Positions 1-64,000 of a stretch of DNA of 64,000 nt are shown here, piece by piece; positions within the stretch are counted from its first letter, which is position 1, and every line of letters begins with the position of its first letter. Under the pieces are notes generated by a model, which did not search any database, was not told where the DNA came from, and saw only the letters and a program-made list of their open reading frames with translations. The position numbers and the translations under genes are program-made. The DNA is from an uncultured Acidobacteriota bacterium (GTDB taxonomy: Bacteria; Acidobacteriota; UBA6911): NCBI GenBank assembly GCA_963809485.1, contig CAWEJX010000001.1, forward strand, positions 128,001 through 192,000. The letters run 5' to 3'.

Positions 1-1
1 T

Positions 2-2071
2 AGCCAGGGAAAGCTCGTTGCCGATACGCGGACCAATGGCAGGGGGGAGTTTTCGCTGGTTTTGCCGGAAGGGGAATATAGGATGTCGGCAACCATGGCG
101 GGGTTTGCCGCCGTCAAGGACAGAATCGTGCAGGTGCCTTCCGAGACGGCCCCGCTGGAACTGACGCTGCAAATCTCATCGCCGCAGGAGCAGGTTGTCG
201 TGACGGCGACGAGGACAGAAACGCCGCTGTCGCAGATTGGCAGCAGCACGACAGTAATTTCCGGGGAGGCGCTTTCGCTGAAGGGCATGTCCTCGGTATC
301 GGAGGCCTTGAGGGAAGTCGCAGGAATTGCGGTCGTTCAAAGCGGCGGCGTGGGGACCGTGACATCCCTGTTCTTGCGGGGAGGCGAATCGGATTACACC
401 AAAATACTCATCGATGGAATTCCAATGAATGAGCCGGGAGGTAGCTACAACTTTGCCAACCTGTCCACCTCGGATATTGACCGCATTGAGGTGGTGCGCG
501 GTCCTCAGAGCGCGCTGTTCGGCTCGGATGCCATCTCGGGAGCCATCCAGATCTTCACCAAACGGGGAAAAGGCGAAGGATTGTCGCCCAAACCGTCGGT
601 AATGGTTGAAGGCGGCACCTATTCGACCTTGCGTTACGGCGGGGGGGTAGAAGGAAGCAGCAGCTGGATGGACTACTCGGCTTCGTTCTCGCGGATGGAC
701 ACCGACAATAACGTCGCGAACGGTTCCTTCAATCAGACAACCATTACGGGGAACCTGGGATTCCAGCTGTCCCGCAAAACCGAGCTTCGGGCTGTCTTTC
801 GCAGCGAGGCCGGCCGTTCGGGAGTCCCGGGGCCGTGGGCATTCGAGCGCCCTGATCTTGACGCCTATTACGAGCACAGGCAGGAGTCGGGGGCTCTCAC
901 CATGACTCATTTCCAGACGCCGGCGTGGACGCAAAGGCTCTCCTACACCGTGAACGATTCTCGCCAGTTCTCGGCGAACCCGCTGGATTCCGGGAGCTAT
1001 ACACCGCAATACCAGGGCCGCGTCGCCCCCTTTCCATACTCCGACTGGGTTTATGAACACCTGAACCAGACGCGGCGCCAGAAGGTGAACTATCAGAGCG
1101 ACCTGATCCTGCCCCGCGGGCACTTCCTGACGGCAGGCGTCGATTACGAACACGAATCGGGAATTGTGGGAGACCCCAATTACAATCCCGGCTCCGCCTC
1201 GCGGGATAATTACGGCGGATTTATCCAGGACCAGTGGGCTTTGAGAAACCGCCTCTTTGCAACTGCAGGGGTTCGCCTGGATCAAAACGACAGCTTCGGA
1301 TTTTACGCCTCTCCCCGTGTCTCCCTGGCACTGCTGGCACGGCCCGCCGACGCGAAAAGATTCTGGGGGATGACAAAAATCAAGGCCAATTTCGGCCTTG
1401 GCATCAAAGAGCCTACCCTTCTGGAGTCGTATAGCACGTCCATCTATTACATGGGCAATCCGGATCTTCGGCCGGAAAAAACGACCAGTTACGATGCGGG
1501 GATCGAGCAGCAAATTAACTCCGGCCGCGGCGTCCTGGAGTTGACCTATTTCCAGAATCACTTCCGTGACCAGATCGGCTTTTCGATAACCGACTACTCG
1601 ACCTTTGCCGGTTCCTACTTCAACATGGGAAAATCCCGGGCGCGCGGTATGGAGGCCTCCGCGCGATACGGTTTTCGATGGAACCTGGAGATCGGGGGGA
1701 CCTACACATTCCTGGATTCTGAAGTTCTGGAAGCCTCAGGCAGTTCCGATCCCGCGTTTGCCAAAGGGCAGGAACTCTTCCGCCGCCCCCGGCATTCAGG
1801 CTACCTGGATTTGCGCTGGAAGCCCGGACGTCTGACGTTGGGCGCAAGCGCAATCATGGTCGGATCCCGCGTGGATTCCGATTTTTCCGGACTGGGCATA
1901 ACGAGGAATGAAGGCTACAGCGTGCTGAACCTGATGGCGAATTTTAGGCTCATCGGCGATATGTCGCTCTTTGCCACGCTCAACAATGTCACCGACGAGT
2001 TCTATATGGAAGCGCTGGGCTATCCATCGCTGGGCAGGCATTTCCGCATCGGCCTGCGCGCCGGCTTTTAG
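2..2071 (+). CDS. TonB-dependent receptor, BtuB-like (5' end outside the window)
   Basis: Frame is open from base 2. It has a TonB-box-like VVVTATRTE, plug motifs (LIDGIP, IDRIEVVRGPQSALFGSDA), NPDLRPE and a C-terminal Phe. Confidence 0.9.
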   Translation, partial: SQGKLVADTRTNGRGEFSLVLPEGEYRMSATMAGFAAVKDRIVQVPSETAPLELTLQISSPQEQVVVTATRTETPLSQIGSSTTVISGEALSLKGMSSVSEALREVAGIAVVQSGGVGTVTSLFLRGGESDYTKILIDGIPMNEPGGSYNFANLSTSDIDRIEVVRGPQSALFGSDAISGAIQIFTKRGKGEGLSPKPSVMVEGGTYSTLRYGGGVEGSSSWMDYSASFSRMDTDNNVANGSFNQTTITGNLGFQLSRKTELRAVFRSEAGRSGVPGPWAFERPDLDAYYEHRQESGALTMTHFQTPAWTQRLSYTVNDSRQFSANPLDSGSYTPQYQGRVAPFPYSDWVYEHLNQTRRQKVNYQSDLILPRGHFLTAGVDYEHESGIVGDPNYNPGSASRDNYGGFIQDQWALRNRLFATAGVRLDQNDSFGFYASPRVSLALLARPADAKRFWGMTKIKANFGLGIKEPTLLESYSTSIYYMGNPDLRPEKTTSYDAGIEQQINSGRGVLELTYFQNHFRDQIGFSITDYSTFAGSYFNMGKSRARGMEASARYGFRWNLEIGGTYTFLDSEVLEASGSSDPAFAKGQELFRRPRHSGYLDLRWKPGRLTLGASAIMVGSRVDSDFSGLGITRNEGYSVLNLMANFRLIGDMSLFATLNNVTDEFYMEALGYPSLGRHFRIGLRAGF

Positions 2072-2462
2072 TCAGCTACCTCCGGCAAAGCCTGAGGATT
2101 GAAAGATTTGAACCGCTCAAAGCGGTTGGACTAGTTACGCCGGTCTTGAACGCTGACTTACGCGGGCAAAAGCCGATGAGGCGCTTCCGATCCCCGCAGG
2201 GGCCAGCGCTCCGCGCTGGAAGTTTTCGCGGCGGCGTGGCAAGCGCCGTGCGGCAAGTAGATGAAGGGTATGAGAAACTGGGCGTTTGCCACAGTGCCAC
2301 CGCAGAAAACTCCATCGGAAGCGCCTCATCGGTTTTTGTTCGCCGACCCTCGCCGAACAAATCCACGTTTGTCAGCGCTTTTGTCAGCGTTTCTCAGCGT
2401 TTCAAAATACGGAACTGTCAAACTCTTTGAGTCTCCCGGCAGAGCCGGGGATTTTCGATGTA
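2071..2462 (-). mobile_element. Non-autonomous IS200/IS605-type element, family A copy 1 (392 bp)
   Basis: Near-identical ends to 17910-18196 and 34731-34953. Terminal hairpins cctccggcaaagcctgagg (2079-2097) and cccggcagagccggg (2435-2449). No transposase ORF. Confidence 0.8.
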
Positions 2463-2468
2463 TTCAGA

Positions 2469-5400
2469 CTAAGGATTCAGCGTGATCTGATGGGTCTCCA
2501 AGGTGCGCGCGATGGAACGATCCACGTTGGCGATGGCCTCTGCCAGATTCGCGCGGGCGCGGACTTCGCTGATGCGCGCGATGACATAGCTGTTTTGCCG
2601 CTCGAGCACAAGATACATGGTGGTCGTGCCGGACTGGAACTGGCGCTGCTCGCTGGCATATTGCTCCAGCGCGCTCTGAGCAGCCATTTGCGCGGCATCA
2701 TATCGGGCGCGCGCCGAGTTCAGCTGTTCCAGCGCATTGCGCACATCCGCGGCTACGTACATTTCCAGCTGTTTCCTTACAAGCTGCAGCCTTCGGCCCT
2801 CCGCCAGGGCGGTTGCCGCATTCGCTTCAGCCGTGCGGTTGGACAGGGGCAGTGAAATCTGTATTCCCGCCTTGAAAGTCGGGAAGTTCCCGGCCCAGAT
2901 GTTATATAGCGACTGCCGGTTGCCCCCTATGAGGACTTCTGCCACCTGTCCTCCGGGAAAACCCGGGAATGGCGAGAACTCCTGGGCGTTCCCGCCAGAC
3001 CGGATGCCGTGGCGGTGCCGAACAGGTCCACCTGCGGCTTTTTCTGGTCCTTGTAGAAGCGCGTGTCGATTTTGTTGATATCCAGACTAATGGAGTTTCC
3101 GGACAACTCCGGACGGGAAGCCAACGCCTGTTTCAGGGCCTCTTCGAGCGGCGGCGCCGAAGCGTCCGGATTTTGCTGTATCTCGGGGATCAGCGCCTCA
3201 TTCCACATCGGATCTTCTGTGCCGCTCAGCATCATCTGCTTCAAATTATTCTCGGCCGCCGTCAGCGTTTCCTGCGAAAGCGCCAGGGTTTGCCGGTAGG
3301 TCGCCACCTGTCTCTGCGCGGCGATAATTTCAATCGGCGCCAGCAGCCCCTGTTCCACCTGCCGGCGGTTGCTTTCGTACTGCTCCGTGGCAAGCCTCAC
3401 GGCTTCGGTCTGCACTTCAAGGTTCTGCCAGGCATAGACCAGTTCCCAGTAAAACTGCACCGCCTGCGTGATCCGCTCGATCACCTTCTGGCGCAACTGT
3501 TCGGCGCTGAGATCCCGGTTTTTTTTCGCCACCAGCAGCGAGTGCCGCCCTGCGTCTATGCGCAGATCGCGCCAGAGCGGCTGGGTGAAATTCAGAGACA
3601 GCGAAGAAGGATACTGGGGATTGAGCGTGGTGAAACTGCTGTCGTTGGTCTGCTTGGAATCGTTGAAGGTCAAGCTGTAAGAAGTTCCCAGCCAGGGCGA
3701 GAGGCCGGTCAGTTTGGGCGTGAACGTGAAATCAGTCGAGGTGAGCTTGCCGCTTTCGGAACCGCCGATGATCGTGGCAATCGGTGTCTGGGTGCGGGAT
3801 TTGAACCCGTCCAGAGTGAAAACCGGATCAAAATAGCCTTTTGCGCCTTTTACACCATGCCCTGCTTTTTCAACGGATATATAAGAGATCGCAAGCTCCG
3901 GGTCATTGGCCAATACCCTTTCGATGGCCTCTTTTAGGGTAAGATTTGTTTTGCCCTGCACCCCGATTCGCGGAGCTATTTTAAACGGCTTCATCGGCTG
4001 CAAATCGACGGACTGCGGCAAGTCCGTCTTCAGAGCCGTCACGGGCGTTTGAGCCGGGGAGGCTGAAACAAAGACGACCCAAAGCGATACAATTGCTGCG
4101 GCCTTCGCCGCCTGTCTGGCCTTCCAGGGAAAAGTGCGGATGGAGCGCAGCCGGTTCGCCAGATCCTCCCAAAGGGAATAGAAAACTGGAACGGCCAGCA
4201 GCGTAAGAGCCAGACAGAGGGTCTGTCCGCCCGCCACCATGACGCCTATGGAGTGGTTGGTCGTTGCGCCGGCTCCACGCGAAAGCAAAAGCGGAATCAT
4301 GCCGCACACCAGAGCGAGGGTCGTCATCAGGATCGGCCGCAAACGGTCCCGGTTTGCCTGGATGATGGCCTCGTAGCGGTTCATTCCCGCTGCACGCAAC
4401 CCATTGGTGTGGTCGATCTGCAGAATTGCGTTCTTCTTAACAATGCCGAACAGCAGCAGCAATCCCAAGTCCTGAGAAGACGTTGATGCTCTGGGCGGTA
4501 ACGAGCATGGAAAAGAGACCAAAGGGTATGGCCAGGGGAAGAGAGATCAGAATCGTGACAGGGTGAATAAAGGATTCGAACTGGGCGGCAAGCGCGATGT
4601 ACATGAAGATGAAGGCCAGCGCGAAAGCAATCCCGAAATTGTAGAACAGCTCGTTCATTCTCTCGAGTCATACCGGAAGGGGCTCCTCTATAGTCCGGTC
4701 CCATGTTCAATCCCTGGACCAGGCGGTCAAAGCCGTTCACGGCAGCGGATTGGGATCCGCCGGCTAAAAGGTTGCCTGTGATTTCGACGATACGTTGCCG
4801 GTTGAGCCGCTTGACGGAAGATGGCCCCGCAGCTGGTGCGGCTGCGCACGACCTCGTTCAAGCCAACCGATCCGTTCTTGGTGGATGCCACAGTCAGCTT
4901 TTCCAAGCCCTCCAGTGGATCCGCGGAAACGATCTTCGGCCCGCACGACGACATCATATTGATCGTCGCCTGCGCTGAAGGTGCTGGCTGTCTGCCCGGC
5001 AACCAGAGTATTGAGCGCCTGCTGGATGTCCTGCACGGAAACTCCGAGGTCGGCAGCTCTCGATCGATCGATATCCAGACTTACTTCCGGTTTGCCGGTC
5101 CGAAGTGAACTGTCCAGGTCTCCCAAGCCGGGTATTGTTTTCGCCTGGGCGATGAGTTTATCGGAATACTCCCCGAGCTTTTTCAGGTCCGGGCCCTGCA
5201 GAAACGTACTGGATGTCGGACATTCCCGGCCCGCCGCCTCCCATCCCGGTCGCGGCGACAACCGATAGGAAGATATTGGAGGATGGTTTTTAAGGATGTC
5301 CCGAACCTTTGTAGCCATATCTTCGGACGACAACTTGCGATCTCCAATGTCCACGCAGCTTGACGAAAATTGAGGCTTCATTGATGGCTCCGCTGGAACT

Positions 5401-7207
5401 TCCGCCCACGGTCGTAAGAGTGTGGGTCACACCCTCCAGGGACCGGACGGTGCGGGCGACGCTTTCGGAATACTTTGTGGTTGCGGCCAGGGAGCTTCCT
5501 TCGGGAAGCCGTATGCTGATGTTGAATTGTGACTGGTCGTCCCTGGGGATCATGTTTTTGCCGATCATCATGAACAGAGGCGCGATGCTGAGTACAACCA
5601 GGAGACAGCCAACGACAATGGTCTTGCGGTGGCCCATGGACCATACCAATGCTTTCGTATAGGTGGTATCCAGGATTCGGAAAAAGCGCGTATCTTTCGA
5701 CTTGTGGCCCGAACTTATCGGCGGACGGCCGGACAAAGCGAGAACACAGCATGGGGGTCAGGGTGAAGGACACCAGCAGCGAAACAACCACGGCTCCCGG
5801 CGCAGGTGAAGCCAAAGGCGCCCAGAAACTTTCCCGCCATTCCGCCCATGAATCCTACCGGCAGAAAAACGGCCAGCAGGGATACGGTTGTCGCCAGCAC
5901 CGCAAGCCCGATTTCTTTGGTGCCGTGGACAGCCGCCTCGAAGGGCCCCATTCCCTTCTCTTCCATGTAGCGATAGATATTTTCGAGCACAATGATGGCA
6001 TCGTCGACCACCACTCCGACCATCAGCGTGAGGGCAAGCATGGTGATCTGGTTCATGGTGTAATGCATGATCGCCATGAGAGAAAAGGCGGAGATGATCG
6101 AGACCGGGATCGCGATGGCCGCGATCACCGTCGTGCGCCAGTTGGCCAGAAAGAAAAACAGGACGATGGCCGCGAGCAGGCTTCCCTCGAACAGGTGATT
6201 TCGGATGCCGTTGATGGCAGGCTTCAATGAAAATCGATCCGTCATTGATGATCTGGATTTTGACATCCTTGGGCAGAGTCTCCTGGATCTGTGCCAGGCG
6301 TTCCTTGACGGCGTGGACAACCTCCACCGTGTTCGTTCCCGACTGCTTGGAAATTGCCAGCTGCACTGCGGGCACACCGTCCAGCCGCACTGCGGTGGTT
6401 GGCTCCTTGGTGCTGTCCTTCGCAAACCCCATGTCGCTGACCTTAACCTGATAGCCATTTCTTGTGGTGACCACAACGTTGTTGAAATCGCCGGGTCTTT
6501 GATCTTCCCGGAAGTCCGGATCGTCAGATCCTCTGCGCCCGCTTTTCAGGCTTCCTCCGGGCATCTCCATGTTTTGAATTCTCAGACGCATTGAAGACAT
6601 CCGTGACCGATGAGATTGTAGGCGCGCAGGCGCTCCGGGTTGACGATGATGTGGATTTCACGATCCGCGCCACCCTGTATCTGGACCTGGCCGACACCCT
6701 CGCAGTTCTCCAGTCTCTGTTTGATCAGCTTGTCGGCGATCATGGTCACGTCGCGCGTGGAGCGGGGCGCCGATACGGCGATCTGCAAAACCGAGCCTGC
6801 ATCCGGATCCATTTTCGATACGACCGGGACTTCGGCGCTTGAGGGCAGCTCGTTGACAATCTGGTTGACCTTATTCTGGACTTCCTCGGCCGCGACGATG
6901 CCGCTCTTGGAAAGATCGAATTCGATCCGGACTACGGATATTCCTTCCGACGAAGTGGAGCTGATTTCATCCAGCCCGTTGATGCTGTTGACGGCATCCT
7001 CGATTTTCCTGGTGATCTCGGTCTCGATCTCCTCCGGTGAGGCGCCGAGATTCACGGTGGTCACGGCCACCATCGGAGCATCGACGTTCGGCATCCGGTC
7101 TACGCCGAGCGAAGAGTAGGTAGAAGATCCCGGCCACGACGAACGACAACATCAACATGGTCGCGAAAACGGGGCGCTTGATGCAGAGTCTGTGCTAATG
7201 CATGCAT
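2469..7207 (-). CDS. AcrB/HAE1-type RND permease fused to a C-terminal TolC-family outer membrane factor; broken by many indels
   Basis: Fragments read in order: [63 protein letters not shown]. These continue in frame into OMF motifs ([42 protein letters not shown]). Confidence 0.8.
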
Positions 7208-7228
7208 GATAAAGAACCCTTTCGGTTA

Positions 7229-8514
7229 TTAACGGGTAGCGATAGACGCCCCGTCGTATAAACTGGCCTGGTTATCGGTGACGACCGTCTCGTTCCCCGT
7301 AAGCCCGGTGAGAATCCGTAATCTGATCGCCGTCGGTGTCCCCTTTCAGGACAACATTCAGGTGGGCGACGCCATTGACCAACACTGTAAATGTGATTTG
7401 CATCGGTCGTGCTGTCGTAGAAAACAGCTTTTGCAGGCACGAAGACCGCCCGCTCCATGCCCGGCAGCATCAATTTTGCATTGGCGAACATGCCCGGGCG
7501 GAGTTCCGCTTTGGGATTCTCGAACCGGGCTTCGACCATGAATGCGCGTGAGCTTGGAATTTACGGAAGGCACAACCGCATGAACCTTGCCGGTGAAGTC
7601 CCGGTTCGGATACGCGGCGACGCGAGCCGTCACGGCCATGCCGGTTTTCACTTCGGCGGCGCGCTGTTCGGGAACCTTCAGCTGAAGCCGCACCGTGGAA
7701 ATGCGCACAAGAGTAGCCGACCTTGTTGTTCGTTCCCACCCATTGCCCGGCCGATACCGGCCGTTCGGTGATATACCCGTCGAAGGGAGCCCGGACCGTT
7801 GTGTCTTCCAGGTTCTTTTCAGCTTGCGCCAGTCTGCGATTCGGCGGCCGTCAGAGATGCCTGGGCAGCCTCGATTGCGCGGTAGTTCTGGCGCGCTGCG
7901 TTGACCTGCGCCTCGTATTGTTTCCGGGCGGAATTGGCCGCAGCTTCAGCCGTCTGCTGCTGCGTTTTGAACTTTTCGTAGTTGCTTTGGGAAACGTCCC
8001 CGCTCTTGACCAGGTTTGCGTATCGCTGCGCGTCCGCGGCCGCCAGCTTGGCCGATGCCAGGGCGGATTCATAGGCAGCCATCGACGACGCCACCTCCGG
8101 AACCAGATCGGGATTGAAATCGCCGTCGCCGCTCCAGCCGACCCTTGATTGCGCCTGGTTCAATAGGAATTTCGCCTGCTCCCGGCCCGCCCGCGCCTGT
8201 TCAAGCCTCAATTGTGCATCGCGCTGTTCCAGGACGCAGATGGCCTGTCCCTTTCGGACATAATCCCCCACCTCAACGGGCGTCGATGCCACTCTTCCGC
8301 CGATTGCGGGCGCGACATCCGACGACTCCTCGGCAATGAACGCACCGGTCGCCTGGAAAGAACTCGGGACAGACCGAACCGCGGCCTTTGCTACAGTTAC
8401 GACGGGCTTTTGCGTCGCATCTTCCTTGGTTGAGGCGGGGCCACTTCGAGGGGGGCCAGGACATGCAGTCATAGATAAAACGATAATTAACAATGAAACG
8501 TAAAATCTGATCAT
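7229..8514 (-). CDS. RND periplasmic adaptor (MFP) lipoprotein, frameshifted
   Basis: Lipobox MTAC, lipoyl half-motif GGRVASTPVEVGDYVRKGQ, coiled coil, LRPGMFA, C-terminus LYDGASIATR. Spread over several ORF fragments. Confidence 0.85.
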
Positions 8515-8532
8515 ATCCAACGTTTTGCCTTT

Positions 8533-9255
8533 CTATGCATTCACCGGGCGCCCGGCATGAGATTCAGGAGACACCGGTCTGTTTCGCCTGCGGGCAGGCT
8601 TACTGGATGCCCTTAACCCACCCAGGATCAGGCGTGTGAAACTCTCCGCCAGTTTCCCGTCCGACAGTTTGAGGCGATCCACCCCAAAGATGCTCTTGGC
8701 GAGCCCGTAATAGCTGGGCATGCTCAAGATCGCATGCACGGCGACATTGGGATCGCATTTTGCGAAGACGCCCTTTTTCTGCCGCTTCGTGATGTAATCG
8801 CAGATAAAATTATGCAGCGGCAGGACCCGCTGAGCCATGATTCTGGGCAGTGGATGCCCGGTCAGCACCGCCTGGTACATCAGCCTTTGAAACTGCGGTT
8901 CCTTCCGGTGCGACTGCAGTATTCTCTCCACCATCGATCGGACCAGGGCTTCGTCGTCCTCGCGCTCGGCATACCTACGCAGCTGCCCCTCCCACTCCTC
9001 CATCCCCGATTCCTTAGCGGAATAGTCGAGGATGTTCTTGTAGAGTTCCTCCTTGGTCGCGAAGTGCTGGAAGATGATGCCTTCGCTCACGCCTGCTGCG
9101 GCCGCGATGGATTTCGTGGTTGTCCCCTCGAATCCCCGCTCCGAAAATAATCGGACCGCAATCTTAAGCAGCTGTTCCCGGCGTTTTTCGGCCGGGAACC
9201 GTTTACGCCCCGGCGGCGGTTCCGGAGCCTGCGCACCCGTAACATTCATCTTCAT
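8533..9255 (-). CDS. TetR/AcrR family regulator
   Basis: HTH LFSERGFEGTTTKSIAAAAGVSEGIIFQHFATKEEL; first gene of the efflux operon. Confidence 0.93.
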   Translation of the reverse strand: MKMNVTGAQAPEPPPGRKRFPAEKRREQLLKIAVRLFSERGFEGTTTKSIAAAAGVSEGIIFQHFATKEELYKNILDYSAKESGMEEWEGQLRRYAEREDDEALVRSMVERILQSHRKEPQFQRLMYQAVLTGHPLPRIMAQRVLPLHNFICDYITKRQKKGVFAKCDPNVAVHAILSMPSYYGLAKSIFGVDRLKLSDGKLAESFTRLILGGLRASSKPARRRNRPVSPESHAGRPVNA

Positions 9256-9277
9256 ATGTGTCCGTTCCCTCATCTAT

Positions 9278-9297
9278 ATAAGTGAGTGCATACTTAT
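9278..9297. promoter_or_regulatory. Putative TetR operator
   Basis: Imperfect palindrome ATAAGTgagtgcatACTTAT just upstream of tetR, next to a minus-strand TTGACG (9317-9322). Confidence 0.55.
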
Positions 9298-9570
9298 TAT
9301 CGTCTGGAGTCTTCCCCGTCAAGAGCGATTTTTGCTGAAACTTATCCGTTAGTGGGTTTTTTGTCCAATCTCCGGGGGTGGAATGCGGAAGGCCGGGCGA
9401 CTCCGGGCAATGCCGGAGGTTGAGCGTGGTCCGTTCAACGCGGCTTCAAAAGAGTCGGGGATCCCGGCCGCTGAAATATGCCGACCGTGGGCTTGCTTGT
9501 CAGTGTTAGCCGATTTGAAGTCCGCCAGACTCCGGGAGCCCCTCCAAAAAGCTGAGGTCTCGCCGATGCA

Positions 9571-10674
9571 TTATTTGAGCGCCACCAGGCCCAGCTTCAT
9601 CAGCTTTTCCAAAACGCGGAGAATCTCGAGCTCTCTCAGCGGCGAAAGCATGACGATCGATTTGACATCCCAGGTCCCGTTGATCCGGGATGCCACGAAC
9701 CCTTCCTCGTGGGTCAAATTATGCCGGGTTAGCGACGATTCGGGAACCAGGAAATAGGGCACTCTTCCCGCCGGGATCGGTCCCCGGTAAAATTCCTGGC
9801 AAATGGCTTTTTCCGCCTGCTCGATCTGCTCGGAGGCCAGCACATTCTGGGGATCCGCCTTGAGCACCTCCTGAAAAATGGAAATCGCTTCGTGGAAATT
9901 GTGGCGCTGCATGCACTCGAGGCCTTTGTGGAACAGCTTCGCAGGGGTTTCCACTTCCGGTGCAGGATGAACAATTTCTTTGATTTCGACGATGTCCTGT
10001 TCGTAAAGCTGAAAAAGCTCAAAACAGACCCAAAAATCCGAGCCGTGCATTTCCAGTATGATTTCGGAAATGGGTTTCTTAAGGGTCAGGAGAAACAGCA
10101 GTTTTTTCTGCAGGGGGGAAAGGCTGAGGCTCTTCAAATCCGCCTGGGGGCGGAGCGACAGCACCACGTCGTTGCTGGGGAACACCGACCGGATGCGGGC
10201 CCACTCGTCTTTGCGGCGGATGCCCTCGAAGATGAGGGAGTTGATATCCATTTTGATCAATATCAGATCGTCGAGATCATATTCGCCGGCCGAAAAGTGA
10301 AAGTAGCCTTCGTCCCACAGGAATAAGTCGTAGATGACTTCTTCGGTCCGAGTGATCAAGGCCTTTTCCACATCTTCCCGCGAGACCAGTTTTTCCTGGA
10401 CCAATATTTTGCCCAAAAGCGCCCGGGATTGGAGGTGGATTTCAAAAGCCCGTTTGAGCTGGGATTCTGTCAGTTTGCCCTGAAACAGCAGGAATTGTCC
10501 AAGTTGCTTGGTAGGATCGTTCGAACGGGAAGAAATGATCTTCCCATCCTTTAAGTATATATAAACTTTAATTTTATCCTTGACGAAGGCGAGCGCGCCG
10601 GTCTTCCGTCCAATGGTGACCCATTGAAGGACTTCCGGCAAATCCATGGTTTTCAGCCTTCCCGAGAGCGACAT
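9571..10674 (-). CDS. DUF4388 (PatA_N-like) domain protein with TPR
   Basis: MSLSGRLKTMDLPEVLQW..KTGAL, LGQFLL, VIYDLFLWDEGYFHF, EGIRRKDEW; TPR-like EAISIFQEVLKADPQN. Confidence 0.85.
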   Translation of the reverse strand: MSLSGRLKTMDLPEVLQWVTIGRKTGALAFVKDKIKVYIYLKDGKIISSRSNDPTKQLGQFLLFQGKLTESQLKRAFEIHLQSRALLGKILVQEKLVSREDVEKALITRTEEVIYDLFLWDEGYFHFSAGEYDLDDLILIKMDINSLIFEGIRRKDEWARIRSVFPSNDVVLSLRPQADLKSLSLSPLQKKLLFLLTLKKPISEIILEMHGSDFWVCFELFQLYEQDIVEIKEIVHPAPEVETPAKLFHKGLECMQRHNFHEAISIFQEVLKADPQNVLASEQIEQAEKAICQEFYRGPIPAGRVPYFLVPESSLTRHNLTHEEGFVASRINGTWDVKSIVMLSPLRELEILRVLEKLMKLGLVALK

Positions 10675-10860
10675 CCGGCAGTGTCATCCTTTCGCCAGGT
10701 TGCAAAATTCCCCGATTAGCTTATCGGATTCCGGAAGGGCATCTATACAATTAATGGAAAAACCTTGTTAAGATAGGATGTTGGTGAAGGCCGATCGGAA
10801 AACGAACGCACGATTGGCATCCCGTGAACCTGAAGGTGGAAAACCACAAGCGGGAAGGAG

Positions 10861-11460
10861 TTGTTCTTGGTTCTGACCTATGCCAACCAATTGACAATTC
10901 TGCGGATGGCTTTTGTTCCGTGCTTTGTTCTGCTCCTCATCTACGGCTATCCAAAATCCGCAACCGTTCTGTTCCTGATCGCGGCTTTCACGGACGGGCT
11001 GGATGGGCTTCTTGCGCGGAAACTTCAACAGAAAACCGTTCTGGGATCCTTCCTGGACCCGATGGCGGATAAGATCCTTTTGACGGCTGCTTTTGTCACT
11101 TTAACCGTCCCTTCCTTGCCTCTGGTCCTGCACATTCCGACCTGGCTGACCATTCTGACCATCAGCCGTGACGTTCTCATCGCGGTCTCGGCGCTGATCA
11201 TCCACCTGCAGACCCATCATTCGCAATTCCCTCCCAGCCTTCTCGGCAAATGCACGACCGCCGTTCAGCTGATGACCGTGGGCGTATGCATGCTGGCGAA
11301 TTTTGAGATAAACCTGGCCGTGGCGATTTTCCCCCTAATCGTTCACTCCACCCTGGCCTTTACGCTGGCTTCCGGTTTTCACTACGCCTATAAGTCCGTA
11401 AAGCTCATCGAGTCCTATCAGGAAGCAGGGAATGTCCAAAAGAGGGATCAGGATTCTTGA
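10861..11460 (+). CDS. CDP-alcohol phosphatidyltransferase (PgsA-like)
   Basis: ANQLTILR and the signature DGLDGLLAR..G..LDPMADK. Confidence 0.9.
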   Translation: MFLVLTYANQLTILRMAFVPCFVLLLIYGYPKSATVLFLIAAFTDGLDGLLARKLQQKTVLGSFLDPMADKILLTAAFVTLTVPSLPLVLHIPTWLTILTISRDVLIAVSALIIHLQTHHSQFPPSLLGKCTTAVQLMTVGVCMLANFEINLAVAIFPLIVHSTLAFTLASGFHYAYKSVKLIESYQEAGNVQKRDQDS

Positions 11461-12736
11461 GGTTGGAGCTGCTTCCAGAGCCAGAGAGATCGGCCTTGCG
11501 CCGGGGGATCGGATACTGACTCTGAACGGCCGTGAAATATCCGATGAGCTTGCTCTCAGGTTCTACCTGTCCGGGGAAACTATCGAGCTGTGTGTCCAAC
11601 ACAAGGACGGGACCAAAGAATGCTTCGAAACTGATTTGCCCGAAGGCATGGATTTGGGTATTGCGGTCGAGGAATTCCGCACGCGAACCTGCAACAATTC
11701 CTGCATTTTCTGTTTTGTCGATCAACTGCCGCCCCATGTTCGGCCTGCGCTCAAGGTCAAAGACGACGATTACCGGCTATCCTTCCTCCACGGCAACTAC
11801 ATCACCCTAACCAACCTTTCCGGAAATGAACTGGATCGAATCATCGAGCAAAGGCTTTCACCGCTTTACGTCTCAATCCATGCAACCGATCCGGAACTGC
11901 GCACCAGGATTCTTGGACGGAAGAAAGCCGATGATTTCGAGGGAAAGCTCCTCAAGCTGGCCCGGGGGGGAATCCGTCTGCACGCTCAAATCGTTCTCAT
12001 GCCGGGGATTAACGATGACAGGCACCTGGAACAAACAGTTTTCGACCTTTATCGGCTTTATCCCTCCATGCAGTCTGTCGCCATTGTGCCGGTCGGGCTA
12101 TCCGGGCATGGAAGGCCCTCAACGCGCCTGTCCCCGGTCACGCCGGCTTTCTGCCGCAAGGTGATCCGACATGTACTCCCATGGCAGGAAGAGTTCCGAA
12201 AGCGAGCCGGAACAACTTTCGCCTATCTGGCCGACGAGTTTTATATACGCGGGCGAGAAGAGATTCCCGCGTTAGAGCATTACGACGAGTTTGCACAGAT
12301 TGAGGACGGCGTAGGAATGGTTCGAACATTTTTGGACGAATTCGAGGCCGAACTCAACCGGCGCAAAAGGCCTCCTGTTCGTTTGCTCGGCTCCCTGGTA
12401 ACCGGAAGGCTCTTCCATCCCACGCTACAGGCATGCATGGAACGTTTCAATCGCAGATTCGGAACCCATGTGCAGGTTTGCCGGGCGGCGAACCGGTTCA
12501 TGGGCAGAGGCATAACTGTGGCCGGTCTGCTTGCCGGGCAGGATATTTTTCATGCGTTGCGCCGAAGGGAGACAGGCAATTTTGTAATTATTCCTCAGGA
12601 AGCAGTGTCCCGAGGGGAGGGCCTCCTGATCGACGATTGGTCGGTTCCCGATCTGTCGGAACGACTCGGCAAGCCTGTCTATCCAAGCGGAAGAACCATC
12701 CGTGACTTTTTCGATCTGCTTTTTTTTAGGGATTAG
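11432..12736 (+). CDS. DUF512 family radical-SAM-like protein with N-terminal PDZ
   Basis: GLAPGDRILTLNG (PDZ), CNNSCIFCFVDQ, KDDDYRLSFLHGNYITLTN, QIEDGVG. Confidence 0.9.
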   Translation: MSKRGIRILEVGAASRAREIGLAPGDRILTLNGREISDELALRFYLSGETIELCVQHKDGTKECFETDLPEGMDLGIAVEEFRTRTCNNSCIFCFVDQLPPHVRPALKVKDDDYRLSFLHGNYITLTNLSGNELDRIIEQRLSPLYVSIHATDPELRTRILGRKKADDFEGKLLKLARGGIRLHAQIVLMPGINDDRHLEQTVFDLYRLYPSMQSVAIVPVGLSGHGRPSTRLSPVTPAFCRKVIRHVLPWQEEFRKRAGTTFAYLADEFYIRGREEIPALEHYDEFAQIEDGVGMVRTFLDEFEAELNRRKRPPVRLLGSLVTGRLFHPTLQACMERFNRRFGTHVQVCRAANRFMGRGITVAGLLAGQDIFHALRRRETGNFVIIPQEAVSRGEGLLIDDWSVPDLSERLGKPVYPSGRTIRDFFDLLFFRD

Positions 12737-12747
12737 GGATTAGGGAT
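12728..12747 (+). repeat. Heptamer tandem repeat (AGGGATT)x~3 overlapping the DUF512 stop
   Basis: agggatt agggatt agggat. The array resumes degenerately at 13179-13199 and has a complementary arm at 13259-13285. Confidence 0.8.
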
Positions 12748-12779
12748 CCATACGACACACAAAATGTGTCGTATGGATC
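12745..12779. repeat. 15-bp perfect inverted repeat (terminator or mini-element)
   Basis: gatccatacgacaca-caaaa-tgtgtcgtatggatc. Confidence 0.7.
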
Positions 12780-12904
12780 TGGATTTTGAACTCTGACATA
12801 AAAGCCACCTTCCCCGCGGCAAGGGAAAGGGCCATTTTTGCTGGGCGTGCGCCAGAAAGCTGAGAAAAGGAAATTGCAAAAGCTAAATGTTCTGGCATAG
12901 GCCG

Positions 12905-13178
12905 GCAAGAAGTATCCACCGGCAGAGCCGGAGGCTTTACGGTTGCAGGCCCCTCAAAGGGGCCTGATCGCAACCGACAAGATAAAACCGGTTTCGGGTG
13001 CAATGAACATCTGTAAGGGTTTTTGAGCCGCAGAATGTCGAATAACGAATGACGAATTTCGAAGTCGGGCCTAACTTCAGCGGTTCGACATCCGATATCA
13101 AATATTCGGGAAAGGCATGCTTCAGTATTTGTCAAACTGAGTCTGCCTCACCGGCGGAGCCGGTGGATCTCTCATTGA
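12905..13178 (-). mobile_element. Non-autonomous IS200/IS605-type element, family B
   Basis: End hairpins ccaccggcagagccggagg (12916-12934) and caccggcggagccggtg (13149-13165). It has a ctcaaag-loop hairpin and a tgtcaaact motif in the same positions as family A. A partial copy lies at 42525. Confidence 0.7.
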
Positions 13179-13412
13179 ATTAGGGGTTTGGGATTGGAGA
13201 TAACGCGGATTGGCTGGATATACCCGAACAGTGAAAACATTGGTTTTGCCGTGAGGACCTAATCCCCAATCCCTAATCTCTAATCACTATAAACAAGGAT
13301 TCGCTTGTAATGTAGGCGGTACTCTTGCAGAATTTATTGCCGCGGCCTGATCCGCCGGCATCTCGAGGGAAACGGATACAGGTTCAGCCTAGAAAATATG
13401 GGAGATTAGGCA

Positions 13413-13877
13413 ATGGCCAAAATAATCCAGGGAAAGCTGGATGCGAAGGGCAGTCGCTTTGCCATCGTCATCAGCCGATTCAATTCGTTCATCAGCGACA
13501 GGCTGCTAACGGGTGCGCTGGACGCATTGGAAAGACACGGAGCGTCCTCCGAGGACATTACCATCGTATGGGTCCCGGGTAGTTTTGAAGTTCCTACGGT
13601 AGCCAAAAAGCTGGCGTTGTCGAAGAAATACGATGCAGTGATATGCCTGGGCGCCCTTTTGCGCGGGGAGACGCCTCACTTTGAATACCTCTCCTCCACA
13701 GTGACAAAAGAGCTGGGAGCCATCGGACTGGATGCCGGGATTCCGGTTATCAACGGGATCCTGACCTGCAATACGATGGAGCAGGCGGTGGATCGAGCCG
13801 GGCTTAAAACCGGCAACAAAGGCTTCGACGCATCCATTACGGCTATCGAGATGATCGAGCTGATGAAACAGCTCTGA
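13413..13877 (+). CDS. ribH: 6,7-dimethyl-8-ribityllumazine synthase
   Basis: SRFN, VPGSFEVP, RGETPHFEY, GNKGFDA. Confidence 0.97.
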   Translation: MAKIIQGKLDAKGSRFAIVISRFNSFISDRLLTGALDALERHGASSEDITIVWVPGSFEVPTVAKKLALSKKYDAVICLGALLRGETPHFEYLSSTVTKELGAIGLDAGIPVINGILTCNTMEQAVDRAGLKTGNKGFDASITAIEMIELMKQL

Positions 13878-13915
13878 TCGATCCCGATCCCACGCACATT
13901 TCCGGAACCAAATCC

Positions 13916-14336
13916 ATGGGACTACGAAGGACTGCACGTGAATGCGCGCTCCAGATGTTGTACGAGCTGGACATAGGAAAGCATTCGAAGGATGAGATTC
14001 TGCGGACCTTCTGGCAGATGAACGAGCATCCCCAGAAGGTCCGCGATTTCGCCGGCCAGCTCTTTGAGGGAACGGTTCAAAGGCTGAAGGAAATTGACAA
14101 GGTAATCCAGCAGCACACCAAAAACTGGCGCCTGGGGAGAATGGCGGCCGTAGATCGAAATGTTCTCAGGATTGCCGTGTTCGAATTCCTTTCGGGCAGC
14201 CGTACGCCGGAAACAGTCGTCATCAACGAAGCCCTTGAAATTGCCAAGAAGTTCTCCACGGCAGATTCGGCCCAGTTTGTCAACGGAATCCTGGACAGCA
14301 TCAAAAACGATCTGATGGAAAAGAGGCGAAGGAGCA

Positions 14337-14353
<17 letters not shown>
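13916..14353 (+). CDS. nusB: Transcription antitermination factor NusB
   Basis: [41 protein letters not shown]. Confidence 0.97.
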
Positions 14354-15832
<1,479 letters not shown>

Positions 15833-15842
<10 letters not shown>

Positions 15843-15952
15843 CGAATTGAAAAACAAGCGTACCTTAACAATTCAAAACAGCTCTATCGGTCGTCAACGG
15901 TTTTCCTTCGCCTTAGCTTTATTTCGCAATCCGTCATTCATAATTCGTAATT
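15833..15952. repeat. Heptamer (TGACGAA-type) repeats forming an inverted pair at the lysS 3' end
   Basis: tgacgaatgacgaattgaa overlaps the stop; the complementary ttcgcaatccgtcattcataattcgtaattc lies at about 15922-15952. Confidence 0.65.
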
Positions 15953-15972
15953 CTTAGGTATAGACCTCCGAC

Positions 15973-17229
15973 ATGAAATTTGAATTTTTTATAGCGCTTC
16001 GATATCTCCGGGCCAGACGCAAACAAACCATGGTCTCGGTGATCTCCGCAATCTCGGTGTTGGGCATTGCGGCAGGGGTTATGGCACTTGTGATTGCTCT
16101 GGCGCTCTCGACCGGTTTCAAGGAGGATATCCAGAGCAAGATAATCGGCGCGACATCCGCAATCAACCTGATTCGGATCGACAGCACTCCCCTACCCAAC
16201 TACGAGGCATTGCTCCGCAGGATCGGCAATACACCCCGCGTGACCGGCAGCGCTCCTGCCATTCTGAACCAGGTGTTCGTTGCCAGCTCAACCCGCAATC
16301 AGGGCGCTGCGCTCAAAGGCATTGACCCGGTCCGGGAAAAGCAGGTGTCCGATTTTTTTTCACATGTCGTATCGGGAGATCCCCGGGCTCTGGAAAAGCG
16401 GGAGACGTTTTTGCCGGGCGACTCCGCTCCGCCCCCCGACAAAATCATTATAGGCAAGGAGATGGCCAGAGCCATGGGCGTGGAGATGGGAGAAACGCTG
16501 AAGGTCTTCTATCCCCTGGGGAGGCTGACTCCTCTGGGGATGACGGCCTCTGAGAAAACGTTTCGCGTCGCGGCGGTCTTCGAGTCCGGCCTATACGATA
16601 TCGATTCAAACTGGGCTTATGTCCATATAGACTCCGCCCGCCGCCTTTTCTCCTTCCCTCCCGGGTCGGCATCGGTCATTCAGTTCAAGACGGACGATCT
16701 CGACGACGCCGATGCCATAGCCGATGAAATCCGGGCCAAAGCCGGTTCGGGATTTTACACAACGACCTGGATGGAGACCAACAAGCCGCTCTTTTCAGCC
16801 CTGAAACTGGAAAAGCTGGTGTTGTTTCTCACAATAGGACTGATTGTTTTTGTCGCTTCCCTGAATATCGTAACCACTCTCATCATGATGGTGCTTGAAA
16901 AACAGGGAGACATAGCGATCCTCACGGCCATGGGAGCGACCGCCCGGACGATTCAAAGGGTGTTCATGCTGCAGGGCCTGATCATCGGGCTTGCGGGAAC
17001 CTTCCTGGGTGATTTGCTTGGCGTAGGCATCAGCTGGGTTCTGAACACCTACAAACTGATCCGGCTGGAAGCTGCGGTGTACAGCATCCCCTATGTCCCG
17101 TTCCACGTAAGAGCCTGGGATGTAGCTCTGGTTTCCGTAACCGCGATCCTGATCAGTTACCTGGCAACGATTTACCCCGCGCGGAACGCGGCGAAGCTCG
17201 ATCCGGTAGAGGTTTTGCGCTATGAATAG
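15973..17229 (+). CDS. lolE: Lipoprotein-releasing ABC transporter permease LolC/E
   Basis: FIALRYLRARRKQ, ISVLGIAAGVMAL, YPARNAAKLDPVEVLRYE. Confidence 0.92.
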   Translation: MKFEFFIALRYLRARRKQTMVSVISAISVLGIAAGVMALVIALALSTGFKEDIQSKIIGATSAINLIRIDSTPLPNYEALLRRIGNTPRVTGSAPAILNQVFVASSTRNQGAALKGIDPVREKQVSDFFSHVVSGDPRALEKRETFLPGDSAPPPDKIIIGKEMARAMGVEMGETLKVFYPLGRLTPLGMTASEKTFRVAAVFESGLYDIDSNWAYVHIDSARRLFSFPPGSASVIQFKTDDLDDADAIADEIRAKAGSGFYTTTWMETNKPLFSALKLEKLVLFLTIGLIVFVASLNIVTTLIMMVLEKQGDIAILTAMGATARTIQRVFMLQGLIIGLAGTFLGDLLGVGISWVLNTYKLIRLEAAVYSIPYVPFHVRAWDVALVSVTAILISYLATIYPARNAAKLDPVEVLRYE

Positions 17230-17941
17230 GATCATCGACGTGCGCGAAGTTCACAAAAGCTATCGCTATGGAGAGCAGCCTTTGGAGGTTCTCACCGGTC
17301 TCAGTCTTGCAGCCGATGAAGGGGAAATGATCGGAATAACAGGAGTTTCGGGCTCGGGCAAAAGCACTCTACTGCATCTCCTGGGAGGAATGGATCGTCC
17401 GGACCGCGGATCGATCGGGATCCTGGGCCAGGAGCTTTCCGGATTAGGCCGGACGGAATTGTCCGACTTCCGCAACCGGATCATCGGTTTCGTCTTTCAG
17501 TTCCACCACCTGCTGCCGGAATTTACGGCTCTGGAAAACGTCATGATGCCCCTGCTGCTCAGGGGAATGCTGCAGACGGAGGCTGCGCCCACGGCCGCGG
17601 CCATGCTGGCTGAAGTGGGATTGGACAAGCGCAACCATCATCGCCCCGGCGAGCTATCCGGCGGGGAGCAGCAGCGGGTGGCGCTGGCCAGGGCCCTGAT
17701 CGGCAATCCGCGTCTCCTGCTTGCGGATGAGCCCACGGGCAACGTCGATCCGCAGACGGGCCAGGCTATCGGTGAATTGCTAAAAGGACTCCATGGCAGG
17801 CATAGCCTGACCTCCATCATTGTCACTCACAACGAAAAACTCGCTCGAATCTGCTCGCGCGTCTATCGTCTGGAAAACGGCAAACTGAATGACGAATTAC
17901 GAATGACAAGTCAGGCACCTCCGGCAAAGCCGGAGGCTTGA
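17222..17941 (+). CDS. lolD: Lipoprotein-releasing ABC ATPase LolD; stop codon lies inside the inserted element
   Basis: GVSGSGKST, FQFHHLLPEF, LSGGEQQR, LADEPTGN. Confidence 0.92.
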   Translation: MNRIIDVREVHKSYRYGEQPLEVLTGLSLAADEGEMIGITGVSGSGKSTLLHLLGGMDRPDRGSIGILGQELSGLGRTELSDFRNRIIGFVFQFHHLLPEFTALENVMMPLLLRGMLQTEAAPTAAAMLAEVGLDKRNHHRPGELSGGEQQRVALARALIGNPRLLLADEPTGNVDPQTGQAIGELLKGLHGRHSLTSIIVTHNEKLARICSRVYRLENGKLNDELRMTSQAPPAKPEA

Positions 17942-18196
17942 AAGATTTGAACCGCTCAAAGCGGTTGGAGGAGTTACGCCGGTCTTGAACGCTGACTTAC
18001 GCGGGCAAAAGCCGATGAGGCGCTTCCGATGGAGTTTTCTGCGGGGATCGGAAGCGCCTCATCGGCTTTTGCTCGCCGACCCTCGCCGAACAAATCGGCG
18101 TTTGTCAGCGCTTTTGTCAGCGTTTCTCAGCGCTTCAAAATACGGAGCTGTCAAACTCTTTGAGTTCCCCGGCAGAGCCGGGGGTTTACCAATGTA
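17910..18196 (-). mobile_element. Non-autonomous IS200/IS605-type element, family A copy 2 (287 bp)
   Basis: Terminal hairpins, plus a central 26-bp perfect inverted repeat (18005-18030 / 18047-18072). Removing the element restores the heptamer register and an in-frame lolD stop. Confidence 0.85.
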
Positions 18197-18352
18197 ATTG
18201 CGAATGAACGATCATGGGGCGCTTTTTGGCGTGTCCGATCCTGACTCCTGTAAGGTCCTATCAAACCTGAATCTGTCCCGGCCAGTACTGCAAATCTTGC
18301 CCCGGTTAATATTTATGATTTCAATTCATCCTTCGCAGATCGGATTGCGACT

Positions 18353-18381
18353 TTGAAGTTTTCCGGCTCAATCCGTATAAT
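18353..18381 (+). promoter_or_regulatory. Sigma70-type promoter of clpC
   Basis: TTGAAG-17 bp-TATAAT ending 32 bp before the ATG. Confidence 0.7.
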
Positions 18382-18413
18382 TAAAAGCAGCTTGGGAGCA
18401 CGGTCAGAGCGCT

Positions 18414-20852
18414 ATGTTTGAAAAATATACCGAAAAGGCTAGAAGGATCATATTCTTTGCGCGCTACGAGGCGAATCAGTTCGGCAGCCCGTACATAGAA
18501 ACAGAGCACCTGCTGCTCGGTTTGATCCGGGAGGACAAAAATTTAACCGCTCGTTTCTTTCCCCGGGCAAATGCTACCATCCAGGACATACGCAAGGAGA
18601 TCGAGGGCCGAACACAGGTCCACGAAAGAGTCTCCACTTCTGTCGACCTGCCCTTCTCCGAAGAGAGCAAACGGGTTCTCAACAGTGCGGCCGAGGAATC
18701 CGAGCGTTTCGGCCACAAATATATCGGGGTGGAACATATCCTCCTGGGTCTCCTTCAGGAAGGCAAATCGGTGGCCGCTGGAATTTTACGGGAGCACGGG
18801 CTCCGCGCGGCAATGATCCGTGAAGAGTTCAGCCGCGGCGTTTCCGAAAAACACGCCCAGAACCGATCCAGGGAGCCTTTGAGCCTGGCGGAGTTTTCGC
18901 GGGATCTGACGGAAGCAGCCGGTATGGGTGTGCTGGATCCGCTGATTGGCAGGGAAACGGAAATCGAGCGCATGATCCAGATCCTCTGCCGCCGGACCAA
19001 GAACAATCCTGTTCTCATCGGAGAACCCGGCGTCGGCAAAACCGCGATTGTTGAAGGCCTGGCTCAAAGAATCGTCCGAGGACAGGTGCCGCCGCAGCTT
19101 TCGGACCGGAAGATCCTGGCGCTGGATATCTCGCTCATCGTCGCCGGAACGAAGTATCGCGGCCAGTTTGAAGAGCGATTGAAAACGATCATGAAGGAGC
19201 TGGCAGAGAACCGGAACCTGATTGTTTTTGTGGATGAGCTGCACACGCTCATAGGGGCAGGCTCGGCGGAAGGATCGCTGGATGCCGCAAACATACTCAA
19301 GCCGGCCCTCTCCCGGGGCGAAATTCAATGCATCGGCTCTTCAACTCCCCATGAATTCCGCCGCTCGATCGAGAAAGACCGGTCCCTGGAGCGTCGTTTC
19401 CAGGCGATCAAAGTCCCGCCTCCTTCCGAGCGGGAGAGTGTCGAAATTCTGAACGGCATCAAGGACAAATACGAGAGCTTTCATGCATTGGAATACACCG
19501 GTGAAGCATTGGAGGCTGCCGTCTACCTCTCCAGCCGCTATATCCCGGACCGGTTCCTGCCGGACAAAGCCATCGACCTCATCGATGAAGCGGGCGCGCG
19601 GGTTAAGCTTCGGAATTCCACCATACCGGAGGAGATGGTCCGTACTCAGAGAAAAATCCAGGTGATAGATGACAGGATCGATAGCGCCATCTCGTCTCGG
19701 GAATTTGAGAAAGCGGCACGCTATCGGCTTGAAGAAGACCAGGAGCAGGCGAACCTCCGGGTAATCCGGGAACGCTGGAGCCTGCAGCCGGTCGCCCCTG
19801 TCAAGGTAAACCGCGAGGACATCGAGGAAGTGATTTCCAAGTGGACCGGCATCCCGATAACTTCCATCCAGGAAGAGGAAATGACCAAGCTTCTCCGGAT
19901 GGAAGAAGAGCTGCATAAACGGCTGATAGGCCAGGACCGCGCTATCCGGGCCCTGAGCAAGGCCATCCGCCGATCCCGGGCAGGATTGAAATCCCCCAAG
20001 CGGCCGGTCGGATCTTTTCTTTTTCTCGGGCCTACCGGTGTGGGCAAAACCGAAACTGCCCGTTCCCTGGCTGCGTTTCTTTTCGGCAGCGAGAGCGCCA
20101 TGATCCGCCTCGATATGTCCGAGTACATGGAAAAGCATTCGGTATCCAAATTGATCGGCTCCCCTCCCGGGTATGTAGGGCATGAAGAGGGCGGCCAGCT
20201 GACGGAAAAGGTCAAGCGCAATCCCTACTCCGTCCTGCTTCTGGATGAAATCGAAAAAGCGCACCCGGATGTCTTCAATATACTGCTGCAGGTTTTCGAA
20301 GATGGCCAGCTGACGGATTCTTTGGGTAACACCATCGATTTCAAAAATACCATTATCATCATGACGTCCAATATCGGCGCGCGTTTTTTGGAGAAGCGCG
20401 GGAACCTGGGCTTTCGCACGGGAACGGCATCCGATGCCCGTCAGATGGAGGACCTGATCCACAGCGAGGTCAAACGCGTATTCAACCCGGAGTTTCTCAA
20501 TCGCCTTGACGAAATCATTCTTTTCGAATCCCTTACGGATGAGGATCTTGAAAACATTGTGGATCTGCTCATCGGCATGGTGAATGAAGTCATGAAGCAG
20601 AAGCGGCTGACTATCCTCCTGCGGCCTGATGCGAGAAAGTGGATCGTGGCAAAAACCTGCCACGACCGATCTTACGGCGCACGACCTCTTCGCCGGGCGA
20701 TTCAGAAATACATCGAGGACCCGCTTTCCGAGCGGATCATCCAAAACCGTGTTCAGGCGGATTCCATTCTTGAAATTTGCGTGCACAACGATGCTCTTCA
20801 TTTGATGCGAAGCGGGGATTCTCCGGATTCCGGCCTGAAACTTCCGCTTTGA
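18414..20852 (+). CDS. clpC: ATP-dependent Clp protease ATP-binding subunit ClpC
   Basis: Clp-N repeats (TEHLLLGL), two AAA modules GEPGVGKT and GPTGVGKT, short middle domain, and an LGF ClpP-docking loop. Confidence 0.93.
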   Translation: MFEKYTEKARRIIFFARYEANQFGSPYIETEHLLLGLIREDKNLTARFFPRANATIQDIRKEIEGRTQVHERVSTSVDLPFSEESKRVLNSAAEESERFGHKYIGVEHILLGLLQEGKSVAAGILREHGLRAAMIREEFSRGVSEKHAQNRSREPLSLAEFSRDLTEAAGMGVLDPLIGRETEIERMIQILCRRTKNNPVLIGEPGVGKTAIVEGLAQRIVRGQVPPQLSDRKILALDISLIVAGTKYRGQFEERLKTIMKELAENRNLIVFVDELHTLIGAGSAEGSLDAANILKPALSRGEIQCIGSSTPHEFRRSIEKDRSLERRFQAIKVPPPSERESVEILNGIKDKYESFHALEYTGEALEAAVYLSSRYIPDRFLPDKAIDLIDEAGARVKLRNSTIPEEMVRTQRKIQVIDDRIDSAISSREFEKAARYRLEEDQEQANLRVIRERWSLQPVAPVKVNREDIEEVISKWTGIPITSIQEEEMTKLLRMEEELHKRLIGQDRAIRALSKAIRRSRAGLKSPKRPVGSFLFLGPTGVGKTETARSLAAFLFGSESAMIRLDMSEYMEKHSVSKLIGSPPGYVGHEEGGQLTEKVKRNPYSVLLLDEIEKAHPDVFNILLQVFEDGQLTDSLGNTIDFKNTIIIMTSNIGARFLEKRGNLGFRTGTASDARQMEDLIHSEVKRVFNPEFLNRLDEIILFESLTDEDLENIVDLLIGMVNEVMKQKRLTILLRPDARKWIVAKTCHDRSYGARPLRRAIQKYIEDPLSERIIQNRVQADSILEICVHNDALHLMRSGDSPDSGLKLPL

Positions 20853-21221
20853 GGACCGGACGCCGAACGCCAGGCTGCAAAAAAAATTGAACCCTTTACG
20901 ACCGCCGGAGTCTATAGCAGGTATCCCGGGATATCTGGCATGGGGAGGTTGTGTATAAAGCGCTTAATCCGCTTTAATCAAAGGATTTCCGGGTGAAGCG
21001 CACCATGGGGCTTTTCTGTTCCGGTCCAAGGTTTGCTGTAACCTGCAGCCTTGAAGCTGGAATCCTCGATCAGGAATTCATGCATCTGTTTGAGCCTGCG
21101 AGGCACGAATGCACTGAGAAATATGGGCTACCCCGCAGGGCGAGACTCATGCTGGATTTCACGGGCTGTTTTAACTAAGATAAGGGTTTACTTTTTAGAA
21201 TGTCGAGCGGCGGGAGGATCG

Positions 21222-23808
21222 ATGGCCAAATCAGTCAGGCGGGGAATCTGCATTTTGTGGTTCCTTGTATCAGGCATTGCAGCTTTTGCCCAGAGCACCA
21301 ACGCACCTACAATCGAGCGCATCGACATCCGGGGCAACCGAAGGATTCCGGAAGAGACTATACGCTTCTACATCCAGACCCGGCCCGGCGAACCCTATGA
21401 CGAGGGACGGCTGGAATTTGATCTCAGGGCGCTTTATAAGGCCAATTTTTTCGAAAATATAGAAGTTCAGGAAAGGGATGGAGACACAGGCAAAATTATC
21501 ACCTTCATTTTGAAGGAAAAACCTCTCATCCGATCCATTGAGTATGTCGGCAATAAAGCCTTCACTGAGTCCAATATCCTCGATGAGTTTAAGGAAAAGA
21601 AAGTCGGGCTGACGGTCGACAGCCAGTACGATCCCGCCAAAATCCGCTCGGCCGAAAGGGTTCTAAAGGATTTGATGACCCAGAACGGAAAACCCCTGGG
21701 AAGCATCCGCACGGAAATAGAGAACATTCCGCCTTCGAGTGTAAAGGTGCGCTTCGTGATGGACGAAGGCCCGAAGGTTCGCATCGGGCAGATACGGTTC
21801 GTCGGCGACAAAGTGTTCAGCGATGGAGAACTCAAGGGCGCCCTTAAGCTCGACAAAGAGCGGAACATGGTTACGATGTTCAAGGGCACGGACAAATACC
21901 ACAAAGACAAGCTGGACGCGGACATCGAAATGAACCTGAAAGCTTTTTACAAGGAACACGGCTATATGCAGGTCCAGGTGGGAGAACCCGTAACCCGCAT
22001 TTTTGAGGGACCTCGCGGGATGATGCCGTTCATGCGGAAGACGCGCCAGCAGTTTTATATTGAAATTCCAATCGAGGCGGGGGATCAATACCGGCATCGG
22101 GAAACTGGAATTGGAGAATTGCGGCAACTTCAAATGCGATGCGCTGGCCACAACCTTCGGCCTGAAACCGGGGGACGTCGTTGACTTCAAAAAAATCAAG
22201 GATACCCTCGAGCAGATTAAGAAGCTGTACGGCAATTTCGGCTATATCAACTGGTCCTACCTGCCCGAACAGAGGTTTGATCCCCAAAAAAAGACGATGG
22301 ACCTGGTGCTGAAATTCGAGCCGGACAAGCAATTTTTCGTCAAGCGCATCAATTTCCTGGGGAACACCAAGACGCGCGACAAGGTTATGCGCCGCGAGTT
22401 CATACTGGAGGAAGGAAAAATCTTCAGCAGCGCAGCGCTGGACGCTTCCGTCCTGCGCCTGAATCAACTGGGATTCTTCGAGAAGATCGAGGAAAAAGAT
22501 TATGAAGTGAAGCCCGACGATAAAAGCGGGCAGGTCGACGTGAACCTCACGGTGAAAGAAAAAAGCCAGCAATCCATAGGATTCACGGGAGGTGTAAGCG
22601 GCATTTCGGGAAGCTTCATCGGGTTGAACTATTCGACCAACAATTTCCTTGGCCGGGGCGAAACGCTGGATGTCAGCGTTACGGCCGGCACCCGAACCAC
22701 GAATTTCATGGTCTCCTTCACCGAGCCTTATCTGCTTGACACCCGGTGGAGCATGGGGCTTTCGCTATATAACACGCGCTACCGCTACGACACTTATAAC
22801 GTCTATGGAGTGGCCAATTATACTACGGGTGAACCTACGGAACTGTTCACCCAGAAGACAAAGGGAACGACCGTCACCATGAACCGCCGTCTGGGGCATT
22901 CCATGTGGTCCTTCGGCGCCAGTTACAGCTTTCAGAAGATCGGGATCTCTGACATCGCGCCGGGCTATGAACAGTACGCTTTGAGTCAGTTCGTTGGCTA
23001 TACGACAAGCAACGATCCCGAGGATGCCCTGCAGGGAATACTCCGAAGTGAAATCACTCCGATGCTGAGCTACAACTCGACCAACGCCTACTTCAATGCA
23101 ACCCGCGGCACCAGCCTAAACCTTTCGACTGCGGTTTCGGGCGGAATTCTCGGCGGCGATTTCAGCATGATTCGTCCGGTAGCTGAATACCGCCATTTTT
23201 TTTCGGACCGGTGGCTCAGCGGCGGTCACAACGTCTTCGCCTTCAGACTGATGGGGCAATACATTCAACCCTATCATGGATCCTATATCCCGTTCTATGA
23301 ACGCTTCTACATCGGCGGCGAAGACACCATTCGCGGATTCGATATCCGGTCGATCAGCCCCCTGGCGGTATTTTCAACCCCGCTATTCGACACCCACGGA
23401 AATCCGATTATAGACCTCAAGACCGGGCTGCCTGCGGTGAGCTACAATATCACTGCCGTGGGAGGAGATACCGTTGGAATCATGAACTTTGAGTATCGGA
23501 TACCGGTTGCCGGCCCGTTATCTATCGCAGCATTTTATGACGTGGGGATATCCCGGGTTTCTCGAACGAGTTCACTGGGAGATATGGGAGCAAGCAGCGT
23601 ACAGATGGTTCCTGCTTCCAACAACAAGGTGCACGGGTCGACGGGAGTGGAAATACAGTTCATACTCCCCGTGGTAAGCGCACCCTTCCGCTTAATCTTC
23701 GCGTACAACCCTCAGAGACTTAACGAAACCGTCAATGTGGGAGACCGGTCCATCACGCTGAAAGAACCCAGCAGGGACATCAAGTTCACGGTCGGACGCA
23801 GTTTCTGA
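21222..23808 (+). CDS. bamA: Outer membrane protein assembly factor BamA (one-base insertion near 22095)
   Basis: Signal peptide, five POTRA starts, NFLGRGE, RFYIGGEDTIRGF, C-terminal FTVGRSF. The two ORFs join as QYR/IGKLEL. Confidence 0.93.
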
Positions 23809-23937
23809 TTCCTCTTTGCCCGGAACGTGAACTGTAGTAAATTTAAGGGTTTTAGGCGATTCCCGGATTTTTTTCCGGGGAATTCCAACAATTCGGCCCG
23901 GCGGAGCCGGGCTGAATTTTAAAGGAGATCAGGGTAA

Positions 23938-24519
23938 ATGAGCCGACTAATTTTGCACGTTTTGTTTGCCGCTTTCTGTATACCGGTGCTCGGCATTGCA
24001 CAGACCGCCGCCCAGGCCCCGGCGGCAAAAATTGCCTGGGTGAACCTGGAGCAGGCTATTTTCAGCTGTGATGAGGGGAAGAAGGAGTTTTCGGAAGTCC
24101 AGAAATTTGTAGACGCCAAGAACACCGAACTGGAAAACCTGCGTAAAGAAACAGAGAGCCTCAGAAATCAGCTCAACGTGCAGGGCTCCAAATTGACCGA
24201 CGAAGCTCGCGCAGACCTGGAAAGCCAGGTCGATGCCAAAGACACAAACCTGCAGCGGTTCCAGCAGGACACTCAGAAGGAAATTGACAACCGGCGTGTG
24301 CGCGCTACCAATTATGTCGGGAAAAGACTACTGCCCGTCATCGAAAAGGCAGCCAAAGAAAAAGGATTCAACGCGGTTCAGTATTTCAGTTCCTCCCGGG
24401 ACGCCTGGGTGGATCCGTCGCTCAATATTACCGAAGATGTCGTAAAGGCTTACAACCAGACGTACCCGGTCACTGGGGCCAAAGCTCCGGCAGCCGCAGC
24501 TCCTGCATCTAAGCCCTAA
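23938..24519 (+). CDS. skp: Skp/OmpH periplasmic chaperone
   Basis: KIAWVNL, coiled coil, NITEDVVKAYN; follows bamA. Confidence 0.88.
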   Translation: MSRLILHVLFAAFCIPVLGIAQTAAQAPAAKIAWVNLEQAIFSCDEGKKEFSEVQKFVDAKNTELENLRKETESLRNQLNVQGSKLTDEARADLESQVDAKDTNLQRFQQDTQKEIDNRRVRATNYVGKRLLPVIEKAAKEKGFNAVQYFSSSRDAWVDPSLNITEDVVKAYNQTYPVTGAKAPAAAAPASKP

Positions 24520-24623
24520 CAACGGCAGCGCAAGCCACTGCATTTTTAATTTCCGGACTGCGGCGGAAAGCCCGGTTCCGGAAAAAGCGGGGCTCAGCAG
24601 CTTGCGCTGCACTGCGAATAGCC

Positions 24624-25079
24624 ATGGGAAGCGGTATTTCAACCCATAAAATCAACGAAATCCTGAAGATACTGCCTCAGCGTTACCCGTTTTTGCTGGT
24701 CGACCGCATTCTCGAAACTGACGGCTCGACCCGCATGGTGGGGCTAAAAAACATCACCATCAATGAGCCCTTTTTCCAGGGCCACTTTCCGGATCACCCC
24801 GTCATGCCAGGTGTGTTGCTGGTGGAAGCGCTTGCGCAGGTCGGGGTCGTCCTGCTTTTAAGCAATGATCAAACCAGAAGCGAGAAGCTAGTGTACTTTT
24901 CCGGCATCGACAAATGCCGGTTCCGGCAACCTGTGGTTCCCGGCGACCAACTCATCATGGAAGTGATCGTGATCAAGCAACGCGATTATTACTTCCGGAT
25001 GAAAGGGCAGGCTCTGGTCGACGGCAATGTCGCGGTCGAGGCAGAGCTGTCCTGTTCCCTGGTCAATCGACCTGAATGA
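24624..25079 (+). CDS. fabZ: 3-hydroxyacyl-ACP dehydratase
   Basis: LPQRYPFLLVDR, NEPFFQGHFP..PVMPGVLLVEALAQ. Confidence 0.96.
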   Translation: MGSGISTHKINEILKILPQRYPFLLVDRILETDGSTRMVGLKNITINEPFFQGHFPDHPVMPGVLLVEALAQVGVVLLLSNDQTRSEKLVYFSGIDKCRFRQPVVPGDQLIMEVIVIKQRDYYFRMKGQALVDGNVAVEAELSCSLVNRPE

Positions 25080-25141
25080 CGGTCGTCCTTTTTTTCTTAA
25101 AGTGAGCGAAGAACCAGCCTGCGCCGCTATTTCGAGAATAC

Positions 25142-25921
25142 ATGCCCATACATCCCACAGCCATTGTCGACCCGTCCGCTGAAATTTCTCCCCAGGCCAG
25201 CATAGGGCCCTACTGCATCATCGGGCCTCAAACACAAATAGGCGCCGGCACAGTCCTGGATTCACACATTCGCATTCACGGATGGACCACTATCGGAGAG
25301 AGATGCCGTTTTTATTGCCACGGCTCGGTTGGGACCGATCCCCAGGATCTCAAGTACAAGGGGGAACCAACCTTTCTGAAGATCGGAGACGACAACGTTT
25401 TCCGCGAATTTGTGAGTCTAAATCGCGGCACGAAGGGAGGACACGGAGTCACCGTCATCGGGGACAACAATTTCCTGATGGCGTACAGCCACGTGGCCCA
25501 CGATTGCGTCGTAGGAAGCCACGTAATTATGGCCAATGCTGCAACCCTTGCCGGACATGTTACGGTGGCGGATCACGCAACCGTGGGCGCATTTTCGGCG
25601 GTACATCAATTCTGCCGGGTGGGCCCGCATGCTTTCATCGGGGGATTTTCGGTAATCACGCGGGACGCGCTGCCCTATATCAAGACTGTCGGCGACCGCA
25701 ATCAGGCAAAGATTTATGGGATCAATTCCCTGGGTTTGCGGCGCAAAAATTTTTCCGAACAATCCATCGATGAACTGAAGCGGGTTTACCGGATCTGTTT
25801 CCGCTCTAAATTGAACAGCGGGGAGGCGCTGGCGCAGGTGAAAGAAAAACAATGGACGGCGCCGGAAGTAGCGACACTGATCGAGTTCATGGAAAGCTCC
25901 GAACGCGGATTCATCCATTAA
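25142..25921 (+). CDS. lpxA: UDP-GlcNAc acyltransferase
   Basis: Hexapeptide repeats, PQDLKY, HVAHDC, HQFCRVG. Confidence 0.96.
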   Translation: MPIHPTAIVDPSAEISPQASIGPYCIIGPQTQIGAGTVLDSHIRIHGWTTIGERCRFYCHGSVGTDPQDLKYKGEPTFLKIGDDNVFREFVSLNRGTKGGHGVTVIGDNNFLMAYSHVAHDCVVGSHVIMANAATLAGHVTVADHATVGAFSAVHQFCRVGPHAFIGGFSVITRDALPYIKTVGDRNQAKIYGINSLGLRRKNFSEQSIDELKRVYRICFRSKLNSGEALAQVKEKQWTAPEVATLIEFMESSERGFIH

Positions 25922-25984
25922 CCGACGCCTGAGATTGGGCATCCACCGGCTTCTCACAATTTCGAATCTCGAATCTGCAAATTT

Positions 25985-26815
25985 ATGGCCGTGGAAAAGG
26001 AAAAATACGGGCTGATCGCCGGAAACGGTCAATTTCCATTTGTGGTGCTGAAATCGGCCCGCCAGCAAAACCTTGAGGTAGTTGTCGCTGCAATAAAGGA
26101 AGAAACTTTTACCGGGATCGAGTCATTCGGGTATCCCGTTCACTGGCTCGGTCTGGGAGAATTGGGAAAGCTCATCCGCCTCTTCCGGGACTCGGGTGTT
26201 CGAAAAGCAATCATGGCGGGGCAGGTCAAACATGTTCAGATTTTCGGCTCCTCCTTCCCTGATTTGACCATGATTCGCATGCTGGCCGGGCTGAAGCACA
26301 AAAACACAGACTCGCTGATCGGGGGTGTCGCCCGCACTCTGGAGGAGGCCGGCATCTCCCTGGTGGACTCCACCATCCTGTTGAAGCCGCACATGGCCGT
26401 GCAGGGAGTTTTGACACGCAGAGCCCTGAGCCCATCCGAACAGGCTGATGTCGATTATGGGCGCCCCATCGCGCATCGTATCGCGGCGATGGACATCGGG
26501 CAGACCATCGTCGTTAGGGATCGTGCTGTTGTCGCAGTCGAGGCCATGGAAGGGACCGATGCGGTGATCCGGCGTGCCGGGGATCTGGTGCACAAGAAGG
26601 ACCTGACCGTCATCAAGGTAAGCAAACCCAAACAGGACATGCGCTTCGACATACCCGTGGTGGGCCTTGCCACACTGGAACATATGATCGCATCGGGCGC
26701 GACCGCGCTGGTGATCGACGCCCAACGCACCATTGTTCTGGACAGAGAAAGACTGGTTGAGGCGGCAGACAGCCATGACGTGGCCATCATTGCCCTGCCT
26801 CCCCTCGAAGGCTGA
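25985..26815 (+). CDS. lpxI: UDP-2,3-diacylglucosamine diphosphatase LpxI
   Basis: GLIAGNGQFP, DIGQTIVV, AVEAMEGTD, KPKQDMRFDIPVVG. Confidence 0.93.
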   Translation: MAVEKEKYGLIAGNGQFPFVVLKSARQQNLEVVVAAIKEETFTGIESFGYPVHWLGLGELGKLIRLFRDSGVRKAIMAGQVKHVQIFGSSFPDLTMIRMLAGLKHKNTDSLIGGVARTLEEAGISLVDSTILLKPHMAVQGVLTRRALSPSEQADVDYGRPIAHRIAAMDIGQTIVVRDRAVVAVEAMEGTDAVIRRAGDLVHKKDLTVIKVSKPKQDMRFDIPVVGLATLEHMIASGATALVIDAQRTIVLDRERLVEAADSHDVAIIALPPLEG

Positions 26816-26902
26816 AGCTGCGCTGGACACGTTGGCACAGCGGCATGTGCCCGCAGAAACCATTGTCGCGCGTTGATGGTCAACCGCAAATCGGAGCAAT
26901 AG

Positions 26903-27862
26903 ATGGATAGAGTTCGAGTCGGGGTGGTAGGAGTAGGAGCGTTAGGTCAACACCATGCACGGGTCTATGCTTCGCTGCCCGGGGCATCCCTCGTTGGAGT
27001 CGTCGATACCTTTCCCGGCAGGGCCGAGGAAATTGCGGGTCCTCTCGGAACAAAAGTGTTCTCACGCCACGAAGAACTGTTCGGCAAAATCGATGCGGTA
27101 AGTATCGCAACACCAACCATCCTTCATGCGGAGATCGGTGAACAGTTTCTGAAGCAGGGCATTCATGTGCTGGTCGAAAAGCCGATCGCCCACACCATGG
27201 AAGCCGCCGATCGATTGATCCTGGCGGCCAGGGAAAACAGCCGGATGCTGCAGGTCGGACACCTGGAACGTTTCAATCCCGCAGTGATTGAGCTCCGCAA
27301 AATGGTGATAAAGCCCCGTTTTTTTGAAGCCCACCGAATGGGCCTGTTTTCGCCGCGCAGCCTCGATATCGATGTGATCCTGGATTTGATGATTCATGAT
27401 CTGGATATCATCTCCCTGCTTGTCCCTTCTCCTGTTGCGCACCTGACAGCGGTGGGCATCGCCATCCTGACGAATCGCATCGATATCGCGAACACCCGCA
27501 TTCAATTTGCGGATGGGTGCGTGGCCAACATCACGGCCAGCCGCGTGTCCATGGAAAAGATCCGCAAGCTTCGGCTGTTCCAGAAACAGGAATACATCTC
27601 GCTGGATTATACCCGGCAGGACGTTTCGATTTTCAGCCTGAAACACAATGCAGGACAGGGGATCCCTGAAATTGTAAGCCGCAGATTGACCCCCGGGAAA
27701 AAAGAGCCGCTTCAGCTGGAGCTAAGCTCCTTTCTGAGTGCGGTTCACGGGTTGGCGCCCGTTGAATGCAGCGGGGAAGATGGACGGAAGGCCCTGGCGC
27801 TGGCCCTCCAGATACTGGCCCAGGCGGAAAAGGCTCAGGCTGTTGAAATTGACAGGGATTAG
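26903..27862 (+). CDS. Gfo/Idh/MocA oxidoreductase (GnnA-like)
   Basis: GVVGVGALGQHH, VLVEKP, QVGHLERFNP, DVILDLMIHDLD; located in the lpx cluster. Confidence 0.85.
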   Translation: MDRVRVGVVGVGALGQHHARVYASLPGASLVGVVDTFPGRAEEIAGPLGTKVFSRHEELFGKIDAVSIATPTILHAEIGEQFLKQGIHVLVEKPIAHTMEAADRLILAARENSRMLQVGHLERFNPAVIELRKMVIKPRFFEAHRMGLFSPRSLDIDVILDLMIHDLDIISLLVPSPVAHLTAVGIAILTNRIDIANTRIQFADGCVANITASRVSMEKIRKLRLFQKQEYISLDYTRQDVSIFSLKHNAGQGIPEIVSRRLTPGKKEPLQLELSSFLSAVHGLAPVECSGEDGRKALALALQILAQAEKAQAVEIDRD

Positions 27863-27878
27863 GGGCCTTTTCTATACT
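27849..27878 (+). promoter_or_regulatory. Sigma70-type promoter
   Basis: TTGACA-18 bp-TATACT upstream of the TonB-like gene. Confidence 0.6.
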
Positions 27879-27907
27879 TTAGGAGACGCTCGGGGCGGAG
27901 CGATCTG

Positions 27908-28918
27908 ATGCTAGATTACGTCATATCGAAGAACAGGCAGCGGCGGCCGGCAAAACGCGTGTATGCCTCATGGATTGCCAGCTGTTGCCTGCACTTCCTG
28001 ATGCTCATGATGCTTATCCAGTTCCCGCAATTGCTGCAGGGAGGGATGTATCACCGCTTCCGCGCATTGAGGTCCATTCAGGATATGCTCTCACAGGACG
28101 AGAGCGAAAGCTGGCGTACGGTCACGGTCATCAGGGATCATTCGCCCATGATGGCCCCTTCGGCCGCCACGCTCAGGAAATATGCATACGACTGGAATAA
28201 AAAGGATTCCGGTGCACCGCCGGTTCGCATCCGCTGGGGAGACGAACAGAAGGCAGTTTTGAACGAGGCTTCAAGACCGGCACCGCGGCCCACATCCCAG
28301 CAGCCGCTCCCGCCGGCCAACGAAATAGCAGTTGCCCCGTCGGCGTCTTCGCAGGCGACCAATCCGGCTTCTTCAAACGGCCGCGATACTGCGGAGAGCG
28401 ATCCCGGCGGACGAAAAAACATCTATCTGCCGCCTCCCGGAGAAGAGCCAAAACAGAAGGTGGAACTGGCCGCCGATTCGGCGCCCGGATCAATTCCCAA
28501 TTCCAAACCCTCTGCCGGCTCTTCCGGCACGCAAAAAAATCCGAACAAGCCGGAAGCGGTAGCCAGGATTTTCGATAGTGAGCAGCAGGCGCTTCGCAGT
28601 CCCGAGGGCGGATTTTTTGACACCAAGGGCTTTCCGCTGGGAGAGTACGCCAACCTCATCATCGAGCGTATCAAGGGAAAATGGTTCATCCCCTCACACC
28701 TCAGGGACTCACAGGGACACACCACCGTCGTGTTTTTTATCAACAAAGAGGGCAGGTTCACCGACGCCCGCATTGTCGCGTCGTCAGGCAGTGATTCCCT
28801 GGATCTCGCTGCATTGAACGCGGTGATGGCATCCAATCCCTTCCCGCCGCTGCCTAAAGGATTCCCGGGAGACCATGTAGGCGCTAAGTTCATTTTTTCC
28901 TACAACGAACCTCAATAA
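27908..28918 (+). CDS. TonB/TolA C-terminal domain protein
   Basis: N-terminal TM with an S..LH motif, Pro-rich linker, SSGSDSLDLAALNAV..PFPPLP. Confidence 0.82.
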   Translation: MLDYVISKNRQRRPAKRVYASWIASCCLHFLMLMMLIQFPQLLQGGMYHRFRALRSIQDMLSQDESESWRTVTVIRDHSPMMAPSAATLRKYAYDWNKKDSGAPPVRIRWGDEQKAVLNEASRPAPRPTSQQPLPPANEIAVAPSASSQATNPASSNGRDTAESDPGGRKNIYLPPPGEEPKQKVELAADSAPGSIPNSKPSAGSSGTQKNPNKPEAVARIFDSEQQALRSPEGGFFDTKGFPLGEYANLIIERIKGKWFIPSHLRDSQGHTTVVFFINKEGRFTDARIVASSGSDSLDLAALNAVMASNPFPPLPKGFPGDHVGAKFIFSYNEPQ

Positions 28919-28947
28919 GAAAAGGCGGCGACGCAGGGAGCCTGCAA

Positions 28948-31446
28948 GTGAAGTTTCCGAATTTTCAATCCCGGGGGTCTTTTTTGTGTTCGCAGTCAAA
29001 GCAAACAGCTTGCGGTTTCCGGATTACCTGGAACAGAGTCCGCGATCTGACGCTGTGGTTTATCCTGCTAACTCCTTTGTTTTTTTCAATCGGCTGCGGA
29101 AAACATAAAGCTCAGGTCAAAACTCCCGCTCCTCCGCCCCCTTCGTCAAAATCAACCCCCTCCTCGAAACAGCCGATCCCGCCGGTTGCACAAAAACGGC
29201 CCATACCGGAAGAATCGACGCGGCCCTCCGGGACACAGATTCCCAAGCCTTCGGCGGGCGAATCAGCCGCCTCGAGGGCAGGTTCGTCCGGCCCCCTAAT
29301 CCGGATCGGGCTAATCACCGCCGCAACGGACATTCGAATTTCATCTTCCGGCGGATTCTACCTGTCGGATAAGACCGCTGAATCGGAACAGCGGCTGGTA
29401 CGGGGCGAAGTACAGGTGCGGAGCGGACAGGAAGTGGAAGAATCCGCCGATGTTTTCCGGATACAGGTTGCTTCCTTCTCAAGGCCGGAGGCTGCGGAGG
29501 ATCTGAAACAAAAAATGGAAGGCCGATTCCCCGACCCGGTGACGGTGAGAAAAAATCCCGAAGTCGGCACCCATCAGGTCCGGATGGGCTCATTCTCGAC
29601 CAAAGAGGAGGCACAGAAACTGCTCAAAGCAGTGGCGGCATCGGGCTATGCAGACGCTTTTGTCGTCAGGGAAACCGCTTCCTCCGGCGGCGGCAAAACC
29701 ATGCTGGCATTACGCGGCCCTGAGAATTTATTCCTGCAGAATCCGAAAGGATTTCTTATCTCGCCGGTTCCCGGCTCGGGCTTTTTGATTTTGAATGGGA
29801 AACCCTATCGCGGCGATTTGGACATCAGGGTGAACCAATCCGGCCGAATCACGGTCGTAAACCAGTTGAGTATGGAAGAGTATCTCTGCGGCGTCGTTCC
29901 CGCCGAGATCAGCCCCACCCAGTATCCGGAATTTGACGCCCTGGCTGCACAATCGATTGCAGCGCGCACCTATGCACTCAAGAACATGGGCAGGTACCGC
30001 TCCGAAGGATATGACTTGAGCGCCGATACCAGGACGCAGGTTTATGGAGGCTTGGCTATGGAAAAGGACTCCACCAATGAGGCAGTGAAACGGACTTCAG
30101 GGCTTGCCATCTATTATCAGGGCAAGCTTATTGATGCCATGTATATGTCCACGTGCGGAGGCCGGACAGAGGATTACTCAAACGTCTTCGATGCCGCCCC
30201 CGTCCCCTATTTGAAAAGCGTGTTTTGCGCCATCGAGGGAAGCCCGGAAAACAACGATACAGCCCTGAATGGGAAACACGGAATCGAGCAGTTGATCCAG
30301 TCCGATGATGGCAGCATAGCAAACCGGAATCTGGAATTGGCCCATATCCTGGGAGTGGTCGAGTCCGCTTCGGAACTCACCCCGGAGTTTCTTGCGGGCA
30401 AAGCCGAAAGCGGTGAGGTCGATCGCTGGGTCAGAAACGCTGGCAAGATCGCGCAAAAGGATTCTTCCGGTGGGCAGCGCTCCAGGGCGGAAACCGGAAC
30501 CAGGGCAGGCTTCCTCCAGTACGCGGCCGAACTGTTCTTCGGCGCCGATGAAATCCGGCGACGGATATCGTCCAAGGATGTTGAATATTACATGAACAAT
30601 CTCCGGGATGGGGACAGCGTGCCGGAATCGGCCCGCTTCGCGATGGCCTACCTCATTCAGCGTGGATTATGGCTCCCGGAATTGGACAACTCGGCCAAAC
30701 CGGATGCTCCCATGCAGCGGAGCGGCGCGCTTTTCCTCATTCTTCGCTGGTTGGAATCGGCCAAACCGGAGGTTCTGAGAAGAGGATCTTTTGTAAGGGA
30801 GGCTGCAACGGAGGCGGGGGCTCGCAGCAATTCAACCATAAGCATCAAATGGGGGAACCGGACACTGGAATTCCCGCTATCGGAAAAACTGGCTCTCTTC
30901 AGGCTGGACGCCGGGAGAACCATGCCCGTAGACAGTTTGAAGGTTATCGGGAATGAAAAGCTTGCTTTCCATGTCAATTCGGAAGGCTTCATAGATTTCC
31001 TTGAAGTTGAGCTTAATCCCACGGGCGCTTCCAGCGACCGTTACTCTCCCGTGGCGGCATGGGATGTCACAATCCCGCGATCGGTGATTTCGGAAAAGTT
31101 GCGAGCCTTGTCCGGAGACATAGGGGAAATAACGGACCTGAAACCCGCCCGGCTGGGGAATTCAGGCAGGGCCGTTCAGATTCAGGTTTTGGGCAGCCGC
31201 GGGTCCGTGGTGCTCAATGGCTATAAGACTCGAAACGCCTTGGGGCTCAGAGACACTCTGTTTACCATCACAAGGGAACACAGCCCTGACGGTAGCATCG
31301 CCAATTTCAAATTCCACGGACGCGGATGGGGTCACGGGATCGGGCTTTGCCAGGTGGGAGCGTTTGGTATGGCGCGAGCCGGACACGGCTATGAAGAGAT
31401 ATTGAAAACCTATTACCAGGGCGTGCAGATTCGCAAAGCGTATTAG
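28948..31446 (+). CDS. SpoIID/LytB-domain lipoprotein with SPOR domain (start uncertain)
   Basis: Lipobox SIGC, SPOR (FRIQVASFS..HQVRMGSF), YRG..VVNQLSMEEYLCGVVPAE, AARTYA, GRGWGHGIGLCQVGA. Confidence 0.88.
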   Translation: MKFPNFQSRGSFLCSQSKQTACGFRITWNRVRDLTLWFILLTPLFFSIGCGKHKAQVKTPAPPPPSSKSTPSSKQPIPPVAQKRPIPEESTRPSGTQIPKPSAGESAASRAGSSGPLIRIGLITAATDIRISSSGGFYLSDKTAESEQRLVRGEVQVRSGQEVEESADVFRIQVASFSRPEAAEDLKQKMEGRFPDPVTVRKNPEVGTHQVRMGSFSTKEEAQKLLKAVAASGYADAFVVRETASSGGGKTMLALRGPENLFLQNPKGFLISPVPGSGFLILNGKPYRGDLDIRVNQSGRITVVNQLSMEEYLCGVVPAEISPTQYPEFDALAAQSIAARTYALKNMGRYRSEGYDLSADTRTQVYGGLAMEKDSTNEAVKRTSGLAIYYQGKLIDAMYMSTCGGRTEDYSNVFDAAPVPYLKSVFCAIEGSPENNDTALNGKHGIEQLIQSDDGSIANRNLELAHILGVVESASELTPEFLAGKAESGEVDRWVRNAGKIAQKDSSGGQRSRAETGTRAGFLQYAAELFFGADEIRRRISSKDVEYYMNNLRDGDSVPESARFAMAYLIQRGLWLPELDNSAKPDAPMQRSGALFLILRWLESAKPEVLRRGSFVREAATEAGARSNSTISIKWGNRTLEFPLSEKLALFRLDAGRTMPVDSLKVIGNEKLAFHVNSEGFIDFLEVELNPTGASSDRYSPVAAWDVTIPRSVISEKLRALSGDIGEITDLKPARLGNSGRAVQIQVLGSRGSVVLNGYKTRNALGLRDTLFTITREHSPDGSIANFKFHGRGWGHGIGLCQVGAFGMARAGHGYEEILKTYYQGVQIRKAY

Positions 31447-31652
31447 CTATGGCTCGAGATTGGAGATTCGAGATTGGCGGGTGCGATGTATGGCAGCAGG
31501 CGGTCCGGAACAAGGGCGAAATATCAGTGAGCAACCTATAAACAGGCTGTGTGTTTCCTGTTTTATTTCTTGCTATCCTCTGTGACCGGGAACCGGCAGA
31601 TCCCCGGTTTGCCAATTTCGTAGCCGGCTTCACGAATCTCGAATTTAAAGCA

Positions 31653-31748
31653 ATGGATCGTCTTCGCTCACAAGTACTGGGTATTATCCTGCTGGCACTG
31701 GTGTTTCTATTGGTTGCCTGCATCCGCTATTATTTGAGGCTTGGCTAA
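31653..31748 (+). CDS. Small single-TM protein (31 aa)
   Basis: MDRLRSQVLGIILLALVFLLVACIRYYLRLG; one hydrophobic helix, co-oriented before miaA. Confidence 0.5.
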   Translation: MDRLRSQVLGIILLALVFLLVACIRYYLRLG

Positions 31749-31905
31749 CCTGTATTTGTGAAAGCTTTCCTGGTGCACCGGATCAGGGAGGCATGCTTTC
31801 GACTGAAGGTTGCAGGTTGAAGGCTTGAGACCCGCAACCGGAATGGGCGTGCCCGGATACGAGCCTCAACCAAAAGCCTGGGGAGGTATTTGGATCAAAA
31901 GCGTG

Positions 31906-32838
31906 ATGGACGAATATCCCGGAATCGTCATACTCGGCCCCACTGCATCGGGGAAATCCTGCCTGGGCATTGCCCTTGCCAGCCTGTTCCAGGGAGAGAT
32001 TGTCAGTTGTGACGCTCTTCAGGTTTACAGGCACATGGATATCGGCACCGCTAAAGCCTCGTTGGCCGAACAGACACTGGTGCCGCATCACATGTTAAAC
32101 ATTCGGAATCCCGATGAAGATTTCTCCGCCGGAGACTACCAGCGCATCGCAAGACAGGCGATCCGGGAGATTCGCCAGCGCGGGCAACTTGCATTTGTAA
32201 TCGGCGGTTCAGGGTTTTATCTTCGGGCCCTGATTGAGGGTCTCTTTGAGGGCCCGGGCCGGTCCGAACCCCTGAGAATGCGCATGCGGCGGATCATCCA
32301 GCGCAAGGGGCCCCGGATCCTGCACCGGGCCCTGCAGCGCGTGGATGCTCCATCGGCAGCCAGAATCGCCGAAAAGGACGTGGAACGGATTATTCGGGCC
32401 TATGAAATGCACCTTGTCAGCGGAAAATCCATGAGCTGGTGGCAGGAACAGCCCAGGGATGCCCTCCGGGGTTTTCGCTGGTTAAAACTCGGCATAGATC
32501 AACCTCGCGAACAGCTTTACCGGAATATTGACCGGCGCGTAGAGGAGATGTTTCAGGCAGGTTTTTTGGAGGAGGTCCGGTGGCTGCTGGGGAAATTCCC
32601 AAGATCCTCACAGGCTTTTAAGGCGATCGGGTATCGTCAGGTAGCGGAATATCTGGAGGGAACGATCTCCCTGGAGCAGGCGCTGGAGGAAACCAGAAAG
32701 GAAAGCCGGCATTACGCCAAGAGACAACTCACGTGGTTCCGATCGGACCGGAATATTTTGTGGCTGGATGGGCAGACCGGATTCGATGAACTCCGGCAAA
32801 AGGCATCAACCCTCATATCGGGATTTCTCAAACCTTAG
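31906..32838 (+). CDS. miaA: tRNA dimethylallyltransferase
   Basis: GPTASGKS, DALQVYRHMDIGTAK, YAKRQLTWF. Confidence 0.97.
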   Translation: MDEYPGIVILGPTASGKSCLGIALASLFQGEIVSCDALQVYRHMDIGTAKASLAEQTLVPHHMLNIRNPDEDFSAGDYQRIARQAIREIRQRGQLAFVIGGSGFYLRALIEGLFEGPGRSEPLRMRMRRIIQRKGPRILHRALQRVDAPSAARIAEKDVERIIRAYEMHLVSGKSMSWWQEQPRDALRGFRWLKLGIDQPREQLYRNIDRRVEEMFQAGFLEEVRWLLGKFPRSSQAFKAIGYRQVAEYLEGTISLEQALEETRKESRHYAKRQLTWFRSDRNILWLDGQTGFDELRQKASTLISGFLKP

Positions 32839-33192
32839 TCCGCTTTCGTTAAAGGGAGGCGCTGCTCGTGATCGTACACCGGACATCCCTCGAATCCCAT
32901 GGCCCAGAGCCGGCAGGATCCAAAGCAGCGCTCTCAACAGGTGTGAAATCGCATGTTCTGTGCCAGATCCGCAGAGCGTTTGGGCAACTAATTTAATTGT
33001 TTGATAAAACAATACTTAGACTGCGTGGTAATGGTAAGACGCCCGTGTATGGTCGGCGTAAAATGATCATTTATGCTCATTAATTTATGCGAAATATATC
33101 TATTTCGGTGGATTTGAGAAGGAGAGCGGTTGGCAGCTCCAGGGCTCAAAGGCCAGAAGATTTCCTCATCTAATCAGGACTATAATACGACC

Positions 33193-34665
33193 ATGAAATT
33201 TGAACCCGTTATCGGACTTGAAGTGCACGCCCAACTGCTCACTCGCAGCAAGCTTTTCTGCGGCTGCAGCACTCAATTCGGCGCTCCTCCCAATTCAAAG
33301 ACTTGCCCGGTATGCCTGGGCCTTCCCGGAGCGCTTCCAGTGCTGAACCGGGAGGCGGTTACAATGGGGGTCAAGACCGCGATGGCCCTGGGATGCCGAA
33401 TCAATGAGACATCCTTTTTTGCCCGAAAAAACTATTTCTATCCGGATATGCCCAAGGGGTATCAGATTTCGCAATACGATCGTCCCCTCGGAGAGCATGG
33501 ACGCGTGATGGTATTTTCTGGAGAGAGGACAGACGCAGGGAAAATAGTGGACCGGAGGGAAAAAGCTTTCGGCATCACGCGCCTTCACATGGAGGATGAT
33601 GCCGGGAAATCGATCCACGAGGGTAATCCGGATGCTGCCGCAAAATCCCATGTGAACCTGAACCGGAGCGGTGTCCCCCTCGTGGAGATAGTCAGCGAGC
33701 CCGATTTCCGCAGCAGCCAGGAGGCTTACGATTATCTGACGCATCTTCGCAAAACGCTCATTTACCTGGGGGTGTGCGACGGCAATATGGAGGAAGGAAG
33801 CCTGCGCTGCGACGCGAATGTATCGGTCCGCCCCGAGGGGGCGGAAAAGCTCGGGACCAAGGTTGAAATAAAGAACCTCAATTCGTTCCGGTTTTTGCAG
33901 AAGGCACTGGATTACGAGATTTTGCGTCAGACGCAGATATTGTCCGAGGGAGGAGAAATCGCGCAGGAAACCCGCCTGTGGGACGAATCGGAAGGGCGCA
34001 CAATCCCCATGCGCAGCAAAGAGGAAGCCCACGATTACCGCTATTTCCCCGAACCGGATCTGTTGCCGCTGAAATTGGATCGCGCCTGGATTGAGAGGGT
34101 GAAGCAAGAATTGCCGGAATTGCCTGGTGCCAGAATGAAACGACTGATGGAGGAATACAGCCTTCCGGCGGATGACGCCCTGCTCCTAACTGCAACTCCG
34201 GCAATGGCCGATTTTTTTGAGGAGTGTGCCGAAAAATCCGGCAACGCGCGGGCATCCGCCAATTGGATCATGGGGGACCTTGCCTACGCCCTGAAAAATT
34301 CCGGCAAAGACATCGAGGAGTCTCCGATCCTGCCGGGAAAGCTGGCGGCATTGATTCAGAGCGTGGATTCGGGAGAGATTTCGGGAAAGATTGCCAAAAC
34401 GGTTTTCGAAGAAATGTGCCGCACTTCGGAAGAACCTGCCGCCGTCATCAGGCGTATGGGATTGACGCAGATGAGTGATGAAGCGGGCCTGGGAGCGGTG
34501 ATCGACGGAATTCTGGCCGCAAATCCCAAACAGGCTGAGGAATACCGGGCGGGCAAGGTCAAAGTGTTCGGCTTTTTTGTCGGCCAGGTGATGAAGGAGA
34601 CCAGGGGCCAGGCGAATCCGAAGGTCGTCAATGAGCAGCTTCAGAAAAAGCTCTCCGGCGGATAA
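33193..34665 (+). CDS. gatB: Asp/Glu-tRNA amidotransferase subunit B
   Basis: [43 protein letters not shown]. Confidence 0.98.
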
Positions 34666-34730
34666 ATCGGTTCACTCATACGCAGGAAGCTTTGGCTGAG
34701 CGGCGGACGAACCGATTGGCCCCGGATTAG

Positions 34731-34953
34731 GTCAGGTACCTCCGGCAACGCCGGAGGCTTAAAAGATTTGAACCGCTCAAAGCGGTTGGAGGAGTTACGC
34801 CGGTCTTGAACGCTGACTTACGCGGGCAAAAGCCGATCCTCGCCGAACAAATCGGCGTTTGTCAGCGCTTTTGTCAGCGTATCTCAGCGTTTCAAAATAC
34901 GGAGCTGTCAAACTCTTTGAGTCCCCCGGCAGAGCCGGGGATTTACCAATGTA
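34731..34953 (-). mobile_element. Non-autonomous IS200/IS605-type element, family A copy 3 (223 bp)
   Basis: Same ends as copies 1 and 2; lacks 64 bp of the central hairpin. Confidence 0.85.
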
Positions 34954-34956
34954 ATT

Positions 34957-35541
34957 ATGGGAAATTCCGCAACAAGAAGAAGAGCGGCAGCGCAGCGCCA
35001 CGAACAGATCCGGGCAAAGACCTCAGGGCTGGTGCGCCAGGATAAAGCCCACCCTTGCTTCATAGCGGACGTGATGCTTGGCCGGCTGGCGAAATGGCTT
35101 CGCATCGCGGGTTTCGATGTCCTGTATTCCAACCGGTTCTCGGACGATGAACTGATCTCCCTGTCCAACCGTGACGGGCGGATACTCCTGTCACGCGACA
35201 CGCGGCTTCTGGTGCGAAAGCCGGTCAGGGATTTCATATTCCTGGAAAGCCAGAACGTTCAGGATCAGATCCGGCAGATTCTTGGGGCTTTGAATCTCAC
35301 GGCCCTCCCTTCCCTTCTTACCCGCTGCCTCTCGTGCAACGAGACGCTTGTGAGTGCTTCGCGCGAAATGGTGCGAAATAGCATCCCGGTTTTTGTCTAT
35401 GAAACGCAACGGCAATTCAAGTCCTGTCCCAAGTGCGGCAGGATTTTCTGGGCCGGAACTCATCGCGGTTCGGTTATTCGCACGCTTGAAAAGCTCTTGC
35501 CGGAAAAGAAGGTTGGTTGGCAGGGCGGTCTTCCCGCTTGA
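34957..35541 (+). CDS. Mut7-C RNase (PIN-like plus Zn ribbon) protein (start uncertain)
   Basis: FIADVMLGRLAKWLR, LLSRD, RCLSCN, CPKCGRIFWAGTH. Confidence 0.88.
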   Translation: MGNSATRRRAAAQRHEQIRAKTSGLVRQDKAHPCFIADVMLGRLAKWLRIAGFDVLYSNRFSDDELISLSNRDGRILLSRDTRLLVRKPVRDFIFLESQNVQDQIRQILGALNLTALPSLLTRCLSCNETLVSASREMVRNSIPVFVYETQRQFKSCPKCGRIFWAGTHRGSVIRTLEKLLPEKKVGWQGGLPA

Positions 35542-35664
35542 CTTATGAAGCAATCCGAAAATAGGATGCATGCTGCAATCGGCTGAAACAAAATTCGGCC
35601 CGGAATCTCATACTTGGGTGTCATTGGAAGATTTAACGGATACAATTATTCTGAGGGGTGTTCT

Positions 35665-36222
35665 ATGCGGCATCTCATGGCAGTTATCATCATTCTGGCA
35701 GCGGCCCTGCCGACGGCATCGGGAGAAACACCCGGGTCGTCTCCAACCTCGCCCGCACCCGTCGGGGCGACCGTCACCGGCATTATTGAGTGCGGCGAAG
35801 GTTATACCTCTCACGAGCTTTATGACATGAAAATCACTCTGCTGGAAGTTGTGCGGGCGGAGGAGGCATGGAAGCGTATCCGGGAAGCCGACAGCGCAAA
35901 CAAAGCGCCCAATCCCGGTTTTGACTACCTGCTTGCCCGCGTCAAGTTCGAATACTACGCCAGGGGTACGCCCGGACTCTGCATTCATCAGCTGACGCCG
36001 GACCAGTTCACCGCCTATTCCGCCGACGGAGAAGAGTATAAGCCCGCTTCCGCGGTGCCCCCTAAGCCGGAAATGCGCAAAGCCCTTAAATCCGGAGAGG
36101 CTTTGGATGGATGGCTTGTTTTTTCCGTCAATCAGCAGGACGCGGCGCCCCTGCTATCCTATTCCGCCGACACGGGCGGCGCCGTCATGCATGGTGGGGG
36201 CAAGTGGTTTCTTCTCCGCTGA
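35665..36222 (+). CDS. Exported hypothetical protein (DUF4352-like Ig fold possible)
   Basis: RBS GAGGGG, signal peptide, PAPVGATV..ITLLEVVR, LKSGEALDGWLVF. Confidence 0.6.
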   Translation: MRHLMAVIIILAAALPTASGETPGSSPTSPAPVGATVTGIIECGEGYTSHELYDMKITLLEVVRAEEAWKRIREADSANKAPNPGFDYLLARVKFEYYARGTPGLCIHQLTPDQFTAYSADGEEYKPASAVPPKPEMRKALKSGEALDGWLVFSVNQQDAAPLLSYSADTGGAVMHGGGKWFLLR

Positions 36223-38387
36223 CCCAAAACCAGAAAGACCGAGTAGTCCAGCTCATACGATCCCTGAAAACCAACAGCTTCACATTCCGGGATACCGTGC
36301 GCTGGCTCGACCTGGACAGCGACGACCGCAGAAGCCTGCAGCGTTTTCTGGACGAGTTGGATGCTGCAGGAATAATTCGGCGCGTGAAGCGGGGAAGGTA
36401 TAGCCTGCCCGCGCGCGAAAACCTTGTTTCGGGAATTCTGGCCTGCCATCGGGACGGCTACGGCTTTTTGATCCCGGACGACCGCACGCAGTACAAAGAA
36501 GATATTTTCATCCCGGCACGGAACATGGAGGATGCGCTCCATGAAGATCGCGTCCTGGTAAAGGTTGCCACCAAACAGGTCCGGCCCCACCATCGCGGGC
36601 GGCGCCGCATCCGGGAAGAAGAAAAGCCACGGCTCGAGGGCACGGTTGTCCGGGTGCTTGAGAGACACCGATCGACGATTGTCGCACGCTATCACGAGCA
36701 CATTCGCTTTCCGTTTGTCACTCCACTGGACGCCCGCATCCTTTACGAAATACGGATCCCGTTTCAGGCCGCCAGAGGAGCAAAGGAAGGCCAGATTGTC
36801 GTGGTTGCCATCACTCTCCCTCCCGGAAGAAACCAGATCCCTCAGGGGAAGGTCATCGAAATACTCGGATACCCGGGGGATCCCGGGATTGAATATAGGA
36901 TCGTTGAACACAAATTCGGTCTTCCGGTGGACTTCAGTTTTGAGGCCCTTAAGGAAGCGTCAAAGCTTCCCGCGCGCGTGCCGGAGGAGGAGCTTGCGGG
37001 GCGCGAAGATTTCCGCCAGGAGGTTGCTGTAACGATCGACGGAGAGACAGCCAGGGATTTCGACGACGCGGTCAGTCTCAAAAAACTCCCATCGGGGAAC
37101 TATCTCTTGGGAGTACATATAGCGGATGTTTCTCACTATGTGCGCGAAAACACGGCTCTCGATTCCGAAGCCTACGAACGGGGAACATCCGTTTACTTTC
37201 CCGACCGCGCCATCCCTATGCTCCCGCCCAACCTCTCCAGCGGAATCTGCAGTCTGCAACCCGGTGCGGACCGGCTCGTTCTGTCGGCGCTCATGGAAAT
37301 TGATACAAAGGGCAAGGTTGTTCAAAAGTCATTTGCAGAAGGAGTTTTGAGGAGCCATGCGCGGATGACCTATACTTCCGTAGCAAAAATCCTCGAAGAC
37401 CGGGATCCCGAAGAAAGGCAGCGCTTTGCCGCCCTGGTTCCTCTTTTCGAGACCATGGAGGAGCTTTGCCGGATTCTGTCCAGGAAGAGGTATCGACGCG
37501 GAGCGGTCGATTTTGATCTGCCGGAGGCGGAGATACGGTTTTCCGAAAGCGGCGAGGTGATCAGCGTTGTCCCTGCCGAACGCAACATTGCCCACCGCAT
37601 TATTGAGGAATTCATGCTGCTGGCCAACGAATGCGTCGCCGGGAGGTTGAACTCATCGGGAAGCCCGGTCCTTTACCGCGTGCATGAAAAGCCCGATCCC
37701 AAAAAGGTAGAGGATTTCGCGGAATTTGCCCGGGTGCTCGGATACAAGCTGGAAAAGCACGACGGAGAATACCACCCGAAGGACTTTCAAAAATTCGTGG
37801 CGCAGCTGGAAGGGAAAAGCGAGCAGCGTTTTCTGGCCTATCTCATGTTGCGCTCTTTCATGCAGGCGCACTATTCGGAATCCAATGTGGGCCACTTTGG
37901 CCTGGCTGCGGCCGAATACACCCACTTTACTTCCCCCATTCGAAGATATCCGGACCTGTTAATCCACCGGCTTCTGAAGGAATGCCTCCGTAAAACGCCT
38001 TCGTCCGCCTGGCAGGCGCAGGTAGCCGAACGGCTCGGACAGATCGCCTTGCACACGTCAACCCGGGAACGTGTGGCAGACGAGGCCGAACGTGAGATAG
38101 AGCGCATTAAGAAAGCCCAGTTCATGGCCGACAAAGTCGGGGACACGTTCGATGCACTTGTTTTTTCCGTCTCACGGCAGGGATTATTCGTGGAACTGCT
38201 GGACCACTTCGTCGAAGGATTCGTCCCTTTCATCACCCTGACGGACGACGACTACGAGTACCACGAAAGGACTCACTCCCTGGTTGGAAGGCGGCACCGG
38301 TTTCAATTGGGATCGAAAATACGGGTGCGCCTGGACAGGGTTGATATGGATACCGCCCGGCTTATGTTTTCAGTGGTTAGTGGCTAG
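36204..38387 (+). CDS. rnr: Ribonuclease R (start approximate)
   Basis: HRDGYGF, TIDGETARDFDDA, HFTSPIRRYPDL, C-terminal S1 domain. Confidence 0.95.
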   Translation: MVSSPLTQNQKDRVVQLIRSLKTNSFTFRDTVRWLDLDSDDRRSLQRFLDELDAAGIIRRVKRGRYSLPARENLVSGILACHRDGYGFLIPDDRTQYKEDIFIPARNMEDALHEDRVLVKVATKQVRPHHRGRRRIREEEKPRLEGTVVRVLERHRSTIVARYHEHIRFPFVTPLDARILYEIRIPFQAARGAKEGQIVVVAITLPPGRNQIPQGKVIEILGYPGDPGIEYRIVEHKFGLPVDFSFEALKEASKLPARVPEEELAGREDFRQEVAVTIDGETARDFDDAVSLKKLPSGNYLLGVHIADVSHYVRENTALDSEAYERGTSVYFPDRAIPMLPPNLSSGICSLQPGADRLVLSALMEIDTKGKVVQKSFAEGVLRSHARMTYTSVAKILEDRDPEERQRFAALVPLFETMEELCRILSRKRYRRGAVDFDLPEAEIRFSESGEVISVVPAERNIAHRIIEEFMLLANECVAGRLNSSGSPVLYRVHEKPDPKKVEDFAEFARVLGYKLEKHDGEYHPKDFQKFVAQLEGKSEQRFLAYLMLRSFMQAHYSESNVGHFGLAAAEYTHFTSPIRRYPDLLIHRLLKECLRKTPSSAWQAQVAERLGQIALHTSTRERVADEAEREIERIKKAQFMADKVGDTFDALVFSVSRQGLFVELLDHFVEGFVPFITLTDDDYEYHERTHSLVGRRHRFQLGSKIRVRLDRVDMDTARLMFSVVSG

Positions 38388-38414
38388 AAAGTGACAATGC
38401 TGCCCCAACCTTAA

Positions 38415-38630
<216 letters not shown>

Positions 38631-38653
38631 AAGATCAAAATACGTTCGTATAG

Positions 38654-39731
<1,078 letters not shown>

Positions 39732-39801
39732 CTGGAGCCCAGTGGTGACCTACGAAAAAAATTTCGGGGCCGCTGCCGTTTGGGCAAAACAAGGAGGATG
39801 T

Positions 39802-40825
39802 ATGCCGGTAGCTGATTACCAAATCTACTGCAAGATGCTTGAAAGGGCGCGGGAGGGGCACTACGCCTATCCCGCCATCAACGTAACATCGCTCACAACC
39901 GCAAATGCAGTGCTCAAGGGACTAACGGAGGCAAGAGTGACGGCATTATCCAGGTCTCGACAGGCGGCGGAGCTTTTGCTTCGGGGTCATCGGTGAAGGA
40001 CATGGCCCTTGGCGCCATCTCCATCGCCGAACACGTCCATCGAGCGGCAGAACGGTACCCGATCTATGTTGCTCTGCACACGGACCACTGTCAGGCGGAC
40101 AAGCTCGATAAACTCGTCATTCCTCTCGTGGAGGAGACCGAAAGACGGCGGGCAGCGGGGAGGCCCAACCTCTTCAACAGCCACATGTTCGACGGAAGCG
40201 CACTGTCGCTCAAGAGAATCTCGATATTGCGATCAAGCTTCTGGAGCGGTTCCAGAAGAATGAGCTCATTCTCGAGATCGAGGCGGGTGTGGTCGGCGGA
40301 GAGGAGGATGGAGTGTCGGGTGCGGCCGGGGCCAAGCTCTACACCACGCCCGAGGACACGCTCGAAGTTGCCAGGCGCCTCAATGCGATCAAGGGCGGCC
40401 GATATCTCCTTGCCGCGACCTTCGGCAATGTTCACGGTGTGTACAAACCGGGACAGGTGAAACTGAAACCGTCGATTCTTAGGGATTGTCAGGACGCCGT
40501 GGTGAAAAAGTACGGTGAGAAGGCCCGTTTTTTCCTTGTTTTCCATGGCGGATCCGGTTCAGAACTCCGCGACATTCACAAGGCAATTGACTACGGCGTG
40601 GTCAAGATGAACATCGACACGGACACGCAGTATGCCTTCACCCGCCCGATAGCTGGCCACATGCTGAAGAACTATGACGGCGTGCTGAAGGTCGACGGCG
40701 AGGTGGGGAACAAGAAGACTTATGATCCCCGCGTCTATCTTGGCCTGGCTGAGGCTTCCATGGCCGAGCGGGTCAAACAGGCCGTCCAGGATCTGAAAGG
40801 CGTTGGCACAACGATGTACAAGTGA
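39802..40825 (+). CDS. fbaA: Class II fructose-bisphosphate aldolase (indels near 39933 and 40215)
   Basis: YAYPAINV, ALHTDHC, SHMFDGS, FGNVHGVYKPG, VFHGGSG, KMNIDTD across three frames. Confidence 0.9.
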
Positions 40826-41012
40826 ATGGAGTAACGGAGAGTTGGAGGGATTGAGTACTGGAATACTGGAGTGATGGTGAATGAAGAGGAACAAAAACAG
40901 GGGATATCAGAAACTGCGGGTCTGGATGGATCATTTGATGATTAAGAAAGCAATGCTGCTTGCGGTTCTTGACAACCAGCCATCCATTGCTCCAATACTC
41001 CATCACTCCAGC
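40826..41012. repeat. Octamer (GGAGTAAC/GGAGTGAT-type) repeats in an inverted pair
   Basis: ggagtaacggagagttgg..gagtactggaatactggagtgatgg versus ccattgctccaatactccatcactccag. Confidence 0.7.
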
Positions 41013-41034
41013 ACTTTTCCTTTGGAGACTTACC

Positions 41035-42324
41035 ATGACTGAACACAATCTCGATTTCACCATTCAAAGGCTTGGTGAGTGCCACATTCCATCACCGATG
41101 CAGGTGGGTCAGTTTGTCGGAGACGAGGAGCGTGTACTTTATCACCACCAAATGGAAGAGGTGCGAAAATGCCTCGGTTCAGGCAAAGAACCGCCGCAAT
41201 TCGAAACCGCAGGACCGAGAGAAAAAATCTATTTTGATCCCTCGAAGCTCAAGTGCGGCATTGTCACCTGCGGCGGCTTATGTCCTGGGCTGAACGATGT
41301 GATCCGCTCCATTGTTCTCGGGTTGTTTTATCATTACGGCGTAAAGACCGTTTTCGGCTTTCGATACGGATACGAAGGCCTCACCTACCGCTATGGACAC
41401 GTCCCTCTGGAGCTAGACCCTGAGACGGTAAATAGCATTCACAAGATGGGAGGATCAATCCTCGCTTCTTCCCGCGGTCCGCAGGACAACTCCGAGATGG
41501 TGGATACCCTCGATCGGATGAACATCGGGATCCTCTTTACGATCGGAGGGGACGGCACGCTTCGTGGAGCCCAGGCCATCTCCGAAGAAATCGGCCGCCG
41601 CAGATTGAAGATTGGAGTGATCGGCATCCCGAAGACCATTGACAACGACATCTCCTTTGTGGAGTCCTCTTTCGGTTTCAACACGGCGGTATCGGAGTCC
41701 AGAACAGCGATCGACGCAGCCCATGCCGAGGCGCTCGGTGCAAGAAACGGCGTGGGGCTGGTGAAACTCATGGGCAGGGAATCCGGATTCATCGCGGCGT
41801 ATGCAACCATGGCCAACAGCGACGTGAACTTCTGCTTGATACCGGAAGCTCTTTTCTCGATCGAGGGTTTCCTCAAGGCACTAAAAGACAGGCTCAACGG
41901 GAGAGGGCATGCGGTGATCGTGGTTGGGGAAGGCGCCGGCCAGAATCTGATGCAGGAGACGGGTGCAAGAGATGCCTCGGGCAACGTCCGGTTCGGCGAT
42001 ATCGGCCCTTTTCTCAAGGACCAGATCAACGGCTATTTCAAGAAGGAGGGCATGGAGGTCAATCTCAAGTACATCGATCCCAGTTACAGTATCCGGAGCC
42101 TCCCCGCGAATCCCCGCGACTCGGCTTTTTGTCTGCTCCTGGGCCAGCACGCCGTTCATGCAGGCATGAGCGGTCGGACAAACATGGTCGTCGCCAATTG
42201 GAAGGGGGAGTTCACCCACGTGCCCATTCGCATGGCTGTTTCCAGCCGAAAAAAAATAGACCCCAACGGCCGGTTCTGGAGCACAGTGTTATCGTGCACA
42301 GGGCAGCCGAGGAAGATGGAATAG
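41035..42324 (+). CDS. pfkA: 6-phosphofructokinase, group X / ATP-type (GGDG)
   Basis: [50 protein letters not shown]. Confidence 0.92.
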
Positions 42325-42325
42325 G

Positions 42326-42466
42326 GCCTACCGGGATCAGGAGCGGTGGACCCGAATGTCCATCCTAAACGTGGCCAGGATGGGAAAGTTCTCTTCTGAC
42401 CGATCGATCCGGGACTACTGCGAGAAGATCTGGAAGGTGGAGCCGGTGCCTATTGTTCTCAAGTGA
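42326..42466 (+). pseudogene. glgP: Glycogen/starch phosphorylase C-terminal remnant
   Basis: Manual translation [46 protein letters not shown]. Confidence 0.9.
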
Positions 42467-42524
42467 GCCGGCAGCCCTATGCACCCCGGCCAAGTCTGCG
42501 GGGCCGGGAGAGAGATACATCGCG

Positions 42525-42572
42525 AGTATCCTCCGGCAGAGCCAAAGGCTTTACAGTCGCCGGCCCCCCAAG
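42525..42572 (-). mobile_element. Degenerate solo end of a family B element
   Basis: agtatcctccggcagagccaaaggctttacagtcgccggccccc aligns with agtatccaccggcagagccggaggctttacggttgcaggcccct at 12911. Confidence 0.6.
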
Positions 42573-43008
42573 TTGGAAGCCGATATTTCCACCTTCCAGC
42601 GCATACATTGCAGGTGAGCCCCACGGACCGTTATAGCTTTCACCCCCTCGGCAGATCGGCTACCGAGGCAATACGAATGGACAATCGCACAGTTCGACAC
42701 TCATGCGGGCTCGATTCCCACCCGCAGTACTGATAACAAAGCACTTACGGCTCATCATTCAAGAAATTGCCGGGAAGGCTGCCGTCCAGATCCGTGCCAC
42801 GCCCTAAAAGTGAATGCCGGCCACGTTATGGTTTACCGCTATGCGCACCTCTCCAGCGATCTAGTCAAGCCGCATCGATTTCTGCGGGCTTGATCCTGCA
42901 ACGAACCGAACGCGGCAAGGGTCAGGCAAACCCGATCATGAAGCAGAAAAGGTAAGTGCCCAGCTCTTCAGCACAATCCATATTCCACCTCTTCCGAGTT
43001 TACCATCG

Positions 43009-44142
43009 TCAGCGCAGGCGCAGAAGGTGACGCACTGCGCCGGTCATGAGGCGGCGCCGCACACCTCCCTTCGGTTCCCAAAACATCCATAAAAGAACTC
43101 TCACGGGCCAAGGGACGGGGGCTGGACCTCGATCCGGGTGCTCCGCGGCAAGCCAACGATCCACAGCGTCCCGCGGATTCTCCCGGAGCTCGTCAAGCAT
43201 CGCGACCCGGTGAACGCACCCGATTGTGCAAAATGGCGCGCAGCTTTTTGGCGTCTGCGCCTCACGTTCGAGATCTTTTGGCGTGTATTTGGCAAGCGGA
43301 ACTCCCGGGTGACCGCGCTGCTGCGAGCACCAGTGCACCAGCCCCTCTTCACAGATATATAGGTAGCGTCCACCTGCGGGGCAGTGCCAGTTGTTAGGCA
43401 CGCCTAAGGATAAATTTGCCTGAAAAGGATTCCAGCGGGCGGCGGCGAAAGTGGAAAGCTGAAGCATTTTGATCTTTCGAAGAGCTGCCTGGTGTTCTTC
43501 GGACAACAGAAGTAGCTGTCCCTGGTTGTTGTGAGCGAGGCCGACAGTAAAGCTTAGGCCCAATTGGCTCGCGCGGCGTGCGATGAGCCATGCGTCCCCA
43601 GGATCGCCAACCGAGGCTCCGATCACGGAATTGACGTCGACTTCGAACAGAGCCCGTTCGGCGAGCATGCGAAGCTTCCCGTCCAATGCCTTGAGGCTTT
43701 TTTGCGATATCGCGTCCGGCGTCAAGTTGTCGATGCTGATTTGCAGGCGATCCAGACCTGAAGCATTCAGATCATCGATGCGCTCGGGAGTGATCAGCAG
43801 CCCGTTGGTGATCAGAGTGGCCAGGATGTTGCGGCTCCGGATATGCCTTACGATCGGATCCAGGGCAGGGTGAAGCAGCGGTTCTCCTCCGCTGATTGTG
43901 ATCATGGTTGTGCCGAGCTCCGCCAGCATGTCGATGCGGGCAACGATTTCCTCAAGGGGTATCGGAGCAGAGTGGTTGTCGAATTCGCTGCAATAGGCGC
44001 ACGATAAATTGCATCGCCGAATCGGCACAACATGGGCAAGCACGGGATGGGAAGCCGAACGCATGGCCATGGCAAAAAGCCGGGCTTCGCGGAATCTTCG
44101 CTGTACGCTGCGGGCTCTGCGCGTGAATCGAGCTTGTTTCAT
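43009..44142 (-). CDS. Radical SAM protein
   Basis: CNLSCAYC, SGGEPLLH, ITNG, QISID, additional C-terminal Cys; RBS GGAGG. Confidence 0.9.
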   Translation of the reverse strand: MKQARFTRRARSVQRRFREARLFAMAMRSASHPVLAHVVPIRRCNLSCAYCSEFDNHSAPIPLEEIVARIDMLAELGTTMITISGGEPLLHPALDPIVRHIRSRNILATLITNGLLITPERIDDLNASGLDRLQISIDNLTPDAISQKSLKALDGKLRMLAERALFEVDVNSVIGASVGDPGDAWLIARRASQLGLSFTVGLAHNNQGQLLLLSEEHQAALRKIKMLQLSTFAAARWNPFQANLSLGVPNNWHCPAGGRYLYICEEGLVHWCSQQRGHPGVPLAKYTPKDLEREAQTPKSCAPFCTIGCVHRVAMLDELRENPRDAVDRWLAAEHPDRGPAPVPWPVRVLLWMFWEPKGGVRRRLMTGAVRHLLRLR

Positions 44143-44143
44143 G

Positions 44144-44455
44144 TCAACCTCCGCCGCGGCGGATAGATACTTTATATGTTAAATCCTTTTTTCCCGAAAG
44201 GATTGTGGCGAGCCTGTCTTCGACGTCAATTTTGAAATGCGCGGCGATGCAGGCCAGGTGAACGCCGAAGGTTCCGCACATCTCGCCAAGCGCGCTGTAA
44301 AAGGTCCAACTCGCCCAATGGCCATGACGCCGCGCATAAGGAGCGGCTTCCCGCCCCTCTGCTCCAACCCGATCCAAAAACTTCCGGCAGGCCGCGCGCA
44401 TGGCGCGGAGACTTTCCGAAAATGCAGAGCTTCCATCGAGCTTGCCTATCTCTTC
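44144..44455 (-). pseudogene. C-terminal remnant of a DUF6650-like hypothetical protein
   Basis: SLRAMRAACRKFL..FYSALGE..FGVHLA..DVEDRLATIL resembles that family from recall. The upstream sequence does not continue it. Confidence 0.5.
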
Positions 44456-44633
44456 AGGATCCCCGCGCTGGACGCTCAACAAGTTGCTTGGTTTCAGCGT
44501 TTTGAAGCGGATGTCCCGGAAATGCTTTGGCTCGAATGTCACTTTGGCAATTAGATCTGTTGCAGCCTCGTGGCCGCAGGAGGTCTATTGCCCCCCATGT
44601 CGTTCCGGCTTCAGGCGATCGACGCCGGTCCCT

Positions 44634-44927
44634 ATGCCGCCCAAACATGCCTTCGTGCACCCTATGATCGATGCGGCGAAAACATTGCGGAATCCTCACC
44701 TCAATACCGTCCGAGGCATCCCGAACGCTCCGCTTTCTATCAGCTGTTTGAGACTCTCTTCGACAGTTACGTGCGCGCCTACGAAGAGCGCTTCGAGCCG
44801 CAATCGGGGCTCTGCGCCCGGTGGTCGTCCGTTCTGTGGAGGAGTTCCTGTCCTGCGGGCGGCTTCAAGGGGGCTTCGCGCGCATCCGCTGCACGAAATG
44901 TCGGAAGGAGCATCTGTTGGCATTTTA
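44634..44927 (+). pseudogene. IS91-family transposase N-terminal Zn-binding fragment
   Basis: YRPRHPERSAFYQL..YEERFE, a frameshift, then LRPVVVRSVEEFLSCGRLQGGFARIRCTKCRKEHLLAF, truncated before the expected SCK. Confidence 0.8.
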
Positions 44928-45045
44928 TCGATTTTATCGATATCGATTTCCTTTCCTCCTTTCCGATCTCCCCGCTCTGCTCTCGCACTCCAAGACAGAA
45001 ATGCCTATAATCTGTTATCGTGAAAACCACATTCAAGGAGGAGCT

Positions 45046-45912
45046 ATGATTCGGGCAATCGCGGTATTCGTACTACTCTTCAGCACTATGTCTGTTCGGG
45101 CGGAAACCGTCCTGACTCCTGCGGCAAAAGGATGTACCCGGGAAGGCCTTCAGAAGGCAGTCGACAAGTATATAGATGCCCTGAAGCAAGGGAAGCCATC
45201 CCTGATGCCCCTTACACCGCAGGCGAAGTACATCGAAAGAAGAAAGACGCTCAAGTTCGGAGAAGGCATCTGGCAAAAGCCTTTGGTTATTGATTTACAT
45301 CGCAGCATTCTCGACGTTGACATCTGTGAGACCTTCACCGAAATTATCAGCGCCAACAATAACCCTCAGTATGTCACCGGGACCCGTCTGAAAATTGAAG
45401 ATGGCAAGATTGCTGAGGTTGAAAGCCTCGTCAGCGATAAAAATGACTGGCTTTTCAATGCTGACGACTTTCTGAAGTACTCGTCAATAGAGAATTGGGA
45501 CCTGCTTCCTCCTGAGAAGCGCACTGATCGACAGACCCTAATCAAAGTCGCGAGCGACTACTTCGACATATTTCAGGATTATTCTGCCTTTTCAAAGGTG
45601 CCCTGGGGTATCCCCTGCGTCCGTATTGAGGGTGGAAGGTATATGAATCCCAATAACGACCCTAATCCCACCTGCACCTATGGGGTTCCTAAGGGTGGCG
45701 GTGTCCCAATGACTAACCGGCGCTATATCGTTGATGTCGATCTGGGAACAGTCGTAGGTCAAGTGGATTTTGGTGGAAGCGGACCAAAAGGGTTGTTTGA
45801 CGAGCACATGTTCCGGTTGGAAAACGGGAAACTTCGTTATGTTCACGTAATAACTTTGTGCCCCAATGGATGTCCCAAGATTCCTTCATCGAAAATAGCC
45901 CCGCCCCAATAG
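45046..45912 (+). CDS. Secreted hypothetical protein (two NTF2-like repeats possible)
   Basis: RBS AGGAGG, signal peptide, RLKIEDGKIAEVE and FRLENGKLRYVH. Visibly more AT-rich than its neighbours. Confidence 0.75.
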   Translation: MIRAIAVFVLLFSTMSVRAETVLTPAAKGCTREGLQKAVDKYIDALKQGKPSLMPLTPQAKYIERRKTLKFGEGIWQKPLVIDLHRSILDVDICETFTEIISANNNPQYVTGTRLKIEDGKIAEVESLVSDKNDWLFNADDFLKYSSIENWDLLPPEKRTDRQTLIKVASDYFDIFQDYSAFSKVPWGIPCVRIEGGRYMNPNNDPNPTCTYGVPKGGGVPMTNRRYIVDVDLGTVVGQVDFGGSGPKGLFDEHMFRLENGKLRYVHVITLCPNGCPKIPSSKIAPPQ

Positions 45913-45945
45913 CTATTTTTCGGTCGGCAGACGAAAACCGATTCA

Positions 45946-45976
45946 CTGAGTCTTCGAGTTCAACTCGAGGACTCAG
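45946..45976. terminator. Hairpin after the secreted gene
   Basis: ctgagtcttcgagtt-c-aactcgaggactcag. Confidence 0.5.
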
Positions 45977-46271
45977 CTGCCTCATTGCGACTCCTTTGGG
46001 GAGATGAACCAGCCTTTGAATTCCGGTGCGGCTACAACTTCTCTCTTACAACCCTGAGCTCCGTGCTGTTGCCCTTCATGGCAATCGAGACTTTCGGAAA
46101 GAGTTACAGGCTAGACCAACAGGAATTAGCGGTTCATGGGAGATAATTGAGCTGCCGCTTTGGCGCATCTCTTGCCATAGAGCTGCATTTTTTCTTTTGT
46201 CATCCTGAATGCGGGCCCCACTATTGACAAAGCCCCCATTACCCGCTCTTCCGAATCAAACAATGGTGCCG

Positions 46272-46300
46272 AAACCGCCAACCGCTAACCGCTAACCACT
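46272..46300 (-). repeat. Heptamer repeat (AGYGGTT)x~4 overlapping the selA stop
   Basis: Minus strand reads agtggtt agcggtt agcggtt ggcggtt. Confidence 0.75.
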
Positions 46301-47697
46301 GCATTGCAGAGGCCCTCGATGAGGGCGGATTCCTGTTCCGGGAACACTGTCCGCAGATCCACGAGAAGCTTGTCTTCCTCCAGCCTGAGAATTATGGGCG
46401 TCCCTTGAGCGCGCAGCTTTAACTCGACTGCATTCGGGCTCAGGAGGCCGGGCTCGAGAGCTATCAGCATTGTGGGAAGTTCGCAATCGGGACACGATCC
46501 GCCGCCCACAACCGAGTTTCCTTTCAACAGATGAGCCTTTACTTCCTTGGGCAGCCGTGTCCGCAACCTGCGGGTAAACCGGCGCGCCCGCCTGCCCAGA
46601 TCCGCTTCAGTTGCCGCAATCATCCGCAGGATGGGGATTTCCTTTTCCGCTCTCCCAAATCTGTAGCTGTTGATCGTGGCCTCCAGCGCTCCGTAGATGA
46701 GCTTCTCAACCCTGTAAGTGCGCATGAGAGGATTCTTGCGAATGGGGTCTACCAGCCTTTTCGCTCCCGCGATGATTCCAGCCTGGGGTCCGCCCAGAAG
46801 TTTGTCTCCGCTGAAGCAGACCAGGTCCACTCCGGAGTCGAAGCTTTCCTTTATCAGCGGCTCGCCGTCGATTCCATAGGGCCGCAGATCCACCAGACAG
46901 CCGCTTCCGATATCTTCCACCAGCGGGATATTGGATTTGCGCGCAAGGCCGGCCAGTTCGTGCAGTTCGGGTCTTTCCGTAAATCCCCGCATTCTAAAAT
47001 TGCTCGGGTGTACCCGGAGCAGCAGAGCCGTGTTCGGGCCGATGGCATTCTGATAATCCTGAACCCGTGATTTATTGGTCGTGCCGATCTCGCGCAGGAT
47101 CGCTCCGCTGCGCGCAAGAATATCCGGAATGCGGAACGAACCGCCGATCTCGACCAGTTCTCCGCGGGATACTACCACCTCTCTTCCTGCAGCCAGGGTA
47201 TTCAGGATTAGAAACACGGCTGCCGCGTTGTTGTTGACAACGATTGCAGCCTCACAACCCAGCACCTCTCCCAGCAAGGGCTCCAGCAGTTTGTCCCGGT
47301 GGGATCTGCGTCCCGTATCAACATCATATTCCAGGTTGGTGTAAAAGGCGGAAAATGCCGATAAACTCTCTTGGGCGGCATCGGAAAGGGGCGCCCGGCC
47401 CAGATTGGTATGCAAAATGACGCCGGTTGCATTAATGACGGTGCGCAGGTTGGGAAGCAGGCGTTGCTGAAGCTTCCGGTCCAGCGCCTGATCCAGCCGT
47501 TCCGGGTCGATATCCCTTTCCGGATCGGCCCGGCCGGACCGGATTCCGTCCCGGATCTCCTGGAGGAGTTTCTGGATTTCGGAAACAACGAATTCGCGGC
47601 TGGTGCGCTTCACCCAGGAGGCCACCGAAGGCCGCAACAGAAGTTGGTCTACTGCCGGAATTTTCCGGAGGCTATCTTGTTGAGGGGCTGTGTCCAT
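46285..47697 (-). CDS. selA: L-seryl-tRNA(Sec) selenium transferase
   Basis: VINATGVILHTNLGRA, VNNNAAA, VEIGGSFRIP, FSGDKLLGGPQAG. Confidence 0.97.
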   Translation of the reverse strand: MDTAPQQDSLRKIPAVDQLLLRPSVASWVKRTSREFVVSEIQKLLQEIRDGIRSGRADPERDIDPERLDQALDRKLQQRLLPNLRTVINATGVILHTNLGRAPLSDAAQESLSAFSAFYTNLEYDVDTGRRSHRDKLLEPLLGEVLGCEAAIVVNNNAAAVFLILNTLAAGREVVVSRGELVEIGGSFRIPDILARSGAILREIGTTNKSRVQDYQNAIGPNTALLLRVHPSNFRMRGFTERPELHELAGLARKSNIPLVEDIGSGCLVDLRPYGIDGEPLIKESFDSGVDLVCFSGDKLLGGPQAGIIAGAKRLVDPIRKNPLMRTYRVEKLIYGALEATINSYRFGRAEKEIPILRMIAATEADLGRRARRFTRRLRTRLPKEVKAHLLKGNSVVGGGSCPDCELPTMLIALEPGLLSPNAVELKLRAQGTPIILRLEEDKLLVDLRTVFPEQESALIEGLCNAVVSG

Positions 47698-47813
47698 CGG
47701 GTTATTTCAACACAGCCTGATGAAGACTGTCAATTGGCGTTTGATTGCCCGGGCTCAACGGCTGATCGGCAGCCGCAATCAAAGCCCCAATCATTATCGA
47801 AGGCAGGGACACT

Positions 47814-48380
47814 GTGTACGACGAAGATCTCGCGAACCTTGAGGAATGGCTCCGCCGCCTGAAGATCGAGTACCATATCTTTTTTTCAGGCAACCGGAAG
47901 AAGCCCCCGGACGACCTCAAGCTTCGGGTGGAGAAACTTGTGAAGAAGCTGTCCGAGTGTTCGGACATGTCCCCTTCCCAGCGTTTTCGGTTCACCACGC
48001 TCATCACACGGTTTTATGTCTACCGGGATCTCTGGAGGCGTACGCTGCAGGAAAAAGAAATGGGGACGCACGCAACGGCAAAAACCGCCCCAGAAGCTCC
48101 GGGCCGCTCTTCGTCCGACATATCCCGGGCGGATGCCCTTCGCATCTCCCTCACAAATCCTGAGGCGGAGGGGGAAAAGGTTCAGGAGCTTTATCGCGCC
48201 CTTGTACACCTCAAACAGCCGGGCGGGAATGAAAAGCCGATCTCGTACGAGCAGTTTGCGCGCTATATTGCCGCACAGACTCAAGGCATCCGCAAAAAAT
48301 ACGGATGCCACGCTGTCGCATTCACCATTGCGCTGGAAAATGACTCTGTACGGTTTACTGCTGCTGCAGATAAATCCTAG
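47814..48380 (+). CDS. MXAN_5187 C-terminal-like domain protein
   Basis: [44 protein letters not shown] (family assigned from recall). Confidence 0.65.
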
Positions 48381-48613
48381 GCCTCGGCCTGCCGTTGAGG
48401 TTCAAGCCTTACCACATGTTCAGCCTGCGGGCCGCGCGGTCCCGCCTTAACGTCAAACTCGACCTGCTCGCCTTCGCGAAGTGTTCGATATCCCTTTTCC
48501 TGGATCGAGCTGTAGTGAACGAAAACATCTGTTCCCGCAGGTTGGGATATGAATCCGTACCCTTTGGTATTGTTGAACCACTTCACGGTGCCGGTAATTC
48601 TACTCATATACAT
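48377..48613 (-). CDS. Cold-shock domain protein
   Basis: [29 protein letters not shown]. Confidence 0.96.
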
Positions 48614-48725
48614 TCCCCTTACAATACTTGAACACCCGCCGCATTGTCGCTCCGAAAGCCTGATATGCCGGGCTCAGGGCATGCGCAATGTAAGCTTTTT
48701 ATGCTGATTTAGATATTTTGAAAGT

Positions 48726-48755
48726 AGCCTAGACGAGCGGATTTGCGCTTGTCAA
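48726..48755 (-). promoter_or_regulatory. Sigma70-type promoter of the csp gene
   Basis: Minus strand TTGACA-18 bp-TAGGCT, giving a roughly 100-nt leader typical of csp genes. Confidence 0.55.
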
Positions 48756-48904
48756 GCATAAAATAATCGTTCATGGTTCCTATTTGCTATAGCACCGGTA
48801 CTTAGCGAGCCGTCATCGGGCCAATAAAACGCTCAGCCGCCTGCTGATTTCTTGAAATACAATGCGTATACTATTTTTTGATGCATTGCCCCGGGAGGTG
48901 ATCC

Positions 48905-50470
48905 ATGGTTTCGATACATCGAGCTCTGATAAGCGTTTCCGATAAGACCGGCTTATCAGAATTGGCGCAGTTTCTTCATAACATGGGAGTGCAGCTGATA
49001 TCAACCGGAGGAACGGCAACCTTCCTGCGGCAGCAAAAAATACCTGTGCTGGATGTCTCGGACTATACCGGATTCCCTGAGATCCTGGACGGCAGGGTGA
49101 AGACGCTGCATCCGAAGATCCACGGCGGCCTGCTGGCGATAAGAGATAAACCTTCCCATCAGGCTCAGATGCAGGCACAGGATATCCAGGCTATAGACAT
49201 GGTGATCGTCAATCTCTATCCGTTCCGCGAGACGGCGGCGCGTGAAGGCGTTTCGCATGCCGATGTGGTGGAGCAGATCGACATCGGCGGCCCCAGCATG
49301 GTTCGGTCGGCAGCCAAAAACCATGCCGGCGTCGCCGTTGTTACGGATCCGCGCGATTACGGCTGGATTATGGAAGAGATGAGAGACCGGGACGGTGCGC
49401 TGAGCGAGACCACCCGTTTTGTCCTGGCTCAAAAAGCCTTCGCCTCGACGGCTTCTTACGACAGCGCCATATCCGCCTATCTCGCCGAAAGAGTCTGGTG
49501 TCCCGAAGGACCCCAGAAGCAATCCGGAGCCTTGCCTTCTCTGGAAGTGCTGCCGCTGGAAAAGATCAGCGACCTGCGCTATGGCGAGAATCCTCACCAG
49601 CGCGCGGCGTTGTATCGCAGAATTTCTGAACCCTCCTTCGGCGTGGCGGGCGCGGAGTTTCTGCACGGGAAAGAACTGAGCTACAACAATCTCCTGGATT
49701 CCGACAGCGCCTGGAACCTGGTGCTGGAGTTCGACAAACCCGCCGCAGCCGTTATCAAACACACAAATCCCTGCGGCGTGGCGCAATCGGATGCGCTGGC
49801 TGAAGCCTATGCCCTGGCGCGGGACTGCGACCCCGTCTCGGCATTCGGGTCCGTCGTTGCTCTGAATCGTTCCGTCGACGCGGATACTGCGACGGAAATC
49901 AACAAAACCTTCGTGGAGGTGATTCTCGCACCGGATTTTTCGCAGGGCGCGCTTGCCGTTTTGGAGCAGAAAAAAAACATACGCCTGTTGCGCGTCAACC
50001 TGGATGCACCTTCGGCGCTTCAGCACCGCCAGATCGGCGGAGGCTTCCTGGTCCAGGACAAGGACGTGCACTACCTGCGGCCCGAGGACATAAAAACCGT
50101 GACCAGGCGCGCTCCTACGCCCGAGGAAATGGAAGCTCTGCTGTTTGGGTGGCGCGTGGTAAAACACGTAAAATCCAATGCCATTGTTTTCTCCAGCGCC
50201 TCGCGATTGCTTGGCATCGGCGCCGGCCAGACCAGCCGCGTGGATGCCGTGAAATGGGGCGCGATGAAAGCAACTCTTCCCCTGCAGGGTTGCGCGATGG
50301 CCTCAGATGCCTTTTTCCCATTTGCCGATGGGATATTGATTGCCACGAACTATGGAATACGCGCGATCATTCAGCCAGGCGGTTCAGTGCGCGACGCGGA
50401 AGCTATCGATGCGGCCAACGAACATGACATCGCCATGGTCTTTACCGGAATTCGACATTTCAAGCATTGA
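48905..50470 (+). CDS. purH: AICAR transformylase/IMP cyclohydrolase
   Basis: [43 protein letters not shown]. Confidence 0.98.
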
Positions 50471-50532
50471 TGCGGCAATGAGTTGCGCAGACGGACAATC
50501 GGCCAAAAGCTTCACCTCGGATGAACCGCCAG

Positions 50533-50811
50533 ATGGGAAATGAATCCTCGGCAAATCTGCGGCATCCCGAATCCCCGCAAAATCCTCCCAAGCCCGGAGG
50601 TTTCCTGCGCTCGAGGCTGGCGGCTTTCTATCAGCGGCATGAGAGATATGCCGGAATAGCGGTTTTCGGTCTGGGCTTTCTCTGGGATTCGCTGACCCTG
50701 ACACGCGTCGAAGGCAAACCGAGGGGGGGGCGGGTCCTGGGCCGGATCGATTTCACAGTCATTGCCGGCTCGAGCCCCCATCCGCCGCTTGTGACGGGAC
50801 TGATCCGCTGA
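50533..50811 (+). pseudogene. Internally deleted DUF2914-type membrane protein
   Basis: N-terminal ERY..FGLGFLWDSLTLTRV is joined directly to C-terminal GRVLGRIDFTV (family from recall). Confidence 0.5.
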
Positions 50812-50945
50812 AAACAAAACCGATACCGCGAGGCGTCCGATTGCGGCAAATCCGGGGCGTCCGCCAATAGATAAAAAGGGCAAAAAAGAGGTTTGTTTGA
50901 TCACCGGCAGCCGGGTGTGCCACAATCATCCGGCACTTTAAAATT

Positions 50946-51680
50946 ATGAACTATTACAACTATTTCACGGAGATCGAGGATCATTTTGTGAAGAGGCGCG
51001 GGAAGCATCTGCTTCTCTCTCCCATGGACTGGGGATTGATTGCCTCCTGGCGTGATGCGGGTGTCCCCCTGCAGGTCGCACTTCGCGGCATCGATATCGC
51101 CATGGATAGCTTCATGGCGCGGCAAAGGCGCGGCAGCGCGAAAGTAAACAGCCTCTGTTATTGCCACGACAGCGTCATGTCGGAATTCGCCAGCTACGCC
51201 GAAGCTCACGTAGGGGAACACGTACCGGACACGCAAACCGATTCCGGAGATGAGCCAGCCGGGTCCGAGGCAAAAGATGAATCCCTCAAGAACGAGGTTT
51301 TGGGCCTGGTAGCCGCAAGAATCAGTGAAATAAAGGCGCTTTCCGCGAAACATACATTGAGCAGCCCGGTACCCGAAAGCATGGATCGGGTGCTGGCAAG
51401 GCTTGAGGAGATAATGCAGAGTCTGGAAGCAGAAAGCCGTGTCGACTCCGAATCCGTCGAAAGGGATCTTGGCATGGTCGACCGGCTTCTGATGGAAGGG
51501 CTCGGTGCGGCCGTGCCGCCCGAGGAGATGGTCGATTGGGAAAAAGAAGCCAAAAAGCAGCTAAAAATTTACAGGAAGAGGCTGCCCAAGGAAACCTATG
51601 AAAAGATCCTTGCGAATTTCATGCACAGCAAAATCCACAGCAAGTTCGGCATTGGCGAATTGAGCCTATTTCGCCTGTGA
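50946..51680 (+). CDS. Conserved hypothetical protein
   Basis: NYFTEIEDHFVKRRG..LSPMDWGLIASW..GVPL..LRGID; clean ORF co-oriented with rlmD. Confidence 0.75.
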   Translation: MNYYNYFTEIEDHFVKRRGKHLLLSPMDWGLIASWRDAGVPLQVALRGIDIAMDSFMARQRRGSAKVNSLCYCHDSVMSEFASYAEAHVGEHVPDTQTDSGDEPAGSEAKDESLKNEVLGLVAARISEIKALSAKHTLSSPVPESMDRVLARLEEIMQSLEAESRVDSESVERDLGMVDRLLMEGLGAAVPPEEMVDWEKEAKKQLKIYRKRLPKETYEKILANFMHSKIHSKFGIGELSLFRL

Positions 51681-51771
51681 GCCGAGGGTTAGCCTTCCTC
51701 AAGGAATTTTTCTGCGAGCCGGTGCCATGACGGAAAGCCAATGAGCAATCGGAGAATAGGATCAAGGACCT

Positions 51772-53025
51772 ATGAATAGGCCTGAAAGGGCAGTCAAGAC
51801 CTTCAAGACCAAGGTTGAGAAGCTCGTTTACGGGGGGGCGGGGCTGGGGCACTATCTTGGGAAAGTGGTTTTTGTGCCGTATTCCGTCCCCGGGGACCGG
51901 CTGCTTGTGCGTCCGGTCGAGATAAAGAAGACCTTCATCCGCGCTGAAATAGTCAGGATTTTGGAAGCTGGGAGCGGACGGGTGGCTCCTCCGTGCCCGC
52001 ATTTCGGAAAATGCGGCGGATGTCATTGGCAGCAATTGGAATACATGCGCCAGGTCGAGGCTAAGCGCATGATCCTTGAGGAAATATTCCGGCACCGGTT
52101 CCCGCAGTCGAGCGGCCTGGCGATCACCATGACCGCATGTACGCATCCTTTTGAGTACAGATCCAGGGCGCGCATCCAGGTGCGGGGGTGCGGAGCAGGG
52201 GCGAAGGTTGGATTTTTCCGGCAGGGGTCCCACGCCGTCGAGGACATCGAGAGTTGCCCTCTGTTTAGGCCTTCGCTGAACGAGGCCCTGGGTTCGCTGC
52301 GCCAGTTCAAGCTGAAGGTTGATACGGATTCTGCTGCCCAGGAAATGGATATAGCCTGTTCCGAAGAGGAAAATTCCTGGGCCACAGCCAGGTTGGGATC
52401 CAACCTCAACCAGGGAGTTTCAACTTTGATCGGGCCCGGAAGGAATGAAGAGGTCCTTCTGCGAAGAAGTATCGGTGAATTCAGGTATGCCGTAACGGCT
52501 TCCGTATTCTTCCAGGCCAACGATTTCATGGTCCACGAACTGTCGGCGCTGGTTCGAAAGGCTGCCCGAGGCGCCGGCCATGGAACTGCTCTTGAGTTCT
52601 TCGCCGGTGCAGGTCTCTTCTCCTTGCCTTTGGCCCGTCAGTTCAGCAAGGTCCTGGCGGTTGATAATTCTCCCTCCGCATGCCGGCTCTGCTCTGCCAA
52701 TGCCTCCGCGGCCGGGCTCGACCATATTCAGGCCATTTGCGCCGACATATCCGAATGGATGAAATCCGAAGAGTCTTTCTCACTGCCCGAAGTGGATCTT
52801 GTTGTGCTGGATCCGCCGCGCACCGGAGCCGGTGTGGTAGTTATGGAGCGGATCCAAAAGTGGGCTCCCAAAATCATCATCTACGTATCCTGCGACCCTC
52901 AGACTCTCGCCAGGGATCTTGCCGGGCTTTCCGGCCGCAACTACAGAATAGACCTCGTACAGGGGCTCGACATGTTCCCCCAGACCTATCATTTCGAAAC
53001 GGTTGTGCGCCTGGTCAAAGCATAG
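51772..53025 (+). CDS. RlmD/TrmA family RNA m5U methyltransferase
   Basis: TRAM domain, CPHFGKCGGC, FFQAN, LDPPRTG, YVSCDP, DMFPQTYHFE. Confidence 0.93.
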   Translation: MNRPERAVKTFKTKVEKLVYGGAGLGHYLGKVVFVPYSVPGDRLLVRPVEIKKTFIRAEIVRILEAGSGRVAPPCPHFGKCGGCHWQQLEYMRQVEAKRMILEEIFRHRFPQSSGLAITMTACTHPFEYRSRARIQVRGCGAGAKVGFFRQGSHAVEDIESCPLFRPSLNEALGSLRQFKLKVDTDSAAQEMDIACSEEENSWATARLGSNLNQGVSTLIGPGRNEEVLLRRSIGEFRYAVTASVFFQANDFMVHELSALVRKAARGAGHGTALEFFAGAGLFSLPLARQFSKVLAVDNSPSACRLCSANASAAGLDHIQAICADISEWMKSEESFSLPEVDLVVLDPPRTGAGVVVMERIQKWAPKIIIYVSCDPQTLARDLAGLSGRNYRIDLVQGLDMFPQTYHFETVVRLVKA

Positions 53026-53090
53026 GCATCTGCGATTGAAGCTCGGAAGATCTCTTCGGGTGATAACCGGAAGCGACCCGGATGTAAGTC

Positions 53091-55820
53091 ATGGATCGAG
53101 CCAATCCAGATTCCGATTTCAAAGCGTCCATCGTATACCGTCAATCCGGCATGCCGGCCGCCGCCGCAGTACTGGCCTTCTCTCTGGGGATCGGTTTCTC
53201 ACTGCTTATCAGCGAATACTCGTTTGCCGGCCTGGCGCTGGCAGGCGCCTCCCTTGCCGGTGCATCTTTCCTGGCGCTGCGCAAGGGTCGTCTGAGTTTG
53301 GCGCTGGCCCTCGGGCTTGCAGCCGTCGGCCTGGGCGGAATGCTGATGGCGATTGCGCAGCGCGACGGCTTTTCGGATGCCGATCTTCGCTCTCTGTTGC
53401 CGCGGCGCGCCTTCAGGCTGGATGAGCCGGTTTCTTTCGAGGGGTGCGTGGCAGATGACAGTGTCAAGCGGGGCGACGAGAGCACGGCCGTCGTCGATAT
53501 GCGTGCATTCCTTCAAAATGGCCGATGGATTCCATGCAAGGGCAAGGGCTTAATCCGCATAGCCGCGATCAAAGCCGGAACCTCTTCTGCAGCCGATGCA
53601 AATCTTCTGCAGGGCGACAGGGTTCGGGGATGGGCCGTCTGGCATATACCCCGCAACTATGGCAATCCGGGGTCCGTCGACCGAAAAGCTTCCCTCGCAC
53701 GGCGCGGAATTTTCATCATCGGCAGAGTCAAGTCGCCCCGCCTCCTGGAAACAGTCCCCGGAGGCTGTGCCAGCCCATGGACAAAGCCCGCGGTCTCGGT
53801 ACGGGAGCATGTGCGCAACAGCTTCGCGCCGATTGGCGCAATGAGAGACCGGCAACCGGCGGCCATCCTGGCCAGTTTGACCGTCGGGGATTATTCAGGG
53901 CTGGATACCGGCACTCGGGAAGTCTTTCAAAATTCGGGGACATTTCATGTCCTGATTGTTTCGGGGCTTCACGTGGCATGGATTGCCGGAGTGCTGCTTC
54001 TTTTTCTAAAATGGGCCGGCGTACCGGAACGTATCCGTTATCTGCTGGCCGCGCTCGTGATATATTTCTACACCCTCGTGGTCGGCTTTCAGGCAAGCAT
54101 CACCCGCTGCCTCTGGATGTTCATTCTCTACCTGCTTGGCCGATTTATTCTGCGCAGGGCCTCTGCGGCAAACATCCTGTGCGCCTCAGCACTGCTCCTG
54201 CTGGCCGCGAAGCCGGACTGGCTGCTCGAAGCGGGATTCCAGCTTTCCTTCCTCTCCGTCACAGCCATCGCCCTGACCGCGGCGCCGGCTATCGAGAACC
54301 ATTTGAGGCCGTTGCTGGAGCCTTTGCGGCATGCCGGGGATCCCGCTCGCCTGTTTCTTAAGCCCGGGCGCTGGCATCGACTGGGCCGGAGTCTTCGGAC
54401 ACGGGGCGAGATCCTCGTGGAAAGCATTTCGGAGGTTCTCCACCCTGTCGCGTCGGCGGTGCTATTCCGGGCTTACAGGGTGACGGCCGGCGCGATCATG
54501 GCCGCCGGCAGCGTGGTTTTGGTGTCGATTGCCATTCAGTTCTGGATTGAACCGGTTCTCGCCTGCCGCTTCAACCGCATGAGCTGGATATCTCCATTTT
54601 CCAATCTGTTGATCATTCCTCTCTCCTCTTTAACCCTGGCCGCAGGCCTGGCCGCCTCACTCCTGGAGGAAACACCCTATTTCGGGAAAGCACTCCTGCA
54701 CTGTGCCGGCTTGCTGGCTTCCCTGCTATCCCGTGGAGCGGCCTGGACAGCAGCTTTGGCCGGCGCGTGGCAGCGCTGCCCGACGCCCACTGCACCCTGG
54801 ATTGTTGCGGGCATACTGCTCCTTTTTGCCTGGGGTTTTTTTCGTTGGCGGCACGCATGGATTCCATATTCCTATATCCTGATCCTGCTTGCCTGCCTGT
54901 CGCTCGGATCCGCCCCGGGCCTTGGAATCCTGATCCGCGGATGCGAGTCGCTGACTCGCGGCAGTCCTGAAGTGTTCTGGCCGGAAAATGCGCCTGTTTT
55001 GAGCTTTACGTTCCTCGATGTGGGCGAAGGAGACTCCGCCTTTATTCGTTTTCCCGATGGACGGAAATGGCTTGTGGACGCGGGAGGTCTGCTGCAGGGG
55101 GCTTCCAGGGATGATAATGCCTATGCTTTCGATATAGGCGAAGCCGTTGTGAGCCGCTATCTATGGCACGCCTGGATCACCCGGCTGGACCGTTTAATTC
55201 TTTCCCACACGGACCTCGATCACGCGGGCGGAGCTCCCTCGATCCTGAAGAATTTCAGGGTTAGGAGATTGGATTGCCTGCAGTCGGATCCGCGTATGGT
55301 TCCCGACAGGATACTGACTGCCGCCCGTCAGAGGCGGACGGCCGCAAATCAGCCATGTGCAGGCGTCGGGGAAAGAGTGGGCCCGGTGCAGGTGCGGGTT
55401 CTCCATCCCCCTGCCGACTTCAAATCGGCCTCATCCAATGACAACTCCATAGTGCTCGAATTTGCATTCAAGCGATTCTCGGCTCTTCTGAATGGAGACC
55501 TGGAAAAGTCCGGAGAAGCGGAAGTTCTATCTCGCTCGAGCGACCTGCAGGGCCTCCTGCTCAAGGTCGCGCACCATGGAAGCCGCTCCGCAACAACGAA
55601 TGCTCTCCTCGAGCGCGCTGGAACGCGCTGGGCCATAATATCGGCTGGCCGAAACAATCCCTACGGCCATCCTTCATCGGAAGTCATGGACCGACTTCAG
55701 CGCCACGGAGCGCGAACTTTTCTGACAATGAACGAAGGAGCCATCACTTTTGAAACCGATGGCGAAGCTTACGTCATCAGCAGTTATATGCGCGGAGTTT
55801 TGGAGAGCGGGGAATTGTAG
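53091..55820 (+). CDS. comEC: ComEC/Rec2 DNA uptake channel
   Basis: HVLIVSGLH, GFQLSF, MBL domain (LDVGEGD, SHTDLDH, KVAHHGS, NPYGHP). Confidence 0.93.
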   Translation: MDRANPDSDFKASIVYRQSGMPAAAAVLAFSLGIGFSLLISEYSFAGLALAGASLAGASFLALRKGRLSLALALGLAAVGLGGMLMAIAQRDGFSDADLRSLLPRRAFRLDEPVSFEGCVADDSVKRGDESTAVVDMRAFLQNGRWIPCKGKGLIRIAAIKAGTSSAADANLLQGDRVRGWAVWHIPRNYGNPGSVDRKASLARRGIFIIGRVKSPRLLETVPGGCASPWTKPAVSVREHVRNSFAPIGAMRDRQPAAILASLTVGDYSGLDTGTREVFQNSGTFHVLIVSGLHVAWIAGVLLLFLKWAGVPERIRYLLAALVIYFYTLVVGFQASITRCLWMFILYLLGRFILRRASAANILCASALLLLAAKPDWLLEAGFQLSFLSVTAIALTAAPAIENHLRPLLEPLRHAGDPARLFLKPGRWHRLGRSLRTRGEILVESISEVLHPVASAVLFRAYRVTAGAIMAAGSVVLVSIAIQFWIEPVLACRFNRMSWISPFSNLLIIPLSSLTLAAGLAASLLEETPYFGKALLHCAGLLASLLSRGAAWTAALAGAWQRCPTPTAPWIVAGILLLFAWGFFRWRHAWIPYSYILILLACLSLGSAPGLGILIRGCESLTRGSPEVFWPENAPVLSFTFLDVGEGDSAFIRFPDGRKWLVDAGGLLQGASRDDNAYAFDIGEAVVSRYLWHAWITRLDRLILSHTDLDHAGGAPSILKNFRVRRLDCLQSDPRMVPDRILTAARQRRTAANQPCAGVGERVGPVQVRVLHPPADFKSASSNDNSIVLEFAFKRFSALLNGDLEKSGEAEVLSRSSDLQGLLLKVAHHGSRSATTNALLERAGTRWAIISAGRNNPYGHPSSEVMDRLQRHGARTFLTMNEGAITFETDGEAYVISSYMRGVLESGEL

Positions 55821-55879
55821 TGGTTAGTGGTTAGTGTAATTACGAATGGCGAATTGCATGCAATTCGCCATTCGTAATT
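55818..55879. repeat. (TAGTGGT) heptamers over the comEC stop, followed by a 42-bp perfect palindrome
   Basis: tagtggttagtggttagtg, then aattacgaatggcgaattgca|tgcaattcgccattcgtaatt (55838-55879). Confidence 0.85.
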
Positions 55880-55884
55880 TGTCA

Positions 55885-56216
55885 TTAGTTTATGATCAGA
55901 ATCTGGCCCGACATCCCCTGTTCATAAGTGCTCCAGCCTGAATTCATCCAGTAAGGGCACCTATGGAGGATAGCTTCGATACGGCGGATTTTGCCTTCCT
56001 CGACTTTAAACAATTCCGCAACTTGCCAGGTCCATGGTTCGGCGGGGCCGGCTACCACGTCCCGTCCATCGGGAGTCCTAAAATAACGCGATTTGCCTGC
56101 CGCGCGGTCGAAGAAACAAAAAATGAACACGATCCACCGCCACAAAACGGCGATCGCGGATGTGCGCTGCAAAGTGAATGAGTCCGGATTCGAATGGCTC
56201 CCTGCAGCCCCATGCC
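55885..56216 (-). pseudogene. C-terminal remnant of a secreted protein resembling the 45046 family
   Basis: CREPFESGLIHFAAHIRDRRFVAVDR, a frameshift, then FFD..ELFKVEEGKIRRIEA; no N-terminus. Confidence 0.55.
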
Positions 56217-56416
56217 AATGAATAAACGGCCGACGTTCGCGGATCCGGCCTTTTCTAACCGGGTTTCAAAGGAACGTTGGTCGCGCGCCCGCCGAAATGT
56301 TCAGGCAGCCGGCAAGACATTTAACGATGAGCCTTGGGCAACCCGATGGGCAGATTCGGGGCCGTCAATTCGGGGTTTGGGCCCTCGAATCTCGACGCAA
56401 TTCAGGACCGCCGGCT

Positions 56417-57406
56417 TTATTTGCGCGACATGATCGCGCGCATGTATTGCGCCCGCTCAAAGGCTGCAGGATCGGCGCAGTACTTCTGGCTCATGGTCCC
56501 CTGAAGCTGACGAACCGACTGGTAATCATGATCGGTCAGCCAGTTGGACATCTCCGTTTCCATTTCCCGGATCACGGAGAGTCCTTTGCTGAGAAGAACC
56601 GAACAAAGCATTGTGACATCGGCACCGACCATCAGCATCTTCAGGGCGTCCTTGCCGCTATGAATTCCGGTAGTTGCCGCAAGGTCGGCCTTGACGCGGC
56701 CGAACAGGATTGCAATCCAGCGCAGAGGCAGACGCATCTCGTGAGCTGTGCTGAGTTGGATGTTCGTCTGAACCTCAAGGTCTTCCAGGCTGATGTCCGG
56801 CTGATAGAATCGGTTGAACAGAACCAGGCCATCCGCTCCCGCCTGATCCAGCCGTTTCGCCATGTTGGCCATATTGCTGAAAAAGGGGCTCAATTTAACG
56901 GCCACGGGGATGCTGACGACCGATTTGACCGCCGTCACTATGTCAAGGCAGGACTGCTCGATTTCGATCGACGTCCGGTCCATCTCCGTCGGGATGGAAT
57001 AGACGTTGAGTTCGAGTGCATCCGCGCCGGCCTGCTGGATCTTTTTTGAGTAGTCGATCCAGCCGCCGATCGCCGTGCCATTCAGGCTGGCGATAATCGG
57101 CAGGCGCACGGCTTCTTTGGCTTTTCTTATCTTGCCAAGATATTCCTCGGGCCCTGTGACGAATTCGGCCGGCTTCGGGAAAAAGGACTGGGCTTCGGCA
57201 AAACTGTCGGTCCCGTACATCAGGTGATATTGAATGTCATCCTGCTCGCTTCTCACCTGCTCCTCGAAGACCGAGTGCAGTACGACAGCGGAAGCGCCGG
57301 CGTCCTCCATGCGTTTAATGTTGTCCAGTTCGTCTGAAAGCGGCGAGGCAGAAGGCACCAATGGGGTGCGCAAATTCAATCCTAGGTATCTGGTGGTCAA
57401 ATCCAT
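56417..57406 (-). CDS. Dihydroorotate dehydrogenase-like flavoprotein
   Basis: DLTTRYLGLNLRTPL, GADALELN, VKLSPFF, LFNRFYQPD, AFERAQY. Confidence 0.88.
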   Translation of the reverse strand: MDLTTRYLGLNLRTPLVPSASPLSDELDNIKRMEDAGASAVVLHSVFEEQVRSEQDDIQYHLMYGTDSFAEAQSFFPKPAEFVTGPEEYLGKIRKAKEAVRLPIIASLNGTAIGGWIDYSKKIQQAGADALELNVYSIPTEMDRTSIEIEQSCLDIVTAVKSVVSIPVAVKLSPFFSNMANMAKRLDQAGADGLVLFNRFYQPDISLEDLEVQTNIQLSTAHEMRLPLRWIAILFGRVKADLAATTGIHSGKDALKMLMVGADVTMLCSVLLSKGLSVIREMETEMSNWLTDHDYQSVRQLQGTMSQKYCADPAAFERAQYMRAIMSRK

Positions 57407-57504
57407 ATTAAGATCTCCGATGCAATGGGATTCATTGATCCCGGCAAATTAGGCAAATGCAAGCCGGGACCGGCGCAGAAAAAATGCTGTCCCGACAATT
57501 GTCT

Positions 57505-60270
57505 CTACAGTTCAATTTCAGCCCTGATGATCCCGTCCTCCTCCAGGTTGAGCCGGCGGAAGCCGAGCCTGTCTATTATTCTCAGCATATCCCGGTTCTC
57601 TGGCAAGATATCGCCATATATCCGGCTCAGCTTTTCGTCGCGGCCGATTTCTACCAGGCGTCTTAAAAGCTCGAGCCCCAGTCCGCGACGATGCCAATTA
57701 TCGCTCACAAGAATCGCGAATTCTGCTTCTTTGGTGCCATGCAGCCTGTTCATACGGCCGACGGCAAGTATCTCCTGGTCTCCGCTTTCAGGAATGGTCC
57801 GCGAAACAACCAGTGCCATTTCGCGCGCGTAGTCGATAAAACACATTCGCGTTAGGCGTTCATGGGCGATGCGCTGGGGCAAACGCATGGCATGGAAATA
57901 GCGAAAGTAGACGCTGCGCTCTGAAAGCGTTTCGTGAAACTTGACCATGAGCGGTTCATCCTCCGGCCTGATTGGCCGGATTGTCACCGGTGTCCCGTCG
58001 GGCATCTTCCATGGATGGACATACTGGGTAGGATAGGGCCGAATGGCAAGTTCGGGGATGGATTCTGCCCTGACATCTGCCCCGTGCAGAACCACGCGCG
58101 CATCCAGGGCCATAATCCGTCCCGATGAGGCCAGCAAAGGATTGATGTCGATTTCTTTTATCCACCGTTGCTCGACCACGAGAAGGCTGAAATGGACCAG
58201 GAGCTGCTCCATGGCCCTCAGGTCGATATTCGAGCGTGAGTCCCTGAGGGCCGAGTAAATGCGCGTCTGTTCCATGACTCGACGGGCGAGCGTCATGTTC
58301 AGGGGCGGCAGGGCCAGCGCGTGGTCCTCGAAATAATCGAGCAGCCGGCCGCCGGCGCCGAAAAGTAATACCGGGCCGAACTGCGGGTCGACACTGCTGC
58401 CGAGGATGATTTCATAGCCGTCATGCTTGACCATCGGCTGAACGGTGACGCCCTGGAAATGCTCGGGGCCGAAATTCTCCCGGACCGCTGATCGTATTTT
58501 GCGATAAGCAATGCGGACCGCCACCGAATCCGGAAGGCTAAGGTAGACTCCTCCCGCATCGGATTTGTGCGCGATGGTGTGGGATAGCAGCTTCAGTACC
58601 ACCGGATACCCAATGGAGTCTGCAGCCTGAGCGGCCTGGTCTTCATTCAACGCCAACCGGGTTTCGACTGTCGGGATGCCGTATGCATTCAAAACCTTTT
58701 TGGATTCGAATTCATTGAGGAGCGTGCTGCCCGATCTGCGGGCATCGCGGATCATTTCTTCGGCCAATGCGCAATCTCTAACGGGATCCAGAGACTGGGG
58801 CAATATGGGAGTTTCGTATAGGCCGCGCAAGTTATAGGTATAGCGCCACATATAGTTAAACGCGCGCACGGCCGTGTCGGGATACGGGAAGGTTGGAATG
58901 TTGTTGCGGTTCAAGATGGTCTCGCCCGTCGCCACATCAGTCCCTCCCATCCAGCTGGCAAGGATCGGCTTGCCGTCGAGTCTTGCCAGCGGCCTCAGCT
59001 GTTCCGCGGTTCGCGTCGGATCCGTGTTGGCCTGAGGCGTCAGAATGACCAGAACACCGTCGTTGTTCGGATCCTTTGCGGCGATTTCAACGGCGCTGAA
59101 ATAACGCTCCGGCGAAGCGTCGCCCAAAATGTCAATAGGGTTGTTGTGGCTCCAGTGCCAGGGCAGCAGGTGATTGAGCGCGTTCATGGATTCCTGGGAC
59201 AGTTCCGCCAGTTCGCCGCCGCTGCCGATCAGTGCGTCCGTTGCAAGCACTCCCAATCCACCGGCGTTCGTCACAATTGCAAGGCGGGGGCCCTTGGGCC
59301 TGGGCTGCCTGGCAAGCACCTCGGCCATATCAAACAGTTCGGAAATATTGTTCACACGCAGCACGCCGCCACGCCTGAACGCCGCATCCAGGACATCATC
59401 CGATCCCGTCAGAGAACCCGTGTGTGAAGTGGCAGCCCTGACCGCAGCCTCCGTCCGGCCCGCTTTGATGACAATGATGGGCTTGGTAAGCGCAACTTCC
59501 CGGGCGGCAGACAAGAAAGACTGCGCATCCCCGACAGACTCCATGTAGATTACGATGCTGCGCGTCCTCTGATCATCGCCCAGGTAGTCTATGAGGTCCC
59601 CCCAGCCGACGTCCGCCATCGAGCCAATGGAAATAAAGCAACTGAAACCCACCATTTCCCGAAGGCTCCAGTCAAGGACCGCAGTGCACAGCGCGCCGCT
59701 CTGGCTGATGAAGGCTACATTGCCCGGCCGGGCCATGCCGACGGCAAAAGTGGCATTCAGACCGGTCAAAGGACTCATGACTCCGAGGCAATTGGGACCG
59801 ATGATACGGAGTGAGCCGCGCCGGGCGTTTTTGAGAATCTCATTCTCGAGTTGGAGACCGGCATGACCGATTTCCTTGAATCCGGCGGACAGGATAATGG
59901 CGCCTCGTACTCCTGCATCGGAGCATTCAGAGATGAGGTCCGGAACGGTATCAGGGGGCGTTGCCAGCACGGCCAGATCCACTTTTTCCGGTACGGATGC
60001 AATACTGGGATAGGCCTTGATCCCGAGAACGCTTGTCCGTTCAGGGTTTACGGGAAATACCGTCCCTCCGAAGGGATTGGTAACCAGATTCCAAAGCACG
60101 GTTCGCCCCATGCTGCCCGCGATCTCATTCGCTCCCAGGACGGCAACTGTTCGGGGAGAGAAAAATACGCTCAGAGGCTGCTTAGCCCACCGGAGTATAT
60201 TGCTTGCCGAATCAATCCGGGGAAGCCCGGTTTGTGCCGTTCCGGATCCGGCGTCGCTATCTGCAAACAT
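57505..60270 (-). CDS. Bifunctional acyl-CoA ligase-like/GNAT acetyltransferase (Pat/PatZ type)
   Basis: CoA-binding domain, [24 protein letters not shown]-grasp [15 protein letters not shown]-terminal GNAT. Confidence 0.92.
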
Positions 60271-60916
60271 ATATCGATCCCGGTGAATTTCGTTGGAGTG
60301 CCCTTGGGATAAGGCCCTGATCCTATCCCAACCATTACCTGTTTCGGCAAGATATTACCAGCCGCGCGTCTCCGGATCCACAACTGAAAAGTGAAGGACC
60401 CCGGAGTCGAACGGCTTGCCTCTGAAGCAGCTCACTTGAAACAAATTCAAAGAGAATAAAATATTGAGAAACTGACGGGGTCCGGTTCATCCAAACCATA
60501 GATCGATCTCATGCCTGGACCAGGGAGCCAGCGGAGGAATCACCTATGTTAAACCATAAAAGCACCCTATTAACAACGCTCAGCGGATCCCGGCGCCAGG
60601 GTCCTCCCGGCCCTATTCCCAAAGCCCCGATTGGCGTAGCCGGCGACCCTGGCCTTTTTAGGAATGATCGAATTCATAATACGGCCTGTGCTTCAGTGAT
60701 ATGGCGTATATGGCTTCTGCCTGCCAGATCTCGTGCCATTTGCCCGCGTTCTCCAGCGCATGGACGGGTGCAAACCGGTCCTATCCAGCCGTGCCCTCTG
60801 TTGAATCCCGAAAGCCGCTCTGCCGGGCTGAAACCGATGGATTGAGGCGGCCATCGCTACCGGCTTTTAGCATTTATCGGTTGATTCTGCAATCCACCTC
60901 GGTAAGAATACCGCCC

Positions 60917-63802
60917 ATGGATGCTGCAATTATAAGTCGAATCGTTCAGGAGACTTTTATACCCGAGAGCTCTGTCGCGGCTACTGTCGCGCTTTTCGAG
61001 AAGGGAGCAACAGGGCCCTTTATTGTCCATTACCGCAAGGAAGCCACGGGCGGCCTGGACGAGGCCAAGGTCCGCTCCATTCAGGAACGAATGGCGCACT
61101 ACCGCGAGGTGTGGGACCAACGTGTGTCGCTTCTGAAGTTTCTATCCGATCAGGGAAAATTGACGGATGAGCTGCGGGCAAAAATTGAAAGCCATTTCAC
61201 CAAAGTTGAGCTGGATGATCTCCACCATCAGTTCCGTCCCAGGAAGAAGACGCGGGCAACCGAAGCCATTGAAAGAGGCCTGGAGCCCCTGGCTGAATAC
61301 TTCTGGAACCAGGAACCGGACGCCTGGAGCGTCGAGGAGCATATCGATGTTTTCGTGGATCCCGCCAAAGGCATTTCCACGCGAGAGCAGGCGCTGCAGG
61401 GTGTAGTGGATATCCTTGCGGAGTGGATCTGGGAAAACGCCGACTATCGCCGGACTCTCCGCGAGCTTTTATGGAATGAGGGATTCGTTGTCTCGACGGT
61501 CGTACCCGCGAAGATAGGTCAAAAAACCAAATACAACATGTACTATGAACGGCGCGAATCCGTTACCACAATTCCATCGCATCGCGTTCTGGCCATACGG
61601 CGCGGATGCAAGGAAGGAATTCTTGTCTCATCCATAGAGTGCGACAACTCCAAGGCGACGGAATGCATTCTCGCTCCGGTCATCAAAGATAGGGAGTCGT
61701 TTTTTGCGCCGGTTCTCGAGGCTGCGGTGAGGGAAAGCTATAACCGGATCCTGCGCCCGCTGATCGAAACCGAGGTACGGACGCAATTGAAGGAGAGAGC
61801 GGACCGCGAAGCTATCCGCGTATTTCAGGAAAACCTGGCCAACCTTCTGCTTGCGCCGCCGGCCGGTCCCATTGTCGTCATGGGAGTAGACTGGGGAAAG
61901 GGCGACGAGTGCAGCGTCGCGGTAATCAACGAGGCGGGCCTATTCATCGAGGGCGCAAAGATACGGCTGACTCCGGCTCCTGTGTTCCCCAAAGCCCGGC
62001 CGGAACCGGTCTCCCCTCCCCAGGAACCCGAACCGCAATCCCAGGTTCCTGATCTGAAGCCGGCCGAGGAACGGATAGAGACGGCGCCGGAAACAACGGT
62101 GCCGCTGGAATCTCCGGAAGATCCTCCACCGCAGGAAATGGTTGCAGCCGAGGCAATGCCGCCGGACGCGCCCCTCCCCTCGGAAACGGATGAAGGGGAA
62201 TCCGGCCAGCCGGCGGCGGAGAATCATGCCGAAGCCGCCTCTGTTGTTGAGCCCTCAGCCATACAGGATTGCGCAGCCGCCGCCGAGGCTTCACCTGCGG
62301 AAATTTCACCCGCAGCTTCGCCCGACGTCTCAACCGAGCCGGAGAGGTTGCCCCAATCCGAGCCCGATATGAGCGACACCGATGCCAGCCCCCCCCTTGA
62401 GGAGGCGCGCAGCGTCCTTCGCGGCCTTCTGGCCAAATATCACGTCCGCGCAATCTCGATCGGCGCCGGTACCGGTGCGCGCGAGTTGGAGACTGCGCTG
62501 CGGGAAATTGTTTCCGAGGAGGGTTTCCACGACATTCTGGTCGCTGCCGTCAATGATGCCGGGATCGCAATTTACTCCTCTTCCCGTATCGCCCGCGAGG
62601 AGTTTCCCGATTGGAACGCATCGGCCCGATGCGCCGTAAGCCTGGCACGAAGGCTGCAGGATCCCCTGGCCGAGCTTGTAAAAATCGACCCGAAACTGAT
62701 TGGCGTCGGACAGTATCAACACGACGTGGATCAGAAGGAACTCCACCGAGGGCTTTTGCAGACGGTACAGTACTGCGTCAACAAGGTGGGAGTGAACGTC
62801 AACACTGCGGGAGAGAGCCTGCTGCGCTACGTCTCGGGCCTGAACGAGAAGCTTTCACGCCGGCTTGTCGCCTGCAGGAATGCACAAGGCCCGTTCCGTT
62901 CCCGATCTTCAATTCAATCAGCGACGGGAATGGATGCATCGACGTACGAGCAGTCCGCAGGCTTTTTGCGCATTGCGGACGGTGAAAACGCGCTCGACCG
63001 GACGGCAGTCCATCCTGAGTCCTATCCGATGGTCGAGAAAATGGCGGCTGCCCTGAATGTCGGGATCACCGATCTGATAGGAAACAGAGAGCTCATATCG
63101 TCTTTGAGACTTGAGGATTTTGTCACCGAGGCGGCGGGTATTCCAACTCTGAATGATATTCGTGAGGAGATTCTGCGTCCCGGACGGGATCCCAGAAAAA
63201 CTTTCAAAATACCCAAATTCCGTGCCGATGTAAAAGAGATGTCCGATCTGAAACCGGGCATGACCCTGGAAGGCACGGTTACCAACGTGACCAATTTCGG
63301 CGCATTTGTGGATGTCGGCGTGCGCCAGGATGGACTGGTTCATCTCAGTCAGATGTCGAATCGATTCATCCGCGATCCAAGGGAAGCCGTAAAGGTCGGG
63401 GATGTCGTGCAGGTAAAAGTGATATCTGTCGAGCCGGAGACCAAGAGAATCGGGCTATCCATGAAGGCTCTGTTACCTGCAGCGCAGAGGCGGCGGAAAA
63501 AACAACAGAAGCGAAGCCCAAAACCTGTTGAGTCGGCCGGACAAACCGAAGGCATGGCTGATTCGCAGCCCGCCGATGCCGCTTCCGTGTCAGCCTCCGT
63601 CGGAAAATCCGCATCCGCTGGTCAGCGCCCGAGATCCGGCAAACCTCACGATGGACCTCCCCGGCGTCGCAGGCGAGCAATCCGCCGGCGTGAAATAGCG
63701 GAGGAAACGCAGCAACCGAAAGAATCGGAGCCCAAGTTGCCCGAACCCACCCTTCAGGAGAAAATAGCAATCCTGCAGTCCAAGTTTCGAGGAATCAGTT
63801 AA
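60917..63802 (+). CDS. tex: Tex-family RNA-binding protein with a large acidic insertion
   Basis: YRKEATGGLDE, PSHRVLA, RRLQDPLAELVKIDP..GVGQYQHD, S1 domain GTVTNVTNFGAFVDVG. Confidence 0.92.
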   Translation: MDAAIISRIVQETFIPESSVAATVALFEKGATGPFIVHYRKEATGGLDEAKVRSIQERMAHYREVWDQRVSLLKFLSDQGKLTDELRAKIESHFTKVELDDLHHQFRPRKKTRATEAIERGLEPLAEYFWNQEPDAWSVEEHIDVFVDPAKGISTREQALQGVVDILAEWIWENADYRRTLRELLWNEGFVVSTVVPAKIGQKTKYNMYYERRESVTTIPSHRVLAIRRGCKEGILVSSIECDNSKATECILAPVIKDRESFFAPVLEAAVRESYNRILRPLIETEVRTQLKERADREAIRVFQENLANLLLAPPAGPIVVMGVDWGKGDECSVAVINEAGLFIEGAKIRLTPAPVFPKARPEPVSPPQEPEPQSQVPDLKPAEERIETAPETTVPLESPEDPPPQEMVAAEAMPPDAPLPSETDEGESGQPAAENHAEAASVVEPSAIQDCAAAAEASPAEISPAASPDVSTEPERLPQSEPDMSDTDASPPLEEARSVLRGLLAKYHVRAISIGAGTGARELETALREIVSEEGFHDILVAAVNDAGIAIYSSSRIAREEFPDWNASARCAVSLARRLQDPLAELVKIDPKLIGVGQYQHDVDQKELHRGLLQTVQYCVNKVGVNVNTAGESLLRYVSGLNEKLSRRLVACRNAQGPFRSRSSIQSATGMDASTYEQSAGFLRIADGENALDRTAVHPESYPMVEKMAAALNVGITDLIGNRELISSLRLEDFVTEAAGIPTLNDIREEILRPGRDPRKTFKIPKFRADVKEMSDLKPGMTLEGTVTNVTNFGAFVDVGVRQDGLVHLSQMSNRFIRDPREAVKVGDVVQVKVISVEPETKRIGLSMKALLPAAQRRRKKQQKRSPKPVESAGQTEGMADSQPADAASVSASVGKSASAGQRPRSGKPHDGPPRRRRRAIRRREIAEETQQPKESEPKLPEPTLQEKIAILQSKFRGIS

Positions 63803-63849
63803 GACGGACGCGCGGTGGCAGCAGCTCTTTTTAGTCCTCCGGATATACC

Positions 63850-64000
63850 ATGCAGGCAATCCACAGCAAAAACCTTTCGACGAATTTTCGCCATACCTCG
63901 ATCATTGAGACGGACGAATCGAGAACCCCTATCGAGCACCTGGTGGAGTTTCTTCTGACCGGGAGCCTGGCACCCAATGCCCCCGAAGAGACAGAGGAAT
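63850..64000 (+). CDS. Hypothetical protein, truncated by the window end
   Basis: ATG after GGA; frame stays open to the window end. Confidence 0.35.
   Translation, partial: MQAIHSKNLSTNFRHTSIIETDESRTPIEHLVEFLLTGSLAPNAPEETEE

Follow-up and report, generated by a model that had tools for sequence, protein, structure and literature searches.

The window analysed here, a 64,000-nucleotide stretch of DNA from an uncultured Acidobacteriota bacterium (a soil acidobacterium), carries on its minus strand a regulator, a periplasmic adaptor, an RND permease and a channel of the outer membrane. The first gene of this putative operon (8533–9273) encodes a TetR-family regulator (PF00440 TetR_N, E = 3.5e-16), and in G006, the closest intact relative, a TetR gene likewise lies upstream of the adaptor, matching its position in the window. 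The periplasmic adaptor (MFP) gene follows at 7227–8520 (3′ end approximate) and is split into frame pieces, of which the piece at 7358–7945 carries the profile matches to PF16576 HlyD_D23 and PF13437. Its G006 orthologue is intact at 426 aa, scores 232 bits against TIGR01730 RND_mfp and has a lipoprotein-like MTAC motif at its N-terminus. The adaptor gene is adjacent to the RND gene, the arrangement of a tripartite RND efflux operon.

The RND permease part begins with an ATG at 7207 and closes with the last membrane helix (4160–7207), with pieces matching PF00873 in several frames that jointly cover profile positions 23–1019. The RND part of G006 matches the same profile end-to-end (residues 5–1008 on positions 2–1019 of 1021, 917 bits). 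The first-pass annotation had called the permease HAE1-like rather than CusA/CzcA-like, and the profile scores agree, with 864 bits for NCBIfam RND_permease_2 (NF033617) compared with 428 bits for TIGR00914. TIGR00915 gave 606 bits, and since all three scores fall below their curated cut-offs, no equivalog can be named; relatives are labelled HAE1 family at JGI. The proton relay of AcrB comprises an Asp pair in helix 4, a Lys in helix 10 and an Arg in helix 11. A 23-residue stretch and the motif DRLRPILMT in the window frames may resemble the corresponding motifs of E. coli AcrB.

The outer-membrane factor (OMF) part, which is TolC-like, occupies 2469–4051, ending in a stop codon at 2469–2471. 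A single-base deletion near 2987 changes the frame, and PF02321 OEP is matched on both of the resulting frame pieces. In G006 the channel part contains two OEP stretches (131.5 bits), and its AlphaFold2 model has a pLDDT of ∼90. A Foldseek search with this model returned E. coli TolC (1ek9 and 2xmn) with TM-scores of 0.74–0.75 on the target and a probability of 1.0, while the channel sequence matched only CmeC (E = 1e-4) among solved structures. The modelled channel thus has the whole TolC fold. The lipobox cysteine of the NodT/OprM subclass is absent: Cys occupies +1 in none of 121 linkers, and the window has A|Q.

Between the two parts, the last RND helix (14 residues at 4201–4160) runs in one minus-strand frame into a 19-residue basic stretch (4159–4103), expected to be a cytoplasmic n-region, then a 14-residue hydrophobic core (4102–4061) and a c-region of S-P-A (4060–4052) followed by Gln at +1 (c-region with Gln, 4060–4049). 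The predicted signal peptidase I cut falls between 4052 and 4051, ahead of QTPVTALK (4051–4028), and ∼38 residues separate it from the first channel helix. The junction sits within a 539-aa open frame (2927–4546) that matches both the C-terminal end of PF00873 ACR_tran (profile positions 920–1019 of 1021, E = 1e-33) and PF02321 OEP (E = 1.9e-26). Translation of 4201–4028 thus bears out the earlier observation that the last AcrB-type helix continues in frame through a linker into an OMF. It was also correct that, between 4051 and 4200, all three minus-strand frames are free of stops, that neither ATG nor GTG occurs on that strand, and that TTG is missing from the fused frame. The description of 2469–7207 as one fused gene does not hold for the present assembly, where under translation table 11 it is not a single open reading frame and the RND part is spread over at least eight frame pieces.

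Frame breaks in the window copy

Aligned with G006 (90.5% DNA identity), positions 2469–7207 contain 17 single-base indels, comprising 14 insertions and three deletions, with 10 of the 17 outside any base run. Sixteen lie in the RND part. The indels cluster at 4469–7832, which takes in single-base insertions at 7318–7832 in the adaptor region. We conclude that the 17 breaks are most likely assembly errors rather than decay, because dN/dS relative to G006 is low (0.095 overall and 0.082 in the indel-rich part), the copy has no in-frame stops once the indels are removed, and the events are mostly insertions outside homopolymers. The rest of the window is occupied by long, intact open reading frames, so such errors would have to be local.

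We consider it unlikely that this is a true decaying pseudogene operon, with the adaptor and the RND::OMF gene both inactivated by many frameshifts. The 17 indels in the RND::OMF gene, the further ones in the adaptor and the intact frames elsewhere in the window are what such decay might leave, but every event is a single base, whereas natural decay would also bring substitutions, stops and larger deletions. Moreover, the source genome (G000) is a 21-contig MAG, 95.7% complete with 7.3% contamination, in which four of the eight RND loci change frame. Contigs of relatives from four public runs have the frame-restoring form at 12 or more of the 17 places; at six of those 12, part of the contig depth in a run is without it, which would suit a pseudogene. 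The contigs are mostly 90–99% alike and therefore come from relatives, making them unfit to polish the source strain, and among the public runs sampled for source-strain words the best share was 0.14, none reaching a fifth. The window copy needs polishing before any annotation.

Fused and split genes among relatives

Direct translation revealed uninterrupted fused genes of 1561–1592 aa in 13 genomes of the same genus. Two further copies are cut by contig ends and are likewise fused at the junction, giving 15 same-genus genomes from separate assemblies. Fused frames also occur in eight genomes from five other Acidobacteriota families (G320, G347, G261, G271, G411, G072, G302 and G101). A scan of named contigs returned five loci, all from uncultured Acidobacteriota MAGs, and each matched across the junction. 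Protein searches, limited to lengths of ∼865–2750 aa, gave 264 and 583 matches at E ≤ 1e-3, with PF00873 and PF02321 together in all 240 of the matches listed. The ACR_tran+OEP homologues of ∼1550–1600 aa that the first-pass annotation had proposed looking for were found in large numbers, at ∼1560–1620 aa.

The fusion is real. Because the junction is kept in independently assembled relatives, it is more than chance or a local error. A stop plus a separate start at the junction had been named as the finding that would count against the fusion; close relatives have none. In some relatives further away a stop does fall between RND and OMF, and the phylum thus harbours fused as well as split forms. 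Automated open-frame lengths can run through in-frame stops, and for this reason our counts of fused frames include only loci translated directly. On translation, the loci of G113, G215 and G391 proved to be split genes, as did seven of eight further loci, and the long frame in G390 was rejected as a spurious GC-rich frame. A tree of the RND part (26 rows, quick method) requires at least three changes between the fused and split states.

The linker as a probable internal signal peptide

The putative signal peptide starts ∼1010 residues into the protein, past the twelfth RND helix, and is thus not N-terminal. Across 122 non-redundant fused linkers, the n-region has a net charge of +3 to +8 (median +5), and a (−3,−1)|Q motif is present in 112, compared with 19% of control windows taken from the fused proteins themselves. 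In a second clade the motif is found in 83 of 86 non-redundant linkers (86 of 120 proteins examined, the other 34 being left out because the RND end was not located by pattern). These counts overstate the support, since related sequences are not independent. Linkers that lack the scripted Gln motif (10 of 122 and three of 86) include several with T|Q or A|E. At the scripted site in 121 linkers, the −1 residue is Ala in 67, Gly in 47 and Ser in seven, and the +1 residue is Gln in 112, with Ser, Leu, Phe, Ile or Glu in the other nine. In an unanchored alignment, linker conservation is highest for a Lys at the n/h boundary (89%), followed by an Ala (87%) and then the Gln at +1 (81%); hydrophobic-core residues vary freely. 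We dropped the bare (−3,−1) rule as evidence, as 94% of control windows satisfy it, and four things consequently carry the signal-peptide case: the Gln at +1, the length, the charge and the resemblance to the signal peptides of stand-alone channels.

The fused linkers match genuine signal peptides. Of 20 stand-alone OMFs of the phylum, 18 have an N-terminal signal peptide that closes with [AGS]|Q when judged by eye, and 16 when scored by script; the last basic residue and the site are a median of 18 residues apart in these proteins and 17 in the fused genes. Across the source genome, crude [AV]-x-A sites are followed at +1 by Gln more often than by any other residue (68 of 302), compared with 3.6–7.3% at positions +2 to +7. 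Conservation of the n/h/c pattern had been suggested as a check, and the pattern, the small −1 residue and the Gln are all kept across the clades examined, whose RND-tail-to-channel segments are as little as 26–43% identical. The linker thus has the features of a Sec/signal peptidase I signal peptide, and the sequence comparisons support the first-pass interpretation of a fusion with an internal signal. The source genome encodes two signal peptidase I homologues (PF10502). A search of the same genome (95.7% complete) for one class of glutaminyl cyclase, PF05096, found none.

In the AlphaFold2 model of G006, the core residues form a short isolated helix of low confidence. A model of half the RND part with the linker (mean pLDDT 63, linker below 50) is uninformative on packing of the core against the pump. 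The distance from the site to a conserved RxG motif, which marks the start of the confidently folded channel, ranges from 10 to 74 residues (median 22).

We judge it quite unlikely that the precursor stays uncut, with the core as a permanent thirteenth helix and the channel tethered so that inner- and outer-membrane components are coupled. Topology would permit this, as an N-in/C-out segment after helix 12 puts the channel in the periplasm, and some linkers are long, with up to 74 residues to the RxG motif and, in the window, the ∼38 residues noted above. However, the uncharged stretch is of signal-peptide length (median 17 including the c-region), like that of stand-alone signal peptides, and the small −1 residue and +1 Gln, needless for an anchor, are among the most conserved linker columns while the core is free to vary. 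In G011 and G017, only ∼10 residues lie between the site and the folded channel, too few to reach the outer membrane; given the dimensions of AcrAB-TolC and the envelope, 10 residues cannot span the periplasm.

Separate synthesis of the channel from a start codon inside the linker, which would make the fused frame a mere overlap of two translational units, is very improbable. Some in-frame ATG, GTG or TTG occurs in the n-region of 13 of 24 fused genes, and in G072 and G101 a Met is retained at the very position where the signal peptide of a stand-alone channel would begin, the former OMF start, which makes separate initiation possible in those two. Against this, the other 11 fused genes, the window copy included, have none of these codons between the RND end and the core, their positions are not conserved where they do occur, and with no stop ending the RND frame the fusion protein would be made anyway. 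The notion that the fusion is a sequencing or assembly artefact, whether by loss of a stop codon or by indels that offset each other at the junction, draws on the assembly being error-rich in exactly this region, but can be set aside given the identical in-frame junction in the 15 separately assembled genomes, its presence in metagenome proteins that number in the hundreds and come from several sources, a contig from public run X5 that spans 3300–4375, and the lack of any indel relative to G006 between 2987 and 4469.

Proposed biogenesis and comparison with known systems

Our preferred reading, which we hold to be probable, is that the window encodes a TetR–adaptor–RND::OMF efflux operon whose polyprotein would be cut by signal peptidase I. 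Starting from the fused frame and the conserved signal-peptide features established in relatives, we infer a route of translocation, cleavage and equal output. The RND permease and the TolC-like OMF would be translated as one precursor of ∼1575 residues. Once the twelfth RND helix is in the membrane, its end on the cytoplasmic side, the linker would act as an ordinary Sec signal peptide, with the basic n-region remaining inside and the 14-residue core entering the translocon N-in/C-out, so that the channel part of ∼525 residues is threaded into the periplasm. Signal peptidase I would then cut after S-P-A, a site predicted from the sequence, to free a channel whose first residue is Gln (possibly converted to pyroglutamate by cyclisation) and which travels to the outer membrane. 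The signal peptide would remain on the pump as a thirteenth membrane segment, and the two subunits would presumably be produced in equal, 1:1 amounts. An extended version of this route, in which the cut signal peptide escapes degradation, remaining covalently on the pump as a thirteenth helix with a periplasmic C-terminus, and synthesis of three channel protomers on the RND trimer templates or times trimerisation and hand-over to the outer membrane, is speculative and in our estimation improbable; if true, it would amount to a co-translational assembly line for a machine spanning both membranes.

Tripartite efflux pumps are textbook machines of separately exported parts. A natural polyprotein, if confirmed, would represent a new biogenesis route, in which pump and outer-membrane channel arise from one chain through an internal signal, and would provide a naturally occurring system in which to study the handling of internal signals by Sec and signal peptidase I. 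The fused form occurs commonly in Acidobacteriota, a phylum dominant in soil, but databases give it no label other than ‘RND permease subunit’; the result is an undercount of channels and a misreading of pump lengths.

Compared with E. coli AcrAB-TolC and MdtABC-TolC and P. aeruginosa MexAB-OprM, the locus matches in its three components and in its operon logic (TetR, adaptor, RND, OMF). The canonical systems use separate genes, whereas here RND and OMF share one frame, uninterrupted by a stop and often lacking any start codon in between, and the channel signal peptide is internal, following 12 membrane helices. OprM is a lipoprotein, unlike the channel here. A mechanistic precedent for the signal peptidase cleavage is FbcH of Bradyrhizobium japonicum, a single precursor of cytochrome b and c1 that is split at a signal peptide within the chain. 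In FbcH, as here, a polytopic protein of the inner membrane leads in frame into a signal peptide and then into an exported protein belonging to the same complex, but both FbcH products stay at the inner membrane, whereas the second product here must reach the outer membrane and trimerise into a β-barrel channel.

Open-access papers and preprints yielded no description of a natural RND-OMF fusion, and the accessible portions of a 2021 Chem Rev review of tripartite systems hold no passage on one. Within the RND superfamily, Thermus thermophilus SecDF is described as a natural fusion of two partner genes (PMC8277102). Both SecDF halves are inner-membrane proteins that stay joined, and neither a cleavable signal inside the chain nor a move to another membrane is involved. 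The Q-rule of Bacteroidetes describes signal peptidase I sites followed by a Gln that is cyclised to pyroglutamate (PMC5837995), and the fused linkers and stand-alone channels here resemble it in nearly always having Gln at +1. The rule is called Bacteroidetes-specific in that paper, whose main text does not contain the word Acidobacteria (PMC5837995).

A further comparison is with the split Acidobacteriota pairs (G391, G113, G274 and others), which encode homologous proteins in the same order, with a channel signal peptide that likewise ends in A|Q. The genes of these pairs are kept apart by one or two stop codons, and none is present in the fused genes. In G391, the ATG of the OMF comes immediately after the RND stop codon TAG and in the same frame.

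Structure and spread of the pump-channel junction

On the minus strand of the window, translation runs in frame from the tail of the final RND helix (14 residues, 4201–4160), through a basic stretch of 19 residues (4159–4103), a hydrophobic core of 14 residues (4102–4061) and Ser-Pro-Ala (4060–4052), to QTPVTALK and onward into the outer-membrane factor (OMF, from 4051). All of these segments lie within a single open frame of 539 amino acids (2927–4546, minus strand), which matches the last 100 profile positions of PF00873 (ACR_tran, E = 1e-33) as well as PF02321 (OEP, E = 1.9e-26). Between 4051 and 4200, all three minus-strand frames lack stops; ATG and GTG do not occur there, and TTG is missing from the fused frame. 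The translation and the two profile matches confirm the junction as the first-pass annotation had described it, whereas the intact reading frame proposed at 2469–7207 is absent: the RND part is broken into eight or more frame pieces, and the frame of the channel part changes near 2987.

Profile matches place a broken adaptor gene (HlyD_D23 on 7358–7945) and an intact TetR gene (8533–9273) upstream of the fused gene, with flanking genes for a TonB-dependent receptor (Plug and β-barrel; 62–2071, plus strand) and a DUF4388 protein with a TPR motif (9571–10674, minus strand). The DUF4388 gene also lies beside the operon in G006, the closest intact relative.

The fusion is real. From 24 same-genus genomes drawn, our own translation gave uninterrupted frames of 1561–1592 amino acids in 13, and two more copies, cut by contig ends, are also fused at the junction. 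In a scan of named contigs, all five loci returned, from uncultured Acidobacteriota metagenome-assembled genomes (MAGs), match across the junction. Within a draw of 401 genomes from the phylum, fused frames were verified in G001, G014, G320, G347, G271, G072, G302, G411, G261 and G101; together with G331 (L050), a same-genus gene apparently fused through a masked stretch where the linker reads X, these span six families. Ten loci with large nominal frames were not counted as fused because one or two in-frame stops split them. An RND C-terminal match in G010 (C20, 42854–43183) sits in a nominal frame of 1402 amino acids, exceeding normal RND length, and may be another fusion or a nominal frame reading through in-frame stops. 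Long-protein searches returned 264 matches with the G006 query and 583 with G347, of a Vicinamibacterales-type clade (both at E ≤ 1e-3). PF00873 and PF02321 were both present in all 240 matches listed, and the fused proteins are named at source only as 'efflux RND transporter permease subunit' or 'HAE1 family'.

Frame breaks in the window copy

Compared with the 1575-codon gene of G006 (90.5% DNA identity), the window gene carries 17 indels, every one a single base (14 insertions and 3 deletions). Ten lie outside any base run, and the inserted base is C in nine of the 14 insertions. With indel columns removed, amino-acid identity is 93.5%, no in-frame stop was found in the gene, and dN/dS comes to 0.095 overall (0.082 in the indel-rich part). 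A longer alignment to G006 shows single-base insertions clustered at 4469–7832 and a deletion at 2987, with few, apparently intergenic, indels in the flanks. The insertions, mostly C and mostly non-homopolymer, are concentrated in the genes for the adaptor and the RND pump, with the neighbouring genes left intact. This cluster suggests that multi-copy or strain-variable genes were mis-polished. The genome holding the window, G000, is a MAG of 21 contigs with 7.3% contamination, and frame changes occur in four of its eight RND loci. The pattern of single-base insertions and frame changes concerns window 4469–7832 and contigs C8, C15 and C6 of this genome.

We also checked the frame against contigs from four public runs on soils and wetlands; these contigs are mostly 90–99% alike and therefore belong to relatives. 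The frame-restoring form was present at no fewer than 12 of the 17 indel places; at six of these 12, part of the depth in one run lacked it. The frame breaks are very probably local assembly or polishing errors, although the window copy may be a very recent pseudogene.

The linker as a signal peptide

In the first clade (that of G006), 122 non-redundant linkers carry a net n-region charge of +3 to +8, and the last basic residue precedes the site by a median of 17 residues. The −1 residue is Ala in 67, Gly in 47 and Ser in 7 of the 121 linkers with a scripted site, and this site is followed by Gln in 112 of the 122. In the second clade (that of G347), Gln follows the site in 83 of 86 located linkers, the search pattern having missed 34 of 120 proteins. 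The bare (−3,−1) rule is satisfied by 94% of control windows and was dropped as worthless for that reason; with Gln at +1, the figure is 19%. In an alignment unanchored on the motif, conservation among linker columns is highest for the Lys where the n- and h-regions meet (89%), for an Ala (87%) and for the +1 Gln (81%), and core positions are variable.

Stand-alone OMF signal peptides of the phylum have the same ending as the linkers (18 of 20 by eye, 16 by script) and the same length (median 18), and +1 Gln is nearly universal among OMFs of the phylum. Among 302 signal-like N-termini with [AV]-x-A sites picked out of G000 by a crude scan, Gln was the commonest +1 residue (68/302, 22.5%), compared with 3.6–7.3% at +2 to +7 and a background of 4%; the local case is at window 4049–4051. 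Taken together, the linker features, their likeness to stand-alone signal peptides and the genome-wide +1 Gln indicate, at the level of sequence, that the linker is the channel's own signal peptide, still constrained as a cleaved one would be. The earlier interpretation of an internal, cleaved signal peptide is supported in silico, with cleavage a prediction. G000 encodes two signal peptidase I homologues. Its +1 Gln excess resembles the Q-rule, which PMC5837995 describes as specific to Bacteroidetes; glutaminyl cyclase PF05096, one of two cyclase classes, was not found in G000.

The channel part was modelled as a complete TolC fold (pLDDT ∼90; TM 0.74–0.75 to E. coli TolC), with a linker of low confidence whose core forms a short helix. 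A second model, which covered half of the pump plus the linker, was of too poor quality for use. A precursor left uncut as a permanent tether is unlikely, because the core has the length found in signal peptides, the predicted cleavage-site columns are conserved as an anchor would not need, and in some members the RxG motif, the modelled start of the confidently folded channel, follows the site after only ∼10 residues; given the dimensions of the envelope, this is too few for the barrel to reach the outer membrane. Internal initiation in the linker cannot be the general route to the channel, since 11 of 24 fused genes, among them the window gene, lack any in-frame ATG, GTG or TTG from the pump end to the core.

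Novelty and origin of the fusion

The components are ordinary: an HAE1-like RND pump, an adaptor, a TolC-like channel and a TetR regulator. What sets this variant apart is that one reading frame spans pump and channel and contains an internal signal peptide, and searches of open-access papers and preprints found no description of a natural RND-OMF fusion. The nearest mechanistic precedent is the FbcH cytochrome b/c1 precursor.

Across the phylum, an RND gene is commonly followed by an OMF gene, either directly or after a tiny gap, and many split pairs share a reading frame, one or two stop codons apart (L044, L034 of G113, and L071–L077), in nominal frames of ∼1650–1700 amino acids that run through the stops. 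A tree of the RND part (26 rows picked from top matches, built by a quick method with SH-aLRT support only) requires at least three changes between fused and split states. In G391 (L044, 5991–5996), the channel ATG directly follows the pump TAG in frame, so a single substitution would fuse pump and channel. The former channel-start Met is kept in the fused genes of G072 (L039) and G101 (L078), where a longer linker has Met-Phe-Lys ahead of the hydrophobic core; these may be young fusions, or genes capable of an internal start.
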